From the NCBI GenBank assembly GCA_038727135.1, contig JAVYWL010000001.1, forward strand, positions 256,001-320,000: DNA of 64,000 bases. The letters are read 5' to 3'. Shown here piece by piece: positions 1 through 64,000 of this stretch. Source of the DNA: Candidatus Bathyarchaeia archaeon (GTDB lineage: Archaea > Thermoproteota > Bathyarchaeia > Bathyarchaeales > Bathycorpusculaceae). The translations under genes and the position numbers were made by a program. The stretch's first letter is position 1, and each line of letters starts with the position of its first letter. Below the pieces are notes generated by a model. The model searched no databases and was not told where the DNA came from. It was given only the letters and a program-made list of their open reading frames with translations.

Positions 1-561
1 CCTCTGCCCACCGCTAAACTCGTGAGGAAACCTGTAAAGGTGCTGCTCGCCTAGACCAACCCTCTTCAAAACGTCAACAACCATTCTTCTGGCTTCCTCG
101 CCTCTGGCTATCCCTTGGGCAATAAGAGGCTCGGCAACTATGTCCTTAACAAGCATTCTGGGATCCAGCGATGTTGTTGGATCTTGATAAACAATCTGCA
201 TCCGTTTCCTAAGCCTCAATAGCCTTTCTCCTGAAAATGTGGCTATGTCATACTGCTCCCTCAACCGTTTAAGTTTCCTTGATTTTGGATTTGTCCTCTC
301 CAATTCAACTATCTCACTGATTATGTCTTCGGGAATATCAAAGAATATATTGCCAGCATCAGGTTTAAGGAGCCTTAGGATTGTCTTACCTAGGGTTGTT
401 TTGCCGCAGCCTGATTCTCCCACTAATCCAAAGGTTTCTCCCTTAAAAATATTTAGGGTGACACCGTCTACAGCCTTGACAGACGCAACCTTACGCTTTA
501 AAACGCCCCCAAGTATGGGATAATGCTTTTTCAAGTTTCTCACAGTTATTAAGGTGCTCAT
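1..561 (-). CDS. oppF: Oligopeptide/dipeptide ABC transporter ATP-binding subunit (OppF/DppF), truncated by window edge
   Basis: Manual translation from ATG at 561 (overlaps the upstream stop): MSTLITVRNLKKHYPILGG...GLVGESGCGKTT (Walker A)...QIVYQDP...YRFPHEFSGGQR. Not in the ORF track because it runs off the edge. Confidence 0.93.
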   Translation of the reverse strand, partial: MSTLITVRNLKKHYPILGGVLKRKVASVKAVDGVTLNIFKGETFGLVGESGCGKTTLGKTILRLLKPDAGNIFFDIPEDIISEIVELERTNPKSRKLKRLREQYDIATFSGERLLRLRKRMQIVYQDPTTSLDPRMLVKDIVAEPLIAQGIARGEEARRMVVDVLKRVGLGEQHLYRFPHEFSGGQR

Positions 562-1679
562 TTCGAGCCTCCGTAGAGGTGGCATGCAACAAAATGATCC
601 TTCTTAACCTCTATGAATTCAGGCTTGACTTTTTGGCAGATATCCATTTCAAACAGACATCTATCATGAAACCTGCATCCTTTAGGCGGATTTATAAGGC
701 TTGGAACGGTTCCTGGGATGGATTTGAACTCCTCTCCAGGTTTTGGGATAGATTCCAATAAGGCCTTTGTGTAAGGGTGAAGCGGGGACTCAAAGAGTTC
801 GTAGACATCGGCTGTTTCAACAACATTACCGGCATACATTACAGCGACTCTGTCGCACAGTTCAGCTATGACACCTAAGTCGTGGGTGATGTATAATATT
901 GAAGACTTGTATGTTTTCCTTAGCTCCCTTATTAAATTCAGTATCTGGGCTTGAACCGTTACATCTAGGTTTGTTGTGGGCTCATCAGCTATTAACATCG
1001 CTGGTTGACACGACAATGCCATTGCTATAACAGCTCTTTGCGCCATCCCCCCGCTTAGCTCAAAGGGGTACATTTTAGCAACCCTTTCGGGGTCTGCTAT
1101 CTCAACACTTCTTAGAAGGTTTACCACCTCTTTCCGAATCTCAGCCTTTAAGGTTTTTTGGCGAGTGAACTTGGCCATAATTCTAGTGATAATCGCTTTG
1201 GGCTTGTTCAACATTCTTTCATAGACTTTTTTTTCAAAGCTTGCTTTTTTGCCGGCTTTTTCAAGGGTTTCTATAGCTTTTTTTAAGAATTCGTTTTTTC
1301 GATGGGTTAGCAATGCCTCCCCAATCTGTGTTTCAACAGTATATACAGGGTTTAAGTAGGCTCTTGGTTCTTGAAAAACCATGGATATATCTTTCCCTCT
1401 GATTTGTCTTAGTGCATCCTTTCGGAGACTTCGGACATTTATTATTTTCCCGTCTCTGTTGAAGTGAATTTCACCCTCCTCAATTACACCCGGCGGCGGG
1501 ACTAGCTGCAGTATTGAGAAACTTGTTACACTTTTTCCGCACCCTGTTTCTCCTACAAGTCCAAGTATTTCTCCAGGTCTTATTTTTAGATTGACGCCGT
1601 CTAAAGCTTCAACTATCCCGGCATAAGTGTAGAATCTAACTACGAGATTTTTTACTTCTAAAAGGGTTTCCTCAGCCAT
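558..1679 (-). CDS. oppD: Oligopeptide/dipeptide ABC transporter ATP-binding subunit (OppD/DppD)
   Basis: GETGCGKS Walker A, LSGGMAQR signature, IADEPT Walker B, C-terminal HPYT and GCRFHDRC...C...VACH motifs. Confidence 0.95.
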   Translation of the reverse strand: MAEETLLEVKNLVVRFYTYAGIVEALDGVNLKIRPGEILGLVGETGCGKSVTSFSILQLVPPPGVIEEGEIHFNRDGKIINVRSLRKDALRQIRGKDISMVFQEPRAYLNPVYTVETQIGEALLTHRKNEFLKKAIETLEKAGKKASFEKKVYERMLNKPKAIITRIMAKFTRQKTLKAEIRKEVVNLLRSVEIADPERVAKMYPFELSGGMAQRAVIAMALSCQPAMLIADEPTTNLDVTVQAQILNLIRELRKTYKSSILYITHDLGVIAELCDRVAVMYAGNVVETADVYELFESPLHPYTKALLESIPKPGEEFKSIPGTVPSLINPPKGCRFHDRCLFEMDICQKVKPEFIEVKKDHFVACHLYGGSK

Positions 1680-1680
1680 T

Positions 1681-2796
1681 TCAGCGCCTCCTTATCATTG
1701 GATCTAGGATGTCTCGAAGTGCGTCTCCTAGGAGGTTCCATCCTAAGACGAAAAGGGCGATAAATATGCCCGGAATTAGAAACGTGTGGTAGTGCTGCAC
1801 TAGGAGTTCTGGTGATCTTATCCAGTCTCTGCTTCTGCTGATTATATTCCCCCAATCTGCAAAGTTTGTTTCCGCTCCTATTCCAATGAAGCTTAGGGCC
1901 GCCGCCGTTAATACTATAGAGCCTATGTCAAGCGTCACAACTATGAGTAAAGGATAGATCGTATTTGGAAGGATATGCTTAACTATTATTCGAAGGTCGG
2001 AGCATCCTGCCGCTTTGGCAGCTTCGATGTAATCTTCATTTTTAACTCTTAAGACTTCGCCACGTATAAGCCTTGCATAGCCAGGCCAACCAACTATTGA
2101 TAGGGATATTAAGACTTTGTCAAGTTTGCTTAGGTTTAAGCCTATTGTTATCGGGTTTCCAGTTATGTATAAGAATAGGAAGATTACGAGGACTATTTGA
2201 ATTGGTAGAAGGAGTTTTCTTTCTGGCTTGAAGACTATAAATATTATTGATAGGATCGAGGAAATAACCAGCATTATTATTGTTATGTCTATGGGTATTA
2301 TTGTTGGGAAGGCTATTACAAGGGCCATTGCAAGCACTAGTCCAGGTAGGGCGATTATTATATCGGTAAACCTCATGAGTAGCTCATCTACTATACCTCC
2401 GTAGTAGGCGGCTACTATCCCTAAAATTAGTCCGATGATGAGAGCGATGGCTACTACTACGATGCCTATACGGAAAGCGTTTATGGTTCCCCATATACAC
2501 GCATAATAAATGTCGTATTGCTCACCTGTCGTCCCGAAAATGTGTCTTGTTGTTGGCGGAGTCGGCTGTGGTGTTAAGACAGAAAGTTCGGTGTCTGTGC
2601 GCATTGAAAATGGGTCAGAACTCACTGGGGGGGCTAATATTGGAGCTAAACAAGCTATTATTACAAAACCTATTATTATTGCTAAGCCGACAACCGCAAG
2701 GGAAGATTCTCTAAATCTTCTGAGCATGAATTTCCATTCTTTTATGCGCGGTTCCCATGTCTTTTTTATTTCTCTCCATCGTGCACTTAAACTCAT
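1681..2796 (-). CDS. oppC: Peptide ABC transporter permease (OppC/DppC)
   Basis: HIFGT motif, EAA loop (YIEAAKAAG), NLLGDALRDILDP C-terminus. Confidence 0.95.
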   Translation of the reverse strand: MSLSARWREIKKTWEPRIKEWKFMLRRFRESSLAVVGLAIIIGFVIIACLAPILAPPVSSDPFSMRTDTELSVLTPQPTPPTTRHIFGTTGEQYDIYYACIWGTINAFRIGIVVVAIALIIGLILGIVAAYYGGIVDELLMRFTDIIIALPGLVLAMALVIAFPTIIPIDITIIMLVISSILSIIFIVFKPERKLLLPIQIVLVIFLFLYITGNPITIGLNLSKLDKVLISLSIVGWPGYARLIRGEVLRVKNEDYIEAAKAAGCSDLRIIVKHILPNTIYPLLIVVTLDIGSIVLTAAALSFIGIGAETNFADWGNIISRSRDWIRSPELLVQHYHTFLIPGIFIALFVLGWNLLGDALRDILDPMIRRR

Positions 2797-2801
2797 ATAG
2801 T

Positions 2802-3845
2802 TTACACCAACCTAATTCTGGGGTCTATATACGCATATAAAATGTCAACTATTAGGTTTGCAATAACGAATAGGAAGGCGCTCAACATTGCATAGCCTAA
2901 AACTGCTGGAATATCAAACTGAAGCGCCGCTCTTGCAGCCCATTGGCCTAGTCCGCCGAAGGCAAACACTGTCTCCGTTATTACAAGTCCCCCCAATAAG
3001 CCTGCGATTAACATTCCTGAAAGGGTGACCACTGGTATCAAGGCGTTTCGCCTGGCATGCCTATAAATAACTGTTTTGTCGTCAAGTCCTTTTGCCTTTG
3101 CAGCGAAAGTGTAGGGTTTGTTTAGGGCTTCTAGCATGGATGAACGCATAACTCTAATTAGTAATGCTATGTTTATTGTGACTATGACTATGACGGGGAG
3201 TATTAAATGCTTAAGGACGCTGAGGGTTATTTCAAGCCTTCCGTTTAAAAGGCCGTCGAATAAATCTATGTAAGTGTAACGAGTAAACAGTTGGGGATTG
3301 TTTCTAATATCCATTAGATGCGGGTCAAGGGGGCCCGGGGGCAACCATCCCAGGTGACCATAAAATACTGATAGTAGTATGAGGCCTAACCAAAATGATG
3401 GTAAGGACCATCCGAGAATGGAAAGAACTCTGCAGAAGTTGTCAATTATGCCGTCCTTATGAATGGCTGCTTGAACTCCTAAAAAAATCCCTATAAAAAT
3501 GATTAGAGGTGCTGCAAATAGTACTATTTCGAATGTGTACGGCCATCTTTCAAGTATGGCGCTGGCGACCGACTGTTGGGAGCTTTTGGAAAATCCTAAG
3601 TTTCCTTGAAGTACTTGACTTAGCCACGCGAAATATTGTTCGTGCAACGGTCTGGTTAAGCCATATTGTTCTGCTATGCGAGTTAGTTGTTCTGGGCTTG
3701 TGTGTTGAACGTTTCTGACATAAAGCATTGCTCTGACTTCAACGGGAACCATTGCTGTTATTGCGAATATTAAAACTGTTACACCTAAAAGTACAAAGAT
3801 TAGAAGTATAAGCCTTCTTACAATATATGCTAGTAGGGAGGTCAT
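2802..3845 (-). CDS. oppB: Peptide ABC transporter permease (OppB/DppB)
   Basis: YIVRRL start, GNLGFS, AKAKGL loop, HARRNALIP, DILYAYIDPRIR; ATG at 3845 preferred over the upstream start. Confidence 0.95.
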   Translation of the reverse strand: MTSLLAYIVRRLILLIFVLLGVTVLIFAITAMVPVEVRAMLYVRNVQHTSPEQLTRIAEQYGLTRPLHEQYFAWLSQVLQGNLGFSKSSQQSVASAILERWPYTFEIVLFAAPLIIFIGIFLGVQAAIHKDGIIDNFCRVLSILGWSLPSFWLGLILLSVFYGHLGWLPPGPLDPHLMDIRNNPQLFTRYTYIDLFDGLLNGRLEITLSVLKHLILPVIVIVTINIALLIRVMRSSMLEALNKPYTFAAKAKGLDDKTVIYRHARRNALIPVVTLSGMLIAGLLGGLVITETVFAFGGLGQWAARAALQFDIPAVLGYAMLSAFLFVIANLIVDILYAYIDPRIRLV

Positions 3846-3919
3846 GGCGTTTAAAATAAACAAGCACCGAATATTTAAGTTTGACGAGAAAAATTAACAA
3901 AAAAAAGGGAGATTTTAAT

Positions 3920-6109
3920 TTATGTTGATGTCCATGGTGGGCTTGTTTTTCCGAAGAGTTTGCAGACCATGCCTAGGTCTTTGGCGTCTACTTTGCGGTC
4001 GTTGTTGACGTCTGCTCTGTAGCACCATCTTGGGTGGACTGGTGGGCCTGGGCTGGAGCCGAAGGCTTTGCCTACTGTGCCTATGTCTTTGGCGTCAACT
4101 TTGCCATCATAGTTGACGTCGTGGGGCAGGTAGTTGCATGTTGGGTATGTGGGTGTTGTTGTTAGAGCGGCGTGGGGTTGGTAGTACCATTTCCAGAGGT
4201 TATAGGCGTAAACGCCTGGATAGATTGGGTTGTAGTACCAGCCTACAACCCAGTCACGCTCGAAATGTCTTCCAATAGCTTGGTCTATTGGCACGCTTGG
4301 GCAGTCCTCAACGGCTAGCTGTTGTATTTGCTTGTAAATTGCTGCCCTTTCTGGACCTTCCGGTGCTGCAATACCCGCCTCAACAAGCTCATCCATTGTT
4401 GGGTTGTGGTATAGTTGCCATGCGCCGAAGGCTCCATGGCTGTAGTAGAATGCGAAGGCGAAGTTGTGTGGGTCTGGGTAGTCAGCTAGCCATCCTATAA
4501 TGAATAGTGGTGTCTGGTGGTATAAGCATGCCCGTAGATATGGTTTCCAATCAACGCTTGTTACTTCTATGTGGAACTTCGGGTTGAGGCTTTCAATGTT
4601 TTGTTCGAGGATTCTTGCTGCTCTCTCTCTTGGTAGGTTACCTGTGTTATATAGTATTGTCATTGTAAAGCCCGTAGTCCATAATCCCGGAACCATTTTG
4701 AAGTATTGCTCCGACTTTGTTAGGTTGAAGGTGTAGCCTTTTACTGTCGGGTCGTAGTATGGTAGGCCTGGTATTATGGCTGTTGCCGGGGCTATTGCCT
4801 CGCCAAGGTAGGCTTCTTGTAGGAATCTGTTGTAGTCGAAGGCGTAGGCAAAAGCCTTCCTAACATATATGCCCCAAGATGGGTTACCGAAGAAGTCTCT
4901 CGGTATGCCGTCCTCTGTAAAGACGCCGTAATCATTTATCTTTCCGTATGGTGTTGTTGGGGTTATATCAAACATAAAGAATAACCCATCAACAGCGAGT
5001 ATTGGCAGTGGGTATATGCATCTAAGCCCATCCTTCAATATTCCCTTTGAGAAGTCTTCGTACATTTCTGGTATGTGCATTCTCGGGACCGCGCAGAAGT
5101 CGAAATCTCCAGCTAGGAACATAGGTGCTCTTACTTCCCATGTGTAGTGCCATGTGACTGTTACCCGGTCAACCCAGCCTACTGGTTGGGATGGACCTAT
5201 TTTCGGGAAGTCTGCTGGCCAGCCACGCCAGTAGTTGGGGTTCCTAACTATTGTCCAGTATTCGTCTGTGTAGCTTAGTGTTTCCAACATAAACGGCCCT
5301 GATCCCATCATAACTGGGCCGCCTAGCTCTGGGTCGTCCAAAGGCGATATTTCTGGGTTATGGTAGTTTATCCAGTCTGAGTAGTCTCCCCATTCGCCGC
5401 TCCAATCACCACGACCTAGAGAGTTTATCCATGTTTTGCTTAATATACTTGACCATGATTGGCATAAGATTTGCATGAACGGGGCGTACGCGCCTGGGAA
5501 GGCAAGGTTAAATAGAACGTATTGGCCGTCCACTTCAACAGCAGCATCAATAATTTTTCCAGCAAGTATGACGCCCTCAGTAGTTGAGAGGTTAAGGTTA
5601 TATGGTGGTTCTTCCAGTCCATAGGCGCCCCAAGTATTCAGCAAGGGCTCGTAAAACATCCACGTTGGACCAGAATCCCTGTCTTGGACCATGGCACGCT
5701 CAAAACTATATTCAACATCTTCAGGCGTTAGTGGAGTACCATCACTAAATGTTACTCCAGTCCTAATCTTGAATTTGTAGGTGTAATAGTACTTCAGTTC
5801 AGGGTGAAGCGGACTCTGTATTGGCGGATCGTGTTTAATTATTTCCCAACTTTCAGCTATTGATGGCAAGTAAACGTCCATATGTTCCCCGTCAAAGGTT
5901 ATCAATGTATCATAAACGTTGAATATTAGTTCGGCGCTGGCAGTGTCGTAGCACCACGCGGGGTCAACAGTTTCAGGCATTCCGCCCTCAATCGTCGCCA
6001 CTTTTAAGTGCATCTTGTCAGTTATTGGTGGAAAAGCTCGCACAGAAGCAACCGCTGAGAAAACCATCAGCATACCCAGAACTGCAGTTATAAGCACTCG
6101 CTTATCCAT
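3920..6109 (-). CDS. oppA: Family 5 peptide-binding protein (OppA/DppA) with C-terminal dockerin-like domain
   Basis: Signal peptide MDKRVLITAVLGMLMVFSAVASVRA; DPAWCYD, FSDGTPLTPEDVEYSFER, GSGPF, GWLADYPDP; duplicated Ca-binding repeats DVNYDGKVDAKD and DVNNDRKVDAKD. Confidence 0.93.
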   Translation of the reverse strand: MDKRVLITAVLGMLMVFSAVASVRAFPPITDKMHLKVATIEGGMPETVDPAWCYDTASAELIFNVYDTLITFDGEHMDVYLPSIAESWEIIKHDPPIQSPLHPELKYYYTYKFKIRTGVTFSDGTPLTPEDVEYSFERAMVQDRDSGPTWMFYEPLLNTWGAYGLEEPPYNLNLSTTEGVILAGKIIDAAVEVDGQYVLFNLAFPGAYAPFMQILCQSWSSILSKTWINSLGRGDWSGEWGDYSDWINYHNPEISPLDDPELGGPVMMGSGPFMLETLSYTDEYWTIVRNPNYWRGWPADFPKIGPSQPVGWVDRVTVTWHYTWEVRAPMFLAGDFDFCAVPRMHIPEMYEDFSKGILKDGLRCIYPLPILAVDGLFFMFDITPTTPYGKINDYGVFTEDGIPRDFFGNPSWGIYVRKAFAYAFDYNRFLQEAYLGEAIAPATAIIPGLPYYDPTVKGYTFNLTKSEQYFKMVPGLWTTGFTMTILYNTGNLPRERAARILEQNIESLNPKFHIEVTSVDWKPYLRACLYHQTPLFIIGWLADYPDPHNFAFAFYYSHGAFGAWQLYHNPTMDELVEAGIAAPEGPERAAIYKQIQQLAVEDCPSVPIDQAIGRHFERDWVVGWYYNPIYPGVYAYNLWKWYYQPHAALTTTPTYPTCNYLPHDVNYDGKVDAKDIGTVGKAFGSSPGPPVHPRWCYRADVNNDRKVDAKDLGMVCKLFGKTSPPWTST

Positions 6110-6199
6110 TTCTTTCTCCCCTTTCCACATTATTTCCGCAATACAATAAAAACAGAAGCACATATTTAATTCTTACGGAAAAAAGTTCTAGTAAAAATT

Positions 6200-6472
6200 T
6201 TACTTCGAAACATCAGACACGCCCTCCGAGTGTGCTTCACCCTCATTCTTTTCCTTCTCTAGGCTGACCCAACGCCTATAACTTCTAAAAATAACCCAAA
6301 CAAAAACAGCCACCAACAACATAATAACTATTGCATAGGGAGCAACAACCATAATAATATAGAAAATCACAAGAGGAGCCAAAACCGCAATTAAAAGAAT
6401 AAGGAAAAGCTGCCAAAACCACTTCTGATTTAAAGGGTACAGATAGGGCACCACAACGAAAATATGCACCAA
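6200..6472 (-). CDS. Small two-TM membrane protein, unknown function
   Basis: Two hydrophobic stretches and a charged tail; start uncertain. Confidence 0.6.
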   Translation of the reverse strand: MVHIFVVVPYLYPLNQKWFWQLFLILLIAVLAPLVIFYIIMVVAPYAIVIMLLVAVFVWVIFRSYRRWVSLEKEKNEGEAHSEGVSDVSK

Positions 6473-6533
6473 CCCCTATTTGAATATTTCCGGAAACACC
6501 AAAATAAGGCTTGCAGACAAGGAGTCCAGTAAC

Positions 6534-7055
6534 ATGAAGACAAAAACAAAGTTAACAGCAAAAAAATCGAGAAAAAGAAATATTGCAATAGCAGTAACAT
6601 TAACAATAATAACACTCATAATAATTGCCTCAGCCATTCACCAACAAGCAAAAAAGGAAGCAAATCCCCCTAAAGAAGACCCAAACAAATATTTCCAGTT
6701 TCTAAGCGCAGAAGCCCAAGGCGAAAAAATAGCAGGCTCAGCAACAGCCCTAAAAATACAATATTTAACGTTCATCTTAAAACCGGTAATGGGAGACGCC
6801 CACGACGTAGTAATATTCGCCGAAGGCATGACAAACCCAGGAGATTACTGGTATGGGGAAATAAAAAACGGAACAGAAACACGCATAGAGATACAATTCA
6901 GCTCACCAATCCGTGTCACCAAACAACCAGGCGATTTATACCTTCTTGAAATAGAAATATATTCATCGGAAACATTGAGGGGGAAACACACCTTCCAAAT
7001 GAAGATAGATGAAGAAATTGGAAATTATGTATTCCTCAAAGAAAAAGAAGAATGA
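6534..7055 (+). CDS. Membrane-anchored hypothetical protein
   Basis: Basic N-terminus, one TM helix, beta-rich ectodomain; ATG 6534 after AAGGAG. Confidence 0.75.
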   Translation: MKTKTKLTAKKSRKRNIAIAVTLTIITLIIIASAIHQQAKKEANPPKEDPNKYFQFLSAEAQGEKIAGSATALKIQYLTFILKPVMGDAHDVVIFAEGMTNPGDYWYGEIKNGTETRIEIQFSSPIRVTKQPGDLYLLEIEIYSSETLRGKHTFQMKIDEEIGNYVFLKEKEE

Positions 7056-7103
7056 AAAACATTTAATTAAAACCCATTAACACTGTCTATTTAAGGATAG
7101 AAT

Positions 7104-7520
7104 ATGCAGAAAAGTTGGACAAACCAAAACATAAACATCCAAACCTTAATGGAGAAGATAATAAAATATTTGGAAGGGGAAGACTTTGACATAACAGTCT
7201 ACCAAGAAGAAAAGGGATACACAATAATAGCAGAAAACTCCCAAAAATACGAGATAAACGGAAGCATAAACATACAAATAAAAGGAGAACCAAACAACTT
7301 TTCAATAAACATAGCAGAAAAAAGTGAAAAAAGCACCTACGGTATTCCCCCTCTTCTCTCAACAATGTTTGGGGGAGGATACTTCCTCCTAAAAAGATTA
7401 AAATCGGAAGAAAAATACATAGAGTTTACAAAGAATTTTTGGCAAAACGTAAATAAGATACTTTTCGAAATAAAAACAACAGAGGGAGAAAGGGTTGCCG
7501 AGCCTCATAATAGAGGCTAA
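7104..7520 (+). CDS. Hypothetical protein
   Basis: 138-aa ORF with ATG, co-oriented with neighbours. Confidence 0.7.
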   Translation: MQKSWTNQNINIQTLMEKIIKYLEGEDFDITVYQEEKGYTIIAENSQKYEINGSINIQIKGEPNNFSINIAEKSEKSTYGIPPLLSTMFGGGYFLLKRLKSEEKYIEFTKNFWQNVNKILFEIKTTEGERVAEPHNRG

Positions 7521-7749
7521 ATGTAAAACCCACGGCATAGAGCGTTACAGAATAAAAATAATTAAGAAACACAATATCGACCCAAACATAATACAACCAA
7601 AATTCAGAACAAGGCCCACATACGGATTAAGCGGCATAATCATAGGGAGGAACATACCATACGAAGTGGCAAAGGAATACCTCCTTCAAAACCTAGATAG
7701 ATTCGGCTTAGCCTACCTTAACATCTTGTCGATAAGAATACAAAAATAA
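7495..7749 (+). CDS. Small basic hypothetical protein
   Basis: 84 aa, TTG start after GGAG, CxxHG motif. Confidence 0.7.
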   Translation: MPSLIIEAKCKTHGIERYRIKIIKKHNIDPNIIQPKFRTRPTYGLSGIIIGRNIPYEVAKEYLLQNLDRFGLAYLNILSIRIQK

Positions 7750-7806
7750 AGGTATCCTATTGAAGAATTTCTAGACAAAGAAAAAAGGGAAACTAGATAA
7801 GAACAT

Positions 7807-10800
7807 TCATGGGTCGTATGTTGGACCTTTCCAACCGAAACCCTTACACACGATGGCGATATCTTTAATATCGATTTTTCCGTTGCGGTCAATGTCGTAT
7901 TCCCTGTTCCATCTCATGTGGCCAGGTGATGCGCCGAAAGCCTTGGCTACAAGCCCTATATCCCAAGCGTTGACTCTTCCATCGTAATTGACATCACCAA
8001 TATGCGTTGGATACATCTCAAACAATCCGTCGCTGCGATTCACAGGAACCTCAATTATGTCGTCATCAACAAGCATAACGTCTTCAAGCCTCAAATCAGA
8101 TGTTAGCGGTGGCTTCTCAAGTCCCCGCTCTTGATACCTCGTCTTAAATGTTATCGTTGCCAACACTCCATCACCGCTTGGGAATTTACTCCAAACACCA
8201 TACTGGTTTGGATAAAGGACTATACCGACGATTATGTTGGGTCCATAGACGGGGTCTCTTTCAACATAATATAGGAACAGTGTTCCATAAAGATTCCATC
8301 TTGGATCCTTCATGAAGGCCCCTTCAGCCACATCAACAACATCTAACAAAGTATCATTGTAGCAGACTCTAAATTGGATGATGACGACTCTCCAGCCTTC
8401 CCACAAACCGTCAATAGTTACGTTCACATTAAATTCCTTGTTCAACATTTGTGCTTGAAACAGCGATGGTTCAACTTTAATTAAAACTTCAGGTCCAACT
8501 CTAACTTGTCCATCAACGAAGACGTTATCTTCAATATCTACCTCGCCTGGAACCATGTTTGCTTCTGCCTTTAACGTGTATGTTCCATACGGTACCCCTG
8601 AGGTATTCCAGTTGAACGTTAACAGCTTTGTGGATCCAGGAATCATATCGGTAATTGTTTCCCAGCCTATGAGGTTGTCATCATAATAGAGCGATACATT
8701 GAATGTTTCGTACGTATTCCCTTCATTCTTGACCTTAACACTAACTTGAACCGTACTTCCAGACGCTATTCTGATGGCAGAAGGCGCAATACTTAGTATA
8801 GCAACATCATGGACAAGTGGCGGAGCTTTTTCGGTTAGTAGCCAAGGTTTAAAGTTAGCGTTTCCGCTCACTTCGTCCCCTAATCCCGTTGGGTTAAGTG
8901 TTGGATGGTATGGTCCTGTCAGGTGACCCCACCAGTTGTAACGTGCGTCAACAGGTTCTGTCACGTCTTCACTTACCCATAAACCGTATGTGCCACTGCC
9001 TATGATGTTGTTATAATTGATCTTAATGTCTGTTGGCGCGACTCCAGCGTTTGGATAGCTCCACACATCTATTCCGTCTTCTACAGCATTTAATATGTTG
9101 TTGCAGATGAGCGTGACATTTTTCGCATCATTTGATATGTCCACTTGCCATGTATTATTAAAGAGCGTGTTGCCCTTGATGAGGACATTTGACAAGGCGT
9201 GATAATCCCATGGAGACCCATAAATTGATCCGGGGAAGTCTGCGGCGCTTATGCCAATATCACAGCCTTCAACATAGTTGTTTTCAACAATCACATCGCT
9301 TGTGTCAACGACAAGTATTCCGGTTGCCGACCAGTATGGATTGTTGACGGTGCAATTGAAAACATAGTTGCCTAAAACATGTGCAGTTGCGCCATATGCT
9401 ATTTGTATGCCGTTTTCAGCCCACCATCCAGTTTCCGGTTCAAAACCATTTCCAAAAACAGTGTTCTCTTGGACAATAGCGTGTGGATCAACATTTGGAC
9501 CAGCATCGCCTAAAACGCCTATGCCGCCGCGGCTAAAGTCCCGGACTTCGTTGTATTCGATAGTTGCTTCTGAATCTCCGTAGACTAGAATGCCAAATGT
9601 TTGGGGACCGCTTCCTTTTCCAGAGGGCGGGTACATGCTATAAATAACACAGTTTGATACGGTGCCAGGCTTAATATTGCGGCATAATATTCCAACATAG
9701 CGATAGCTGCTGGCAGCTTTATTTCCGCCGTCTATTTCAAAACCTTTAATAGTTACACTGATTGTTTCGGTTCCGCTTAAAGAGCCATAAGCAAATATTA
9801 TTGGATCAAATACAGCACTAGACTCTGGAATTGTAAACGTACTTCGAGTGTCTGGAGCCACTATTTTAGCTCCGGTCATCCCTTCCAGGCTTAAGTTTTT
9901 GTTGACAACCAACTGTTCCACGTATTCTCCGGGATATACATGCACCACGCCCTCAGCGAGTACCGCATTGATTCCATCTTGTATTTTTGTGAAAGCATTA
10001 TAACCTATAAATTTGCCCGGTTCAACCTCGTAGCCTGGAGGCAAGCTAGCCCAGTCGTCATTCACCCATACCTCGCTTGCAAAACCTTCAAGGTCAATTG
10101 AGACCGTTGTTCCATCTTTTAATGCTATAGTTATTGCGTCTATGCAGCCTTGAAAAACGTTCATCCAACCGGTTGCTGTTTGGAAAGAAATGTACTTTAC
10201 AACTTCAACTCCGTAGTCGATATTTGTTTCAGGGCATCCAGAATAGTAGTTGTGCCAGTTTATTGGGCCGGCTTGGATGTCTTGAAGCGTTGGTTGGCCA
10301 TAGAACCCGTAAAAACCTATGGTGTCTGGGTCAAAGAAGGTAAGCTGGTTTGTATCTACATCAGTACTCCACCTATTCCATTGATTAGCCGGAGCGTTAA
10401 GGTTTTTGGAGAAGTATGGTTCACCGATTAGTTTGTATCCATACCAGCCGTGATCACCAATACCGTCAGGCTTTGTGTATATTACTATGTAGAAGTTATG
10501 TGGAGTTGTGCCAGTAATTGGATGTGGAGTATTGGTGTGGTATGATATGCTGGCTATATCATCTATTTTGAAAGCGCCTAGAGCGTCGAATGGAGGAAGC
10601 GTTGGGTCAATGTATATTTCGAATTTCTGTCCTAAAACTGCAGCCCAGCATCCACTTCCCCAATAAAATTGCGCGTTGGTCCCGACAGCTTTGGCCAGCG
10701 TGGCAACAGCGCCGCCTAGAATAAGATATTTGGCAGTAGCCATGTCACTGGTGTCTGTATCGTACCATGAGAAGTCTGGAGGGAAAAAGGTTCTGCCACC

Positions 10801-11310
10801 ACTGCCGCCTTTGAAGTAAACAGCCCACTTAAACTCATTTGCCAAGTAAGACTTATCTATAGTAACCATGAAAACCATCTGTGGATTTTCACTTTTGCTT
10901 CTACCGCCAGTGGCAGTTATACCATCTGGCAATGGATAATTCGCATAATATGGGCTGCCAGTACGCCATCCATTTTCATAGTAACTGATCAGCCATGTTC
11001 CATATGAATAATTAGGGTCGATTCCGTCATTATTATGTATTTGGAATTTAATTTCACTGCCTAGGCCTATTATTACAACGATTCCGGCAACGGGGTTATT
11101 TAGATAGACGCTATTTTCATTTAAATCAATAGTCCACTTGATAAAGTCAACATACTCTTCAACATTGACATGCGCCCAAGCGACATCCTGATCAAATAAT
11201 ACACGTATTACAGATCCATTGGCTTTCGACGATTTAATCGGAACCAATATCGCCGCAGAACTTAGGAAAATTATTAGAATCATTGCTACTGCCAATGTTT
11301 TGCTTTTCAT
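7807..11310 (-). CDS. Large secreted surface protein: parallel beta-helix repeats, CARDB/Ig-like, cohesin-like and dockerin-like domains
   Basis: Signal peptide; FTKIQDGINAV...VHVYPGEYVEQ then beta-helix repeats ending VDARYNWWG; HDVAI...VKNEG...ETFNVSLYYD (CARDB); IKVEP...FNVNVTI...YNDTLL...GDGVLATITF (cohesin-like); GDVNYDGRVNAWD and DIDRNGKIDIKD (dockerin-like). Confidence 0.88.
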   Translation of the reverse strand: MKSKTLAVAMILIIFLSSAAILVPIKSSKANGSVIRVLFDQDVAWAHVNVEEYVDFIKWTIDLNENSVYLNNPVAGIVVIIGLGSEIKFQIHNNDGIDPNYSYGTWLISYYENGWRTGSPYYANYPLPDGITATGGRSKSENPQMVFMVTIDKSYLANEFKWAVYFKGGSGGRTFFPPDFSWYDTDTSDMATAKYLILGGAVATLAKAVGTNAQFYWGSGCWAAVLGQKFEIYIDPTLPPFDALGAFKIDDIASISYHTNTPHPITGTTPHNFYIVIYTKPDGIGDHGWYGYKLIGEPYFSKNLNAPANQWNRWSTDVDTNQLTFFDPDTIGFYGFYGQPTLQDIQAGPINWHNYYSGCPETNIDYGVEVVKYISFQTATGWMNVFQGCIDAITIALKDGTTVSIDLEGFASEVWVNDDWASLPPGYEVEPGKFIGYNAFTKIQDGINAVLAEGVVHVYPGEYVEQLVVNKNLSLEGMTGAKIVAPDTRSTFTIPESSAVFDPIIFAYGSLSGTETISVTIKGFEIDGGNKAASSYRYVGILCRNIKPGTVSNCVIYSMYPPSGKGSGPQTFGILVYGDSEATIEYNEVRDFSRGGIGVLGDAGPNVDPHAIVQENTVFGNGFEPETGWWAENGIQIAYGATAHVLGNYVFNCTVNNPYWSATGILVVDTSDVIVENNYVEGCDIGISAADFPGSIYGSPWDYHALSNVLIKGNTLFNNTWQVDISNDAKNVTLICNNILNAVEDGIDVWSYPNAGVAPTDIKINYNNIIGSGTYGLWVSEDVTEPVDARYNWWGHLTGPYHPTLNPTGLGDEVSGNANFKPWLLTEKAPPLVHDVAILSIAPSAIRIASGSTVQVSVKVKNEGNTYETFNVSLYYDDNLIGWETITDMIPGSTKLLTFNWNTSGVPYGTYTLKAEANMVPGEVDIEDNVFVDGQVRVGPEVLIKVEPSLFQAQMLNKEFNVNVTIDGLWEGWRVVIIQFRVCYNDTLLDVVDVAEGAFMKDPRWNLYGTLFLYYVERDPVYGPNIIVGIVLYPNQYGVWSKFPSGDGVLATITFKTRYQERGLEKPPLTSDLRLEDVMLVDDDIIEVPVNRSDGLFEMYPTHIGDVNYDGRVNAWDIGLVAKAFGASPGHMRWNREYDIDRNGKIDIKDIAIVCKGFGWKGPTYDP

Positions 11311-11474
11311 TTTCCTTTCTCCTCCTACTAAACTTTTAAATGCAATTTTAAGTATCCTTTTTTCTGTATATAAGATTTGTGAAAATTTGTTCCAGAGATG
11401 GCGTTTTATTCAGAAAAATCTGAAAAGTGGAAATAATTGTTTTAAATAGCTGTAGGTTTACATCAACCTTAACT

Positions 11475-13238
11475 TTAACCTTCAGCGATTTTCTTCAGTT
11501 GTTTTTGGTACATTTCTACTATTTCGTTTGTGGTTGTTGCGTCTTCTGCTGCCTTGTCTATTCTGTAGTTGCCAGTAAAACGCGGAAAGCGTATGGCTAG
11601 TCCGCTTCCTTGGCGTATGGTGTTTAGGGCGCATGTGTGGATGGGGCTTAGGGTTATTTCTGCGCCTAACACTTCTATGACTATTTTTGGTTCGAACCAA
11701 ACATCTGCCTCTATGAGCGAGTTAACCCTTGGATGCTTATGCGGTATTACATGTTTTTTCATCATTTGGGGGAGTTTTGCCAAGTCCTCGTCTGTGAAGC
11801 CTGTTCCGCATTTTGTTACTGTTTCGAAGGTGTCGTTTTCTGGGTTGTAAGCCGCCAATAATAGTGCGCCGTATGTTCCTGCCCGTTTTCCTCGTCCATA
11901 GAAGGCGCCGACCACGACTAGGTCTACGGTGTCTGTCATTTCGCTTTTGTAGTCCCGCTTATATTTTATCCATAGCCAGCCTCTTGCGCCAGCTTGATAA
12001 ATAGAGTCTTCGTTTATTGATTTGCACATTAGGCCTTCGCATCCGTCTTCTATGGCTTCTAGGAAGAAGTTTTCAAGCTCTTTTATGTCGCTTGTAATTA
12101 TTGATTTGGCGATTTTTACTCTTTCACCTTCCCGGATTATGGTTTCAAGGGTTTTCCGCCGGACTGGGTAGGGTTCAAGCGTCAAGTCTTTCCCGTCAAC
12201 GTATAAGGCGTCAAACATGAAAAGTGATACTGGGTATTCTTCCATGGCCTTTTCTATGCCATATTTGCGTCTGCGGTGCATAAGCTCTTGGAAGGGCCGC
12301 ATTTCGCCTGTGTCAGGGTCTATGGCTACGCATTCAGCCTCTACTATAGCTTCTTTGGCTAGAACATGCTGTCTTAAAAGTTCAATGGCGTCTGGATACT
12401 GGTCGGAAATGTCTTCTAGACGTCTTGAGTAAAGGGTTATTTCTTCGCCTTTCTTGTGGGCTTGGATTCGTTCGCCGTCATACTTGTACTCGGCTATGCA
12501 TTTTCCGCCCAGCTTTTCGAGGATTTCTTCAGGTGATGAAAGTCTTTCGGCCAACATGGGCCTTATGGGTTCTCCTACAACAACCTTGAACTTTTTGATT
12601 CCTTCAAGGCCTTCTTCGGCTAGGACTTTGGCTACTCTTCCAAGGTCTGATGAGATGTTGTAGGCGCGTTCCACTAGTTCGCGGGTTTCCTTGCCGCCGC
12701 CGTAAGCTATTGCCAAGGCATCAAGCACTGTCATGTCTGCAATGCCCAAGCGGAGGTTTCCAGTAACTGTCCGCATGATATATTTGGCTTCCTTTGGTGT
12801 AGCATCAGCTAAAAGCCCTGCCAAAAGCGTAATTTTTGTATCAACAGCTCCAGATCCAGAAGCACGCGCCATCTTGTCAAGGGTTTCGTAAACCCTTTGG
12901 ACAGTTAATGGTTTCTGGAAAAAGGTTAGCTGTCTTTTTTGGGCTATAAATTTCTGGGCTGTCTCGCCGATGTCTCCACTTTTTTTCATGTCCTCTTCAA
13001 TTTCGCTTTCCCGCCGCCCAGAAGCGTGGGCTAGGGCCTTTATGGCAAGTCTTTCAGCCACACCAATCTCGAGCTTAACAAAGTCTGGGTAAATTTTGCC
13101 TTGCGTTAAATAAACAACTTTGTCGATTATTTCTTTAGGCGTCTTTTTTAGGAGGCCTACTAGCAAGTCTGTCATTTCAAGCCTTTTGGTTGTGGCTTCA
13201 ATCTTCTCGTAGGCGTCAGCAATCTCAGAGTAGAGCAA
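11475..13238 (-). CDS. lig: ATP-dependent DNA ligase (copy 1)
   Basis: EYKYDGER adenylation motif, EGLMCK, WIKYKRDY, DLVVVG, RFPRF; TTG start at 13238 after AGGGAG. Confidence 0.96.
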   Translation of the reverse strand: MLYSEIADAYEKIEATTKRLEMTDLLVGLLKKTPKEIIDKVVYLTQGKIYPDFVKLEIGVAERLAIKALAHASGRRESEIEEDMKKSGDIGETAQKFIAQKRQLTFFQKPLTVQRVYETLDKMARASGSGAVDTKITLLAGLLADATPKEAKYIMRTVTGNLRLGIADMTVLDALAIAYGGGKETRELVERAYNISSDLGRVAKVLAEEGLEGIKKFKVVVGEPIRPMLAERLSSPEEILEKLGGKCIAEYKYDGERIQAHKKGEEITLYSRRLEDISDQYPDAIELLRQHVLAKEAIVEAECVAIDPDTGEMRPFQELMHRRRKYGIEKAMEEYPVSLFMFDALYVDGKDLTLEPYPVRRKTLETIIREGERVKIAKSIITSDIKELENFFLEAIEDGCEGLMCKSINEDSIYQAGARGWLWIKYKRDYKSEMTDTVDLVVVGAFYGRGKRAGTYGALLLAAYNPENDTFETVTKCGTGFTDEDLAKLPQMMKKHVIPHKHPRVNSLIEADVWFEPKIVIEVLGAEITLSPIHTCALNTIRQGSGLAIRFPRFTGNYRIDKAAEDATTTNEIVEMYQKQLKKIAEG

Positions 13239-13299
13239 AATTGACTCCCTACGTGATAGGGAACAAGCCAAATATATTAAGTTTGACAAAGCCTCGCGT

Positions 13300-13419
13300 T
13301 CACGACTTGTAAAGGATTTTGCCCTTCTCCAAAACTTCTAGGATGAACGGGCTTTTCCGCCTTTTCATATCTTCAAACTCTTCGGGCGTATAGCCTAAAG
13401 GCTCGACTGGTTCGATTGT
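13300..13419 (-). pseudogene. C-terminal remnant resembling a minimal nucleotidyltransferase (MNT)
   Basis: TIEPVEPLGYTPEEFEDMKRRKSPFILEVLEKGKILYKS* follows in frame after the creatininase TAA; no start upstream of the motif. Confidence 0.6.
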
Positions 13420-14178
13420 TTACATGTTGTCCAGTTCTTTTAAAAGTTCCGCTAGCCTTTCTATGGCAAGCTGCCAAGCCTTTTCGCCTTTCTCCTTTGA
13501 GGCTTTTGTCGGGTCACCTATTACGCCGGTGTTGCTAATCTCTCTTGTTCTGAAAGCCCATGAAACTTTTGGTCCAGCCTCTTTCAGTCCAATTTTTGTG
13601 TACTTTGACTTTGGAAGGTTTAGCCTCGGCCTTGTAATTCTTTCCTTGACAACAGCGTTTTCGCGGTTGGCCAGCGTTGTGGATGTTTCGAACTCTCCGG
13701 CATGTGCATCATAGGGTGTTTCTATGAACTGTTCTATGAAGTCTGGTATGAGGCTGACGGTGTCTATGGCTACGAAAGCACCTGTTTCAGCCTTAATTCT
13801 CTGGGCTGAGGCCTCTAGGGCTGGGGTGTTTCCGCCGTGGCCGTTTTCAAAAAGTATTTTTGTGAATCCATGCTTTGTTAGGCACGCGCCCACTTCATAG
13901 GCCATTTGCTCAAGAGTTTGCGGATTCAGTGTTATTGTTCCCGGAAAGTCCATGTGGTGTAAGGAAACGCCATAATACATGGGTGGAGCCACAAGAGCGC
14001 ATTCTGCTTTTTCAGCGGCCCTCATGGAAAGCCAAAAGGCGTCATAGGCATCCGTGTCTAGTGGCAAGTGAGGGCCATGCTGCTCGCAGCTTCCGACAGG
14101 CACAACCACAGTTTTATGTACTTTAAGGAACTCTTCTACGTCAACCCATGTTAGTTCGCCCAAATAGTAACTTCGCAT
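13420..14178 (-). CDS. Creatininase family amidohydrolase
   Basis: PVGSCEQHGPHLPLDTD, ENGHGGN, HAGEFETS, GVIGDPTKAS. Confidence 0.93.
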   Translation of the reverse strand: MRSYYLGELTWVDVEEFLKVHKTVVVPVGSCEQHGPHLPLDTDAYDAFWLSMRAAEKAECALVAPPMYYGVSLHHMDFPGTITLNPQTLEQMAYEVGACLTKHGFTKILFENGHGGNTPALEASAQRIKAETGAFVAIDTVSLIPDFIEQFIETPYDAHAGEFETSTTLANRENAVVKERITRPRLNLPKSKYTKIGLKEAGPKVSWAFRTREISNTGVIGDPTKASKEKGEKAWQLAIERLAELLKELDNM

Positions 14179-14200
14179 TTTCAAAAGCTTTGCACTTCTC

Positions 14201-14722
14201 CTAAAACTTTTCATAATGAATTATCTGCCTTAATGGTCTCCTACTCCTAGGTTGAGGAGACTCGGCTGGGTAGCCAACTGGTATTATGGCTACTGGCCTT
14301 ACGCCATCTGGAATGTTTAGGATTTTTCTTGCTTCTTCTTCTCTGAAGGCTCCAACCCAGCATGTGCCCAAACCCATGGCGTAGGCTGCCAAGTGGATGT
14401 TTTGTATGGCTGCAGCTGTGTCCTGTATGCAGTAAAGGGTTCTTCCACGTGCGCCATAGCCTCTTGCAGAACGCTCCTCATCCGCGCATACAACAATTAC
14501 GACTGGTGCCTCCTCGATAAAGGATTGCCCTAACGCAGCTTCAGCCAGCCGCTTTTTAGTTTCTGGGTTACGGACAACTATGAACTCCCATGGCTGGATA
14601 TTCCCAGCGGAGGGAGCCCATCTAGCGGCGTCAATGAGTTTCTCAACGGTTTCAGTTGAAATGTCAGCATCTTTAAAGGCTCTTATGCTGCGTCTTCCTT
14701 TTATGGCTTCGAAAACATCCAT
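14201..14722 (-). CDS. Nitroreductase family protein
   Basis: RRSIRAF, APSAGNIQPW, GLGTCWVG. Confidence 0.95.
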   Translation of the reverse strand: MDVFEAIKGRRSIRAFKDADISTETVEKLIDAARWAPSAGNIQPWEFIVVRNPETKKRLAEAALGQSFIEEAPVVIVVCADEERSARGYGARGRTLYCIQDTAAAIQNIHLAAYAMGLGTCWVGAFREEEARKILNIPDGVRPVAIIPVGYPAESPQPRSRRPLRQIIHYEKF

Positions 14723-14831
14723 AATATCACGCGTCCATAACTGATTATTTTGGGTTGTAGCTTGATAAATTTTGCAGAACTAATAAATAGATGGCTGGAA
14801 CAAAATTACTGGTTCCTATGAGAAAGGTGAT

Positions 14832-15650
14832 GTGTTGAACACTGAAGAGATTATGGAGTTAGCCCTAAAGCTTGCTGGTTTAACTGAAATCCCGGAGGAC
14901 AGCACCATCTACATTGAAGGCGAAAACATCCGGCGAGTCTTGTTCTGCATAGATGCTGGACCAGCAGAGTTTCTACTTGCCAAGCAGCTAGGCTACGACG
15001 TCGTCATAGCTCATCACCCGGCTGGCGGATCAGCTATTCTTGGCTTTCCAATGGTTTTTATGAGGCATGTTCAGCAGATGGTGGACGCTGGTGTTCCACT
15101 GGAAAAGGCTGAGCTGGCTGTAAAAAGGAAATTTGAACAATTGAGTGTAGAAGCACATGCTCGAAATTATGCTCATGCTGTGGATTTTGCAAGACTTTTG
15201 AAGATACCCTTTATGAATATACATATGCCCCTCGACGAAATTGGGAGAAAACGGATGGTTGAGCAGATCAACAAAAAAGTGAGAGAAGACTCTACGGTTG
15301 GAGATGTGGTTTCCGCCTTGATGGGGCTTCCGGAATTCAGAAAAGCTCTTACAAAGATAAGTGTTTGCCTTGGAAAAGTTGAAAACAAGGCTGGAAAAGT
15401 TGTTGTTTCCCATGCGGCAGCCACTAACGGAGGGTATGAAATTGCTAAAACGTACTTTGAGCACGGTGTCAACACGTTAATTTACATTCACATAAGCCCA
15501 TCGGACTTGGAAAAACTGAAGGCTGAGGGTAAAGGCAACTTGATAGTGACTGGGCATATTGCCAGCGACTCGCTGGGGATAAACCCTTTTATCCATGAAT
15601 TAGAAAGAAGGGGACTGTCAGTAACCAAGATTGGAGTTGTGGAAGGCTAG
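14832..15650 (+). CDS. NIF3-like metal-binding protein
   Basis: IAHHP, NIHMPLD, TGHIASDSLG motifs. Confidence 0.75.
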   Translation: MLNTEEIMELALKLAGLTEIPEDSTIYIEGENIRRVLFCIDAGPAEFLLAKQLGYDVVIAHHPAGGSAILGFPMVFMRHVQQMVDAGVPLEKAELAVKRKFEQLSVEAHARNYAHAVDFARLLKIPFMNIHMPLDEIGRKRMVEQINKKVREDSTVGDVVSALMGLPEFRKALTKISVCLGKVENKAGKVVVSHAAATNGGYEIAKTYFEHGVNTLIYIHISPSDLEKLKAEGKGNLIVTGHIASDSLGINPFIHELERRGLSVTKIGVVEG

Positions 15651-15726
15651 CCCGGGGGGTTAAAAGCAGCATCCCATCCAGCATATTTTCAATGCAAAGC
15701 TTAAGTCTTACAAAATCGTTAAGTGT

Positions 15727-16116
15727 ATGGTTTCCATGAAAGAAAAGGAAGACGAATTGAGGCGCATTGAAGAGAAAGACTTGCCATGGTTTTATAGGTT
15801 AATTTTGAAAATTCCGGGAACAGACTTCCTTGAGGGAGCTGGTGGCATTTTCTGGGGAATTTTAGTGCCAACATTTTTGATGGGGGAGTTTTTGCTAAGC
15901 CTATATTTTATCGCGACTTTTAGGTTTCCACTAAACATTTTATTGGTATTAGTTATTCCGACGGCCACTTTCATGCTTTTTGTAAAAATTTCTCTAAAAA
16001 GATTTGTTAATTGGTGAAATGCAACCTTTGGAGAGCCCGGATTTAGATGGGATATTGAAAAATCAATGAAAGAATATTTAGATTTATTAAGAAAACAAAA
16101 GGAAAAGGGCACCTAA
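15727..16116 (+). pseudogene. Membrane protein interrupted by an in-frame TGA at 16015-16017
   Basis: Frame continues after ...RFVNW-TGA as NATFGEPGFRWDIEKSMKEYLDLLRKQKEKGT to TAA at 16116. Confidence 0.55.
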
Positions 16117-16149
16117 ATAAGCCTTAAATTGGATTATTTACATTTTTAT

Positions 16150-16222
16150 TTTGGATGATGAGCTGGAGAGTCAATAGAGCTTTGCATAAGCTGTGATATG
16201 ACTCGACGGGCGAACTGACACA
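16150..16222 (+). ncRNA. Box C/D 2'-O-methylation guide sRNA
   Basis: Box C ATGATGA 16155-16161; D' TAGA 16175-16178; GCTT/AAGC stem; C' GTGATAT 16193-16199 with compensatory pairing to D'; box D CTGA 16215-16218; TATA-like TTAAAT at 16124-16129. Confidence 0.72.
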
Positions 16223-16376
16223 TAAAAATTTGTTGTGTGACGTCAGATCTTGTGCAATATGTTCAGAATGTTGCATGAAGTTTAGTTGAAATTTTGATGA
16301 ATTTTTAGAATTTGTTGTGCGTAAGTCTTTTAGAGTATGCTTTCGTAATAAACACTAAAAGCATGAGGGAAACATC

Positions 16377-18185
16377 ATGTTAAAAAGATCATTGTCTATC
16401 GCCGCAATAACCTTTATCCTTGCTTCAACAATGTTTGGACTTTGCAGAATCCCTCTTTCAAACGCAGCTGAATCTACCGTTAATGCCAATCCAAGGATCA
16501 TTTATTGGCCTGCGCCTCAAGTATGGCAAACAGAAGATGGACATATCATGTGGAATTCTGGAGGCATGATCGCAACAAGCATCACATGGTCCCCCTCTGG
16601 AGAGATACTATTAATAGCTGGTTCTGACCGTTTTGTGGTAATTAACGCAAGCACTTGGTCGCCGATTAGTGACTCTTGTAATCTGTGGGGCTATAGCGGT
16701 CAAGGCGTGTTTGATAATTTTGTTATTTCGCCAGACGATTCAAAAATATTCTACATCAACGCCAGCTATGTATTTGCTCCTTCTTCCGCAATATATTCAA
16801 AGAACTTGGATGGTACCAATCCAACTTTCATAACCTACGTTAATAGTTGCTCCTCATGCGTACCCACATTCTTTGACTTATCAAGGGATGGCACAACATT
16901 GCTTTACACAGAATTTGCAGAGAACCATTCTACATATCCCTACACCCGTTTCAGTCGCATTTGGAAAGTCAACCTCGAAACAAGCGAGAGATCACTGGTT
17001 CTGGAACTTGAGGGGACAGATAACCAGATGTTTAGCGTTAGGTTTTCTCCATCAAACGACAAGATAGCCTTCACAACGTACACTGGCGTTTGGATAATTA
17101 ACTCCGATGGAACTAACCTAACCAAGATTGCTGATATCTCAGAAAACAACATTGCAATGCATTTAAATTGGGCGCCGAATGGAACAATGCTAACATACAC
17201 GGAAGTTAATTATGGAGGAAGATATGATTACCATCCATATAATATTTGGTGGGATAGTAGTAACATCACAGCTATAAATGTTGATGGAAGCAACAAACAC
17301 ACGATTTTTTATGGCGCCAAATGTTGGACATGGTCGCCCCTCAACGATTCCATAGCCGCCTTCATTAAAACAATAAGAGACGTTCCATATCTTATAGACT
17401 TAAGCCTTCCAATATCCTCCAACCCGGACAGCGACGGAGACGGCCTATCTGACCGCGAAGAAATTTTCTGTGGATACTTTAACCCACTGGATCCAACAGA
17501 CATCTACAAAGACTATGACAATGACGGGTTGACCAACTTGGAAGAGTATGAGTTTAACATAAAGCGGACTAGTGTTGGAACTTACCCGTTAAATCTATTA
17601 AATCCAGATACTGATGGGGATGGACTCAGCGACGGTGTTGAAATCAAAGTTTTCCGGACAGACCCCATAAGAAGAGATACGGATGGTGACGGCATAGATG
17701 ATGGTCATGAGGCTGCAGCGACTGGTTTGAACGCTTTCATCTCCGTTTTGCCGGAAGGTTGGATTCGCATGCAGCTAGAGTGGCGAAACAAGAGAATGTA
17801 CGTTTCCACAAACTCTTCTGTGCTTGGCGTGGTCTTCAACTCTACAAGCATGACTTTAAGCGTAAACGTTGGCGGTCCAGACGGAACAACGGGAATAGCC
17901 AACATCACCATACCAGTTGAAATGATTAGTTCGCTTTCAGCCGTAAAAGTGACATTAGACGATCAGCCCATAGACTTTCAGATAAGTCAGGCTGGCGGAT
18001 ACGCTCAAATCTACGTGCAATACCACCACAGCTACCACCAGTTAGCAGCGCATTTAAGCGGTGGCGGTGGCGTCAGTGGTGGCTTTGACTTTACGGGCAT
18101 ATTAAGCTACTGGTGGCTGATATTATCAGTTGCCATCGTAGCCGTTGCATCTGTGATAGCCGCAATAATCGTGAAACGAGGATGA
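16377..18185 (+). CDS. Surface protein: TolB/WD40-like beta-propeller, DxDGDG Ca-binding repeats, C-terminal TM anchor
   Basis: Signal peptide; WSPSG/ISPDD/FSPSN/WAPNG repeats; DSDGDGLSD, DYDNDGLTN, DTDGDGLSD, DTDGDGIDD; Gly linker and TM helix. Confidence 0.88.
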   Translation: MLKRSLSIAAITFILASTMFGLCRIPLSNAAESTVNANPRIIYWPAPQVWQTEDGHIMWNSGGMIATSITWSPSGEILLIAGSDRFVVINASTWSPISDSCNLWGYSGQGVFDNFVISPDDSKIFYINASYVFAPSSAIYSKNLDGTNPTFITYVNSCSSCVPTFFDLSRDGTTLLYTEFAENHSTYPYTRFSRIWKVNLETSERSLVLELEGTDNQMFSVRFSPSNDKIAFTTYTGVWIINSDGTNLTKIADISENNIAMHLNWAPNGTMLTYTEVNYGGRYDYHPYNIWWDSSNITAINVDGSNKHTIFYGAKCWTWSPLNDSIAAFIKTIRDVPYLIDLSLPISSNPDSDGDGLSDREEIFCGYFNPLDPTDIYKDYDNDGLTNLEEYEFNIKRTSVGTYPLNLLNPDTDGDGLSDGVEIKVFRTDPIRRDTDGDGIDDGHEAAATGLNAFISVLPEGWIRMQLEWRNKRMYVSTNSSVLGVVFNSTSMTLSVNVGGPDGTTGIANITIPVEMISSLSAVKVTLDDQPIDFQISQAGGYAQIYVQYHHSYHQLAAHLSGGGGVSGGFDFTGILSYWWLILSVAIVAVASVIAAIIVKRG

Positions 18186-18201
18186 TGGGAGGGTCAACGC
18201 T

Positions 18202-18879
18202 ATGAGTAAGGCAGTTGCTCTGGGAACCATCATCCTTTTTCTGCTCTGTTTAGGTTCAGTTTACGCTACTGCGCAGTTAGGCGTTAAAGCAGGCGACTGG
18301 ATAAAATGCGAATACGTTTCGGGCAACAATTTGCCAGGCGAGTTTATCCAATGGGTTAAAGTGGAGTGCCTATCAGCAGCGGGAACAGTTGCAACGTTAC
18401 GCGTGACAACACACTTCAGTGATGGCACAGAACAGATTGAAATCATGACGTGGGACGTTGCAATCGGCACTGGAAACACAACTTTCCAAGCACTCATACC
18501 AGCAAACTTGAGGACCGGAGATGTTATTCCAGCGGTGGAAGGAGGCAGCGTAACCATTGCTGGTGAAAAAACAGGAACTTATGCCGGAGCAAGCAGAACC
18601 GTTGTCTACGCAAGCCTAACACAAGGAGACATGCAGTTCAGCTACTGCTGGGACAAGGAAACAGGAATCATTGTGGAAGTAACGTTAACTCAAGGCTCCA
18701 TGTCAGCTACTTTTAAAGCAACCAGCACAAACATTTGGCAAGGAACGTCATCACCAAACCCGCTATCACCGCCAAACCTGCCAATAGAAATCATGTCTAT
18801 ATGCATCTCAACAGCCATAGCAATAGCCATAGTATCAACAGCCATAATCTACACTAAACGCAAATCCAAAATTGGCTAA
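18202..18879 (+). CDS. Secreted protein with C-terminal TM anchor
   Basis: Signal peptide, GVKAGDWIKC start, WDKETGI motif, Pro linker, TM helix and basic tail. Confidence 0.82.
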   Translation: MSKAVALGTIILFLLCLGSVYATAQLGVKAGDWIKCEYVSGNNLPGEFIQWVKVECLSAAGTVATLRVTTHFSDGTEQIEIMTWDVAIGTGNTTFQALIPANLRTGDVIPAVEGGSVTIAGEKTGTYAGASRTVVYASLTQGDMQFSYCWDKETGIIVEVTLTQGSMSATFKATSTNIWQGTSSPNPLSPPNLPIEIMSICISTAIAIAIVSTAIIYTKRKSKIG

Positions 18880-19022
18880 ATTAAGGGCAACATCTCCCAA
18901 TTTTTATAATTTTCCTTACTTTCATAATTTTTCAATTTTCATAATTGAACAAGATGAAACATTTGCCCTTATACGGAAAGCTTATCAGCAAATTTTGCAA
19001 ATGAGAAAAGAAGCATGTTAGT

Positions 19023-20741
19023 TTGCCGAGCAGATTTAGGCTGGTAAGTTTGCCCAAAAAATTCGTGGAGAAGCTTGATAGGCTTTCCTCAAAGCCAACT
19101 GTCAAATATGGAGTTTATTTAGTCGCGGTAATACTCTTTTTCGCCCTAATTTTGATTCCGCCAATTTTAGGTATAGTAATCAAGTGGGGCTCGATGCAGG
19201 AAATTTTTGGCGACAGCCAACTTATGAATCGGGCATTAGACGCTGTGAAAAATTCCTTTGTCATGGCTGTTTTGGTTTCGATTTTGGATGTGGCTGCTGG
19301 CATTCCGATGGCTTGGCTCATAGCCCGAAGTAAATCCAAATGGATAAACGTTCTCGACACGCTCGCAGACGTCCCATTTATTGTGCCAACAGCAGTCCTC
19401 GGCTATTCGCTTCTTTTGTTCTGGTACAAGCCAGAAGGAATTTCAGCACTTTTTGGCGGCTCTCTCGTTTCGCCAGGCTGGCTTCTTGTTGCATTACTAC
19501 ATTTCACATTCTCGTATCCAGTCGTTGTGAGGGTGATTGTCGGCGCTTTGCTGGACTACAAGATTGAATATGAACAAGCATCGAGAACTCTAGGAGCGCC
19601 GCCCTTCACAACAGCCAGAACCGTAACCTTCGGAATTATAAAGCCCTCTTTGATCGCGGCTTTTATTTTAGCTTTTGCAAGGTCCATTTCAGAAACAGGA
19701 GCCACCATGATGGTTGCTGGAGTTTTTTCCAAGGATGGATATGCGGAAGCCCTTTTTGAAAACGGCCCCATATTCATTCAAAATATAAAAGATGACTTCT
19801 CAAAGGGTTTAAGAAGCCAAAGCACATATGAAGGAGCAACGGTTTTTGCAAGCTTTTTACTTATAGTTGTTTCATGCCTAATTTTTGCAGCAGTGCGCAT
19901 TCTCGGAGGGAAACTGAAATTACCTATTAAAAGGGCATGGCCCACTTTGGAGAGAAGGATAAGTTATTCCTCGGCGGCATCCACTAGAGATGGCATCACG
20001 CTTTTAATATTCTTTGCAGTTGTCCTAATTCCGTCGCTTTTCGCGGCGCTTCCAGCTTTTGAAGCTCTTCCAACGGATGTTCTGCCTAAGGCTTTGTCGG
20101 GTGCCTTTCCTTGGGGGGAGTATTGGCAGAGTCTCGTCCTTTCATATTCACTTGGGGCAGCCGTCACTGTTTTAAATATTCTTATAGGTTTGCCCATGGC
20201 AATAATTGTCGCGAGAAAACGTCTTGGAAAAACCTCATCAGCCTTAAACGTGCTTGTTGATATTCCAATAATTGTGCCCTCGGTGGCTTTAGGCGTTTCT
20301 CTCCGATTTTTCTGGAAAGAAACCTTGGCATTCATACCAGACATCTTGCTTCTAGTTTTTGCACATTTAGCCATCACATACCCGTATTTTGTGAGGTCCA
20401 TGTCGGCGGCTGTGGAGCGGATAAGCATAGAACTTGAAGAAGCGTCAAGAACTTTAGGGGCTAAGCCCTTCTGCGTTTTTAGAACGATAATATTCCCGTT
20501 GACCAAATACTCTATGTTTTCTGGCGCCATAATGGTTTTTACAAGAAGCGTAAGCGAAACAGGTGCTACGCTGGCTGTCACCCAGCTTAAAACTGCTCCG
20601 GTGGTTCTCGTTAACTGGGTTAAGGGAAAAGTCGCTGTCACGCCTTTAGAGATTGGTTTGGGTTGCGGTTTCTTAATATTAATCTCCTTCATAATCCTAT
20701 TAGCCTTAAGGCTCATCGTTAGGGGTAAGGGAAGGTACTAG
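19023..20741 (+). CDS. ABC transporter permease with two fused ModB/CysT/FbpB-type modules
   Basis: Two EAA loops (EQASRTLGA, EEASRTLGA) and two RSxSETGAT motifs. Confidence 0.9.
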   Translation: MPSRFRLVSLPKKFVEKLDRLSSKPTVKYGVYLVAVILFFALILIPPILGIVIKWGSMQEIFGDSQLMNRALDAVKNSFVMAVLVSILDVAAGIPMAWLIARSKSKWINVLDTLADVPFIVPTAVLGYSLLLFWYKPEGISALFGGSLVSPGWLLVALLHFTFSYPVVVRVIVGALLDYKIEYEQASRTLGAPPFTTARTVTFGIIKPSLIAAFILAFARSISETGATMMVAGVFSKDGYAEALFENGPIFIQNIKDDFSKGLRSQSTYEGATVFASFLLIVVSCLIFAAVRILGGKLKLPIKRAWPTLERRISYSSAASTRDGITLLIFFAVVLIPSLFAALPAFEALPTDVLPKALSGAFPWGEYWQSLVLSYSLGAAVTVLNILIGLPMAIIVARKRLGKTSSALNVLVDIPIIVPSVALGVSLRFFWKETLAFIPDILLLVFAHLAITYPYFVRSMSAAVERISIELEEASRTLGAKPFCVFRTIIFPLTKYSMFSGAIMVFTRSVSETGATLAVTQLKTAPVVLVNWVKGKVAVTPLEIGLGCGFLILISFIILLALRLIVRGKGRY

Positions 20742-20743
20742 GC

Positions 20744-21847
20744 ATGCCAGACGTGCGCTTGGTTAATGTCACGAAAAAGTTTGGAAAAATTGTGGCTGTC
20801 GACAAAGTCAGCCTCCACATAAAGGATAAGGAGTATTTCTCAATTCTTGGACCGAGCGGTTGTGGAAAAACCACTTTACTTAGGCTTATTGCTGGATTGA
20901 TAGAGCCTGATGAAGGCGAAATATATATTGGCGATAGGCTTGTGAATGATGTCCCGCCTGAAGACCGTGACGTGGGCTTTGTCTTTCAGACTTTTGCGCT
21001 GTTTCCCCACATGAACGCTTGGGAAAACGTCACTTATGGTCCAAGGGTTAAGGGTTTTGACATGCAGAAAGCCGAAAGGATAGGGCATGAAGTTTTGGAG
21101 ATGGTTAGGCTTCACGAGCGATTGGACGCTTTTCCAAGCGAGTTAAGCGGCGGAATGATGCAGAGGGTAGCCGTTGCAAGAGCGCTTGCTGCTGGTGCAA
21201 AACTGCTACTTTTAGACGAGCCTTTAGGGCATTTGGACGCTAAAGTTAGAAATGAGCTTAGATATGAGATTAGACGCATGGCTAAGGATTTGGAGTTAAC
21301 CGCCATACATGTAACCCATGACCAGTCGGAGGCTATGGCAATATCAGACAGAATAGCCGTTATGAAGAAGGGAAAGGTCCTACAAGTGGGAACGCCTCAA
21401 GAGCTCTACATGAACCCCCAGAGCATTTTCGTGGCAAATTTCATCGGAGGCTCAAACTTTTTGGAAGGCTTCATAGCTGAAACAAGGGGGCGGATGGCTG
21501 TCATTGAGCTTCGAGGAGGCATAAAGGTTCAAGCGGTCAACAAAGGCATGAATAAGGGCGAAAGGGTGGTTTTAGCCGTCAGACCAGAAACTTTTACCAT
21601 TAAGCGGGGGAAGGGCGCGGATGAAAATTCCATGTTTGGCGTTGTTGAAAGGTTTGCCTTTGAGGGAACAAATGTAAGGTATGAGGTTAGGCTTGAAAAT
21701 CAGGATTTAGTGGTTGTCGTTGCCCCTTCTATGGCTTGTGAATGGTTTAATATAGGGGAGAAGGTTACCTTAAGTTTCCAACCGGAAAGCGCCCACTTGT
21801 TCGCTTATCCGGAGTTAGGCTTAAGGGAGGAGTTGGCTGTTGAGTGA
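20744..21847 (+). CDS. ABC transporter ATP-binding protein (PotA/FbpC/CysA-like) with TOBE domain
   Basis: GPSGCGKT, LSGG, LLDEP, VTHDQSEAM. Confidence 0.93.
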   Translation: MPDVRLVNVTKKFGKIVAVDKVSLHIKDKEYFSILGPSGCGKTTLLRLIAGLIEPDEGEIYIGDRLVNDVPPEDRDVGFVFQTFALFPHMNAWENVTYGPRVKGFDMQKAERIGHEVLEMVRLHERLDAFPSELSGGMMQRVAVARALAAGAKLLLLDEPLGHLDAKVRNELRYEIRRMAKDLELTAIHVTHDQSEAMAISDRIAVMKKGKVLQVGTPQELYMNPQSIFVANFIGGSNFLEGFIAETRGRMAVIELRGGIKVQAVNKGMNKGERVVLAVRPETFTIKRGKGADENSMFGVVERFAFEGTNVRYEVRLENQDLVVVVAPSMACEWFNIGEKVTLSFQPESAHLFAYPELGLREELAVE

Positions 21848-22499
21848 ACTAATAAAATGGTTTGAAAAGCGCAGGGAGACAAAAGCCCTAACAATGATAC
21901 AGCAACACCTCGCCATAACAACAAGCATAGTTGAGGACTTGGAAAAAGCCGTTAAGGCGGCAGTGGACGGCGACCCAAAAACCCTAAGAAACTGTGTAGA
22001 GAGAATTGCCAGCGGCGAAAGAGAGGCGGACAGCCTACGCAGAAAAGTTATGGATGAAGTGTCGAAAGGTGAGTTACCGCCAACAGCCAGAGAAGACATA
22101 ATGCACCTTATCAAGAGGGTGGACATGGTCGCAGACTGGAGCAGAGAATCAACAAGGGTTTTAATGGCCACGCCCATGGAGCATGTGCCAGCCTCTATCA
22201 AAAAAGAGTTTGTGGAGATGGCTAAAGGCGTGAGGGAATGTGCCATAATGCTCCAAAGGTGCATAAACAAGATAATAACAAAGCCGGAAGAAGCCCTTCA
22301 AGCGGCAGACGCCGTGGAAAGGGAGGAGGAGAAAGTTGACGACTTACACGAGACAGCAAGAACTTTATTAGGAAAAGAGAACCTCCAAAAGGCTGGAGTC
22401 GCCGTTTTAGTTGGTCAACTTTTTGAAGCCTTAGAAATGATTGCAGACGCATGCGAGGATGCTTGCGACCAAGTTAGAGTTATAATGGTTAGAAAGTAA
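21840..22499 (+). CDS. DUF47 / PhoU-like phosphate transport regulator
   Basis: EREAD...REDI...D and EEKVDDL...EMIADACEDACD acidic helical motifs. Confidence 0.88.
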   Translation: MSELIKWFEKRRETKALTMIQQHLAITTSIVEDLEKAVKAAVDGDPKTLRNCVERIASGEREADSLRRKVMDEVSKGELPPTAREDIMHLIKRVDMVADWSRESTRVLMATPMEHVPASIKKEFVEMAKGVRECAIMLQRCINKIITKPEEALQAADAVEREEEKVDDLHETARTLLGKENLQKAGVAVLVGQLFEALEMIADACEDACDQVRVIMVRK

Positions 22500-22523
22500 A
22501 TCCAGAATGGAGGCGGAGATGAG

Positions 22524-22802
22524 ATGGTTGAGATAAAAATTGATGTGTCTGAGCTTAAGGCTGAGGGCGGAGATATCGTAAAAGAGCTGGCAGAATTCTT
22601 GAAGGAAAAGACAAGCGCTGAGGTTAAAACTCTAACAAACGATATTATAGTGAAGAGCGAAGAGAAAAGCCTTTCAAGACAGTATGTGAGGGTGCTTCTG
22701 AAAAAGTTTCTATACAAAAGTGAGCTTAAGGACTATTATAGAGTTATAAGCGGAGAAGAAGGAGCCTTAAAGGTTAAGGGGCGAAAGTTGCCAGAAGAGT
22801 AG
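22524..22802 (+). CDS. rpl22e: Ribosomal protein eL22-like
   Basis: IDVS...LAEFLKEK and LSRQYVRVLLKKFLYKSELKDYYRVI resemble the eukaryotic eL22 core. Confidence 0.8.
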   Translation: MVEIKIDVSELKAEGGDIVKELAEFLKEKTSAEVKTLTNDIIVKSEEKSLSRQYVRVLLKKFLYKSELKDYYRVISGEEGALKVKGRKLPEE

Positions 22803-22803
22803 C

Positions 22804-23199
22804 CTATTTATTTTTCGAGCTTTCACGCTTTTTCTTGGCTAGATTCTCCTCAACGGCGAAAACACAGTGTCTTGCCACATAAACGCCCTTATAAGCGTCT
22901 AAAAGCTTGCCGCTCGTCAAAAACTTTCTGGCATTGTCCAGTAAACCGTAAATCTCAGCTAAAATGCCATCAATGTTATCCCTTTTTAAGTCGGGGTTGG
23001 GCTTCCACTTTGACTTGTCAACATTCTCTTCTTGGAAAATTAGGGAGAATAGGAAAAGGGCGTATTCTAGCTCTGCGGCAACATGCCAAAAATGTTTTGT
23101 AAAGGAGTTTTCGTCTCCGCTGCTCAGCGCGGAGGTCGATTTTCCCAAGTGGCTGGTTGCGGATTCCAAAGCCTTCAATATTTTGTCATTTGTCGCCAT
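22804..23199 (-). CDS. Hypothetical helical protein
   Basis: 131-aa ATG ORF filling the gap between neighbours. Confidence 0.7.
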   Translation of the reverse strand: MATNDKILKALESATSHLGKSTSALSSGDENSFTKHFWHVAAELEYALFLFSLIFQEENVDKSKWKPNPDLKRDNIDGILAEIYGLLDNARKFLTSGKLLDAYKGVYVARHCVFAVEENLAKKKRESSKNK

Positions 23200-23262
23200 T
23201 GGATTTCAACCCGCTTTCTGCACAATATATTATGAAGCTTTTTATCTGTTTCGTAAAAGCTT

Positions 23263-24165
23263 TCAGCCCTTCCCTCTAGAAACGAAGACTATCCCAGCCA
23301 AAATTAATGCTGTTCCCACCGCAAAAATCGGGATAGGCCACTCACCAAATAGAACTATGCCTAAGGCTGTTGCTCCTAATGGTTCCAGCAAAGCCATGGT
23401 TGCAGTTTCAAAAGATTTTAGATTCGAGAGAGAAGAAAAGGCTAAAGTGCGGGCTACCGCCGTTGGCAAGACACCCAACCCAATCAGTGGAAGGAGACTC
23501 TCCATCGTTGTTGGCAACTCTAAGGTTTCGTTTTTGACAGCCAATCCTAATATGCCTACGATTATCGCTGTTAGAAAATAGATGGGGAGCATTATGGAAA
23601 TTATATCCATGCTTCCCCTTATTTTTCTTCCATAAGTAAGGAAGCAGGCTTCAAGTATGGCAGCTAATGTGGCTTCTAAATCCCCCTTTAGTCTTGGAGA
23701 GAAGTTATCCAGCGAAGCACCAGCCATTTGGGCTTCAGCGGAGGCAATAATGCATACACCAATAAAAGATAAGGCTATGCCAAAAACAGCGAGGCTTAAA
23801 GGTTTAGTTTTATAGAATAGGCTTGAGAAAATCAGGGAAAAAATTGGGGTTGTGTTAACCAAAACAGTTGCGTTTAAAATCGTTGTATCCTTAACAGCGG
23901 ATATGAAAAATATGAAGTGTAAACCTAGAAAAATGCTGAGAACGAAAAGATTTCCCAAATTTTTCCTAACAAGGCTAAAGCTGAAAGCTTTTCTAAGCAT
24001 AAAGAGCCCTATAGCCAGCACGATGCAAGCGATGACTAGTCGCCAGAAGGCTATGGAAAAGGCATCAAAATTTTGGAGGTACCTTATGAAGATAGCTGAA
24101 GTTCCAAAGAGGATGCCAGCAGTTATGCCTTCTATAAGGGCTAATTTTCTTGTTTTAACATGCAT
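23263..24165 (-). CDS. DMT/EamA family transporter
   Basis: About 10 TM helices, two EamA repeats (NTTPIF, LLEPLGA...LFGE). Confidence 0.9.
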   Translation of the reverse strand: MHVKTRKLALIEGITAGILFGTSAIFIRYLQNFDAFSIAFWRLVIACIVLAIGLFMLRKAFSFSLVRKNLGNLFVLSIFLGLHFIFFISAVKDTTILNATVLVNTTPIFSLIFSSLFYKTKPLSLAVFGIALSFIGVCIIASAEAQMAGASLDNFSPRLKGDLEATLAAILEACFLTYGRKIRGSMDIISIMLPIYFLTAIIVGILGLAVKNETLELPTTMESLLPLIGLGVLPTAVARTLAFSSLSNLKSFETATMALLEPLGATALGIVLFGEWPIPIFAVGTALILAGIVFVSRGKG

Positions 24166-24257
24166 AACGTATGCTCTTCTCCAAATCACATTTATACATT
24201 TTCAATTCTAAAAGTGAAAATTATTGAGCGTTATCACAGCCGAAAGAAGGTGCGACA

Positions 24258-25151
24258 ATGAAGCTTGTCCGCTACTTGGACGGAGAAATGGAAAGCTACG
24301 GTGTTTTATCCGGCAATGAGAAAAGGGTGGTCTGCTTGCCAAGCCTCGCCAGAACCATGCACAGACGGCTTCCAAGCAGGATAGAAACCTTCGTGGCAAG
24401 CGGAGAAAGAGCCATTAAAACTGCAGAAAGGCTTCTTGAGGAAGCCCCAGAATATGTCATTGAGAAAAACTCTGTGCCAGTTAATGGGATAAGACTTCTG
24501 GCGCCGATAGCCCACTCGCCAAAAATTATCTGCTTAGGACTGAATTATAGGGACCATGCTGCGGAGCAAAACGCACAGATACCAGACGAACCCATAATCT
24601 TTCTGAAGCCCCACACAACCATAATTGGACCAAACGAGAATATTGTTAAGCCAAGGTTTGTTAAGGAACTCGACTATGAGGCGGAGCTAGCCATTGTGAT
24701 AGGGCGGAAAGGTAAAAATGTGCCAGTTTCAGAGGCGAAGAAACACATTTTCGGATATACAATTTTAAATGATGTTTCGGCACGGGACATCCAGTTTAAA
24801 GATAGACAGTGGACCAGGGGCAAAAGCCTCGACACCTTTGCACCTACTGGACCATGCATAACAACGGAAAACCAGCTGCCGGACACGTCTAATCTTCGCA
24901 TTAGAACATGGGTGGACGGGGAACTTCGCCAAGATTCAACAACTAAAAACATGGTTTTCAATGTTTATGAGATAGTCCATCACCTAAGCAAAGTCATGAC
25001 GTTAGAGCCATGCGACATAATCGCCACAGGGACGCCAGCTGGCGTCGGCTTCGCCATGAAGCCAGAACCAAAATTTCTGAAGCCCGGAAGCACCGTGAGA
25101 ATAGAGATTGAAGGAATAGGCGTTTTAGAGAACAGAGTTATTGAGGAGTAG
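24258..25151 (+). CDS. Fumarylacetoacetate hydrolase family protein
   Basis: KIICLGLNYRDH, DYEAEL, NDVSARD, GKSLDTF, TGTPAGVG. Confidence 0.95.
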   Translation: MKLVRYLDGEMESYGVLSGNEKRVVCLPSLARTMHRRLPSRIETFVASGERAIKTAERLLEEAPEYVIEKNSVPVNGIRLLAPIAHSPKIICLGLNYRDHAAEQNAQIPDEPIIFLKPHTTIIGPNENIVKPRFVKELDYEAELAIVIGRKGKNVPVSEAKKHIFGYTILNDVSARDIQFKDRQWTRGKSLDTFAPTGPCITTENQLPDTSNLRIRTWVDGELRQDSTTKNMVFNVYEIVHHLSKVMTLEPCDIIATGTPAGVGFAMKPEPKFLKPGSTVRIEIEGIGVLENRVIEE

Positions 25152-25158
25152 TTCCAAG

Positions 25159-27246
25159 TTATTTTTCGACTGATATTTTGCTTTCTCCAGCCTCTTTCTC
25201 CACCCTTATAACATGTTCGGCTTTTTCAGCGAAAGCCTCACTATGGGTCACCGCGATTATCTGTTCTACAGCTTTAAACCTTGAAATGGCTTCTGCCAAG
25301 CGGTCTATTGAGCCATCCTCCCTTCCAAGGCTTTCTGTCGGCTCGTCAAGCAGTAGGAGGCTTAAGCCGTGACCAGTCCGCGACTGCATTATTAGCTGAC
25401 CAAGCCCGAGGCGATATGCAAAAGCTATTAAGGTTCGCTCCCCACCAGAAAGGTTTGAAACCTCCCTTTCGACGCCTGTCTCGCTTATTACATACGGCGT
25501 ATAAGTCTCATCTATTGTGATGTTTATTGGTGCGCCTTCCTCGCCCACTAGGCTGTCTAGGATTTGCTGAACAAAATTCTTCAGGACTTTTACAAATTCG
25601 CTCCGCAATTTTGGTTGGATGCTCCTGTAGGCGTCGCGGATACCGCCAATGATGCCCAAAATCTTGTCAAGTTTCTCCATCTCCTCAATCTTTTTCTGGG
25701 CTTGGTCTATGCGCTCCTTAATTTCGTCTAGGCGGCGCATCATGTCCTCTTTCCGGTTTTCCTTGGTCCGCAGTTCGGATTCAAGCATATAATATTGCCG
25801 GAAGGCTTGTTCTCTTAGCTTTCTGGCGGTTTCAAGCTGGAAAACGTCAAATCTGCCTATTTCTGCGCGTATGCCTTCCAGCTGGTTTCTCAGCGTATTC
25901 TCCATTTTCTGCTTCTCTTCAAACTCTTTTGAAAGTTCGGCTAAAGCCTTAGACTCCTCGTTTAGGCGGGCTCTCAAGTCTTCGATTCTGGGTAGAAGAG
26001 CCTGGAGGTTAGAGATGGCAGAATTGGCTTTCTCCCTTATCTGCTGAAGTTCCTCAATGTCTTTTTGAAGCTGGTTTATGGTTTTTTGCCGTTCCACGTT
26101 TTCTTTTTGTATACGCTCCATTAGGCTGGTCTTATAATTGGCGTTTAATGGCTGGAGGCAGAGGGGGCAGCGGTTTTCCGTTGGAAGGGATGCAAGCCTC
26201 CGCTGGTCTGCATGGAGATTTCGAAGAATAGCCTCTTGTTCAGCTTTTAGGCTCGCAATTTGCTCGTCAAAGGCTGAAAGATGCTGCCTCAAAGTTTCAA
26301 GGGGCTGGTCTGTTGGAACCCCAATTTCTTTGAGTGTTTCTTTGTAGGCGTTTGCTTGTGATTCCATAGTGTTGAGGCGCTGTTTCAGATTGTCAATTAT
26401 TGCTTTTTTTCCTTCAACTTTTTCAGCAAGTGATGCCAAAGAATCTTCAAGGCTTGTTAGGCTGGCTTGTATTTGGGCTTCCTTGCGTTTGAGGCTTTCT
26501 ACGGATGTTTTAAGCTCCTCCAGTTTTTTGAGTTTGAGGTCTGCCTCCTCCAAAGCTTTTTTGGCTTCGTTGAGCTTTCTTGTGGTTTCTTGGAGGTCGA
26601 TCTCTAATAGGGCGAATTCTCTGGCTAGGCTGTTGTACTCCTCATTCAGCTTTTTAATTCCAGCGACGTCTGGGTCTCTTTCGTATACTCTTTTTTCACC
26701 TTCGTATTCCTTTTGGTAGCCAGCTAGGTTGCTCCATGCTGTTTCGTATTCCGACAAGCCAAAAAGTTCGTCTAGGCGTTTTTGCCGCTCTCTGGGCGGG
26801 GCGTCTAAAAGTTCTTTAAGGTGTTCTTGGCGGACCCAAACAATTTCGCGGAAAAGCTCCTTCTCCAAGCCGGTGATAGCCTTCAACTGTTCTGCGACAG
26901 CGTCGCTTTTCACGCTTGCGATTATGGTTTCGCCTTCAAAAAGTTTAAGCTCGTCAAAGTCTTGGCTTATGCCCTTCCCACGCCTCTTCAAGCCCCTCGA
27001 TATTTTATAGCTTTTGCCGTTGTGGGTGAACTGGACAACAACTCTTCCGGTTTCGGCGCCATCCCGCAGAAGGTAGTCGTAGCTCCTTCCTAAAGGGTCT
27101 CCGAAGAGGGCGAAGTCTATGGCGTAAAGTATGCTGGATTTACCACAGCCCAAGCCGCCAACAAGGCAATTGAAGCCTCTGGCAAATGGAACTGTAGACT
27201 TCACGTGGGAGCGGATGTTTTCCAATTGGACAACTTCGATTTTCAT
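25159..27246 (-). CDS. rad50: Rad50 ATPase
   Basis: Walker A GGLGCGKS, coiled coil, CPLC zinc hook, LSGGE, LLDEPT, VTH; directly downstream of mre11. Confidence 0.92.
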   Translation of the reverse strand: MKIEVVQLENIRSHVKSTVPFARGFNCLVGGLGCGKSSILYAIDFALFGDPLGRSYDYLLRDGAETGRVVVQFTHNGKSYKISRGLKRRGKGISQDFDELKLFEGETIIASVKSDAVAEQLKAITGLEKELFREIVWVRQEHLKELLDAPPRERQKRLDELFGLSEYETAWSNLAGYQKEYEGEKRVYERDPDVAGIKKLNEEYNSLAREFALLEIDLQETTRKLNEAKKALEEADLKLKKLEELKTSVESLKRKEAQIQASLTSLEDSLASLAEKVEGKKAIIDNLKQRLNTMESQANAYKETLKEIGVPTDQPLETLRQHLSAFDEQIASLKAEQEAILRNLHADQRRLASLPTENRCPLCLQPLNANYKTSLMERIQKENVERQKTINQLQKDIEELQQIREKANSAISNLQALLPRIEDLRARLNEESKALAELSKEFEEKQKMENTLRNQLEGIRAEIGRFDVFQLETARKLREQAFRQYYMLESELRTKENRKEDMMRRLDEIKERIDQAQKKIEEMEKLDKILGIIGGIRDAYRSIQPKLRSEFVKVLKNFVQQILDSLVGEEGAPINITIDETYTPYVISETGVEREVSNLSGGERTLIAFAYRLGLGQLIMQSRTGHGLSLLLLDEPTESLGREDGSIDRLAEAISRFKAVEQIIAVTHSEAFAEKAEHVIRVEKEAGESKISVEK

Positions 27247-28448
27247 TAGATAAGCTCCTCCAAAATCTGCTTAACCTTCTCGTCCTGCTTTTTGGAAAGC
27301 GGCTCAATCAAGTTAACAGCAGCCTTGGCAATTTTTTCGGCTTCTTCCCGACTGTAGCGTTCAGAGAAAATTTGCAAGAAATATTCGAAGCTTTTCGTTT
27401 TCAAATCCTTAATTTCGCTTTCGAATATGGAGCGAACAACGGTCTCTGGAACCTCGCTTTCCCGCAGCAAAACCACTGGATGGACAAGTAAAGCTTTCTC
27501 GGCGGCGCCCCGGATTTGGGCGACGTCAACTTCTGCACGGCTAGCCTCAACTGGCAAGACACCACGCAAAACTGGAATAAGCACAGCGCCCTCCACATCA
27601 GCGCCCTTCACAAGTTGGACAGCAAGTTCGGTGATTTTCGATGCTGTAACGCCAGTAAAATCTTGCTCTAAAACAACAAACTTGCGGGGAGACTCCAATT
27701 TTATGAACTGTGGGTTAGCCTCCCCCTTCTCGTTCACTTCCACGTAGTAAAAGCCCTTCTCGTTCCCAGCCTCGTCATAATTTATTGTCTCAGTGCTTCC
27801 GGGATAAACCAACAATCCAGTTTTGAGCTTTCCCATGTAAGGTTTGTGAATGTGCCCACCTGCATAATAATTGAAGCCTTCGGGTATAAGCTCAACGGGA
27901 GCTTCAGCCTCTATATAGGGTGGGTTAACCTCTGGAAGGTCAAGTGCCATGTGGAAAACGAAAATGTTGAAAAGCGAAGGGTCTGGCGTTGGCTTGTTCT
28001 GCTCCATAAAAGCTGGAAGCATCTCTTCGGTTTTATGCCTAGTCCGATAGTTGGGCACTCCGTAAACGTAGCAGCATTCAGGTTTCCGCCAACAAGCCCC
28101 CTCATGCCGTGGCAGATAATAGATAAGCCCAGCACTGTCCAACGGGTTAAGGATTGTGCTTGTGACAACGTTTGGCGACGAGTCATGGGAACCGTCAACA
28201 ACCAGCACTGGAATGCCAGCCCCCCGCAGCCTGCTAAAGTTTTTTATGGCGTTCTCCAATGTGACGTTGGATGGCCTGGCATTGTGAAAAAGGTCTCCGG
28301 CAATTATGAGAAATGCGGGTTTTAGCTCAAGGGTTTTGTCAACGAGCTCCTTAAACGCCTTATCAAAATCCTCGCGTCTCACCTCTAACCCATACTGCGA
28401 ATAGCCCAGATGCAAGTCTGCCGCATGAACGAAACTGAAAGCCTTCAC
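27246..28448 (-). CDS. mre11: Mre11 nuclease
   Basis: ADLHLG, AGDLFH, GSHD, FH, GGHIH, YPGS phosphoesterase motifs. Confidence 0.92.
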   Translation of the reverse strand: MKAFSFVHAADLHLGYSQYGLEVRREDFDKAFKELVDKTLELKPAFLIIAGDLFHNARPSNVTLENAIKNFSRLRGAGIPVLVVDGSHDSSPNVVTSTILNPLDSAGLIYYLPRHEGACWRKPECCYVYGVPNYRTRHKTEEMLPAFMEQNKPTPDPSLFNIFVFHMALDLPEVNPPYIEAEAPVELIPEGFNYYAGGHIHKPYMGKLKTGLLVYPGSTETINYDEAGNEKGFYYVEVNEKGEANPQFIKLESPRKFVVLEQDFTGVTASKITELAVQLVKGADVEGAVLIPVLRGVLPVEASRAEVDVAQIRGAAEKALLVHPVVLLRESEVPETVVRSIFESEIKDLKTKSFEYFLQIFSERYSREEAEKIAKAAVNLIEPLSKKQDEKVKQILEELI

Positions 28449-28566
28449 GCTTTCTCCACCCTTCCAAATTAACTGGACGCCTACTCCTATTAACGTTTAA
28501 CCCATCACCAGTAGAAACATATAAAGAGTAAAAAGGCCATTTTAAGCGGTTAAAGGCGCCACAAAA

Positions 28567-29376
28567 ATGAAGTGCCAAAAATGTGGAACAGAAACCTTTC
28601 TGCCCTTTAGATGTCCCTACTGTGGAGGATACTTCTGCGCCGAGCATCGCCTACCGGAAAACCACGAATGCCCAAAAATTGAGTTGGCACGAGCACCAGT
28701 AAAGGAGGAGCAAACACAATTTCCTCAAGCATGGAAGCCAATCGAGTACACAATCACATATATCCCAATAGAAACTAGAAGGCAGATTCAATTCAGCGCT
28801 AAAGAGGTCACACACTTAGCAGTGGCGGCACTACTTGTTTTGGGCATAGGACTATCTCTAGGAATATCGCCAACCGTAATCCAAAATATCGGAGGCATCC
28901 CCATGCTATTCGCGTTTGGAGTCATAGTAACGGCATCCTTCCTAATCCATGAACTAGCCCACAAATTCACAGCTCAAAAAAGCGGTTTATGGGCGGAATT
29001 CAGAATAATGCTTTTCGGCCTAATATTAACAGCCATATCTATCGTTTCGCCCCTCTTCAAGATTATATCGCCTGGAGCCGTGGTTGTAGCAGGATTAACC
29101 AGCAAAAGAAACCTCGGGAAAATCTCCATAGCTGGACCATTAACAAACATCATATTATCCTTAGGGTTTCTTCTAGCGACGCGTTTGGCGCCAACCAGCA
29201 ACTTTACATATCTGTTCCTTCTAGGTTTCGCGATAAACGCTTGGATAGCCTTTCTCAATCTCATACCCTTCGGAATGCTCGACGGCTTTAAAATCTTCTT
29301 TTGGAACAAGGTCGTTTGGGCTTCAGCCTTCACCATAAGCCTAATCTTAACAATAGCATCCTTCATGCTCTTGTAA
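28567..29376 (+). CDS. AN1-type zinc finger fused to M50 (site-2) intramembrane metalloprotease
   Basis: CQKC...CPYCGGYFCAEHRLPENHEC; HELAH; AGP; NLIPFGMLDG. Confidence 0.9.
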   Translation: MKCQKCGTETFLPFRCPYCGGYFCAEHRLPENHECPKIELARAPVKEEQTQFPQAWKPIEYTITYIPIETRRQIQFSAKEVTHLAVAALLVLGIGLSLGISPTVIQNIGGIPMLFAFGVIVTASFLIHELAHKFTAQKSGLWAEFRIMLFGLILTAISIVSPLFKIISPGAVVVAGLTSKRNLGKISIAGPLTNIILSLGFLLATRLAPTSNFTYLFLLGFAINAWIAFLNLIPFGMLDGFKIFFWNKVVWASAFTISLILTIASFMLL

Positions 29377-29391
29377 AAACAAAATATAAAG

Positions 29392-29700
29392 CTAGAGAAG
29401 CTCTATTGTTACGTGCACTTCCTCCGGGACACGGATACGCATAATCCGCCTCATGGCACGTTCTTCAGCGTCAATGTCCACCAAGCGTTTGTGGATGCGC
29501 AGCTCCCACTTGTCCCATGTGGATGTCCCTTCACCGCATGGAGACTTCAAAACTGGAACCTTAAGCCTCTTGGTTGGCAACGGAATAGGCCCAACCATTT
29601 TCACCCCTGTTTTTTCAGCTATCGCCTTAAGCTCTTGGCACACTTCCTCAAGCTTCTTGTAGTCTGTGCTTGTTAAGCGTATCCGCGCCTTCCTAACCAT
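29392..29700 (-). CDS. rpsJ: 30S ribosomal protein uS10
   Basis: GPIPLPTK...KSPCGEG...[12 protein letters not shown]. Confidence 0.97.
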
Positions 29701-29821
29701 AGCCTAATACTCCAAACCTTCAACCTTTTATACTTTTTAGCGGGTATCCTTTTAGACAATAAACCATAGATAAAAACTTATCGAAACAAGAGGCGCGTAA
29801 ACTGGCAAAAGAGGCAGAGGA

Positions 29822-30472
29822 ATGAAGCTGAAAGTTAAAGGGATAATCATAGACTTGGACGGCACACTTGTAGATTCAAGAGAAGCCTACCACGAAGCCC
29901 TAGCAAAAGCCCTAGCAAAGCTTGGCGTAAAAGAGTTTAACCCCAGCTTGATTTTAGAGATTCCGAGAAGACTAGAGCAGAACCTACCAATAAAGGATTT
30001 ATTGCCAAAAATAAACATTGAAAAATTTCTAGAAGCCTATCTTGAGGCTTATTATAGGATTGCTGAAGACAAGGCAAAACTATTGCCAAACACGCAGAAA
30101 ACTCTTGAGATGCTTTCAAGAAAGGCTAGGCTTGCGCTATTAACAATGCGTTATGTCCCATGCGAAAATATTGGAAAGTGGCTGGAGAAGGTGGGCTTAG
30201 CCAAATATTTCCAATGTGTTGTTACAGCATTGAACACGAGGTTTCCGAAGCCTTCTCCTAAGGCGCTGGTTGACTGCGCTGAGCGGATAGGCGTTAAAGT
30301 AGGCGAATGTGCTATCGTAGGCGATTCCGTCGCAGACATTAAGGCTGGAAAAAATGCTGGTGCGAAAACGGTCGCCGTCTTATCCGGAATATTCACGAGG
30401 GAAGAATTAGAAAATGAAAAGCCTGACCTAATCATTAGGGACTTCAGCGAGCTTCCAAAATTTCTTTGTTAA
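29822..30472 (+). CDS. HAD-superfamily hydrolase
   Basis: DLDGTLVDS, KPSP, VGDSVADI. Confidence 0.93.
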   Translation: MKLKVKGIIIDLDGTLVDSREAYHEALAKALAKLGVKEFNPSLILEIPRRLEQNLPIKDLLPKINIEKFLEAYLEAYYRIAEDKAKLLPNTQKTLEMLSRKARLALLTMRYVPCENIGKWLEKVGLAKYFQCVVTALNTRFPKPSPKALVDCAERIGVKVGECAIVGDSVADIKAGKNAGAKTVAVLSGIFTREELENEKPDLIIRDFSELPKFLC

Positions 30473-30597
30473 TTAAGGAATATTACGGAACATGCAATAT
30501 GGTTGAAAATTACTTAAGAATGTTATAGAAGCAACCATAAATAAAGCTTAATTAAAACTTTAATCTTAGTATTAGAGCGGAGAGGGCTTCGAAAACA

Positions 30598-31212
30598 ATG
30601 AATTTCGTTGAGGTACTGTTGTCTGAGAAGTTAAAGAGCAAAAATCCAATGCTGGATATTTTCGGCGCTGACCGGAAGGTTTTGCAGATAGCATGCCAAG
30701 ACTTCACCAACTACTTGAAGGTTTACTGGAACCTTGTGGGCAAAGAGGCAAACGAATTTGAACTCGCCGACAAACTTGAAGAGTTCTATCAGAAAGAACC
30801 TAAAGAGCTTGAAGAGTTCATAGACTTGTGGACTGGCATATGGCTGAAAAAGTGGGGAGAGAGGGTAAAACTCCTAATAGGCAACGAGGAAGCCCAAAAG
30901 TGGAACAAAGTGACAAAAATCCTAAACAATGCAGAACCCATATGGAGGAGGCTTACCAATCGCAGGGAAATGCAAGAAGTCATCATATCAACCCTCATAA
31001 AGAACGGCGAAATCTGCGGAACGTCAATTTTGGCTGAAAACCTTCTAAAAATGGAGTTGGGCGAAAACAAGAGGAAGTATACAAGCGATCAGGAACAAGT
31101 GCTAAACGTTGTAAACAACACTTTGCGCAAGGCTAGAGAACTGACAAGAAGCAAAGGACCGCTAATATTTGTTAGAATTGATAAGGGCTACTACAACAAT
31201 AACGAGTTTTAG
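30598..31212 (+). CDS. Hypothetical protein
   Basis: 204-aa ATG ORF, host-like composition, no recognised motif. Confidence 0.75.
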
Positions 31213-31397
31213 CGGATTCTCTGCCTATTAAGGTTTTTAGTCTGCCAAGAATAACGCCTAATAGTTGTTGACGCCCCATAACCGCAGGCGGCACACCGCT
31301 TTTTCGAAACGTTATAGGCTCTCCTTCCACAACGCCTGCAGCGTATGTGAAGCGTTTTGCCTGCACGTTTCCCAAAGGATGGTGTTCCCTTTCCCAA
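31209..31397 (-). CDS. rpl37e: 50S ribosomal protein eL37
   Basis: [10 protein letters not shown]...HIRCRRCG...CAACGY; TTG start at 31397. Confidence 0.96.
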
Positions 31398-31402
31398 AAT
31401 TT

Positions 31403-31630
31403 TCACCTAGGAGGCGGCGATATTAGAACGACGTTGTCTCCGCGGACAATTATTAAGCCGAGCTTCTTAGTGTTTTCAGCGTCAGTCGTGTCTTCGGTGT
31501 CCTCAAGGACAAGGTTTAAGTGTTGGTCAAAGCCCTTCAATCTTCCTCTAAGGCTTTTTCCACCCTTCAACCTTACAAGCACTATTTTTCCAAGGTTCTG
31601 CTCAAGGATTTCGGTAGTCATCTCGCTCAT
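31403..31630 (-). CDS. Sm-like archaeal protein (SmAP/Lsm)
   Basis: [14 protein letters not shown] (Sm1), IVRGDNV (Sm2); linked to rpl37e as is usual in archaea. Confidence 0.95.
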
Positions 31631-31711
31631 TTACAGACCTCAATTAGACATTTACCCTTTTTATACTTAAATTATACCATTTAAACCTATCTAAGCGAGA
31701 AGCGGAAAACT

Positions 31712-32218
31712 ATGTCTAAAAGATTTAAAAGGCATTTCCTAAAGGATAAAGAGGCTAGGAATCTTTTGGAAAAAGCCTCAAAAAGGCTGAAAATAGCTTT
31801 AGAAAAGTGCTTTGTAAGCACTCCAAAGGTGGAGGTTGTTGAAGCAGATTTTGGTGAGGTTTACCTAATAAATGGAGAACCAGCATTTTTCAAAAGCGGA
31901 GAGAATGTTTACCCAACTCTTCTCTTCAAAGAAGTTTTCGGTTTTTTGCCAAGGGTTGTCGTGGACATGGGGGCTGTTCCTCACATTTGTAATGGCGCAG
32001 ACGTTATGGCTCCGGGAATTCTACGCTTTGAAGGAGAATTTTTGAAGGACGACATAGTCCTGGTTGTGGATGAGAAATATGGCAAGCCTATTGCTGTAGG
32101 TGAAATCTGTTACAACTCAGAAGAGGTTGCTGGAGTTAAGCATGGCGTTGTGGTTAAAAATGTCCACCATGTCGGCGATAAAGTCTGGAAAACCATAAAG
32201 GAGTTGGCAAGCGCATAA
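31712..32218 (+). CDS. PUA-domain RNA-binding protein (DUF1947/MCT-1-like)
   Basis: VVDMGAVPHICNGADVMAPGI, HHVGDKVW. Confidence 0.92.
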   Translation: MSKRFKRHFLKDKEARNLLEKASKRLKIALEKCFVSTPKVEVVEADFGEVYLINGEPAFFKSGENVYPTLLFKEVFGFLPRVVVDMGAVPHICNGADVMAPGILRFEGEFLKDDIVLVVDEKYGKPIAVGEICYNSEEVAGVKHGVVVKNVHHVGDKVWKTIKELASA

Positions 32219-32365
32219 GCAAAAGTAAGTTCGAATCCATATTCTAGATTCATAAACCTATTAACACTAATCCGTATTGTAGATTCAGAGCACCGTTCAA
32301 TAAGGAAACGCTTAAACTCTTAAAAAGGGTAAATAGGTATAAAGGGCGTAATAGAGAGGAGAAGT

Positions 32366-32737
32366 TTGCCGGGTTTAGGTGAACTCTTCCGCAAATACAA
32401 GAAAGAGGGAAAGGCGGAAACGCCGAAAGCGGAAGCCAAGGAGAAGCCCGGCAAAACCTTCTTGAAGGCTATGCCCCTCCGAGACTTATCCGACTTGGAC
32501 GTTGTTAAGAAGGAGGTGAGCTCCGGAAACATACTAATTCTTAGAATAACTCCTCTCGCAAATAAGAGCGTTGACGATGTTAAAAAAGCTGTTAACGAGT
32601 TATGCGAGTTCGTCGAGTCTGTCGGCGGGGACATAGCCCGCCTAGGCGAGGAACGCGTGGTTATTTGTCCGCCTAACGTGAAGATTTGGAGAGAGAAAAC
32701 GCCGGTGGCAAGCGAGCCTATAGCTACAGCAGCCTAA
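32366..32737 (+). CDS. sepF: Cell division protein SepF
   Basis: GNILILRITPL...VGGDIARLGEERVVICPPNVKI. Confidence 0.85.
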   Translation: MPGLGELFRKYKKEGKAETPKAEAKEKPGKTFLKAMPLRDLSDLDVVKKEVSSGNILILRITPLANKSVDDVKKAVNELCEFVESVGGDIARLGEERVVICPPNVKIWREKTPVASEPIATAA

Positions 32738-34643
32738 TGGTTTCCATAACTGCGGGTGCAAAGCTCTGGATTCCACATTTTTTCTCTATGAAATTGGATA
32801 TGCTGGCTATTTTTGCCCTTTCACCGTGGCAAACTATAACTCGTTCCGGTCTAGGCTTTAAATGCGTTATGTAGTTTATTATCTGCCGCCTATCAGAGTG
32901 CCCTGAAAAGCCTTCTATGGATTCTACACGCATCTTTACCTTTACAACGCTCATTTTGCCCTCGCTGTCAATCATTGCCACCTCGTTTATGCCCTTTTGA
33001 ACACGTCTGCCTAAAGTGCCCTCAATCTGGTAGCTTACAAATACTATGGTGTTTCTCTCGTCTTCTGCTAGGCTTTTGAAGTATTCTATTACTGGTCCGC
33101 CCTCAAGCATGCCTGAAGTAGCCATGATTATGCACGGTTCTCCGTCAATCACGCTTTGCCTAACGCTTGGATGCTCAACAACTGTGAAATAATCCGACTC
33201 GAAGGGGTTCACCCCGTCGTGGAGGATGCTGTTTCTGACTTCCCTGCCCAAGTATTCTGGGTAAGCCGTGTGGATTGCCGTAGCTTCAGAAATCATACCT
33301 TCAATGAAGACCGGAGCCTCCTTCATCAGCCCACGCTTCATGTAGCCGTCCAAAACAAGCATTATTTCCTGTGCTCTGCCAACAGCTGGAACCGGAATTA
33401 GAACCTTGCCCCTTTTCTCTAATGTCTCGTTTACTATTTTCGTTAGACGTTCTTCAGCCTCAACCCTTGAGGGCATTATGTCCTCCGGACCACCATAAGT
33501 GCTTTCAGTTATGACAGTTTCAACTCTTGGAAATTCGGCTGTTGCCGCCTCCAAAAGCATGGTTCGCGCATACTTGTAGTCGCCCGTATAAACAATGTTG
33601 TGTAGGCCTTCGCCAATGTGCAAATGCACTATTGAAGAGCCTAAAATGTGCCCGGCATTATGCAGTGTCAGCCGCACGTCCGGGGCAATATCCGTTACAA
33701 CACCATAACGAAGCGGAATAGTGTGAAGGACACATTCCCGAACATCCTTTTGGTCATAGGGTGGAATTATGCCCTGCTTGCTAGCCACATCCAAATAGTC
33801 AAGCTGAAGCAGCGTCATGAGGTTGGATGTTGGAGCGGAACAGTAAACGGGACCTTCGTAGCCATACTTATATAGGAATGGAACCAAGCCGCAATGGTCA
33901 AGGTGGGCGTGGCTTATAACAACAGCGTCCAAGGAGTCTATCTCGAAAGCTGGATGGTCAAACCTTGGAAAAGCCTCAAAAGGCTTCGACGAGCCCGGAT
34001 TTATGCCGCAGTCCAAGAGGATGCTGCTTTCTCTCGTCTGCACAAGGAAAGCCGAGCGTCCAACCTCTTGAACGCCGCCTAATGGCGTAATCCGAACATC
34101 TCCGACCTCGAAGACTTTTGGTCTGAAGATTCTTTCGCCAAATGTGCGGAGGTTTCGCTCCCTTTCCTTGCTTTCAGAATGGAGGTAGTGACGCATGTGC
34201 GCAATAATCTTAGAGCGTAGTGGCGGGCTTCTCAAAACGTGGGGGCGCCACTTTGTCCTCTTTATAATTTCCTGCAAGACAGCACCATTTTTCCCTATAA
34301 CTAGCCCCGGCTTTTTAGCCTCGATGATTATTTCACCTAGACTTGGGTCAAAGTACACATCTGTGACTTCAGCCTCTGGCGGAATTATTTCTCGGGCTAT
34401 TTTCTCTGCCTCTTTCTCTGTAAGCCTCACAGATGGGTCTGAGCGGACGACGATTCTTTTTCTGATGACGTTTACTATGTCAGCTATTAGGCTGCTCTGC
34501 TCCACGAGGATTTCCGGTCTTTTTGCGTAGACCGCCAGCATTGGACCTTCATATTCTACCCTTGTGACTTCAGCCTCTTTTGGGACATGCTCAAGTATGT
34601 ATTTGCTTATTTCGATTTTCTCCCTTTCAGTGTTGGGCGCCAA
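32724..34643 (-). CDS. fttA: Beta-CASP ribonuclease aCPSF1 (FttA)
   Basis: N-terminal KH domains, HAHLDH, AGHILGS, FSGHSD, HGE. Confidence 0.96.
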   Translation of the reverse strand: MAPNTEREKIEISKYILEHVPKEAEVTRVEYEGPMLAVYAKRPEILVEQSSLIADIVNVIRKRIVVRSDPSVRLTEKEAEKIAREIIPPEAEVTDVYFDPSLGEIIIEAKKPGLVIGKNGAVLQEIIKRTKWRPHVLRSPPLRSKIIAHMRHYLHSESKERERNLRTFGERIFRPKVFEVGDVRITPLGGVQEVGRSAFLVQTRESSILLDCGINPGSSKPFEAFPRFDHPAFEIDSLDAVVISHAHLDHCGLVPFLYKYGYEGPVYCSAPTSNLMTLLQLDYLDVASKQGIIPPYDQKDVRECVLHTIPLRYGVVTDIAPDVRLTLHNAGHILGSSIVHLHIGEGLHNIVYTGDYKYARTMLLEAATAEFPRVETVITESTYGGPEDIMPSRVEAEERLTKIVNETLEKRGKVLIPVPAVGRAQEIMLVLDGYMKRGLMKEAPVFIEGMISEATAIHTAYPEYLGREVRNSILHDGVNPFESDYFTVVEHPSVRQSVIDGEPCIIMATSGMLEGGPVIEYFKSLAEDERNTIVFVSYQIEGTLGRRVQKGINEVAMIDSEGKMSVVKVKMRVESIEGFSGHSDRRQIINYITHLKPRPERVIVCHGERAKIASISNFIEKKCGIQSFAPAVMETIRLL

Positions 34644-34660
34644 CTTTTAGACTTCCCTTT

Positions 34661-35320
34661 TCAATTTGCAGCTAAAAGTTTCTTCTTCTCCTCTTCTGTT
34701 AATTCTCTATAACCGTTAGCGTCCACAACCGCCACATTGAAGCTGTCTCCGCTCGCCGAGTCCCTTTTCATGGCTGAGTCAACGGCCCTAACAACTATTG
34801 GTAAAGCTTCAGCCACCGACATGCCCTCTCGGAACTTGTCCTCCAAAACGCCGTAGGCTATTGGAGAACCCGAACCGGTGGCGACACACTTCTCCTCTGT
34901 TAGGCTTCCGAAGGGGTCTATGGAGAAAACATGAGGCCCAGTGTCGTCGACTCCGCCTATCAAGACCTGGGTTGCCAGTGGTATGTACCGGGTTGAGAAT
35001 AGGAGGTTTGCCATGAGCCTTGCCGCTGAGCTTATGGGCATTGGTCTTCCCATGTTTATCTTGTAAAGTTGGGCGTTAGCCGTTAAAATGTCCACTGTTC
35101 TTTGGGCGTCAGCGACTGTTCCAGCAATGGTCATCGCCATGTGGTCGTCTATCTTGTATATTTTCTTCCCATGTTTGTGGGCTACATAGAATCCCATGGT
35201 TACTCGGGTGTCTGAAGCCAGGATTACTCCATCTTTGCAGACAACCCCTATGGTTGTCGTTCCCTTCAACGTCAACTTATCAACTACGTTGCTGTTTGAC
35301 ATTTTACGCATTTCTCCCAA
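34661..35320 (-). CDS. psmB: Proteasome beta subunit
   Basis: Propeptide then G/TTTIG, ATGSGS, RDSASG; exact start uncertain. Confidence 0.96.
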   Translation of the reverse strand: MGEMRKMSNSNVVDKLTLKGTTTIGVVCKDGVILASDTRVTMGFYVAHKHGKKIYKIDDHMAMTIAGTVADAQRTVDILTANAQLYKINMGRPMPISSAARLMANLLFSTRYIPLATQVLIGGVDDTGPHVFSIDPFGSLTEEKCVATGSGSPIAYGVLEDKFREGMSVAEALPIVVRAVDSAMKRDSASGDSFNVAVVDANGYRELTEEEKKKLLAAN

Positions 35321-35436
35321 AACCTAAACACATCGCCAAATTACTTCGCTAGGAAGTAGCATCATTTAATCACGTCATGAAGCTTATTAATATTACGCTT
35401 CGAAAATGCAATTCATCTATAAACGTTTTGAAGCCT

Positions 35437-35598
35437 CTAGATTATGTCTTCTTCCTCTGTTAGCTCGTCTTCCTCCGCCCAATGGCACTCTTCGCAGAAA
35501 CCATCGAACTCTTCATACTCATCCTTTGATATTTCCTTGCCGCACCTCACACAGTAATGTTTACATTTTCCCTTCTCAATTGTCGCCCTATCAGACAT
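35437..35598 (-). CDS. Small zinc-finger protein with acidic tail
   Basis: CVRCG...FCEEC then WAEEDELTEEEDII; ATG at 35598, start uncertain. Confidence 0.72.
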   Translation of the reverse strand: MSDRATIEKGKCKHYCVRCGKEISKDEYEEFDGFCEECHWAEEDELTEEEDII

Positions 35599-35739
35599 GG
35601 CGATAGGGTTTTTAAATTCTGGATTCTTATCGGTTATGAAACTAAAATTTATAGTTAAAATATACCAGGCTGAAGCGTTGCTTTGAAAAAGGGTTTTAAG
35701 AGCCGCACTCATATCATTTGAGAGGAAAAGTCTCAGCAA

Positions 35740-36804
35740 GTGATTGGTTTGCCTTTAAAACGCCACTGGATGCAGCTTCCAAGGGAGGTTATTGTCGGAG
35801 AGGGCGTAATAGAACAAACTGCGGAAATATCCAAAAGGCTGGGTTTCACGGAGTCCGCCCTAATAATTACTGGGAGGAAAACCCACAATATTGCCGGGAA
35901 AATTGTTGAGGAAATTCTTGAAAAAGAGGGGGTGCAAGCCAAAACGCTCATTGTGGAGTCAGCCACCATAAAAGATGTGGAAGCTGTTGAGGAAAAAATT
36001 AGAGCCTTAAAACCTCAAGTAGTTTTTGGCGTGGGCGGAGGAACAAAAATCGACATTGCAAAGTTAAGCTCTGCCCGGCAAAAGGTGCCCTTCATAAGCG
36101 TTCCAACAACAGCCTCCCATGATGGGATTGCAAGCCCACTGTCGTCTGTCAAAGGTCTTGAAAAACCTTTTTCGGTAATGGCTCAAGCCCCGGTAGCCAT
36201 AATAGCCGACACAAACATAATCACACAGACACCTCACCGTTTTATTGCAAGTGGTTGCGGAGACGTCATTGCAAAATTCACAGCTGTGAGAGACTGGAAG
36301 CTTGCAAGCATGGATAAGAACGAGTATTATGGGGAGTACGCCGCAAGCCTAGCCCTAATGAGCGCAAGGCTCGTGATGCGAAACGCCAGCCTCATAAAAC
36401 CAGAAAACGAGGAAGGCTTGCGCGTGCTCCTTGAAGCCCTAATAAGCTGTGGAGTAGCCATGAGCATTGCTGGGAGCAGCCGCCCATGCAGTGGTGCAGA
36501 ACACTTATTCAGCCACGCCCTAGACCTCATAAAGCCTAACAACGCCCTTCACGGCGAGCAGTGCGGTATAGGAACAATTATTATGGCTTATCTGCATGGC
36601 ACAGACTGGAAGCGCATAAGGGAAACCCTAAAAACAGTTGGAGCGCCAACCAACGCCTACGAACTTGGGTTGGCGAAAGACGATGTGGTTAAAGCCTTGT
36701 TTATGGCATCATCAATAAGACCTGAACGCTACACAATCCTTAATAAGTTAGACCTAAGCCTAGAAGAATGCGAAAGAATTGCGAAAATAACCGGGGTTAT
36801 TTAG
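35740..36804 (+). CDS. egsA: sn-glycerol-1-phosphate dehydrogenase
   Basis: GGGTKID, PTTASHDG, SRPCSGAEHLFSH, HGEQCG, RPERYTIL. Confidence 0.96.
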   Translation: MIGLPLKRHWMQLPREVIVGEGVIEQTAEISKRLGFTESALIITGRKTHNIAGKIVEEILEKEGVQAKTLIVESATIKDVEAVEEKIRALKPQVVFGVGGGTKIDIAKLSSARQKVPFISVPTTASHDGIASPLSSVKGLEKPFSVMAQAPVAIIADTNIITQTPHRFIASGCGDVIAKFTAVRDWKLASMDKNEYYGEYAASLALMSARLVMRNASLIKPENEEGLRVLLEALISCGVAMSIAGSSRPCSGAEHLFSHALDLIKPNNALHGEQCGIGTIIMAYLHGTDWKRIRETLKTVGAPTNAYELGLAKDDVVKALFMASSIRPERYTILNKLDLSLEECERIAKITGVI

Positions 36805-37502
36805 GCTTTTGCCTTTGGTTCCGCCTTAAAGGTTTCTGTGAACTTGACGGCGGTTATTTCCGGGAAAAACTTCTGTATGTCTAGGGCTATGCCACGCTTT
36901 GCAACCTGAATTCCTTCCAAGTAGAAGGCTTCTTCAGGCATTTCTATGCTAACGTTTTTCGCTTTAATGGTGAACTTGAACTTTTCAGCCTCAACTGTTG
37001 GTATTCTACGGTGAATTAGGGCGGCTATCTTCTCTTCTGGCGTTTCAAGCTTCTTCTTGACCGTAACCTCGTAAACAAGGGTTTTTCCAGCCAATGGAGG
37101 ATTAAAGTCTAAAAGGACGCGCCCAGCGCCAATAGCCCTAACAGTTGCCATTTTACCGTCGTATTCGAGGCGCATTCCAAGGGTTGGGGTTATGCCCTTA
37201 GCCGTCAAGTGCCTAAGAGGAACTCGCTTAACTTTTTCTGGGTCTCTTGCTCCAAAGGCTTTTTCTGGCGGTATCTCTACAGTTTCAGTTTTTCCAACTT
37301 CCATGTTTGTTAGGCTTTCATCCAAAGCCTTTAGGACCCAGCCCTCGCCTATAACAACGAGTTTTGGCTCGTAGATTTCGCCCTCTTTGTAGAGGCGTTC
37401 TTTTTTGGCTACCTCCTCAATTGTGGTGTCGAAGACTTCTCCTGTCTCTTTTACCTTTGCCACGTAATCTAACAGTATGAAGTCGCCTTTCTGCAAAGCC
37501 AT
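36801..37502 (-). CDS. slyD: Long-type archaeal FKBP peptidyl-prolyl isomerase
   Basis: GEVFDTT, PPEKAFG, DFNPPLAGKTL. Confidence 0.93.
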   Translation of the reverse strand: MALQKGDFILLDYVAKVKETGEVFDTTIEEVAKKERLYKEGEIYEPKLVVIGEGWVLKALDESLTNMEVGKTETVEIPPEKAFGARDPEKVKRVPLRHLTAKGITPTLGMRLEYDGKMATVRAIGAGRVLLDFNPPLAGKTLVYEVTVKKKLETPEEKIAALIHRRIPTVEAEKFKFTIKAKNVSIEMPEEAFYLEGIQVAKRGIALDIQKFFPEITAVKFTETFKAEPKAKA

Positions 37503-37604
37503 TTCACATCATCTTTTATGAGCATTTGCCAAACTAAACCAGGAGCATCAATAAAAGCTTTATCCAATCAAAACATGTTTTAAATTCGCCAACCTAAAAG
37601 TTGA

Positions 37605-38072
37605 GTGAACATGATGGAACATAATGCAAAAGAGAAAACTTACAGCGAATGCTTCGAAGCTATAAAGAAAGGAGTTATGGGAAAATCCTTTGAAGAAAGA
37701 ATGGCACTTGTATGCAGCGTTTTGAAGGAGAAAATCCCATACTATTTTTGGGTTGGATTTTATATTCCCAAGAAGGATTGGTTGGAGCTTGGTTCATCAA
37801 AGGGACCGCCAGCATGCGCCAGAATAGCCTACACTGGTGTTTGCGGGAAATGCGCCAAAAGCGGGAAAACCATTATTGTGCCAAATGTTCACGAGTTTCC
37901 AGGACATATCGCATGTGACCCCCGTTCAAAGTCTGAAATTGCCGTGCCAGTATTCGGCGAGAAGGGTGATGTTGTGGCTGTTCTTGATGTTGACAGCGAG
38001 GAATATGGCAGTTTTGACGAGAAAGATAAGGAGTGGCTTGAGAGGATAGCGAAACTCTTAACTTCAGCCTAG
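37605..38072 (+). CDS. GAF-domain protein, free methionine-R-sulfoxide reductase-like
   Basis: WVGFY, ACARI, GVCG, FPGHIACD, SEIAVP, LDVDS. Confidence 0.88.
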   Translation: MNMMEHNAKEKTYSECFEAIKKGVMGKSFEERMALVCSVLKEKIPYYFWVGFYIPKKDWLELGSSKGPPACARIAYTGVCGKCAKSGKTIIVPNVHEFPGHIACDPRSKSEIAVPVFGEKGDVVAVLDVDSEEYGSFDEKDKEWLERIAKLLTSA

Positions 38073-38103
38073 ATTAAAGGGCTACTCTTAGCAGGAAAAC
38101 ATA

Positions 38104-39297
38104 ATGAAAAACGGCTTAGCGAATGCGAAAAAAGCCTACGTGGCTATTCTCCTTCTCGGAATAGTGAGCCTCATGGGAGACGTTGTCTATGAGGGTTCAA
38201 GGGGGATTGTTACACCATACCTAGAATTTCTTGGAGCCTCCGCCTTTGCCATAGCCTTTTTCGGCAGATTTGGGGAGTTTTTGGGATACGCCCTAAGGCT
38301 TGTAAGCGGGAGCCTCGCAGACACCACGAGAGCTTACTGGCTTTTCATATTTTTGGGATACGGGCTTATTGTATCAATACCGCTTTTGGGAGTGACAAGA
38401 ATTTGGGAAATAGCAATAATCTTGGTGCTTCTTGAAAGAATTGGAAAAGCCATTAGGTCGCCGGCGAGAGACGCCGTGCTATCTATTGTAAGCCGAGGGG
38501 TTGGCGCTGGAAAAGCCTTCGGAATCCATGAACTATTAGACCAAATTGGCGCCATTTTAGGTCCCCTCATCGTGGCTGGCTTAATGTTCTACACCAGCAA
38601 CAATTACAATTTAACCTTCAGTCTTCTAGCGTTGCCCTTCATCATGCTTATGGCATTCCTAGCCTACACGTTTAGGAAGGTCGGTTGGAGAAAAACCGCA
38701 GAGCCAGCAGAGGTTAGAATAGAAAAGGGTGAAGAAAAACTTGGAAGAGCTTTTTATGTTTACACTTCGGCTGTTTTGCTGAACACTGTTGGGCTTATAC
38801 CCTTCGAGCTTATACTTCTCAAGGCGACAGAAATTCTAAAGCCGACGAACCAGTTGTGGATTGTCCCCCTAATCTACATGCTGATACAGGGGGTGGACGC
38901 GCCAACAGCACTTTTTGCGGGATTCGCCTACGACAGGTTCAAGATTAGAGTTTTGGCGCTGCCGTTCATTCTGTCGGTTTTTCCAACATTTTTTGCCATG
39001 GCTAATGCAGACTTAACAATGCTTGTTATGGCTGCAGCCTTTTTCGGTCTAGTTTTGGGAATGCAGGAGTCCATTTACCGCGCAGCTGTTTCGGGTTTTG
39101 CCCCAATTTCTTTACGGGGAACAGCCTATGGCATATTTAACACGGCTTATGGTGTTGGCATGTTAACTGGCGGGGCAGTATATGGCTTGATGGCAGAATT
39201 GAAAATTCCATACTTAGCCGTGATAATATATGTTCTTTTGACACAAGCCGCCGCGGTGGTTCTACTCATTAACGCCTACTCAAAAACCAAAACGTGA
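38104..39297 (+). CDS. MFS transporter
   Basis: About 12 TM helices, ERIGKAIRSPARD, GKAFGIHELLDQIGA. Confidence 0.92.
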   Translation: MKNGLANAKKAYVAILLLGIVSLMGDVVYEGSRGIVTPYLEFLGASAFAIAFFGRFGEFLGYALRLVSGSLADTTRAYWLFIFLGYGLIVSIPLLGVTRIWEIAIILVLLERIGKAIRSPARDAVLSIVSRGVGAGKAFGIHELLDQIGAILGPLIVAGLMFYTSNNYNLTFSLLALPFIMLMAFLAYTFRKVGWRKTAEPAEVRIEKGEEKLGRAFYVYTSAVLLNTVGLIPFELILLKATEILKPTNQLWIVPLIYMLIQGVDAPTALFAGFAYDRFKIRVLALPFILSVFPTFFAMANADLTMLVMAAAFFGLVLGMQESIYRAAVSGFAPISLRGTAYGIFNTAYGVGMLTGGAVYGLMAELKIPYLAVIIYVLLTQAAAVVLLINAYSKTKT

Positions 39298-39336
39298 AGA
39301 GAGAAAAGGGTTTAAAGCCTTTAAAGAGATTTTACA

Positions 39337-40284
39337 GTGGCGGTTAGATTGGCATTTAATGACGAAACTAAGGTTCTGGACGTTCTAGAGAAAGTCAGCA
39401 AGTGCGTCGTCAACATCAGCACGATTAGACTGATTCAAGATATATTCTATCAAGTTTTCCCGGTCAAGGGCATGGGTTCCGGAACAATAATAGACAGCGA
39501 AGGTCATATATTGACGAATAACCATGTTGTTCAAGGCGCTGAACGCATAGCTGTCACCCTTTGGAACGGCGAGGTTTTAAACGGACGCTTGCTTGGAACA
39601 TGCACAATTCACGACATAGCCGTAGTCAAAGTTGACAGGAAAGGCTTGCCCTATGCTGAGCTTGGAGACTCTGATAAGTTGAGGATTGGACAGCGCGTCT
39701 ACGCCATCGGTAACCCCTTCGGCTTGGCTGGTGGACCAACAATAACTTCCGGCGTTATAAGCGCCTTAAACCGCACCATAGAATCCAAAAATGAGCTTCT
39801 GGAAAATCTTGTCCAAACAGATGCAGCCATAAACCCGGGAAACAGCGGCGGACCCCTAGTGGATGTTAATGGCAAGGTTGTTGCCATAAGCACCGCTATT
39901 ATTCCCTATGCCCATGGAATCGGGTTCGCCATTCCCATAAACTCAGCCAAAAAGTGCGCAGCAGAAATCATATCTAAAGGGGTGCATACACGACCATGGC
40001 TTGGGATAATGGGATTAAGCCTCACAAAGGAGATTTCCCGCTATTATGGAATACCATTAGATGAAGGCGTTTTAGTCACTAGGGTTGTTGAGGGAAGCCC
40101 AGCGCATGAGGCTGGTATAGCGGCTGGCGACATAATATTGGCTTTGGATGACGTCCCCGTAACACGAATAGAGAAGCTCTTAGGCGAAATTCATAAGAAA
40201 AGGGCTGGCGAAAAAGTCCGCTTGACGGTTTACCGGGATGGTTTTGAGTACTCCTTCGAAGTGATTTTAGCTAAGGCGCCCTAA
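39337..40284 (+). CDS. HtrA/DegP-like serine protease with PDZ domain
   Basis: TNNHVV, DIAV, QTDAAINPGNSGG, C-terminal PDZ; no signal peptide visible. Confidence 0.94.
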   Translation: MAVRLAFNDETKVLDVLEKVSKCVVNISTIRLIQDIFYQVFPVKGMGSGTIIDSEGHILTNNHVVQGAERIAVTLWNGEVLNGRLLGTCTIHDIAVVKVDRKGLPYAELGDSDKLRIGQRVYAIGNPFGLAGGPTITSGVISALNRTIESKNELLENLVQTDAAINPGNSGGPLVDVNGKVVAISTAIIPYAHGIGFAIPINSAKKCAAEIISKGVHTRPWLGIMGLSLTKEISRYYGIPLDEGVLVTRVVEGSPAHEAGIAAGDIILALDDVPVTRIEKLLGEIHKKRAGEKVRLTVYRDGFEYSFEVILAKAP

Positions 40285-40316
40285 AACGTTTGTTTGCGTG
40301 CTGTTCGGTTTTCGAG

Positions 40317-40331
40317 CGGAAATTATAAATT
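40317..40331 (+). promoter_or_regulatory. Putative BRE/TATA promoter
   Basis: CGGAAA followed by TTATAAAT upstream of the 40397 gene. Confidence 0.45.
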
Positions 40332-40396
40332 GGAAAGGTAATAATAAGATGTAAACGCTTCAGAATTTAACTGGTCCTTGTGTATGGGGGAGGCTG

Positions 40397-41131
40397 ATGA
40401 GCACACACGCAGAAGAATTGAAACTGCGTTTAATGACTATTGAACTTCTTCGAACAGCCAAATACAAGCGGAACATCACATACCGCGAGTTGTCAGCAAA
40501 AACAGGCTTGCCAGTAACGGTTCTAAGCAGATACGCCAAAGGACACGTTTTGCCCAACACTGCCAGAGCAAAACAGCTCTGGAAAGTCTTATCAAAATTT
40601 GTGGGTTTGGAAAACGAGCTTCGGAACAGAATAAAGTTTAACGAGGATGGTTATTTTGATAACACCGAGATTATTGGAGATTTTAACATTCTCCAGCAAG
40701 CGGCTAATCATGCTCTTGCAAATTTTGCTGGAAAACGAGTTACAAAAGTGTTTACTGCGGCGGTTGACGGAATCCCATTGGCAACTATGGTGGCAAACGC
40801 TCTAGGCGTAAACCTTGTTATAGCCAAGAGAAGCAAGGAGGTTGGCGTTAAAGAATTTCTTGAGGAAACATTTGTGCTTAGGGATTCCGGCGTAACAATT
40901 ACGCTTTATGTTCCAAAGGAAGCCATCAAAAAGCGGGACAGCGTCCTAATAGTGGATGATATGATTAAGACTGGTGAGACACAAGCAGCGCTCGTCAATC
41001 TTGTGCGTAAAGCGAAGGCTGAAATTTCGGGGATTTTCTCCCTGATAGCCATAGGCGACGAGTGGCGGAAGCGACTAAAGCTTCCGGAAGAATGCCCAAT
41101 AGAGGTTGTAACCTACATTAAGCCCCCATAG
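40397..41131 (+). CDS. HTH plus phosphoribosyltransferase-domain protein (PurR-like regulator or APRT-like)
   Basis: TYRELSAKTGLPVTVLSRY HTH; VLIVDDMIKTGET PRPP loop. Confidence 0.88.
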   Translation: MSTHAEELKLRLMTIELLRTAKYKRNITYRELSAKTGLPVTVLSRYAKGHVLPNTARAKQLWKVLSKFVGLENELRNRIKFNEDGYFDNTEIIGDFNILQQAANHALANFAGKRVTKVFTAAVDGIPLATMVANALGVNLVIAKRSKEVGVKEFLEETFVLRDSGVTITLYVPKEAIKKRDSVLIVDDMIKTGETQAALVNLVRKAKAEISGIFSLIAIGDEWRKRLKLPEECPIEVVTYIKPP

Positions 41132-41828
41132 CGTGGCGTTTACAATCCGCTTTAACGGGACAGACGGCGCATCTATCCTTTCTACAGTAGTTTTTGCCTA
41201 AGCGAAGCAATGCAGTTTCAAAGTTTATGAAGGACTTGCCAGCCACGGCGTTTTCAGCCCAAAAATCTTCCAGTTGCTGCAAAATCTCTTTTGGAGCCTC
41301 CTCATCAATTATTCCAAGGTTTTTGGCCGCCATTATAACGAGACTTGTTGGCTTCGGCTTGGCTTTCTCCCAAACGTCGCGTAACTCCCTTAAAAATATG
41401 CTGACCGTCACGTCACCGACGCCCTTTCCCAAACCTTTAAGCTTCTCTTCTAAATCCGCATGGTCGCGGGCTTCCTCATATATGGCGGTTAGCCTTCCGC
41501 TATACTTCCCAGTTAAGTTCCGCATAACTTCGAGAAGCTTGTCAGCCGTTTTGAAGTCATAACGTGTGTAGCTTCCCTCGTCCAGAATCCGCACCAAGCC
41601 GTCCCAACCGGTTTCTAGAATCTTTTGAGGGGTTAAGACGCCGTGTTTTTCGAAGCACTTGTAGGTTTTTATGACGGAAGTTTCTGTTATCGGTGCGCCG
41701 AAAAGTATGGAAGTAAAAAACCACTTGAAAATCTCCTCCTCCCTTTGGCTTTTTAGGTCTATGCCCAAAATTTCAGAATATTGCGTTCCAAGCTTTTCAA
41801 CAAGGGTTTGGAGGCTTTCCCTCTTCAA
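41118..41828 (-). CDS. HhH-GPD/endonuclease III-related protein with Fe-S motif
   Basis: LGKGVGDVT helix-hairpin-helix; C-terminal CRKDRCAVCPVKADC. Confidence 0.75.
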   Translation of the reverse strand: MKRESLQTLVEKLGTQYSEILGIDLKSQREEEIFKWFFTSILFGAPITETSVIKTYKCFEKHGVLTPQKILETGWDGLVRILDEGSYTRYDFKTADKLLEVMRNLTGKYSGRLTAIYEEARDHADLEEKLKGLGKGVGDVTVSIFLRELRDVWEKAKPKPTSLVIMAAKNLGIIDEEAPKEILQQLEDFWAENAVAGKSFINFETALLRLGKNYCRKDRCAVCPVKADCKRHAMGA

Positions 41829-41918
41829 AACTTTTCACCATCCCTTCCCACACGTCTAACAAGATTTATACTTATTCCAGCATAAACGGTTAGCGGACGC
41901 GAAAGGGAGAGACATCGG

Positions 41919-42938
41919 ATGCAAACCATAATGTGGCGCAGCGGAACAGTCGTAACAATAGACCAGATGAAGCTTCCCCATAAAACGGAGTTTCTAGAGT
42001 TAAAGAGTTGCAGCGAAGTGGCTGAAGCCATAAAAACCATGAAGATTAGAGGCGCTCCACTAATCGGGGTTGCCGCAGCCTACGCTTTGGCGCTGACAGC
42101 TTACCATTCAAAGGCGCGGCGAAAGGAGGAGCTTATCCGCGAACTGGAAGAGGCGGCAAAAATATTACGAGAGACCAGACCAACAGGGGTTAACCTCTTC
42201 TGGGCGGTTGACAGAATTTTAAAAAAAGCTGGGGCTTTCCAAGGAAGCGTTGAGGATTTAGCCGCCTTCGTCGTTGAAGAGGCAAATAGGATAGCTGAAG
42301 AAGACGTTGCGGCAAACCGCTCAATGGGAAAGCATGGAGCCACACTAATCAATGATGGGGACACGGTGCTGACACATTGCAACGCTGGGGCACTAGCAAC
42401 AGTGGACTATGGAACAGCCCTAGGCGTTATTAGGGCAGCTGTGGAACAAGGTAAAAGGGTTAGGGTTATTGCCACTGAAACCAGACCGAAGCTGCAGGGC
42501 GCCCGCCTAACAGCCTACGAGCTTAAACGGGACGGAATACCAGTCACCTTGATAAGCGACACCATGGTGGGATACGTCATGTATAAACGCATGGTTGACA
42601 AGGTTATTGTTGGAGCCGACCGTATAGTGCGGGATGCTGTAATCAACAAGATTGGAACCTACCAGATAGCAGTCCTAGCTAAAGAACACGGCATACCATT
42701 TTACGTGGCGGCTCCAAAATCCACCTTTGACTTAGCCCATACAGCAGCAGATATAACAATAGAAGAGCGAAGCCCAGAAGAGGTGACATGTATAGGTTCT
42801 GAGCGGATAGCTCCAGAAGGCGTTCCAGCCCTAAATCCAGCTTTTGACATCACGCCCATAAAATATGTGGCGGCAGTTATTTGTGAAGAAGGCATTCTAT
42901 ATAAGGACGATTTGGCAAAAATAAGCCAGCACGGTTAA
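41919..42938 (+). CDS. mtnA: S-methyl-5-thioribose-1-phosphate isomerase (eIF2B-like)
   Basis: IRGAPLIG, TRPTGVNL, THCNAGALAT, ETRPKLQGARLT, NKIGTY, NPAFDITP. Confidence 0.93.
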   Translation: MQTIMWRSGTVVTIDQMKLPHKTEFLELKSCSEVAEAIKTMKIRGAPLIGVAAAYALALTAYHSKARRKEELIRELEEAAKILRETRPTGVNLFWAVDRILKKAGAFQGSVEDLAAFVVEEANRIAEEDVAANRSMGKHGATLINDGDTVLTHCNAGALATVDYGTALGVIRAAVEQGKRVRVIATETRPKLQGARLTAYELKRDGIPVTLISDTMVGYVMYKRMVDKVIVGADRIVRDAVINKIGTYQIAVLAKEHGIPFYVAAPKSTFDLAHTAADITIEERSPEEVTCIGSERIAPEGVPALNPAFDITPIKYVAAVICEEGILYKDDLAKISQHG

Positions 42939-42942
42939 GCAT

Positions 42943-43503
42943 ATGAGCAAAAGTAAGGAGCCACTGCAACCGCTTCGTCAAGAAACAAAAATTGAGGGAA
43001 CATTAACCGAAAAGGGAGTGAAAATCGCCAACAAACAGAGAGCAGAGGAGCTTAAAGCAAAGGGCTACGGCATAGAAGAAAACGACGGGCTTCTCCTAAA
43101 CTTTTACGAGGCACTCCACCTCCTAGATAAGGGCTTAATTTTAGTTAAAGACGAGAAGGGCTGGGAAATAGACTTCCAACAACTTCTGCAAGTCGCTGAA
43201 AAAACAGACGAGAACGCTTGGGCTAAATACATGGTTTACAGAGACCTTAGAAGCCGCGGATACGTTGTCCGCGAAGGCTTCGGCATGGGCGTAGACTTCA
43301 GAGTCTATGAAAGAGGCGAATATGGGAAGGACACAGCTAAATATCTAATCCTAAACCTTCAAGAGGGCAAACCAATAACAATGGAGGAGCTAACCCAAAT
43401 AATGAGGCAGTGCCAAAGCCTAAAAAAGGAGCTTATTTTGGCCGTTATGAGCCGAAGAGGCGAAATAGTTTACTATTCCGTCTCACAATTAACCCTACCA
43501 TAA
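42943..43503 (+). CDS. endA: tRNA-splicing endonuclease subunit, probably the structural one
   Basis: EALHL, YMVYRDLRSRGYVVREG, DFRVY; catalytic His not visible. Confidence 0.85.
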   Translation: MSKSKEPLQPLRQETKIEGTLTEKGVKIANKQRAEELKAKGYGIEENDGLLLNFYEALHLLDKGLILVKDEKGWEIDFQQLLQVAEKTDENAWAKYMVYRDLRSRGYVVREGFGMGVDFRVYERGEYGKDTAKYLILNLQEGKPITMEELTQIMRQCQSLKKELILAVMSRRGEIVYYSVSQLTLP

Positions 43504-43533
43504 AAGAGGTAGAAGCCCAAAACGTGAACGGTT

Positions 43534-44832
43534 ATGAGCGCCTACAAAACAGTCCGGGGAATGAGGGACTTCCTACCAGAAGAAGCGAAAATAATGCGCT
43601 TCATAGAGGAAAAAGCCAGAAAAACAGCCAAACTGTACGGGTATAGGGAGATAATAACACCAGTTGTAGAGTCCTATGAGCTGGTGGCGGCAAAGGCAGG
43701 CGAAGAAGTCCGTGCAAGAATGTACGCCTTTGAAGATTTGGGCGGAAGAAAAGTTGCCTTAAGACCGGAGTTCACGGCTTCCGTTGCAAGGCTTGTGGCG
43801 ACAACAATGCGAAACGAGCCTAAACCATTGAGGCTATTCTGTGTTGGAAGTCTCTACAGATATGATGAACCACAGAAGGGACGCTTTAGGGAGTTTTGGC
43901 AGTCAAACTTTGAGCTAATGGGTTCCGAAAAACCAGAAGCCGACGCCGAAGTGCTGCTACTAACAAACACTTTAATGAAGTCTGTGGGACTGAGGAACCA
44001 CACTTTTAAAGTTGGACATGTCGGCGTTTTAAGAGGCATATTAAGCCACGAAGGACTCGAAGAGGAAACCCAAAACCGCGTCATGCAACTCATGGACAAA
44101 AAGCAGTATGAGGAAGCACTAGGCATTGTAAAGAAAGCTGGCGCGTCGGACAAGTGCCTAAAAACGCTCAGAAGACTGGTCGATTTAAAAGGAAGCAACA
44201 CTGCAAGCATTCTGGATGAAATGGAAAAACTCGTGAAAGATTATGAAAACGCATTAAAAGCGGTAAGAAATCTCAGAGAAATCCTCGAGCTGGTGGGAAA
44301 GTCAGAGAAAGAGCTGGACATAATCGTGGACGCCGGTTTCGCCCGCGGACTGGAATATTATACTGGAATGATTTTTGAGGTTTATGTGCCGGAACTGGAC
44401 ATTGCACTGGCTGGCGGGGGGAGATACGACAAACTTGTGGAGCTTTTTGGTGGAGAGCCAACACCAGCCGTTGGGGTTGCCCATGGAATAGACAGAATAA
44501 TGCTCGCTATGCAAGAGCAGAAAACCAGCTTACCAACTGAAGAGGAGAAACGGGTCATGGTTATTCCTGTTACTGAGAAACTGAACGATGAAGCCTTGAG
44601 GATTTCAGAAATACTTAGGAACGAGGGAATAGTTGTCGAAGCAGAAGTCATGGGGCGGAAGGTTACAAAGGCTTTGGAGGACGCTGACAGAAGGGGCATA
44701 AGCCACGTGGTAATAGTTGGCAAGAGGGAACTAAGCGAAGGCGCCGTCGTCCTAAGAGACATGCAGAAAAAAGAACAAGACAAGGTCAAAATTGAGGAAC
44801 TAGCCCAAAAAATAAAATCTGGCGGAATTTAG
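43534..44832 (+). CDS. hisS: Histidine--tRNA ligase
   Basis: RGMRDF, LRPEFT, RYDEPQKGRFREF, RGLEYYTG, GGGRYD. Confidence 0.97.
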   Translation: MSAYKTVRGMRDFLPEEAKIMRFIEEKARKTAKLYGYREIITPVVESYELVAAKAGEEVRARMYAFEDLGGRKVALRPEFTASVARLVATTMRNEPKPLRLFCVGSLYRYDEPQKGRFREFWQSNFELMGSEKPEADAEVLLLTNTLMKSVGLRNHTFKVGHVGVLRGILSHEGLEEETQNRVMQLMDKKQYEEALGIVKKAGASDKCLKTLRRLVDLKGSNTASILDEMEKLVKDYENALKAVRNLREILELVGKSEKELDIIVDAGFARGLEYYTGMIFEVYVPELDIALAGGGRYDKLVELFGGEPTPAVGVAHGIDRIMLAMQEQKTSLPTEEEKRVMVIPVTEKLNDEALRISEILRNEGIVVEAEVMGRKVTKALEDADRRGISHVVIVGKRELSEGAVVLRDMQKKEQDKVKIEELAQKIKSGGI

Positions 44833-45338
44833 ATTTCCGAAATTTTTGTGCTTCGCTCCCTTCTTAAGAAGTCTCCAATGTCCAAAATGTTTTTGACGAC
44901 CACGCCGCTTTCCGCCTTGTCTAAGTTCCTTTCTATTCTGCCAAAGCCGAGGCACTCGCCATGGCGATTAAAAACCAATGTGTAGGCGCCTTTACCTCTT
45001 GAGCCATAAGTCTCCAATATTCCCTCCTTAAATATGTCTCTACCGCAAACGAAAAGCCAAGCCGCCTTATCATCAACAACCACCTTGTTTTGGGCTTGGT
45101 CTGCAATCATGAAAAGCAAGGGAAAACTTGGAGAGAACCTTCCATTCTCAACTTTGCCGAGATATGTGCCTGCAAAAAGCCAGTCTCCGCATTTCTCAGC
45201 AAGTTTCCTCAGACTCCGACTTAGCAAGAAAAACTTACCCTTCCTCTTAACCACCAAATCTCTGTCTAAACTAAGTTTTGCACCAAAAAGTCTGGCAAAA
45301 TCCTCTATAGGCTTCGCCACGGCTACTTTCACCCACAC
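44829..45338 (-). CDS. NIP7-like PUA-domain ribosome biogenesis protein
   Basis: AWLFVCGRDI, CLGFG, LDIGDFLRRE; overlaps the m5C methyltransferase stop. Confidence 0.82.
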   Translation of the reverse strand: MWVKVAVAKPIEDFARLFGAKLSLDRDLVVKRKGKFFLLSRSLRKLAEKCGDWLFAGTYLGKVENGRFSPSFPLLFMIADQAQNKVVVDDKAAWLFVCGRDIFKEGILETYGSRGKGAYTLVFNRHGECLGFGRIERNLDKAESGVVVKNILDIGDFLRRERSTKISEI

Positions 45339-46216
45339 CTGCGCTTTTTAAGTTTGCAGACAAAAAAGCCTTGAGTTTCACCAGGCCATATACGGCGACA
45401 ATTCCCAACGGAATCATCTAGTTTTTTGCCGAAGATTTTTGTTGGCGCCTCCTCTCCATAGCATTCTATCTCCACAGTTTTAAGGCCCAGATTCTTCACA
45501 GCCCAGTCAATGTTTAGTTCGTCTTCTTCCGGCTCCAAGGAGCAAGTAGCATAAACTATTTCGCCATCCTCTTTTAGAACTTTAACGGCTTCTGCAAGAA
45601 TCTCCCTTTGAAGCCTAGCGTTTCTCTTAACATCAGCCAGCGTTCTTCGCCTAAACCAGCCTTTGTCAGTGACGAAGTTGCCGGAACATGGCACATCAAG
45701 CAATATTCTATCAAACTTCAAACCAAGCTTTGAGGCTTTTCTGGCATCCAGCCGATAAACAATGGTGTTTTTTACACGACAACGCTCCAACTGATTTTGT
45801 AAGGCATTGAGCCTTCGCCTATCAACATCCAAAGCCACAATGACGCCGGTGTTCTCCATCAAGTCAGCCAATTGAACAGTCTTGCCGCCTGGAGCGGCAC
45901 AAGCATCTAAAACAGTCTTGCCCCTTAAATCTGTGAACAATGCTGCTGGGATTTGAGCCGCAGCCTCTTGGATGGAATAATAGCCCAAAAGATACTCCAC
46001 AGTGGCGCCGACAGAAAAATCTGAACGCGTAACCCAGTAACCACCACGCAGAAACGGGATTTCCTCAAGCTCAACCCCCAAACCCCTAAGCCTCTCCAAA
46101 ATCTTGACGCCCTTAACATTCATGGCATTAACCCTGATGGCTTGTTTTGGCGCAACATCCCTAAACTCCCAACCCAACAATCGATAACGACCAACAAAAA
46201 ACTTCTTACCAAACAT
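45329..46216 (-). CDS. RsmB/NOP2 family RNA m5C methyltransferase
   Basis: LDACAAPGGKT, LLDVPCSG, YATCSLEPEE. Confidence 0.94.
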   Translation of the reverse strand: MFGKKFFVGRYRLLGWEFRDVAPKQAIRVNAMNVKGVKILERLRGLGVELEEIPFLRGGYWVTRSDFSVGATVEYLLGYYSIQEAAAQIPAALFTDLRGKTVLDACAAPGGKTVQLADLMENTGVIVALDVDRRRLNALQNQLERCRVKNTIVYRLDARKASKLGLKFDRILLDVPCSGNFVTDKGWFRRRTLADVKRNARLQREILAEAVKVLKEDGEIVYATCSLEPEEDELNIDWAVKNLGLKTVEIECYGEEAPTKIFGKKLDDSVGNCRRIWPGETQGFFVCKLKKRRCG

Positions 46217-46391
46217 CAAAAACACAAAAGCCAACAACAATAAAAACTTGACTATAAAGCAAAACAGAAAACTAGAGGGGGACTATCAATTTTGCAGTCT
46301 CTACCCAACACAAAATTGACATTTGCCATTAACAACACAGAACATAACGCTTTTTAGGAAAGCATGGATAAGAGATAACCGGAAATTATCG

Positions 46392-46469
46392 GCGGCCGTA
46401 GTCTAGCCTGGACTAGGACATCAGCCTGCCACGCTGACGACCCGGGTTCAAATCCCGGCGGCCGCACCA
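46392..46469 (+). tRNA. tRNA-Gly(GCC), CCA encoded, no intron
   Basis: GCGGCCG/CGGCCGC acceptor stem; TCAGC-CTGCCAC-GCTGA anticodon arm; CCGGG-TTCAAAT-CCCGG T arm; ACCA end. Confidence 0.97.
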
Positions 46470-46516
46470 TAGATTTTTATCTTAAAACACACAATTAATG
46501 GCTGGAGTTGGTGTGT

Positions 46517-46714
46517 ATGCCTATAGTTCATGTGTATGTTTGGGAAGGTTTCGGAAAAGACCGAGTTAAAACATTAATTCGTGAGATAACCAAGGTGTTT
46601 GGTGGTTTAGGTGTTCCTGAAAGCGTCGTCGAAGTTGTTGTGCATGAAGTCCCAAAAACGCATTGGGGCATTGGTGGGGAGCCAGCTTCTGAAAAGTTCA
46701 AGGATAAGCCTTAA
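46517..46714 (+). CDS. 4-oxalocrotonate tautomerase family protein
   Basis: Catalytic Pro-1 (MPIVHV), VVVHEVPKTHWGIGG. Confidence 0.9.
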   Translation: MPIVHVYVWEGFGKDRVKTLIREITKVFGGLGVPESVVEVVVHEVPKTHWGIGGEPASEKFKDKP

Positions 46715-47447
46715 GGCGAATCATATCTTCAATTTTTCTTTTCGCCTCACACATGTTTCTGGCTATGGCGTCTGGTTTCTGCCCGCTTTCAACAAGCTTT
46801 TTAATTGGGAAAAATTGGGAGGCAACAAAGACTGTTTTCATGCCCAGCTGCTTTGCGCCCTTAATGTCTTCTTCTGGGCTGTCTCCAACATAAAGCGCCT
46901 CTTCAGCTGCAACTCCAAGTCTCTTTAATGCTTCTTCGAAGATTTTGGCGTGGGGCTTCCGCCAACCAACAGCATCTGAAACAAGAACCACGTCGAAAAA
47001 ATTGCTTATCCCAACCCTCCTAAGCCCAGCATATATTACAGGGGCATATGTAAAGTTTGAAACAAGTCCAAGCTTACAATCCCCAGCCAAAGCTTCCAAT
47101 GTTTGCCTTGCACACTTCCTAAGCCTAAAAGAATTCAGATAATCCTCAAAGAAAATGTTAACAGCAGTCCTTATGCGAGTGTCCTCTGGACTTGTTTTGA
47201 ACCCCAAACTGTTTAGGGCTTCGGAAATCCATATGGCATTTGTAACTTCGACAAGCCTCTGGTAGCGTATAACACGATACTTTTCATGAGCTTGGCTGTA
47301 CGCCTCCAAAAAGTCTTTTTGACTCACATTAAAACCAGCATCAACAATGGACTTGTAAAGCTTCATTTTGGAAGTTTCCAGATTGTAGCCCTTGACACCC
47401 ACCAGTGTGCCAATAAAGTCAAACATTACAGCTTTAATGGGCGGCAA
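46698..47447 (-). CDS. HAD-superfamily hydrolase
   Basis: FDFIGTL, VSN, RKPH, VGDSPEEDI. Confidence 0.92.
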   Translation of the reverse strand: MPPIKAVMFDFIGTLVGVKGYNLETSKMKLYKSIVDAGFNVSQKDFLEAYSQAHEKYRVIRYQRLVEVTNAIWISEALNSLGFKTSPEDTRIRTAVNIFFEDYLNSFRLRKCARQTLEALAGDCKLGLVSNFTYAPVIYAGLRRVGISNFFDVVLVSDAVGWRKPHAKIFEEALKRLGVAAEEALYVGDSPEEDIKGAKQLGMKTVFVASQFFPIKKLVESGQKPDAIARNMCEAKRKIEDMIRLKAYP

Positions 47448-47550
47448 AGCCTTGCTTCTCCAACTTATGAATTTTAATTCTTCTCTGCAATACTTATTTT
47501 CATTTAATAAGGTTTAGGTATATGTCCAATAATGAGAATAATGAGGCACC

Positions 47551-47949
47551 ATGTCCTTCAGGGACTATCTTCACGAGAAAGCCGAAGAGTCAAGACATAA
47601 TGAGACTGTTGCTTATCTAATGTTTCTCGCCGGAACAATATTCTTTGTTGGGGGAATCCTTGAAAACCTACTCATAAGCAGTGTGATCAAGGTAAGCCCT
47701 GAATGGTTTTTGTTCATTCCATATTATGCTGTTTTCCACAGCGGAACGGTTCTGGGTTTAGCCCTAATAATTTGTGGTTTAACCCTAATCGTGTATGGCA
47801 TAACAGCCGGAATAAGTTATTCGAGGGACAGAAGCTGGTACATGAACGAGTTGCGGAAGGCAAACTCTATGGAAGAAGTCTTACTATCAAAAAAGCGGGT
47901 TTCAAGCGAGACAAAACCGCAAAAACCGGCAAAGAAAACAGCCAAATAG
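47551..47949 (+). CDS. Two-TM membrane protein, unknown function
   Basis: Two hydrophobic helices and a basic tail. Confidence 0.78.
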   Translation: MSFRDYLHEKAEESRHNETVAYLMFLAGTIFFVGGILENLLISSVIKVSPEWFLFIPYYAVFHSGTVLGLALIICGLTLIVYGITAGISYSRDRSWYMNELRKANSMEEVLLSKKRVSSETKPQKPAKKTAK

Positions 47950-47950
47950 A

Positions 47951-48679
47951 TTAAAGGAAAACTTTTGAGACTATTTCAGCCAGTTTTTTGGCAAAATCCG
48001 TCTTCAAAAGTGAGTTCACGTCTCCCAGCGAATCCTCAACCTTTGGGTCAAAGGGCAACTCTCCAAGAAAGCGAAAACCAGCATTGCCAACGTTTTGCAT
48101 TGTGAAATCGCTTTCCCTAATTTTCATGTTCTCAACAACACCTACTACTGGCACTTTAAGCTCTGCAAGCAGACCTAGAAGTTTTTTAACTGTTTCAAAA
48201 GCGAGCGGTGAAGGTGTTGTAACTATGAGGAAGTTTATGCCTTTAACAAGCCTAATAAGGTCTAATGTGGCGTCGCTTATGCCTGGAGGCATATCAATTA
48301 TTAGGAAGTCTAAATCCCCCCATACCGTAGCGGCGAAAAGCTCCATAAGGACGTTTGAAACATCTGCGCCCCTTAATGGCAACACTTTCTCCTTTGAATA
48401 AGCGACAATCGAGACGTATTTTAAACCGTGAACATATGCCGGGGTTATGCCCTTCTCCTCTTTTAGCTTAACATCTTTAACGCCTAAAATTAGGTGAGTT
48501 GAGGGACTCGTGAAATCAGCGTCAAACAGCCCAACCTTAAAGTTTTCTCTTGCCACTGTGAGGGCAAGGGTGGATGCGACAAGGCTTTTCCCAACCCCAC
48601 CCTTACCACTTGAAACGGCAACTATGCGCTTTACCCCTTCAAGTCTCTTGTTGATTATGCTTTCCCGTGGATCCGGCAT
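47951..48679 (-). CDS. hypB: Mrp/MinD-type ATPase, probable Thermococcales-type HypB
   Basis: DPRE...RLEGVKRI, SGKGGVGKS, DMPPG, ENM not followed by CxxC; directly downstream of hypA. Confidence 0.8.
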   Translation of the reverse strand: MPDPRESIINKRLEGVKRIVAVSSGKGGVGKSLVASTLALTVARENFKVGLFDADFTSPSTHLILGVKDVKLKEEKGITPAYVHGLKYVSIVAYSKEKVLPLRGADVSNVLMELFAATVWGDLDFLIIDMPPGISDATLDLIRLVKGINFLIVTTPSPLAFETVKKLLGLLAELKVPVVGVVENMKIRESDFTMQNVGNAGFRFLGELPFDPKVEDSLGDVNSLLKTDFAKKLAEIVSKVFL

Positions 48680-48681
48680 GT

Positions 48682-49080
48682 CTATTTTACCCCCTTTACG
48701 CTTTCAAGCCACACGCCTCTTCCTTGCAAAATTTCAAAGTCTGGACTGCCGCATCTTGGACATTTAATAAAGGCGTGGGCTGTTTCTGGAACGAAGTGGA
48801 TGGCCTCGGCTGTTTCCTCGTTTAGTTTGTTGCGGCTAAAAGACCACGTGTGTCTGCAGACTCTGCACTGTAATTCGGCTTTGACAGTTTCAATGAGAAA
48901 TTTTGCGTTTTTGAGCTTGTCCACTTTGAGCTCTGACAATGCGAACTCTAAAATGTCCACTTCCACTTGTTGAAGCTCGCCCACTTTTATCTTGACTTCC
49001 CTAACCTCCTTTAACCCCTCCTTTTCAGCTATTTGCAAGGCAGAAGAGATTATTGCCTCCGCCAAAGCCCACTCATGCAT
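48682..49080 (-). CDS. hypA: Hydrogenase nickel incorporation protein HypA
   Basis: MHE start, CRVC...CPRCGS, GRG. Confidence 0.95.
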   Translation of the reverse strand: MHEWALAEAIISSALQIAEKEGLKEVREVKIKVGELQQVEVDILEFALSELKVDKLKNAKFLIETVKAELQCRVCRHTWSFSRNKLNEETAEAIHFVPETAHAFIKCPRCGSPDFEILQGRGVWLESVKGVK

Positions 49081-49193
49081 AGGAAAGCCTCCGCAAAGCC
49101 GCATTTAAAAATATTGCAGCCTAACGCCTTTAAACGCCTTTAGATGGGACGAAAAATTTTTAAACATCCAGTTTTCCCAACCAAAATTTGGTG

Positions 49194-49256
49194 ATGGCCA
49201 TGCCAAAGAAGAAGAAGGAAGAGAAGAAAGAGGAGAAGAAAGAAGAAAAGAAGTAA
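49194..49256 (+). CDS. Candidate Lys/Glu micropeptide (MA)MPKKKKEEKKEEKKEEKK
   Basis: ATG at 49194 or 49200, TAA at 49254-49256; GGTGA upstream; TATA-like TTTTTAAA at ~49157-49164; T-rich tract at ~49330. Confidence 0.6.
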   Translation: MAMPKKKKEEKKEEKKEEKK

Positions 49257-49399
49257 AAGCTCTCTTCGCCTCTTAAAAGTGCTTGGCCTCACCAATCCAC
49301 AGTTAAAACTTCAATATCTTCTCCCTGCTTCTTTTTCTTTAATTTGCAAAATGAGAAGTGTTAAATTGCCGCGTTTATTTTTGACTTTCAAGTGTCGAG

Positions 49400-50251
49400 A
49401 TGGCTAAAATTAGCCGGGTAGCCATAATTAAGGGCCCAAACCCGATAGAAACAACTGTTAAGGCGCTTGAAGCGATAAAGTCGGATTTGGATGCTGTTCT
49501 TTCCGCTAAAAAGTCCATTCTGATAAAGCCCAACTACATAACGGCTCAACACCCATCAACTGGAGTTACAACTGACGGCAGAGTAGTGGAAGGCGTTGTT
49601 AAATTCCTTAAAGAGCATGGCAAAAACAACATTGTTATTGGCGAGGGAAGCGGTTGGGCAGATACTTTTGAGGCTTTCAAAGTTGCTGGAATAGACAAAA
49701 TAAGCGAAAAGTGGAAGGTGAAACTGGTCGACCTTAACAAGGACATTTTCGTTGAGGTTTACCCACCAAATCCCATAACACTCAAAAAGGTCAAGGTGGC
49801 GAAAACAGCCCTAGAAAGCGTAATAATAAGTGTTCCGAAACTGAAGCTTCATAGGCTCGCCACCGTCACGCTTGGGATAAAGAACATGATGGGAGCCCTA
49901 GCCTCTAAAGGAAGCATGCACAATGGAAGGTTACACGCGAACATCGCAGACTTGGCTTCGGTGCTAAAGCCAAGCTTAACGGTCATTGATGGGATAATAG
50001 CTGGAGAAGGCCATGAAACAAGCGGGAATCCCGTAAAAATGGATTTAGTTATAGCGGGCACAGATCCCGTGGCTGTTGACGCCGTCGGAGCTGCTGTTAT
50101 GGGAGTTTCACCAACAGAGGTTGAGCATTTAGTTCTGGCTGAGAAAAAGGGCCTTGGAACATGTCAACTGAAAAACATTGAAGTCATCGGAGAGCCTATT
50201 GAAAAAGTGAAGAGAAAGTTCCGCAGGTCCATCTCTTCAAAAATTCTTTGA
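49400..50251 (+). CDS. DUF362 domain protein
   Basis: LIKPN, GVTTD, PKLKLH...TLGIKNMMG, DPVAVD. Confidence 0.9.
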   Translation: MAKISRVAIIKGPNPIETTVKALEAIKSDLDAVLSAKKSILIKPNYITAQHPSTGVTTDGRVVEGVVKFLKEHGKNNIVIGEGSGWADTFEAFKVAGIDKISEKWKVKLVDLNKDIFVEVYPPNPITLKKVKVAKTALESVIISVPKLKLHRLATVTLGIKNMMGALASKGSMHNGRLHANIADLASVLKPSLTVIDGIIAGEGHETSGNPVKMDLVIAGTDPVAVDAVGAAVMGVSPTEVEHLVLAEKKGLGTCQLKNIEVIGEPIEKVKRKFRRSISSKIL

Positions 50252-50312
50252 ATATTTCTAAAAACTTTAGGAAAAGCTTTTAAGAATTCATTTTTAACGT
50301 AAAGGGAAGCTT

Positions 50313-51713
50313 ATGGCTGAAGACTCTGAAAGCCCACCAGAGCCTAGCGGAATAAGCAAGTACAGAGACAAAATTATTGACGGCCCCATTATTCGAACAA
50401 TTTTTTGGCTGGGAACACCTCCCCTTGTGAACCAGCTTGTGGTTGTAGCCTATAATGTGGCAGACACTTATTGGCTTAGCGTTTACAGTGAGCAAGCCGT
50501 AGCTGTTCCGAGGCAAATGTGGCCAATCCTCATGCTTTTTCAAGCCCTTGCAAACGCCATCACAACTGCAAGCCTAAGCGTAATCTCACAGTATGTAGGG
50601 AGCAAAGCTTACCGAGAAGCAAGCAAATCAGCCTCCCGCTTCTTTACGCTGTCCCTCATATCTGGCGGCGCCTTAAGCATACTCCTTTTAGCTCTTAGAA
50701 ACTCGATCTTCACGGTTGTTGTGTCCACCCCCACAGAAATTTTTGAGGATGTGATGAAGTATTCTGGCGTTATAGCCTTCGACGTGTTTTTCAACTACAT
50801 AGCCCTCACATACACGACAATTCTCCAAAGCGTGGGAGACACAAGAAGACCAGCAATTGTTAACGTTATGTCTGTCACCATAAACATAGCCCTTGACCCA
50901 TTCCTTGTTCTGGGCATAGGACCCTTTCCAAGGCTTGGGGTAGTTGGAGCAGCCATAACAGATGTTATGGGAAAAATAATATCGATAACGGCGTTAACGT
51001 ACATTTTAAGGAGATACTACCCAGAGCTTCACGTAAGACCCGCTAGGGAAATAGACGCCACGTGGGCTCGCTTGGTTTTACGTATAGGGCTGCCGATTTT
51101 AACGCTTGGGTTGACGAACGGCTTCGCTTTCCTCATGCAGCTTAGACTTGTTAACATGCTTGGAATCATAACTGCAACCGCCTTTTCCATAGGTTTTGTA
51201 ATGATGGATATCGTGGACGCTGCTCTTTGGGGTTTAAGCGGAGCCCCAGCCATAATGATAGGACAAAGCCTCGGCGCAGACAACCCCAAAAGAGCAAGAG
51301 AAGTAGCCTTCAAAGCAGCCCTCCTCATATTTGCCCTGATGATGGCAAGTGCTGCCATAATATACCCGATCAGAAGAAACCTAGTGGACGTCTTCGCAGA
51401 CGACCCCAACACAATAAATGAGACAGACATTTTCCTCCAAACAATGTTGCCAACACTCCCATTCTTCGGACTTTTCGCCGTAGCCCTATCCGTCGGAAGA
51501 GGCTCCGGACACACAACATTTCCAACAGGCCTAGGAATGATGAGGCTCTGGGGAATAAGGATAGCCGCAGGCTACATTATGGCCTTCATTCTAGGCATGG
51601 GCTCTATAGGGGTTTGGCTGGCCATAGCAATAAGCAACATCATAGGCGGAATAATAGCCATACTATGGATAAAATATGGAAACTGGGCGAAGGCAGTCAT
51701 CAAAAATAACTAG
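50313..51713 (+). CDS. MATE family efflux transporter
   Basis: YNVADTYW, GDTRRP, NIALDPFL, LGVVGAA; about 12 TM helices. Confidence 0.93.
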   Translation: MAEDSESPPEPSGISKYRDKIIDGPIIRTIFWLGTPPLVNQLVVVAYNVADTYWLSVYSEQAVAVPRQMWPILMLFQALANAITTASLSVISQYVGSKAYREASKSASRFFTLSLISGGALSILLLALRNSIFTVVVSTPTEIFEDVMKYSGVIAFDVFFNYIALTYTTILQSVGDTRRPAIVNVMSVTINIALDPFLVLGIGPFPRLGVVGAAITDVMGKIISITALTYILRRYYPELHVRPAREIDATWARLVLRIGLPILTLGLTNGFAFLMQLRLVNMLGIITATAFSIGFVMMDIVDAALWGLSGAPAIMIGQSLGADNPKRAREVAFKAALLIFALMMASAAIIYPIRRNLVDVFADDPNTINETDIFLQTMLPTLPFFGLFAVALSVGRGSGHTTFPTGLGMMRLWGIRIAAGYIMAFILGMGSIGVWLAIAISNIIGGIIAILWIKYGNWAKAVIKNN

Positions 51714-51756
51714 AGTAGAGGTAGAGAAAATAAAACTCTGTCAAAAACCATTTTCA

Positions 51757-51786
51757 TAGAGCCGGGGGTGGGAGTTGAACCCACAT
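51757..51786 (+). repeat. att direct repeat: duplicated 3' end of tRNA-Cys
   Basis: TAGAGCCGGGGGTGGGAGTTGAACCCACAT, identical to 56879-56908. Confidence 0.95.
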
Positions 51787-52413
51787 TGTCAATATTATTA
51801 TATATTGATTATTGTTTGTGTTTACATAGCCCATTTTCCTTTACCTTCTACAAATTGTATTGATATGTTTAGCCTTATAAAGACCCCCTCAAAATTTGTT
51901 TTTAACAAATGTTTACCTTAAAAGACTATGACTAATTAAAAAGAATAAGTTCCATCTTCGAAATCACAAATATTCTAAGGACCTTATAGAAGGGAACATT
52001 CACAAGCCATACAGTTAAAGAAGCATTGATATTAATAGTTCTACCTTACAAGGTTGGTCTATGCCCCATACCTAGCACACTTCCTCTAAGTAAAGGTTCA
52101 TATTTTTAGATAAATACCCTTCCAGACCTTGGTTGCCCCATAGGACTATAAAATACACATTCACACACATCCACACTCAATCATACACCAACATAAAATA
52201 AAAAAAGAACAAAACAAAACCTTAAATCAATAGCTTAAACTGAACAATCTTAAGAAAATCTACTTAGAACCTTTAAAACCTAACAATGTTACCCTCAAAC
52301 CTAAGGTTGAAGACCATAAACCAAAAAATACACACCCGCACATATTAACATTCAATCTTTACTCAACATAGAGAAATTTCATAAAAAATAAATCTTGAAA
52401 CTATCAATTATAT

Positions 52414-53397
52414 TTGAGGGAGAAGAGGATGAAGAAGATAGTTTATGGGGTATTTACGTTAATGCTATTAAGCATATTCATTTCAAATATTCAACTTGTC
52501 AAATCTGAAACCATAGAATTGGCTTACGACGACGGAGAGGCTGACCAAGGAGATGCCATGGTTGCAAATAGAACCATCGGGTGGGGAGTAGTGTTCAATC
52601 ACCCTGAAGTGGGTTCTTCATATGTCCTCCAGGGTGTTTCATTTTATATTTTCACTTTCATGGATAATTCGGCTCCTATTAGACTTTTCATTTACTTACA
52701 AAGCGAAGTTCCTTATTATTATAAAAAAGTTCTTGAACTTATAGTTGATGATTTAAAAATTGGATGGAATTACGTAAGTTTAATACAATATAGCATAGTT
52801 GTCTCTAAAAACTTCTTCATCGGTTTCAATTGGGTGCATGATAACAATCCTTACTTGGGAGTTGATGTAGATACACTATCCCATTCTGGAAGTTTCAAAA
52901 CAAGTGATGTTACGTCTTTCCAACTATATAGTGGCTTCTTCAATTATATGATCAGGGCATTCTTATCTAAAACTGGAATTTTAATTTCAACAATAAACAT
53001 TTACCCACAAAGTCTAAATCTTAGGAGTAAGGGTAAATGGATTACAGCCTACATTGAGCTTCCTGAAGGCTACAATGTGACTGACATTAATGTTACTTCT
53101 ATAATGCTCAATAACACTATTCCAGCTAAACCTAAACCTAAGGCTGTTGGAGATTATGACAATGACAGCATTCCAGACTTGATGGTTAAATTTGATAGGG
53201 CTGAAGTCATATCATATATCCTTACCAATGTTAACATTGAAGAGCTAATTGAAGAAAGATTCATGACCATAACACTGACAATAACTGGCTATTTAAATGA
53301 TGGAACACCATTCCAAGGAAGCACAAAAATAAAAATAATAATGCCAATGCCAAGATGCTGGAAGTTCATTAAAACACTGGAAATATACCCAATATAA
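52414..53397 (+). CDS. Secreted/surface protein carried by the element
   Basis: Signal peptide (MKKIVYG..., probable ATG at 52429); ELAYDDG...NYMIRA beta domain; C-terminal LNLRSKGKWITAYIELP...DYDNDSIPDLMVKFDR domain. Confidence 0.85.
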   Translation: MREKRMKKIVYGVFTLMLLSIFISNIQLVKSETIELAYDDGEADQGDAMVANRTIGWGVVFNHPEVGSSYVLQGVSFYIFTFMDNSAPIRLFIYLQSEVPYYYKKVLELIVDDLKIGWNYVSLIQYSIVVSKNFFIGFNWVHDNNPYLGVDVDTLSHSGSFKTSDVTSFQLYSGFFNYMIRAFLSKTGILISTINIYPQSLNLRSKGKWITAYIELPEGYNVTDINVTSIMLNNTIPAKPKPKAVGDYDNDSIPDLMVKFDRAEVISYILTNVNIEELIEERFMTITLTITGYLNDGTPFQGSTKIKIIMPMPRCWKFIKTLEIYPI

Positions 53398-53497
53398 GTA
53401 TCCATTTTTTAACATCTAAATTTTAAATGTACTTCTGTTACTATAACCTTTCAGTAAACATCGCCTGTTTTAGGATTTGGGATTTGTGTCTAACTTG

Positions 53498-53710
53498 TTA
53501 ACGGCTTAGCTGTACAGTTATATAAATTGTAAGTAATTTCTCTATTTCTATGATTTCACTTGTTAAATTGTAGATTGCTTCAGCAGTGTAGTCCTTAACT
53601 TTTACAGCATAGCTGGCTAAGTCTTTAAGCTGCCTCTCCCTCTCACTTATATGCCTTCTAATCTCCTCTAAATTCCTTAAGAACTACTCCCTTTCAACTC
53701 TAAAACTCAT
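53498..53710 (-). pseudogene. Small coiled-coil ORF with in-frame TAG at codon 9
   Basis: GGGTGA then ATG at 53710: MSFRVERE*FLRNLEEIRRHISERERQLKDLASYAVKVKD...; TAG at 53686-53684. Confidence 0.55.
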
Positions 53711-54204
53711 AATATCACCCTTACTCTTGTAGATGACTAGACATATAAGAAATTTAAAATGAACAATCTCAATGCTTCATGTGAAACAATTTGCAATATG
53801 ATTCCATAGGCTTTCAGTTAAACACTCCCAGCTAGGTTCTTAATTTTCAATGATAGCTTTTGAGGGTTGAAAATTGTTTACTGAAAATAACTCCAATAAC
53901 CATGCAGAACAATTCCATTATTCCAGATCTCCAATTTTCCAGCCCTAAATTACTAAATCTAAAATTATATAGCCTGTTTAATATACTTATATGCAAAATC
54001 TTCTTAGAAAGAAGTTCTATTTATTGGAAACTTGCCATAAGAAGTTTGATACCAGACATTACCCATATTAATTGCAAGCAAAAATTAAACATACTCACAT
54101 GTACATTAACATTCATTCAATTATATACTCCAACATTATAAAGTAAGTTTCCATAAAAATAAAAATTATATCTTAAACCATGGAGTAAACTATGGGGAAT
54201 TTAA

Positions 54205-54741
54205 ATGGAGAAAAAGTTGATCTTGGCACTCATCATTATGTTATTAGGATTGGTAGGAGGCTACGGATTAAACCATATAATTTACCAATCACAAATGCAA
54301 CACCTTCAAAAACAGATTCAGAGTCTACAAGAGCAATTAAATGATTTAACCAGTAAGGTGAATTCAATGGTTCCAGATTTTTTGGCAGGAAATGCAACAT
54401 TTCATGAAGTTACACATGTAATTTGGAATAAGGACGAGAATGCTACAAGTGGCAATTATGTAACCGATACATTCTTGCTAACAGGAAAGCTTTGTAGAAT
54501 AAGATGGTGGATGACAGGTGCAACTTTTGATTCCACTGTTATATTCTGGCTTTACTTTGAAAACGGCAAGAAATTCACTCACAGATGTTCTTCAGGTTTC
54601 GCTGGTTCATTTGATTCATTAATAGACCTCACCCTCACCGGATTAAAAGAACTAAATCCTACATCAAGGTATTATTTGAATATAACCATTGAATATGGTA
54701 TTGTGGTTGCATACGAAGTGTGGATTTATGACTATTACTAG
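54205..54741 (+). CDS. Membrane-anchored protein with coiled-coil stalk and beta-rich head
   Basis: N-terminal TM helix, QMQHLQKQIQSLQEQLNDL heptads, NAT sequons. Confidence 0.8.
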   Translation: MEKKLILALIIMLLGLVGGYGLNHIIYQSQMQHLQKQIQSLQEQLNDLTSKVNSMVPDFLAGNATFHEVTHVIWNKDENATSGNYVTDTFLLTGKLCRIRWWMTGATFDSTVIFWLYFENGKKFTHRCSSGFAGSFDSLIDLTLTGLKELNPTSRYYLNITIEYGIVVAYEVWIYDYY

Positions 54742-54881
54742 GATACGAAAGTCTCCGCTACTCTAAAAGGACAGAGAATGGGATGTGTAGGATACTGGTA
54801 TTATGCATAGTACAAAGAATTACAATAAAGCATGCTTCAATAAAATTTATATTTTAAAACCATGTATTAATTATTGAGATA

Positions 54882-55184
54882 ATGTTTGAAGAATATATGA
54901 TTCTAATGTTCATTGCAACTTTACTTATAGGTTTAGGAATGTGTTTGCTTATTTGGGTTTTTGTTAGAGCTCCTGCAATATCATTGCAATCCAAATTTAA
55001 GAAGTTGGGTGTTGTTAAGGGAAAAAGAAAAGAGGAAATAATTGCAGTTGTTGGGCCGCCAAACTCAATAAGCATGACTCCTAATGGAGAACTATTACAG
55101 TGGATTTCACCTGGTTACCATATTGCACTATTATTTGATTCAAATGGTGTTTGCCTAGGCATAACACATGAAACTGCTGTGTGA
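54882..55184 (+). CDS. Small membrane-anchored protein
   Basis: N-terminal TM helix, GKRKEEIIAVVGPPNS motif. Confidence 0.75.
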   Translation: MFEEYMILMFIATLLIGLGMCLLIWVFVRAPAISLQSKFKKLGVVKGKRKEEIIAVVGPPNSISMTPNGELLQWISPGYHIALLFDSNGVCLGITHETAV

Positions 55185-55216
55185 ATTCAAAAAATACTAA
55201 CCAGATACATGATTTT

Positions 55217-55513
55217 TTATTCTTCCTTTTTCTTTTGAAGGCTGATTCCCTGTTTTTGTAGCCACTCCACAACACTATCCTTATCTTTAACTAGCAAAAT
55301 TTCATCTCCAAGAAAATTGATCCATCCTGCAGATTTTAATTCTTCAAAGTACTCATCTTGAGTTTTCCCTCTAATTCCATAATTAACAGATATTGAACCT
55401 CTAAATTCATCAAGTTTAGCTTTGCCCCCTCTTTCGTATAACTCATTGATTATGTATGCCATTCTTTGTCTTTTCTTTTTTTGGAAAGGGTCAAGTGCAC
55501 CTTCAAACCACAA
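55217..55513 (-). CDS. Probable winged-helix DNA-binding protein
   Basis: TTG at 55513 after GGGGGTAGGG; ...ISVNYGIRGKTQDEYFEELKSAGWI wHTH-like pattern. Confidence 0.65.
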   Translation of the reverse strand: MWFEGALDPFQKKKRQRMAYIINELYERGGKAKLDEFRGSISVNYGIRGKTQDEYFEELKSAGWINFLGDEILLVKDKDSVVEWLQKQGISLQKKKEE

Positions 55514-55991
55514 TAGCCCTACCCCCTTCAAATTAATACCTAACACCAGTTAATATTTAAAACCTGCTGGTATTGGTGTGTAATTGCATATGTAAGGATG
55601 TGGGTGTGTTTTTCTATGTTATATAGCATTTTGTAATATGGCTGTACAGCTAAGCTTTAACTTTAGGTTGGACAAGAACCTTTCCTATATTCCAAATATA
55701 TCATACAAGAATAAAAGTAATTACACATGGTAAAAGACAGTTTGACCCTCCTTACTTTATTTCTTTCATTTTTGGTTTTATTCGTTTTCGGATTCAAAAC
55801 AAATATGTCAATTGGGATGATTTAGACTCCATAAGATATGAAATTAGTGCATAATGCGAGGGCTAAACTCTAATATCTGAACCATTTTAAGGCTTTATAG
55901 TGCACATGGGAATGGTCTCCAATGTGTTTTTTGCAACTTTAGTGAACTTTTCAAACAAAGAGGTTAAATCAGAAAAAGGATGGAGATTGGG

Positions 55992-56906
55992 TTACGTTAT
56001 GATTTTAGGCTTCCTAAGACAATATCCCCACTCGGTCTTAGTAACCAGTTCATAGCCTTCCATGAGATATTTTGTGAGCTCTTCTTTATCATTGGCATAT
56101 ACAACATTATATTCATTCTCTCTGATCCATTGTTTTACAATGTGCACATATTTTAATGTGTTCTGAATGTTGCAGTGTCTTGCAAATCTCTGAGTTTCCA
56201 CAATGTCTTTTGTTTTAAAATATTTCCATGATATAGCAAAATGTCTTAATGTATGGAAATGAATCTTAAGGAAGTCATTGTTACCAGTTTCTTTAGCTAA
56301 TTTCTTAACATAGTTCTTTAACCAGTCATTAATTGTTCGAGGATTCTTTAATGGGAAAACTCTATCAGACTCTTTGGGTAACTGCATTAGAAGAGTGAGT
56401 AGCTCTTCAGACATTGGATAAGTGTTGGTTCTATGCCCTTTAACTCCAGTTATTGTTAGGGTTTTATTCTGTAGGTTGACATCTTTCCATCTAAGGTTCC
56501 ACACTTCAGACTCGGTGGCTCCAGTTTCAACAGCTATCAGAACCATAGCCCTAAGCTTAATGCTCTGTATTCTATAGACCAGTTGTTTAATCATTGATGG
56601 ATTGGGAACATAAAGCTCAGAATTTTTGTAGGCTTTGAAACTGGGTTTTAGAACTTTTAGACCTTTAAACTCTGCAAATTGTTGTACTGTTATCAAGGCA
56701 TACTCCTTAGTCCCATCAGACCATTTAGAAGCTAATATTTGATGGTACATATCCTCAATAGAACCCTTTAAAGCCTTAAGTATCTTCAACTTTCTATGTA
56801 TTGTTGATTCTCTGTTACCTTTCTTGAAAAGCCACAATGCAAAGTTCAAAAGTTCACTGTTATATGTAGGTAGGACTGTAGAGCCGGGGGTGGGAGTTGA
56901 ACCCAC
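55992..56906 (-). CDS. Tyrosine recombinase/integrase (Int(C)-like; frame overlaps att and tRNA-Cys)
   Basis: ETGATESE, LRWKDV, VKG, HTLRH, ARH, TLKY; start ambiguous (GTG 56948, GTG 56906 or TTG 56849). Confidence 0.92.
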   Translation of the reverse strand: MGSTPTPGSTVLPTYNSELLNFALWLFKKGNRESTIHRKLKILKALKGSIEDMYHQILASKWSDGTKEYALITVQQFAEFKGLKVLKPSFKAYKNSELYVPNPSMIKQLVYRIQSIKLRAMVLIAVETGATESEVWNLRWKDVNLQNKTLTITGVKGHRTNTYPMSEELLTLLMQLPKESDRVFPLKNPRTINDWLKNYVKKLAKETGNNDFLKIHFHTLRHFAISWKYFKTKDIVETQRFARHCNIQNTLKYVHIVKQWIRENEYNVVYANDKEELTKYLMEGYELVTKTEWGYCLRKPKIIT

Positions 56907-56908
56907 AT
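56879..56908 (+). repeat. att direct repeat overlapping the tRNA-Cys 3' end
   Basis: Identical to 51757-51786. Confidence 0.95.
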
Positions 56909-56954
56909 ATAGCTGCTCTGCAGGCAGCCGCCTGAACCGTTCGGCCACCCCGGC
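56882..56954 (-). tRNA. tRNA-Cys(GCA), no intron, CCA not encoded
   Basis: GCCGGGG/CCCCGGC acceptor stem; GCTGC-CTGCAGA-GCAGC anticodon arm; GTGGG-TTCAACT-CCCAC T arm; U73 discriminator. Confidence 0.96.
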
Positions 56955-56994
56955 GCTTTCAAATAGAGTTTTGTCTGGTGGGTGTAATAAGGTT

Positions 56995-58041
56995 TTATCG
57001 GTTTAATCCTATTTTTTGGGCTATTTCTCTGTAGATTTCTAAGGCTTTTTCTTCATTGTCTATGTTTTTTATTAGCATGCGTCCGCCGTTAAACAGTGTT
57101 ATTTCGTAATTTTTGTATGTGAAGACTATTGCCATTGAGGATTTTACTCGTATTTTGAAGTTTTGTCTTATTTTTGTGTGGATGCTTTCAAGGTTTAGTT
57201 TGGCTGGTTTTTCTGGATTTACGTTGACCGTGTTTCTTCCGCAAAGCCAGACAAGCTTTTCCCTTGGCTTTTGGATGGCGGCTTCGCCATGGCATGCTGG
57301 GCAGTTTTCTCTTTTGTATATGTCTATTGTTGTGAAGTACATGTCGCTGAAGTCGCATATCATGAGCTTGCCCTTTAACGGTGTGCCCATCCCAGCCAAG
57401 AGTTTTATTGTCTCCATTGCTTCCATTGTTCCAATGATCCCTGGGGTGGCGCCTAAAACTCCTCTAACGTCGCATGTTAGTAGGTTGCTGTCTTCAAGGT
57501 TTGGTAATACACATTCGAGGCATGGAGTTTCTGGCGGGGCGAAAACTGAGAGGTTGCCTTCTATTCCTATGGCGGCTCCGAAAACATACGGGATTTTCAG
57601 CTTTATGCAAGCTCGATTAATAATGTAACGTGTTCGCATATTGTCCAAGCCGTCAACAACACAGTCAACATCCTTCAAGAGTTTTTCAGCGTTGTCCACG
57701 TTTAGGTTCTCTGGAACCGCCTCAACTTCAACGAAGGGATTCATCCCCATAAGCCTCTTTGCAGAAACCTCAGCTTTTGGATATCGTAAATCTTTTGGCG
57801 TGTATAGGACTTGCCTATGGAGGTTATGCGGTTCCACGGTGTCTTGATCTATTAGGCGTAGGTAGCCAACACCGGCAAGCGTCAAATAAAGCGATGCAAC
57901 TGTTCCAAGGCCGCCGAGCCCAACAACAGCAACCTTCGCCTTAGCAAGTTTCTCTTGTCCCTCACATCCAAGCTCTTTCATAACGAGCTGGCGGCTGTAA
58001 AACTCGCCATAAGAAATGGAGGGCTTCCGTGTTTTCGGCAT
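56995..58041 (-). CDS. ThiF/MoeB/E1-like adenylyltransferase
   Basis: YSRQ, GLGGLG, NLHRQ, DGLDN, CLEC, CPAC, LCGRNTV C-terminal domain. Confidence 0.93.
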   Translation of the reverse strand: MPKTRKPSISYGEFYSRQLVMKELGCEGQEKLAKAKVAVVGLGGLGTVASLYLTLAGVGYLRLIDQDTVEPHNLHRQVLYTPKDLRYPKAEVSAKRLMGMNPFVEVEAVPENLNVDNAEKLLKDVDCVVDGLDNMRTRYIINRACIKLKIPYVFGAAIGIEGNLSVFAPPETPCLECVLPNLEDSNLLTCDVRGVLGATPGIIGTMEAMETIKLLAGMGTPLKGKLMICDFSDMYFTTIDIYKRENCPACHGEAAIQKPREKLVWLCGRNTVNVNPEKPAKLNLESIHTKIRQNFKIRVKSSMAIVFTYKNYEITLFNGGRMLIKNIDNEEKALEIYREIAQKIGLNR

Positions 58042-58071
58042 TCCAAACCTTCCTTTAGTGGTGATACGCAT

Positions 58072-59775
58072 TTAAATGCTGTTCTGCACCCTTATATTAC
58101 CCTTTTTCAAAAACTGCTTTTGGTAGATTTCCCTAACCCTTTGTATAGTGTCAGCCTCCTCCGGAGTTTTATCGTCCCTTACGCGGGTTATCCGTGCAAA
58201 CCGCAATGCCATGCCGCACTTGTATTTTGGACTTTTCTGGATTTCGTTGTAGGCTACCTCCACAACAATTTTTGGAGTAACATAGACTCTGCGGTATTCC
58301 TCTTTTATGGCTAGCTCTTTTAGGCGCTTAGTCATCTCGATAATTTCGGAGTCCGTTAGTCCCTTGAAGGTTTTGCCAACAACCAAAAATTCACCAGTTT
58401 CAGCGTCGCGAGCTGCCAAGTAATAGTCCGAAAGCCACTCGTGTCTCCGCCCATAGCCGTATTCCGCGGCAACAATAACCAAGTCTAATGGTTCAAGAGT
58501 TGGCTTTATTTTTAACCAGTGTTTTCCGCGGATTCCTGGTGTATATTCGCTGTTTAGCCTCTTAGCCATAAGCCCCTCATGTCCACAGTCAACAGCTTCC
58601 CTAAGAAAACGCTCGGCTTCTTCAACGCTATCTGTAATTAACTGTTTTGTTAACGGTATCTCACCAGCACTGTCCGCCAAAATTTGTCTTCGCTGAAGAT
58701 AAGGCAACGAAATTAGGCTTTTGTCATCCAAGTATAGGATGTCGAAGAGGTAAAGCTTAACAGGAATCGTTTCAGCCACGTCCTCAATTTCATGAACTCT
58801 TTTAAATCTGCGCATAAGATGCTGGAAAGGAACGGGATATCCCTTATCGTCGATGGCTATCACCTCGCCTTCCATGATGACTTCACGGGCTTTAACCTTC
58901 TTTCTCACCATATCAGCTATTTCTGGCAAACTTTTAGTGACATCTGTCAATCTACGGCTGAAAATTCGCACATCATCGCCGCATTTATGAATTTGGACCC
59001 TGGCACCGTCAAGTTTATACTCAAAGGCGGTTTTTCCGCCGTGCTCTTTAATTGCCTCAGCCACATCATTAGCCATCTGAGCCAACATAAGCTTGACAGG
59101 CTTAAAAATTTGAAAGCCAATTTTTGAAAGAGCCTCTCTACCCTCAGCCTTAATTAACGCTGCTACAGTGCCAATATCTCCAAGCACCATCCCCGCTCTT
59201 TTAACAGTTTCAAACGGTATCTGAAAAGCCCTTGAAATAGCCTGCTCCATTAATCCTTCATGGAAGCCCGTTCGCATCTCGCCGATGAAAATTTTAACCA
59301 GATACTTCGCCTCAAGCGGGGAAGCCGAGCTTAGCAAAGCCTCGATGAGGCGCTCCTTTTTCTCTCTAGCGCCATGCCCAGCAGTTTCAGCTATGGCCTC
59401 AAAACTTCGCCTAACCTCCAATATCGTCAGAGGCTTTTCAAAAAGCACAGCCTGCCGCTTAATTTTGCAACTTTCAAAAACAACCTTCGCCGCCGAACCT
59501 ACATCTCCAGTCTGGTTAAAGGCTTCCAGAAAAATCCTCCAATCAACTCCAGTGATACGCCTAATAATCTCGCTTAAAGTAGCCCAACTAACATCAAGAG
59601 TTTGCTGACTCCACTTTGGAAAAGGTCTGCCCAAAATCATCGAAACTGCCGGCTCAACTTCGTCCGGCTCAAGGCTCTTTAAGAAATCCGCTACAAGGTT
59701 TACGGCTGGAACCCGCCTGCTCATTCCCTCCAGTTTTTCACATAACTCTGCTAAAGCCTTAAACAGCGTCGGCAT
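58072..59775 (-). CDS. lig: ATP-dependent DNA ligase (copy 2)
   Basis: EYKLDGAR, EGEV, FDILY, EGLMAK, WLKIK, LDLVIV, LRFAR. Confidence 0.95.
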   Translation of the reverse strand: MPTLFKALAELCEKLEGMSRRVPAVNLVADFLKSLEPDEVEPAVSMILGRPFPKWSQQTLDVSWATLSEIIRRITGVDWRIFLEAFNQTGDVGSAAKVVFESCKIKRQAVLFEKPLTILEVRRSFEAIAETAGHGAREKKERLIEALLSSASPLEAKYLVKIFIGEMRTGFHEGLMEQAISRAFQIPFETVKRAGMVLGDIGTVAALIKAEGREALSKIGFQIFKPVKLMLAQMANDVAEAIKEHGGKTAFEYKLDGARVQIHKCGDDVRIFSRRLTDVTKSLPEIADMVRKKVKAREVIMEGEVIAIDDKGYPVPFQHLMRRFKRVHEIEDVAETIPVKLYLFDILYLDDKSLISLPYLQRRQILADSAGEIPLTKQLITDSVEEAERFLREAVDCGHEGLMAKRLNSEYTPGIRGKHWLKIKPTLEPLDLVIVAAEYGYGRRHEWLSDYYLAARDAETGEFLVVGKTFKGLTDSEIIEMTKRLKELAIKEEYRRVYVTPKIVVEVAYNEIQKSPKYKCGMALRFARITRVRDDKTPEEADTIQRVREIYQKQFLKKGNIRVQNSI

Positions 59776-59873
59776 AATAACACACTTTATTTACTATCAT
59801 GCTAAAAGACACAGCGGAAACTAAAATCGTTTATTTTAGCAAGACGAAATAAAAAGGGAGAATGCGAACGCTT

Positions 59874-60248
59874 TTAGAAAGACTCTTCAAGCTTTGCTTT
59901 AACTTCTTTAATCTTTTTCTCAGTCTCCGAAGCCTTCTCGTTTTCGCCTAAAGCCCTATAACAGTCTCTGGCATATTCTAAGGCGCTAACACCAAACCTG
60001 TCAAAGCCCTTTTGGAAGGAAAGCTCCGCAGACTTCAGAAAGTATTCGACAGCGCCAGCATAATCATTCAACATGAAGGCACACTCGCCAGCCTTAAAAA
60101 GAGCATACGTCGCATCAAAGAAATTGTTCTTCCCCTTGTAAAGCTCAGAAGCCCTCAGAAACTTCTCCCTAGCCTCCCCATACTTGCCCATCTCGTAAAG
60201 TGTATTCCCATCCTTATGCAATTTTACAGGGTCTTCCTCTTCCGCCAT
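59874..60248 (-). CDS. TPR-repeat protein (alpha-SNAP-like pattern)
   Basis: AREKFLRASELY, AVEYFLKSAEL, ARDCYRALG helical repeats. Confidence 0.8.
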   Translation of the reverse strand: MAEEEDPVKLHKDGNTLYEMGKYGEAREKFLRASELYKGKNNFFDATYALFKAGECAFMLNDYAGAVEYFLKSAELSFQKGFDRFGVSALEYARDCYRALGENEKASETEKKIKEVKAKLEESF

Positions 60249-60369
60249 AAACTATCAACCCAACAATTGTTAACACCATTTACAAACACACAATTTAGGT
60301 TTTCCCCCACTTTCGTGAAAACTTTGACTACATAACTAACAAAATGAAGCTTCAACATCATTCAAAGAA

Positions 60370-61110
60370 TCAGCTAACTTTTCTTTTAAGTAAACTTCTG
60401 TACAACACATACACTGTGTAAAAAGCATAAGCAACAAATAGCTTGGAAAGCTTCCTAAACGATCCGAAACGTAAATGTTCAATGAGTATTTGTATGCTCC
60501 CTCTTATTGTCCAAACTTCTGGAGATCTATAATGCATGCAGTAGGGGTCGTATGTTGCCACTAGCCTATACCCCTTTTTTTCTATCCAATCTTTGATGAA
60601 GGCATCTTCAAAAACGTGCAAATTCCTCGGGATATCTATGTCTTTAATGGCTTCGCGGCGCACAAGTAGATCGTGAGTCCCACCTCTTAAATCGAAAATT
60701 TTCCATGTTATTTTCAAGAAAAGCTTTAAAACAAGCGGATTTTGGATGCCTTCCCAGATTTCAATGCCCCAAACTCCTCCGACATCGTCTGCCAGGATGC
60801 TTTTGGCTTTTTCAAACCATTTATCGCAAAGGACAACATCACTATCGACAAAGACGAACCACTCAGCCTTAACCTCCTTTATGCCTTTCATCCTTGCGCT
60901 GCCACGTGTGCCATTGTCCATTAGTAAAACCACGTTTCCATACTTCTCTCTAAATTTTTCAATAATCTTTAATGTGGAGTCGGTTGAATATCCATCTACA
61001 ACTATTAAACGGTTTACTGGAATGTTTTTGTAGATGGAGTTTAGACATTTTTCTAGAACTCTTTCGCTGTTTTTTGTAAGCACCACAACGTCCACGCTTT
61101 CGATGGACAA
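60370..61110 (-). CDS. Glycosyltransferase family 2
   Basis: VVDGYSTD, FVDSD (DxD), FED. Confidence 0.92.
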   Translation of the reverse strand: MSIESVDVVVLTKNSERVLEKCLNSIYKNIPVNRLIVVDGYSTDSTLKIIEKFREKYGNVVLLMDNGTRGSARMKGIKEVKAEWFVFVDSDVVLCDKWFEKAKSILADDVGGVWGIEIWEGIQNPLVLKLFLKITWKIFDLRGGTHDLLVRREAIKDIDIPRNLHVFEDAFIKDWIEKKGYRLVATYDPYCMHYRSPEVWTIRGSIQILIEHLRFGSFRKLSKLFVAYAFYTVYVLYRSLLKRKVS

Positions 61111-61271
61111 TCTGTCACCGTCTGCTGATAATTTATGGTGGCCAATTCCGAATGATAGTTGAAAGATTATAAAGATTTGTTGGTTTCCTATGATTCATGC
61201 TCATTGGGCACGCTAACAGTTTATATTTAAAGCCAAACATTGACTAATAAAATTGGTTAGGACACCTTCAA

Positions 61272-62318
61272 ATGGTGCACTCAATGTCTATAAGGAAGGC
61301 TTTAAGTATTGTTTCCCGGGTCTTGGCTCCGAATAAGCCTTATCATGTTCAATGGATGGTTACAAGAAGGTGCAATTATCGTTGTAGAGGATGCAATGTT
61401 TGGCGAGAGCAGGACAAGGAGGAGTTGTCAACTGAAGAGGTAAAACGTGGGCTGGATGTCCTTCGAAAACTTGGCGTTGTGGAGGTTTTGATATCTGGCG
61501 GTAACCCGCTTTTGAGGGAGGATATTGACGAGATAATCGAGTATGCATCACGTTACTTCTTTCTAACGGTCTATGATAATGGGAGCTTGGCAGCTGAAAA
61601 AATTGACGCTTTACGTCACGCGAATTTTGTTGCAATTTCAATAGATAGCCTAAACCCAGATAAAAACGACAGAATAAGGGGCGTTAAGGGGGCATGGAAA
61701 AGAGCCGTGGAGGCTGTAGAAAGACTTCATATGGAAGGAATTAACGTGAGCGTGACACCAACGATTTCGCAAGCCAACCTTTACGAGATTGTCGATTTCA
61801 CTAAATATTTCTTGGACAGAGGGATACCGGTCTGGTACTCCTTATACTCCTATGACTCGCCAGAAAATTTAAACTCTCTTTTCAAGATAGGCAAGGAGGA
61901 GGATGCCCTTCTAATAAGGGATAAGGAAGCCATGGTAAAAGTTTGCGATGCGCTTCTCGAAATGAAACGGAAAAACGACAATGTTTTGATTACGACAAAG
62001 GTTTTGGAAGCCGTTAAGCACCTTTATCTAGACAACAAGAGAATCTGGAAGTGCCGTGCCCTGCAGAATTTCTTTGTGGTAAATCATCGAGGCGAAGTTT
62101 CCGGCTGCCACCTTAACGAGCCGGTCGCCTCAATTTTTGAGCTGCCAGACCTTTGGGAAAGTGAAAAATTTGAAGCTCTTAGGAAAAAGTACAATGAATG
62201 CGAGAGATGCGCGTATCTTTGTTACATTTTCTATTCGGTTCACGGGAGTATTGCTGGCAACATTGAAATAGTTAGAGACAAGTGGCGCAGCGTAAGATTC
62301 TTCTTAAAAAGACGTTAA
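61272..62318 (+). CDS. Radical SAM protein with C-terminal Cys-rich (SPASM/twitch-like) domain
   Basis: CNYRCRGC, SGGNP, ISID, C...GCH...CERCAYLC. Confidence 0.92.
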   Translation: MVHSMSIRKALSIVSRVLAPNKPYHVQWMVTRRCNYRCRGCNVWREQDKEELSTEEVKRGLDVLRKLGVVEVLISGGNPLLREDIDEIIEYASRYFFLTVYDNGSLAAEKIDALRHANFVAISIDSLNPDKNDRIRGVKGAWKRAVEAVERLHMEGINVSVTPTISQANLYEIVDFTKYFLDRGIPVWYSLYSYDSPENLNSLFKIGKEEDALLIRDKEAMVKVCDALLEMKRKNDNVLITTKVLEAVKHLYLDNKRIWKCRALQNFFVVNHRGEVSGCHLNEPVASIFELPDLWESEKFEALRKKYNECERCAYLCYIFYSVHGSIAGNIEIVRDKWRSVRFFLKRR

Positions 62319-63289
62319 TACGCGGCATGTAATATTTCTAAAACAGCTCTTTCAACTGCTTGACGACTATTTAGTTTTGGCCTCCACCCAAGACTTTTGA
62401 GTCTTTTAATGTTTAAAAGCATGACTTTTACGTCGCCTTTCCAACCTCTCCCTCCATCAACGCCGCCGGTGAAAACATATTGCACATTTTTTAGTCCCAT
62501 TTTCGCGCAAACAATGTCTGCAATTTCTCTTACAACTATTTGGTCTTCAGAGCCTACATTGAATATGCTTACCCTTTCATTACTTGCTTCCAAACCTATT
62601 AAAATGGCATCTACACAATCCTCAACGTGTAGGTAAGATTTCATTTGAGTGCCATCACCGAGTATCTCCAGTCTTTCTGGGTTTTCTCTAAGCTTTTTTA
62701 TGAAATCATAAATGACCCCGTGCTGCGACCTTAAGCCTACAATGTTTGCCAGCCTGTAGATTATTGCTTTAAAGCCATACGTGTTAGCATAGGCCGATAT
62801 GAGGGCTTCAGCCGCAAGTTTAGAAGCACCGTAAGTTGAAAGGGGTTTTAGTGGTGCATAATCCTCCGGGGTTGGTATTGTTTCTGCATCTCCATAAACT
62901 GTTGAGGAAGAAGTGAAAACCAAGGTTTTGACAACCCCAACTTTGCGAATTGCTTCAAGGAGGTTAAATGTTGTAAGCACGTTTTGCTCGTAATGAATTT
63001 GGGGGTTTTCAGAACCAACACGAACTTCTGGGTTGGCGGCTAAATGGAAAACAGTATCACACCCGTTTATGGATTTAACAACCTCTTCGAGAGACAGCAA
63101 GTCACCACGTATGAATCTAAAGCCGGGCGTGCCCAACCACTTCCTTACATTTTCAATGGTACCCGAGCTTAAGTTGTCAAACACAATAACATCTTTGCCC
63201 ATTTTGCATAATCTATCGACTAGGTGGCTTCCTATGAAACCCGCGCCACCGGTTACCAAAATTTTTCCCAAATCTTGGCTTTGAAACAT
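62315..63289 (-). CDS. NAD-dependent sugar epimerase/dehydratase
   Basis: TGGAGFIG, HLAANP, SSSTVYG, YGASK. Confidence 0.94.
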   Translation of the reverse strand: MFQSQDLGKILVTGGAGFIGSHLVDRLCKMGKDVIVFDNLSSGTIENVRKWLGTPGFRFIRGDLLSLEEVVKSINGCDTVFHLAANPEVRVGSENPQIHYEQNVLTTFNLLEAIRKVGVVKTLVFTSSSTVYGDAETIPTPEDYAPLKPLSTYGASKLAAEALISAYANTYGFKAIIYRLANIVGLRSQHGVIYDFIKKLRENPERLEILGDGTQMKSYLHVEDCVDAILIGLEASNERVSIFNVGSEDQIVVREIADIVCAKMGLKNVQYVFTGGVDGGRGWKGDVKVMLLNIKRLKSLGWRPKLNSRQAVERAVLEILHAAY

Positions 63290-63345
63290 CTTCATCCTTC
63301 AAAGGATTTCATATTTCAAGAGGACTATAGGCATATTTATTTTTG

Positions 63346-64000
63346 TTATTGTTTTTGCCTTGTTAGCGCTAACCACAAGTGGTCGCATTTTGGACGCGGA
63401 AGGCTTGTTTCACGTTTATCTTTGTGAACCATTACACGCCTACTCGGGTCTTTTAAAAACTCGCCAACTACGGACGCCTCAATTTTCTCTTCCTTCAATT
63501 TCTCAATGATGTGTTCTGCGTATTCTGGTTTTGCCGCAATGAGCATAGCTCCGGAACTTATCAGTTGCAGCGGGTCTATCTCCAAATGTCTGCAAATCTC
63601 CAATGTTTCCTTTGCCACTGGAATTTTTTCTTCAAAAACTTTAACGCCCAAGTTTGAAGCATCCGCCATCTCGTGAATGCCGCCTAGAACACCGCCTTCT
63701 GTTGGATCATGCATTGCATCTACTCCTCCAGTTTTAAAGGCTGTTATGCCATCTTTAACAACACTTATTTTCTCAAAAAACTTCCGTGCAGACTTTAAAA
63801 GCCGGTCGTTGGCGCCCATGTTTAAAAGAAGTTCGTAGCGTTCAGTTGCGAGTATGGCCGTCCCTTCTATGCCAGCGCTTTTCGTCAATATTAATTTGTC
63901 CCCGGGTTTGGCTCCACCAGCAGTGACATAACATCCTTTGTCCGTTATTCCCAAAGCGCACCCTATAACAATCGGATTGATAAGTTCTGGTGTTACTTCA
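63346..64000 (-). CDS. AIR synthase/HypE-like family protein, 5' truncated by window edge
   Basis: Frame open to the edge (EVTPELINPIVIG); PGDKLILTK, MHDPTEGG, DPLQLISSG. Confidence 0.88.
   Translation of the reverse strand, partial: EVTPELINPIVIGCALGITDKGCYVTAGGAKPGDKLILTKSAGIEGTAILATERYELLLNMGANDRLLKSARKFFEKISVVKDGITAFKTGGVDAMHDPTEGGVLGGIHEMADASNLGVKVFEEKIPVAKETLEICRHLEIDPLQLISSGAMLIAAKPEYAEHIIEKLKEEKIEASVVGEFLKDPSRRVMVHKDKRETSLPRPKCDHLWLALTRQKQ

Follow-up and report, generated by a model that had tools for sequence, protein, structure and literature searches.

Does the intergenic gap around positions 16152–16220 of the window, the 64,000-nucleotide stretch of Candidatus Bathyarchaeia archaeon DNA analyzed here, encode a guide RNA, and if so, which sites of the ribosome would its two guides address? 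The gap lies between two plus-strand open reading frames (ORFs), a small one without a Pfam match and one of 602 amino acids with repeat and beta-propeller matches. The host assembly is archaeal and comprises 1.55 Mb in seven contigs with ∼44% G+C. We find that the plus strand at 16152–16220 almost certainly carries a genuine box C/D sRNA, because the element is conserved, its kink-turns covary, it has its own promoter and the genome encodes the protein machinery. This box C/D sRNA is previously undescribed.

The initial annotation had read C, D', C' and D boxes, a hairpin and a bulge from the letters alone, and on rereading the sequence every one of these motifs is in place and in the right order. 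The conserved body (16152–16220, plus strand, as are the parts of the sRNA listed below) has a 5' end predicted at ∼16153. It opens with the terminal stem strand U16152 and G16153, which pairs with A16220 and C16219, followed by box C (AUGAUGA, 16155–16161), which is invariant in 30/30 aligned homologues together with the two G before it. The D' spacer of 13 nt (16162–16174) contains the core GAGAGUCA at 16166–16173, and the fifth base before the D' box is G16170. The D' box itself is degenerate (UAGA, 16175–16178) with an invariant GA. It leads into an apical hairpin (16179–16191) with a 4-bp stem, from G16179-C16191 to U16182-A16188, and a 5-nt loop, then into a 3-nt bulge (U16192–U16194) and the C' box GUGAUAU (16193–16199), of which UGA is invariant. 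The D spacer of 15 nt (16200–16214) holds the D guide (16204–16214), with its core CGACGGGCG at 16204–16212 and G16210 as the fifth base before box D. On its 5' side lies an extension, UGACUC (16199–16204), which has the same letters as the helix 69 target discussed below and pairs in cis with positions 16168–16173 of the D' guide. Box D (CUGA, 16215–16218) is invariant in 30/30 homologues, as is the C that follows it, and a T-run at 16229–16231 is a putative terminator. Both spacers are longer than the archaeal guide norm of 10–12 nt quoted in PMC7994747. Among 91 distinct homologues, D' spacers are mostly 11–13 nt and D spacers mostly 15–17 nt, the latter after removing two box bases from the parsed lengths.

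When the whole genome was scanned strictly for boxes in this order and spacing, two loci were returned, compared to none in the reversed-sequence control. Conservation in related genomes had been set beforehand as a check on the locus. BLAST searches with window positions 16130–16240 (E ≤ 1e-5) found homologues in 32 of 60 relatives: 11/13 within the genus, 16/23 in other genera of the family and 5/24 in the rest of the order. The matches are bounded at 16149–16220, just before box C and just after box D, so the similarity runs exactly from one box to the other. We aligned 30 homologues (28 distinct rows) and built a covariance model, R1, on the alignment. The model scores 97.9 bits at 16152–16220 and matches 67/151 genomes of the order and 40/151 genomes of the class; across families of the order, matches were found in 31/35 genomes of f1, 18/25 of f6, 7/35 of f7 and 2/34 of f11. 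An exact-pattern scan using one genome per species gave at least 120 matches, and among the matches listed nearly all belong to Bathyarchaeia or Bathyarchaeota MAGs. Within the alignment the boxes are invariant, and the flanks and the apical loop vary.

This pattern bears on the possibility that there is no sRNA at all, and that the motifs are chance occurrences, part of a minus-strand ORF or the kink-turn of a protein-binding leader. A 50-codon ORF on the minus strand (16124–16276) does overlap the element, and Rfam scores it below threshold. Searched over the whole window at gathering thresholds, Rfam gave two tRNAs only and no sRNA family; at loose thresholds, sR2 (RF01139) reached 16.7 bits against a gathering threshold of 42, sR3 (RF01133) reached 12.9 against 41, and sR23 was likewise sub-threshold. 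The sR2 and sR3 matches are full-length yet sub-threshold. Conservation, however, ends at boxes C and D, inside the ORF, and homologue lengths differ by 1, 5, 6 or 7 nt, not codon-wise, which rules out coding. The element also keeps a conserved promoter of its own, and the flanking genes differ between relatives. An origin of these motifs in anything other than an sRNA is extremely unlikely.

The promoter emerged from 27 distinct upstream flanks of homologues, in which the A+T fraction reaches a maximum of 0.78–0.93 between 31 and 26 nt upstream of the adenine of box C. At this fixed distance from box C, the otherwise unrelated flanks share an A/T-rich box that conforms to AAAGCCTTAAAT. In the source genome, the TATA-like box CCTTAAAT (16122–16129), with an A-rich, BRE-like stretch before it, forms an archaeal-type promoter. 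Archaeal TATA boxes are centered ∼26–27 nt before the transcription start, and the conserved box together with this spacing therefore predicts a start near 16153.

Two raw-read RNA runs, sampled at ∼12% and ∼5%, gave one and five reads, respectively. All six reads on a 1,001-nt stretch fall within bins 16138–16239 and all continue into unlike letters, their strand and ends being unmapped. The unlike letters may reflect short inserts read into adaptor, or transcripts or flanks of relatives, and as evidence of expression the reads are suggestive only. The stretch is also present as contigs in two hot-spring runs, which are marked "probably DNA" and whose contigs show no more than that the conserved core is common to relatives; no RNA run was listed with it.

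We then examined the secondary structure. The initial annotation had proposed that the deviations of the D' and C' boxes from consensus (UAGA and GUGAUAU) pair with each other, and covariation in the alignment backs this claim. In a kink-turn model that comprises the terminal pairs, the non-canonical C'/D' stem and the apical stem, 90.7% of the alignment cells are paired and 12 cells are changed on both sides; 0/500 shuffles reached either 90.7% or 12, and slid controls were far lower. The D' box occurs as UAGA, CAGA, CCGA, UGGA, CUGA, UUGA and AUGA. Its first two bases covary with C' positions 5–6, and C' positions 6 and 7 change in concert with the D' box and its preceding base (column pair 31–56: UA 18, UG 4, CG 2; column pair 30–57: AU 22, UA 3). 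In the apical stem, a G-C and a C-G pair are invariant and the two inner pairs carry two-sided changes in 5 and 2 distinct rows, and the loop above them differs in both length and sequence among homologues. An apical stem caps the C'/D' motif, which is a true kink-turn as opposed to a K-loop, and we take the sheared G-A pairs and 3-nt bulge of the motif to be those of the textbook kink-turn.

The terminal stem proposed initially survives only in part. The complementarity exists in the source genome, where TTTTTAT (16143–16149) is complementary to ATAAAAA (16222–16228). This distal 7-bp part is not conserved, being specific to the source genome and its nearest relative, with some genus-mates carrying other complementary flanks; it also lies upstream of the predicted start and is probably not transcribed. 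Adjacent to the boxes, G16153-C16219 is kept in 28/28 distinct rows and U16152-A16220 in 24/28, with U-G in one and unpaired bases in three, and neither pair covaries.

The proteins expected to act on such an RNA are encoded in the same assembly. A fibrillarin gene (329 bits) adjoins a Nop gene (262 bits; Nop5) on contig C2, and an L7Ae gene is found on contig C1 (107 bits). L7Ae would bind the two kink-turns, C/D and C'/D', on which Nop5 and fibrillarin would then assemble.

What would such a particle modify? The source assembly contains the 3' half of its 16S rRNA only, and within it the D guide core CGACGGGCG is the exact complement of CGCCCGUCG (contig C2:617), forming 9 Watson-Crick base pairs. 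This duplex reaches the length of at least 9 contiguous Watson-Crick pairs given as a criterion in PMC6009581. To place the target base, we used G005, a same-genus genome whose rRNAs are complete and share 99.5% (16S) and 98.4% (23S) identity with the partial rRNAs of the source. When the G005 16S is aligned to the annotated E. coli 16S, the base opposite G16210 is E. coli C1402, the position that the initial annotation had reached by applying the +5 rule to the D guide. Across 7,428 nt of rRNA and tRNA, a perfect complement of the D core occurs once, and the bases that are conserved are exactly those that pair. Throughout the class, nearly all homologues retain the core and place it 2 nt from box D; in one relative, G172, the D guide carries an A at position −5, which mismatches the target base. 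Five genomes without a model match were searched with the C1402-guide pattern, which gave two matches, one that looks coding and one (in G054) that is a possible mini-sRNA. The D guide would pair with 16S 1400–1408 at the top of helix 44 and is the conserved anchor of the family across Bathyarchaeia. On these grounds, it very probably directs methylation of C1402, an assignment that we consider strong.

C1402 is ribose-methylated by RsmI in E. coli, and equivalents of Cm1402 are listed in PMC11542601 for yeast (Cm1639), human (Cm1703), Arabidopsis (Cm1645, guide U43) and P. abyssi (Cm1369). The placement of the two predicted targets on both sides of intersubunit bridge B2a is correct only in rough terms. 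C1920 is described at B2a in PMC5778110, but C1402, located at the P site at the top of helix 44, makes no B2a contact itself and is outside the B2a contacts quoted in PMC4644070.

We further investigated the D' guide, whose target had been proposed on the condition that the host carries a particular variant of 23S helix 69. The 23S of the source assembly covers model positions 16–1686 of 2987, with helix 69 outside this range, and we turned to relatives. Helix 69 is UGACUCUCU in 6/6 of the 23S sequences fetched (G005 of the same genus, G021, G026, G172, G024 and G135), within the context GUAACUCUGACUCUCU(C/U)AAGG. A search for helix 69 in 10 further genomes yielded it in 3, MAGs often being without rRNA. 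The variant is thus present in all six of these 23S sequences, and the +5 position is the homologue of C1920. Within the D' spacer the core GAGAGUCA is invariant or nearly so, and positions 16162–16165 vary freely. On the G005 23S, the core is complementary to UGACUCUC, and the spacer of the source genome extends the duplex by one G-U to nine pairs; with 8 Watson-Crick pairs and one G-U, the duplex is borderline and stays below the 9-bp criterion of PMC6009581. In an alignment with the annotated E. coli 23S, which at 2906 nt exceeds the usual numbering by two, G16170 faces the equivalent of the C in AACGG. This C is C1920 in the TlyA literature, in which the fragment AA[Cm]GGU has been reported (PMC5778110). 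Helices 68, 69 and 71 are named as predicted methylation hotspots in archaea in PMC4644070. The D' guide would pair with 23S 1917–1924/5, the loop end and 3' strand of helix 69, which would put C1920 at the methylation position.

Complementarity between guide and target does not exceed chance when taken alone and is weak evidence by itself. Shuffled guides reach the observed match in 70/300 cases for the D guide and 60/300 for the D' guide. Likewise, the 9-pair criterion is reached by 29/124 loose C...D pairs in the genome and by 5/32 in the reversed control, about a fifth, and in this loose genome-wide census with target matching the signal was not separable from noise. The case for the two targets comes from the coincidence of conserved blocks with paired blocks, from the single complement of each core and from the independent occurrence of the same guide in a second sRNA type. 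As for the D guide, the D' core has a single complement in the 7,428 nt of rRNA and tRNA, located in helix 69.

This uniqueness speaks to the suggestion that the D' guide targets another RNA, for instance position 41 of tRNA-Pro(UGG). The D' spacer of the source genome can indeed form a 10-pair run, with two G-U, on tRNA-Pro(UGG) that places +5 on C41. However, this run requires bases at −10 to −12 that show no constraint among relatives, whereas the conserved core matches helix 69 alone within the 7,428 nt of rRNA and tRNA scanned. We therefore consider a target of this kind very improbable.

The helix 69 match is not shared by the entire family. Among the 91 distinct homologues, identified by BLAST or by the model, 44 pair over at least 7 bp with helix 69 and have +5 on C1920, 34 of them at 9–10 bp; in 18 the +5 position moves on to the adjacent base, mostly in duplexes of 7 bp, and two show other registers. 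The remaining 27 match helix 69 weakly, not at all, or carry other guides. One alternative D' guide, UUCAGCCUU, is complementary to 16S AAGGCUGAA with +5 on G902. As judged from these sequences, the family keeps its C1402 guide constant, and the D' guide, with helix 69 or 16S G902 as its predicted target, is exchangeable. The helix 69 guide is a lineage-specific module, in a modular history where the C1402 guide appears fixed class-wide and its partner swapped between the two sites.

The second sRNA type was found in G045 and G197, which belong to one genus of another family. This sRNA is distinct, has a promoter of its own and carries guides of canonical length, 12 and 11 nt. The D' guide, AGAGAGAGUCAA, precedes an AUGA and matches helix 69 of G005 over 10 bp, again in the register with +5 on C1920, and it is without a cis partner. 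G045 has no covariance-model match, and G197 is absent among the order genomes listed with a match. A class-wide search for the pattern of box C plus a helix 69 guide gave 39 matches, compared to 19 in the backward control. Of these loci we read 30, of which seven belong to the same family, one is the G045 sRNA and 22 are unlike sRNAs. Taken together, the D' guide probably directs methylation of C1920, an assignment of moderate strength.

The two spacers also pair with each other. The initial annotation had noted the complementarity of GAGTCA (16168–16173) and TGACTC (16199–16204), and we found it to be conserved in relatives. The helix is present in the minimum-energy fold of the RNA (−20 kcal/mol, z −2.29, 6/200 shuffles as good), where it sequesters the D' guide of the free RNA, and also in the consensus fold of the alignment. 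It is paired in 97% of the alignment cells, and its changes are one-sided transitions that keep G-U pairs. At least 5 contiguous cis pairs, in several registers, occur in 106 of 116 distinct homologues of the helix-69 type. The mean pairing score is 5.71, compared to 3.33 for shuffled extensions, in a set that includes pattern-selected and related sequences and to which no probability is therefore attached. The register differs by lineage, the extension being UGACUC, ACUCUC(G), UGACUCUC (8 pairs, in G024) or, in G059, GACUCUUG paired with CAAGAGUU. Homologues with other D' guides are without the extension motif. From this comparison we conclude that the cis pairing is under selection. The helix may fold or stabilize the free RNA, mask the D' guide, or swap strands with helix 69.

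A simpler possibility is that the sRNA works with a single guide: the D guide would act on C1402, the spacer helix would be structural and extend the C'/D' kink-turn, and the helix 69 match would be a coincidence or a relic. Several observations fit this. Cis pairing outlasts the helix 69 match in a few lineages, where the match has decayed to weak or none and the pairing stays (CGAGAG with CUCUCG in L111 and L120, GAGCUA with UAGCUC in L063). Furthermore, 27/91 homologues are without a good helix 69 match, an 8-mer has a chance of ∼1 in 9 of a perfect complement in 7.4 kb, and the D' guide is paired in the fold of the free RNA. Yet a helix with a purely structural role would be expected to accumulate compensatory changes, as seen in the apical stem, and GAGAGUCA is nearly invariant. 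A16167, a base outside the cis helix, is conserved too. The C1920 register goes with the longest duplexes (34/44 at 9–10 bp), and in G045 and G197 the guide occurs in this register at 10 bp with no cis partner to pair with. A single working guide is, on balance, rather unlikely.

Another possibility is that the sRNA serves as an rRNA-folding chaperone, instead of or besides being a guide, by holding the top of helix 44 and invading the helix 69 stem during assembly, with the cis helix swapping strands. To pair, the D' guide must open the stem of helix 69 and push its 5' strand aside, the extension is identical in sequence to the 3' strand of this helix, and the ACUCUCG extension of family f6 could pair with the displaced 5' strand; a chaperone role of sRNAs is discussed in PMC6009581. 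The extension of the source genome, however, makes only ∼4 bp with the helix 69 5' strand versus 6 bp in cis, and the fixed +5 registers point to catalysis. We regard a chaperone as improbable.

The reading that we lean towards as the best explanation of the whole is an sRNA with its own promoter, a D guide for C1402, a D' guide for C1920 and a cis helix between them. Within it, the extension could be a built-in pseudo-substrate that closes the D' guide, with 16S rRNA at the C1402 guide opening the helix and thereby licensing the 23S site, or a strand swap could unwind helix 69; we give either scheme little credence. If the pseudo-substrate reading were true, one particle would modify the two sides of the subunit interface in an ordered or coupled way. 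In any case, a conserved helix between a guide and an internal copy of its target would be a simple candidate element for the control of guide RNPs. A pairing of UGACUC (16199–16204) with 16S was looked for and none was found, though the motif is conserved. Pairing of the extension with 16S 1493–1498 had been considered as well and was dropped as post hoc: it consists of 6 pairs with G-U, and the variants ACUCUC and UAGCUC misfit.

The bathyarchaeal sRNA shares with the archaeal sR families of Pyrococcus, Sulfolobus and Pyrobaculum the box order C, D', C', D, two guides and the +5 rule, as well as rRNA functional-centre targets, an own promoter and the machinery genes. sR2 (RF01139) and sR3 (RF01133) are the nearest models, and it belongs to no Rfam family. 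Compared to the archaeal norm of 10–12-nt guides and a K-loop at C'/D', as quoted in PMC7994747, it has spacers of 13 and 15 nt and a kink-turn with a 4-bp apical stem, and the conserved cis helix between the spacers is an extra feature relative to the sR families. Most likely, to the extent that sequence can tell, it works as an archaeal dual-guide box C/D sRNA of an otherwise ordinary kind, in which the self-pairing is the unusual feature. It adds a well-supported family of methylation guides to Bathyarchaeia, a large uncultured group. The literature searched contained no mention of box C/D sRNAs of Bathyarchaeia. The guide cores do not occur in the part of the PMC6009581 supplement searched, and in that of the PMC4644070 supplements they occur only in unrelated M. 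kandleri sRNAs and in rRNA alignment rows; in either source an equivalent sRNA could have been missed.

Outside the sR families, snR70/U43 (SNORD43) and the P. abyssi Cm1369 guide address the same cytidine, E. coli C1402 (as tabulated in PMC11542601). According to PMC3116282, the guide duplex of snR70 is likewise very short, and a stem separates its D' and C' boxes. The snR70 construct studied there is the C'/D' region, whereas the bathyarchaeal C1402 guide is the D guide, and the extra pairing of snR70 is to rRNA beside the target, whereas the extra conserved bases of the bathyarchaeal sRNA pair with its own other guide. RsmI (Cm1402) and TlyA (Cm1920) act on the same positions with the same chemistry (PMC11542601, PMC5778110) and are stand-alone proteins without a guide RNA. 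This suggests that in these archaea a single RNA may serve for two marks, the universally conserved Cm1402 and Cm1920 of the TlyA site, that are made by two enzymes in bacteria. Type II TlyA likewise modifies one cytidine per subunit at the interface, its 16S site being C1409 and not C1402 in the account given in PMC5778110.

The guide predicted to target 16S C1402 (E. coli numbering) also occurs in relatives. At five loci of families f14 and f17 (L062, L069, L070, L073 and L075), it is partnered by a second guide, UUCAGCCU(U/A)A, which is complementary to 16S AAGGCUGAA; the +5 rule then points to helix 27 residue G902 (E. coli numbering). At another locus (L059, genome G172) the D guide reads CGACGGACG, so that an A faces C1402 at the methylation position; either this copy is decaying or the assembly is wrong at this base. 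Genome G054 has no match to the covariance model built from homologues of the sRNA. On the minus strand of its contig C4, at ~3411-3425, we found a candidate (L283) in which GAUGAUU is followed by the 12-nt guide UCGAUGGGCGGG and CUGA, with an A/T-rich box upstream and another GUGAUGA immediately after the element. L283 may be a minimal sRNA that keeps the same C1402 register as the sRNA studied here.

Among the sRNA matches listed, two (L179 and L192) lie on contigs titled as bacterial metagenome-assembled genomes (Chloroflexia and Limnocylindrales); these contigs are probably archaeal and mis-binned. In many relatives (L012-L018, L020, L021, L024, L028, L032 and L034), the sRNA is followed on its 3' side by a conserved stretch, ACGGAAAGCTTATCAG(C), which looks like a BRE/TATA promoter belonging to an adjoining gene. 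The gene found 3' of the sRNA in our genome differs from the neighbor in the relatives that carry this stretch.

The strict box scan of the whole genome found one further locus besides the studied sRNA, on the minus strand of contig C3 (~130360-130425), outside the window. This locus is an sRNA of canonical layout, with 12-nt guides and a D'-C' spacer of 4 nt, and its D' guide forms 11 bp with the 23S rRNA of the same-genus reference at position 2639. At curated thresholds, the whole-window Rfam search returned nothing beyond two tRNA genes, at 46392-46466 on the plus strand and 56882-56954 on the minus strand. A sub-threshold match to the iron response element (16421-16440, plus strand; 22.7 bits versus 34) falls within the 602-aa ORF neighboring the sRNA, and is most likely due to chance.

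The rRNA genes of the genome itself lie outside the window and are partial (16S at C2:1-745 and 23S at C1:818329-820020): contig ends truncate both, so that the 16S 5' half and the 3' portion of 23S are missing from the assembly. The two genes are unlinked, and protein-coding DNA follows the 3' end of 16S. In the 23S gene of a relative (L079, genome G135), an insertion of ~28 nt just past helix 69 separates UGACUCUCUCAA from AAGGUAGCC, and may represent a small intron or an expansion.
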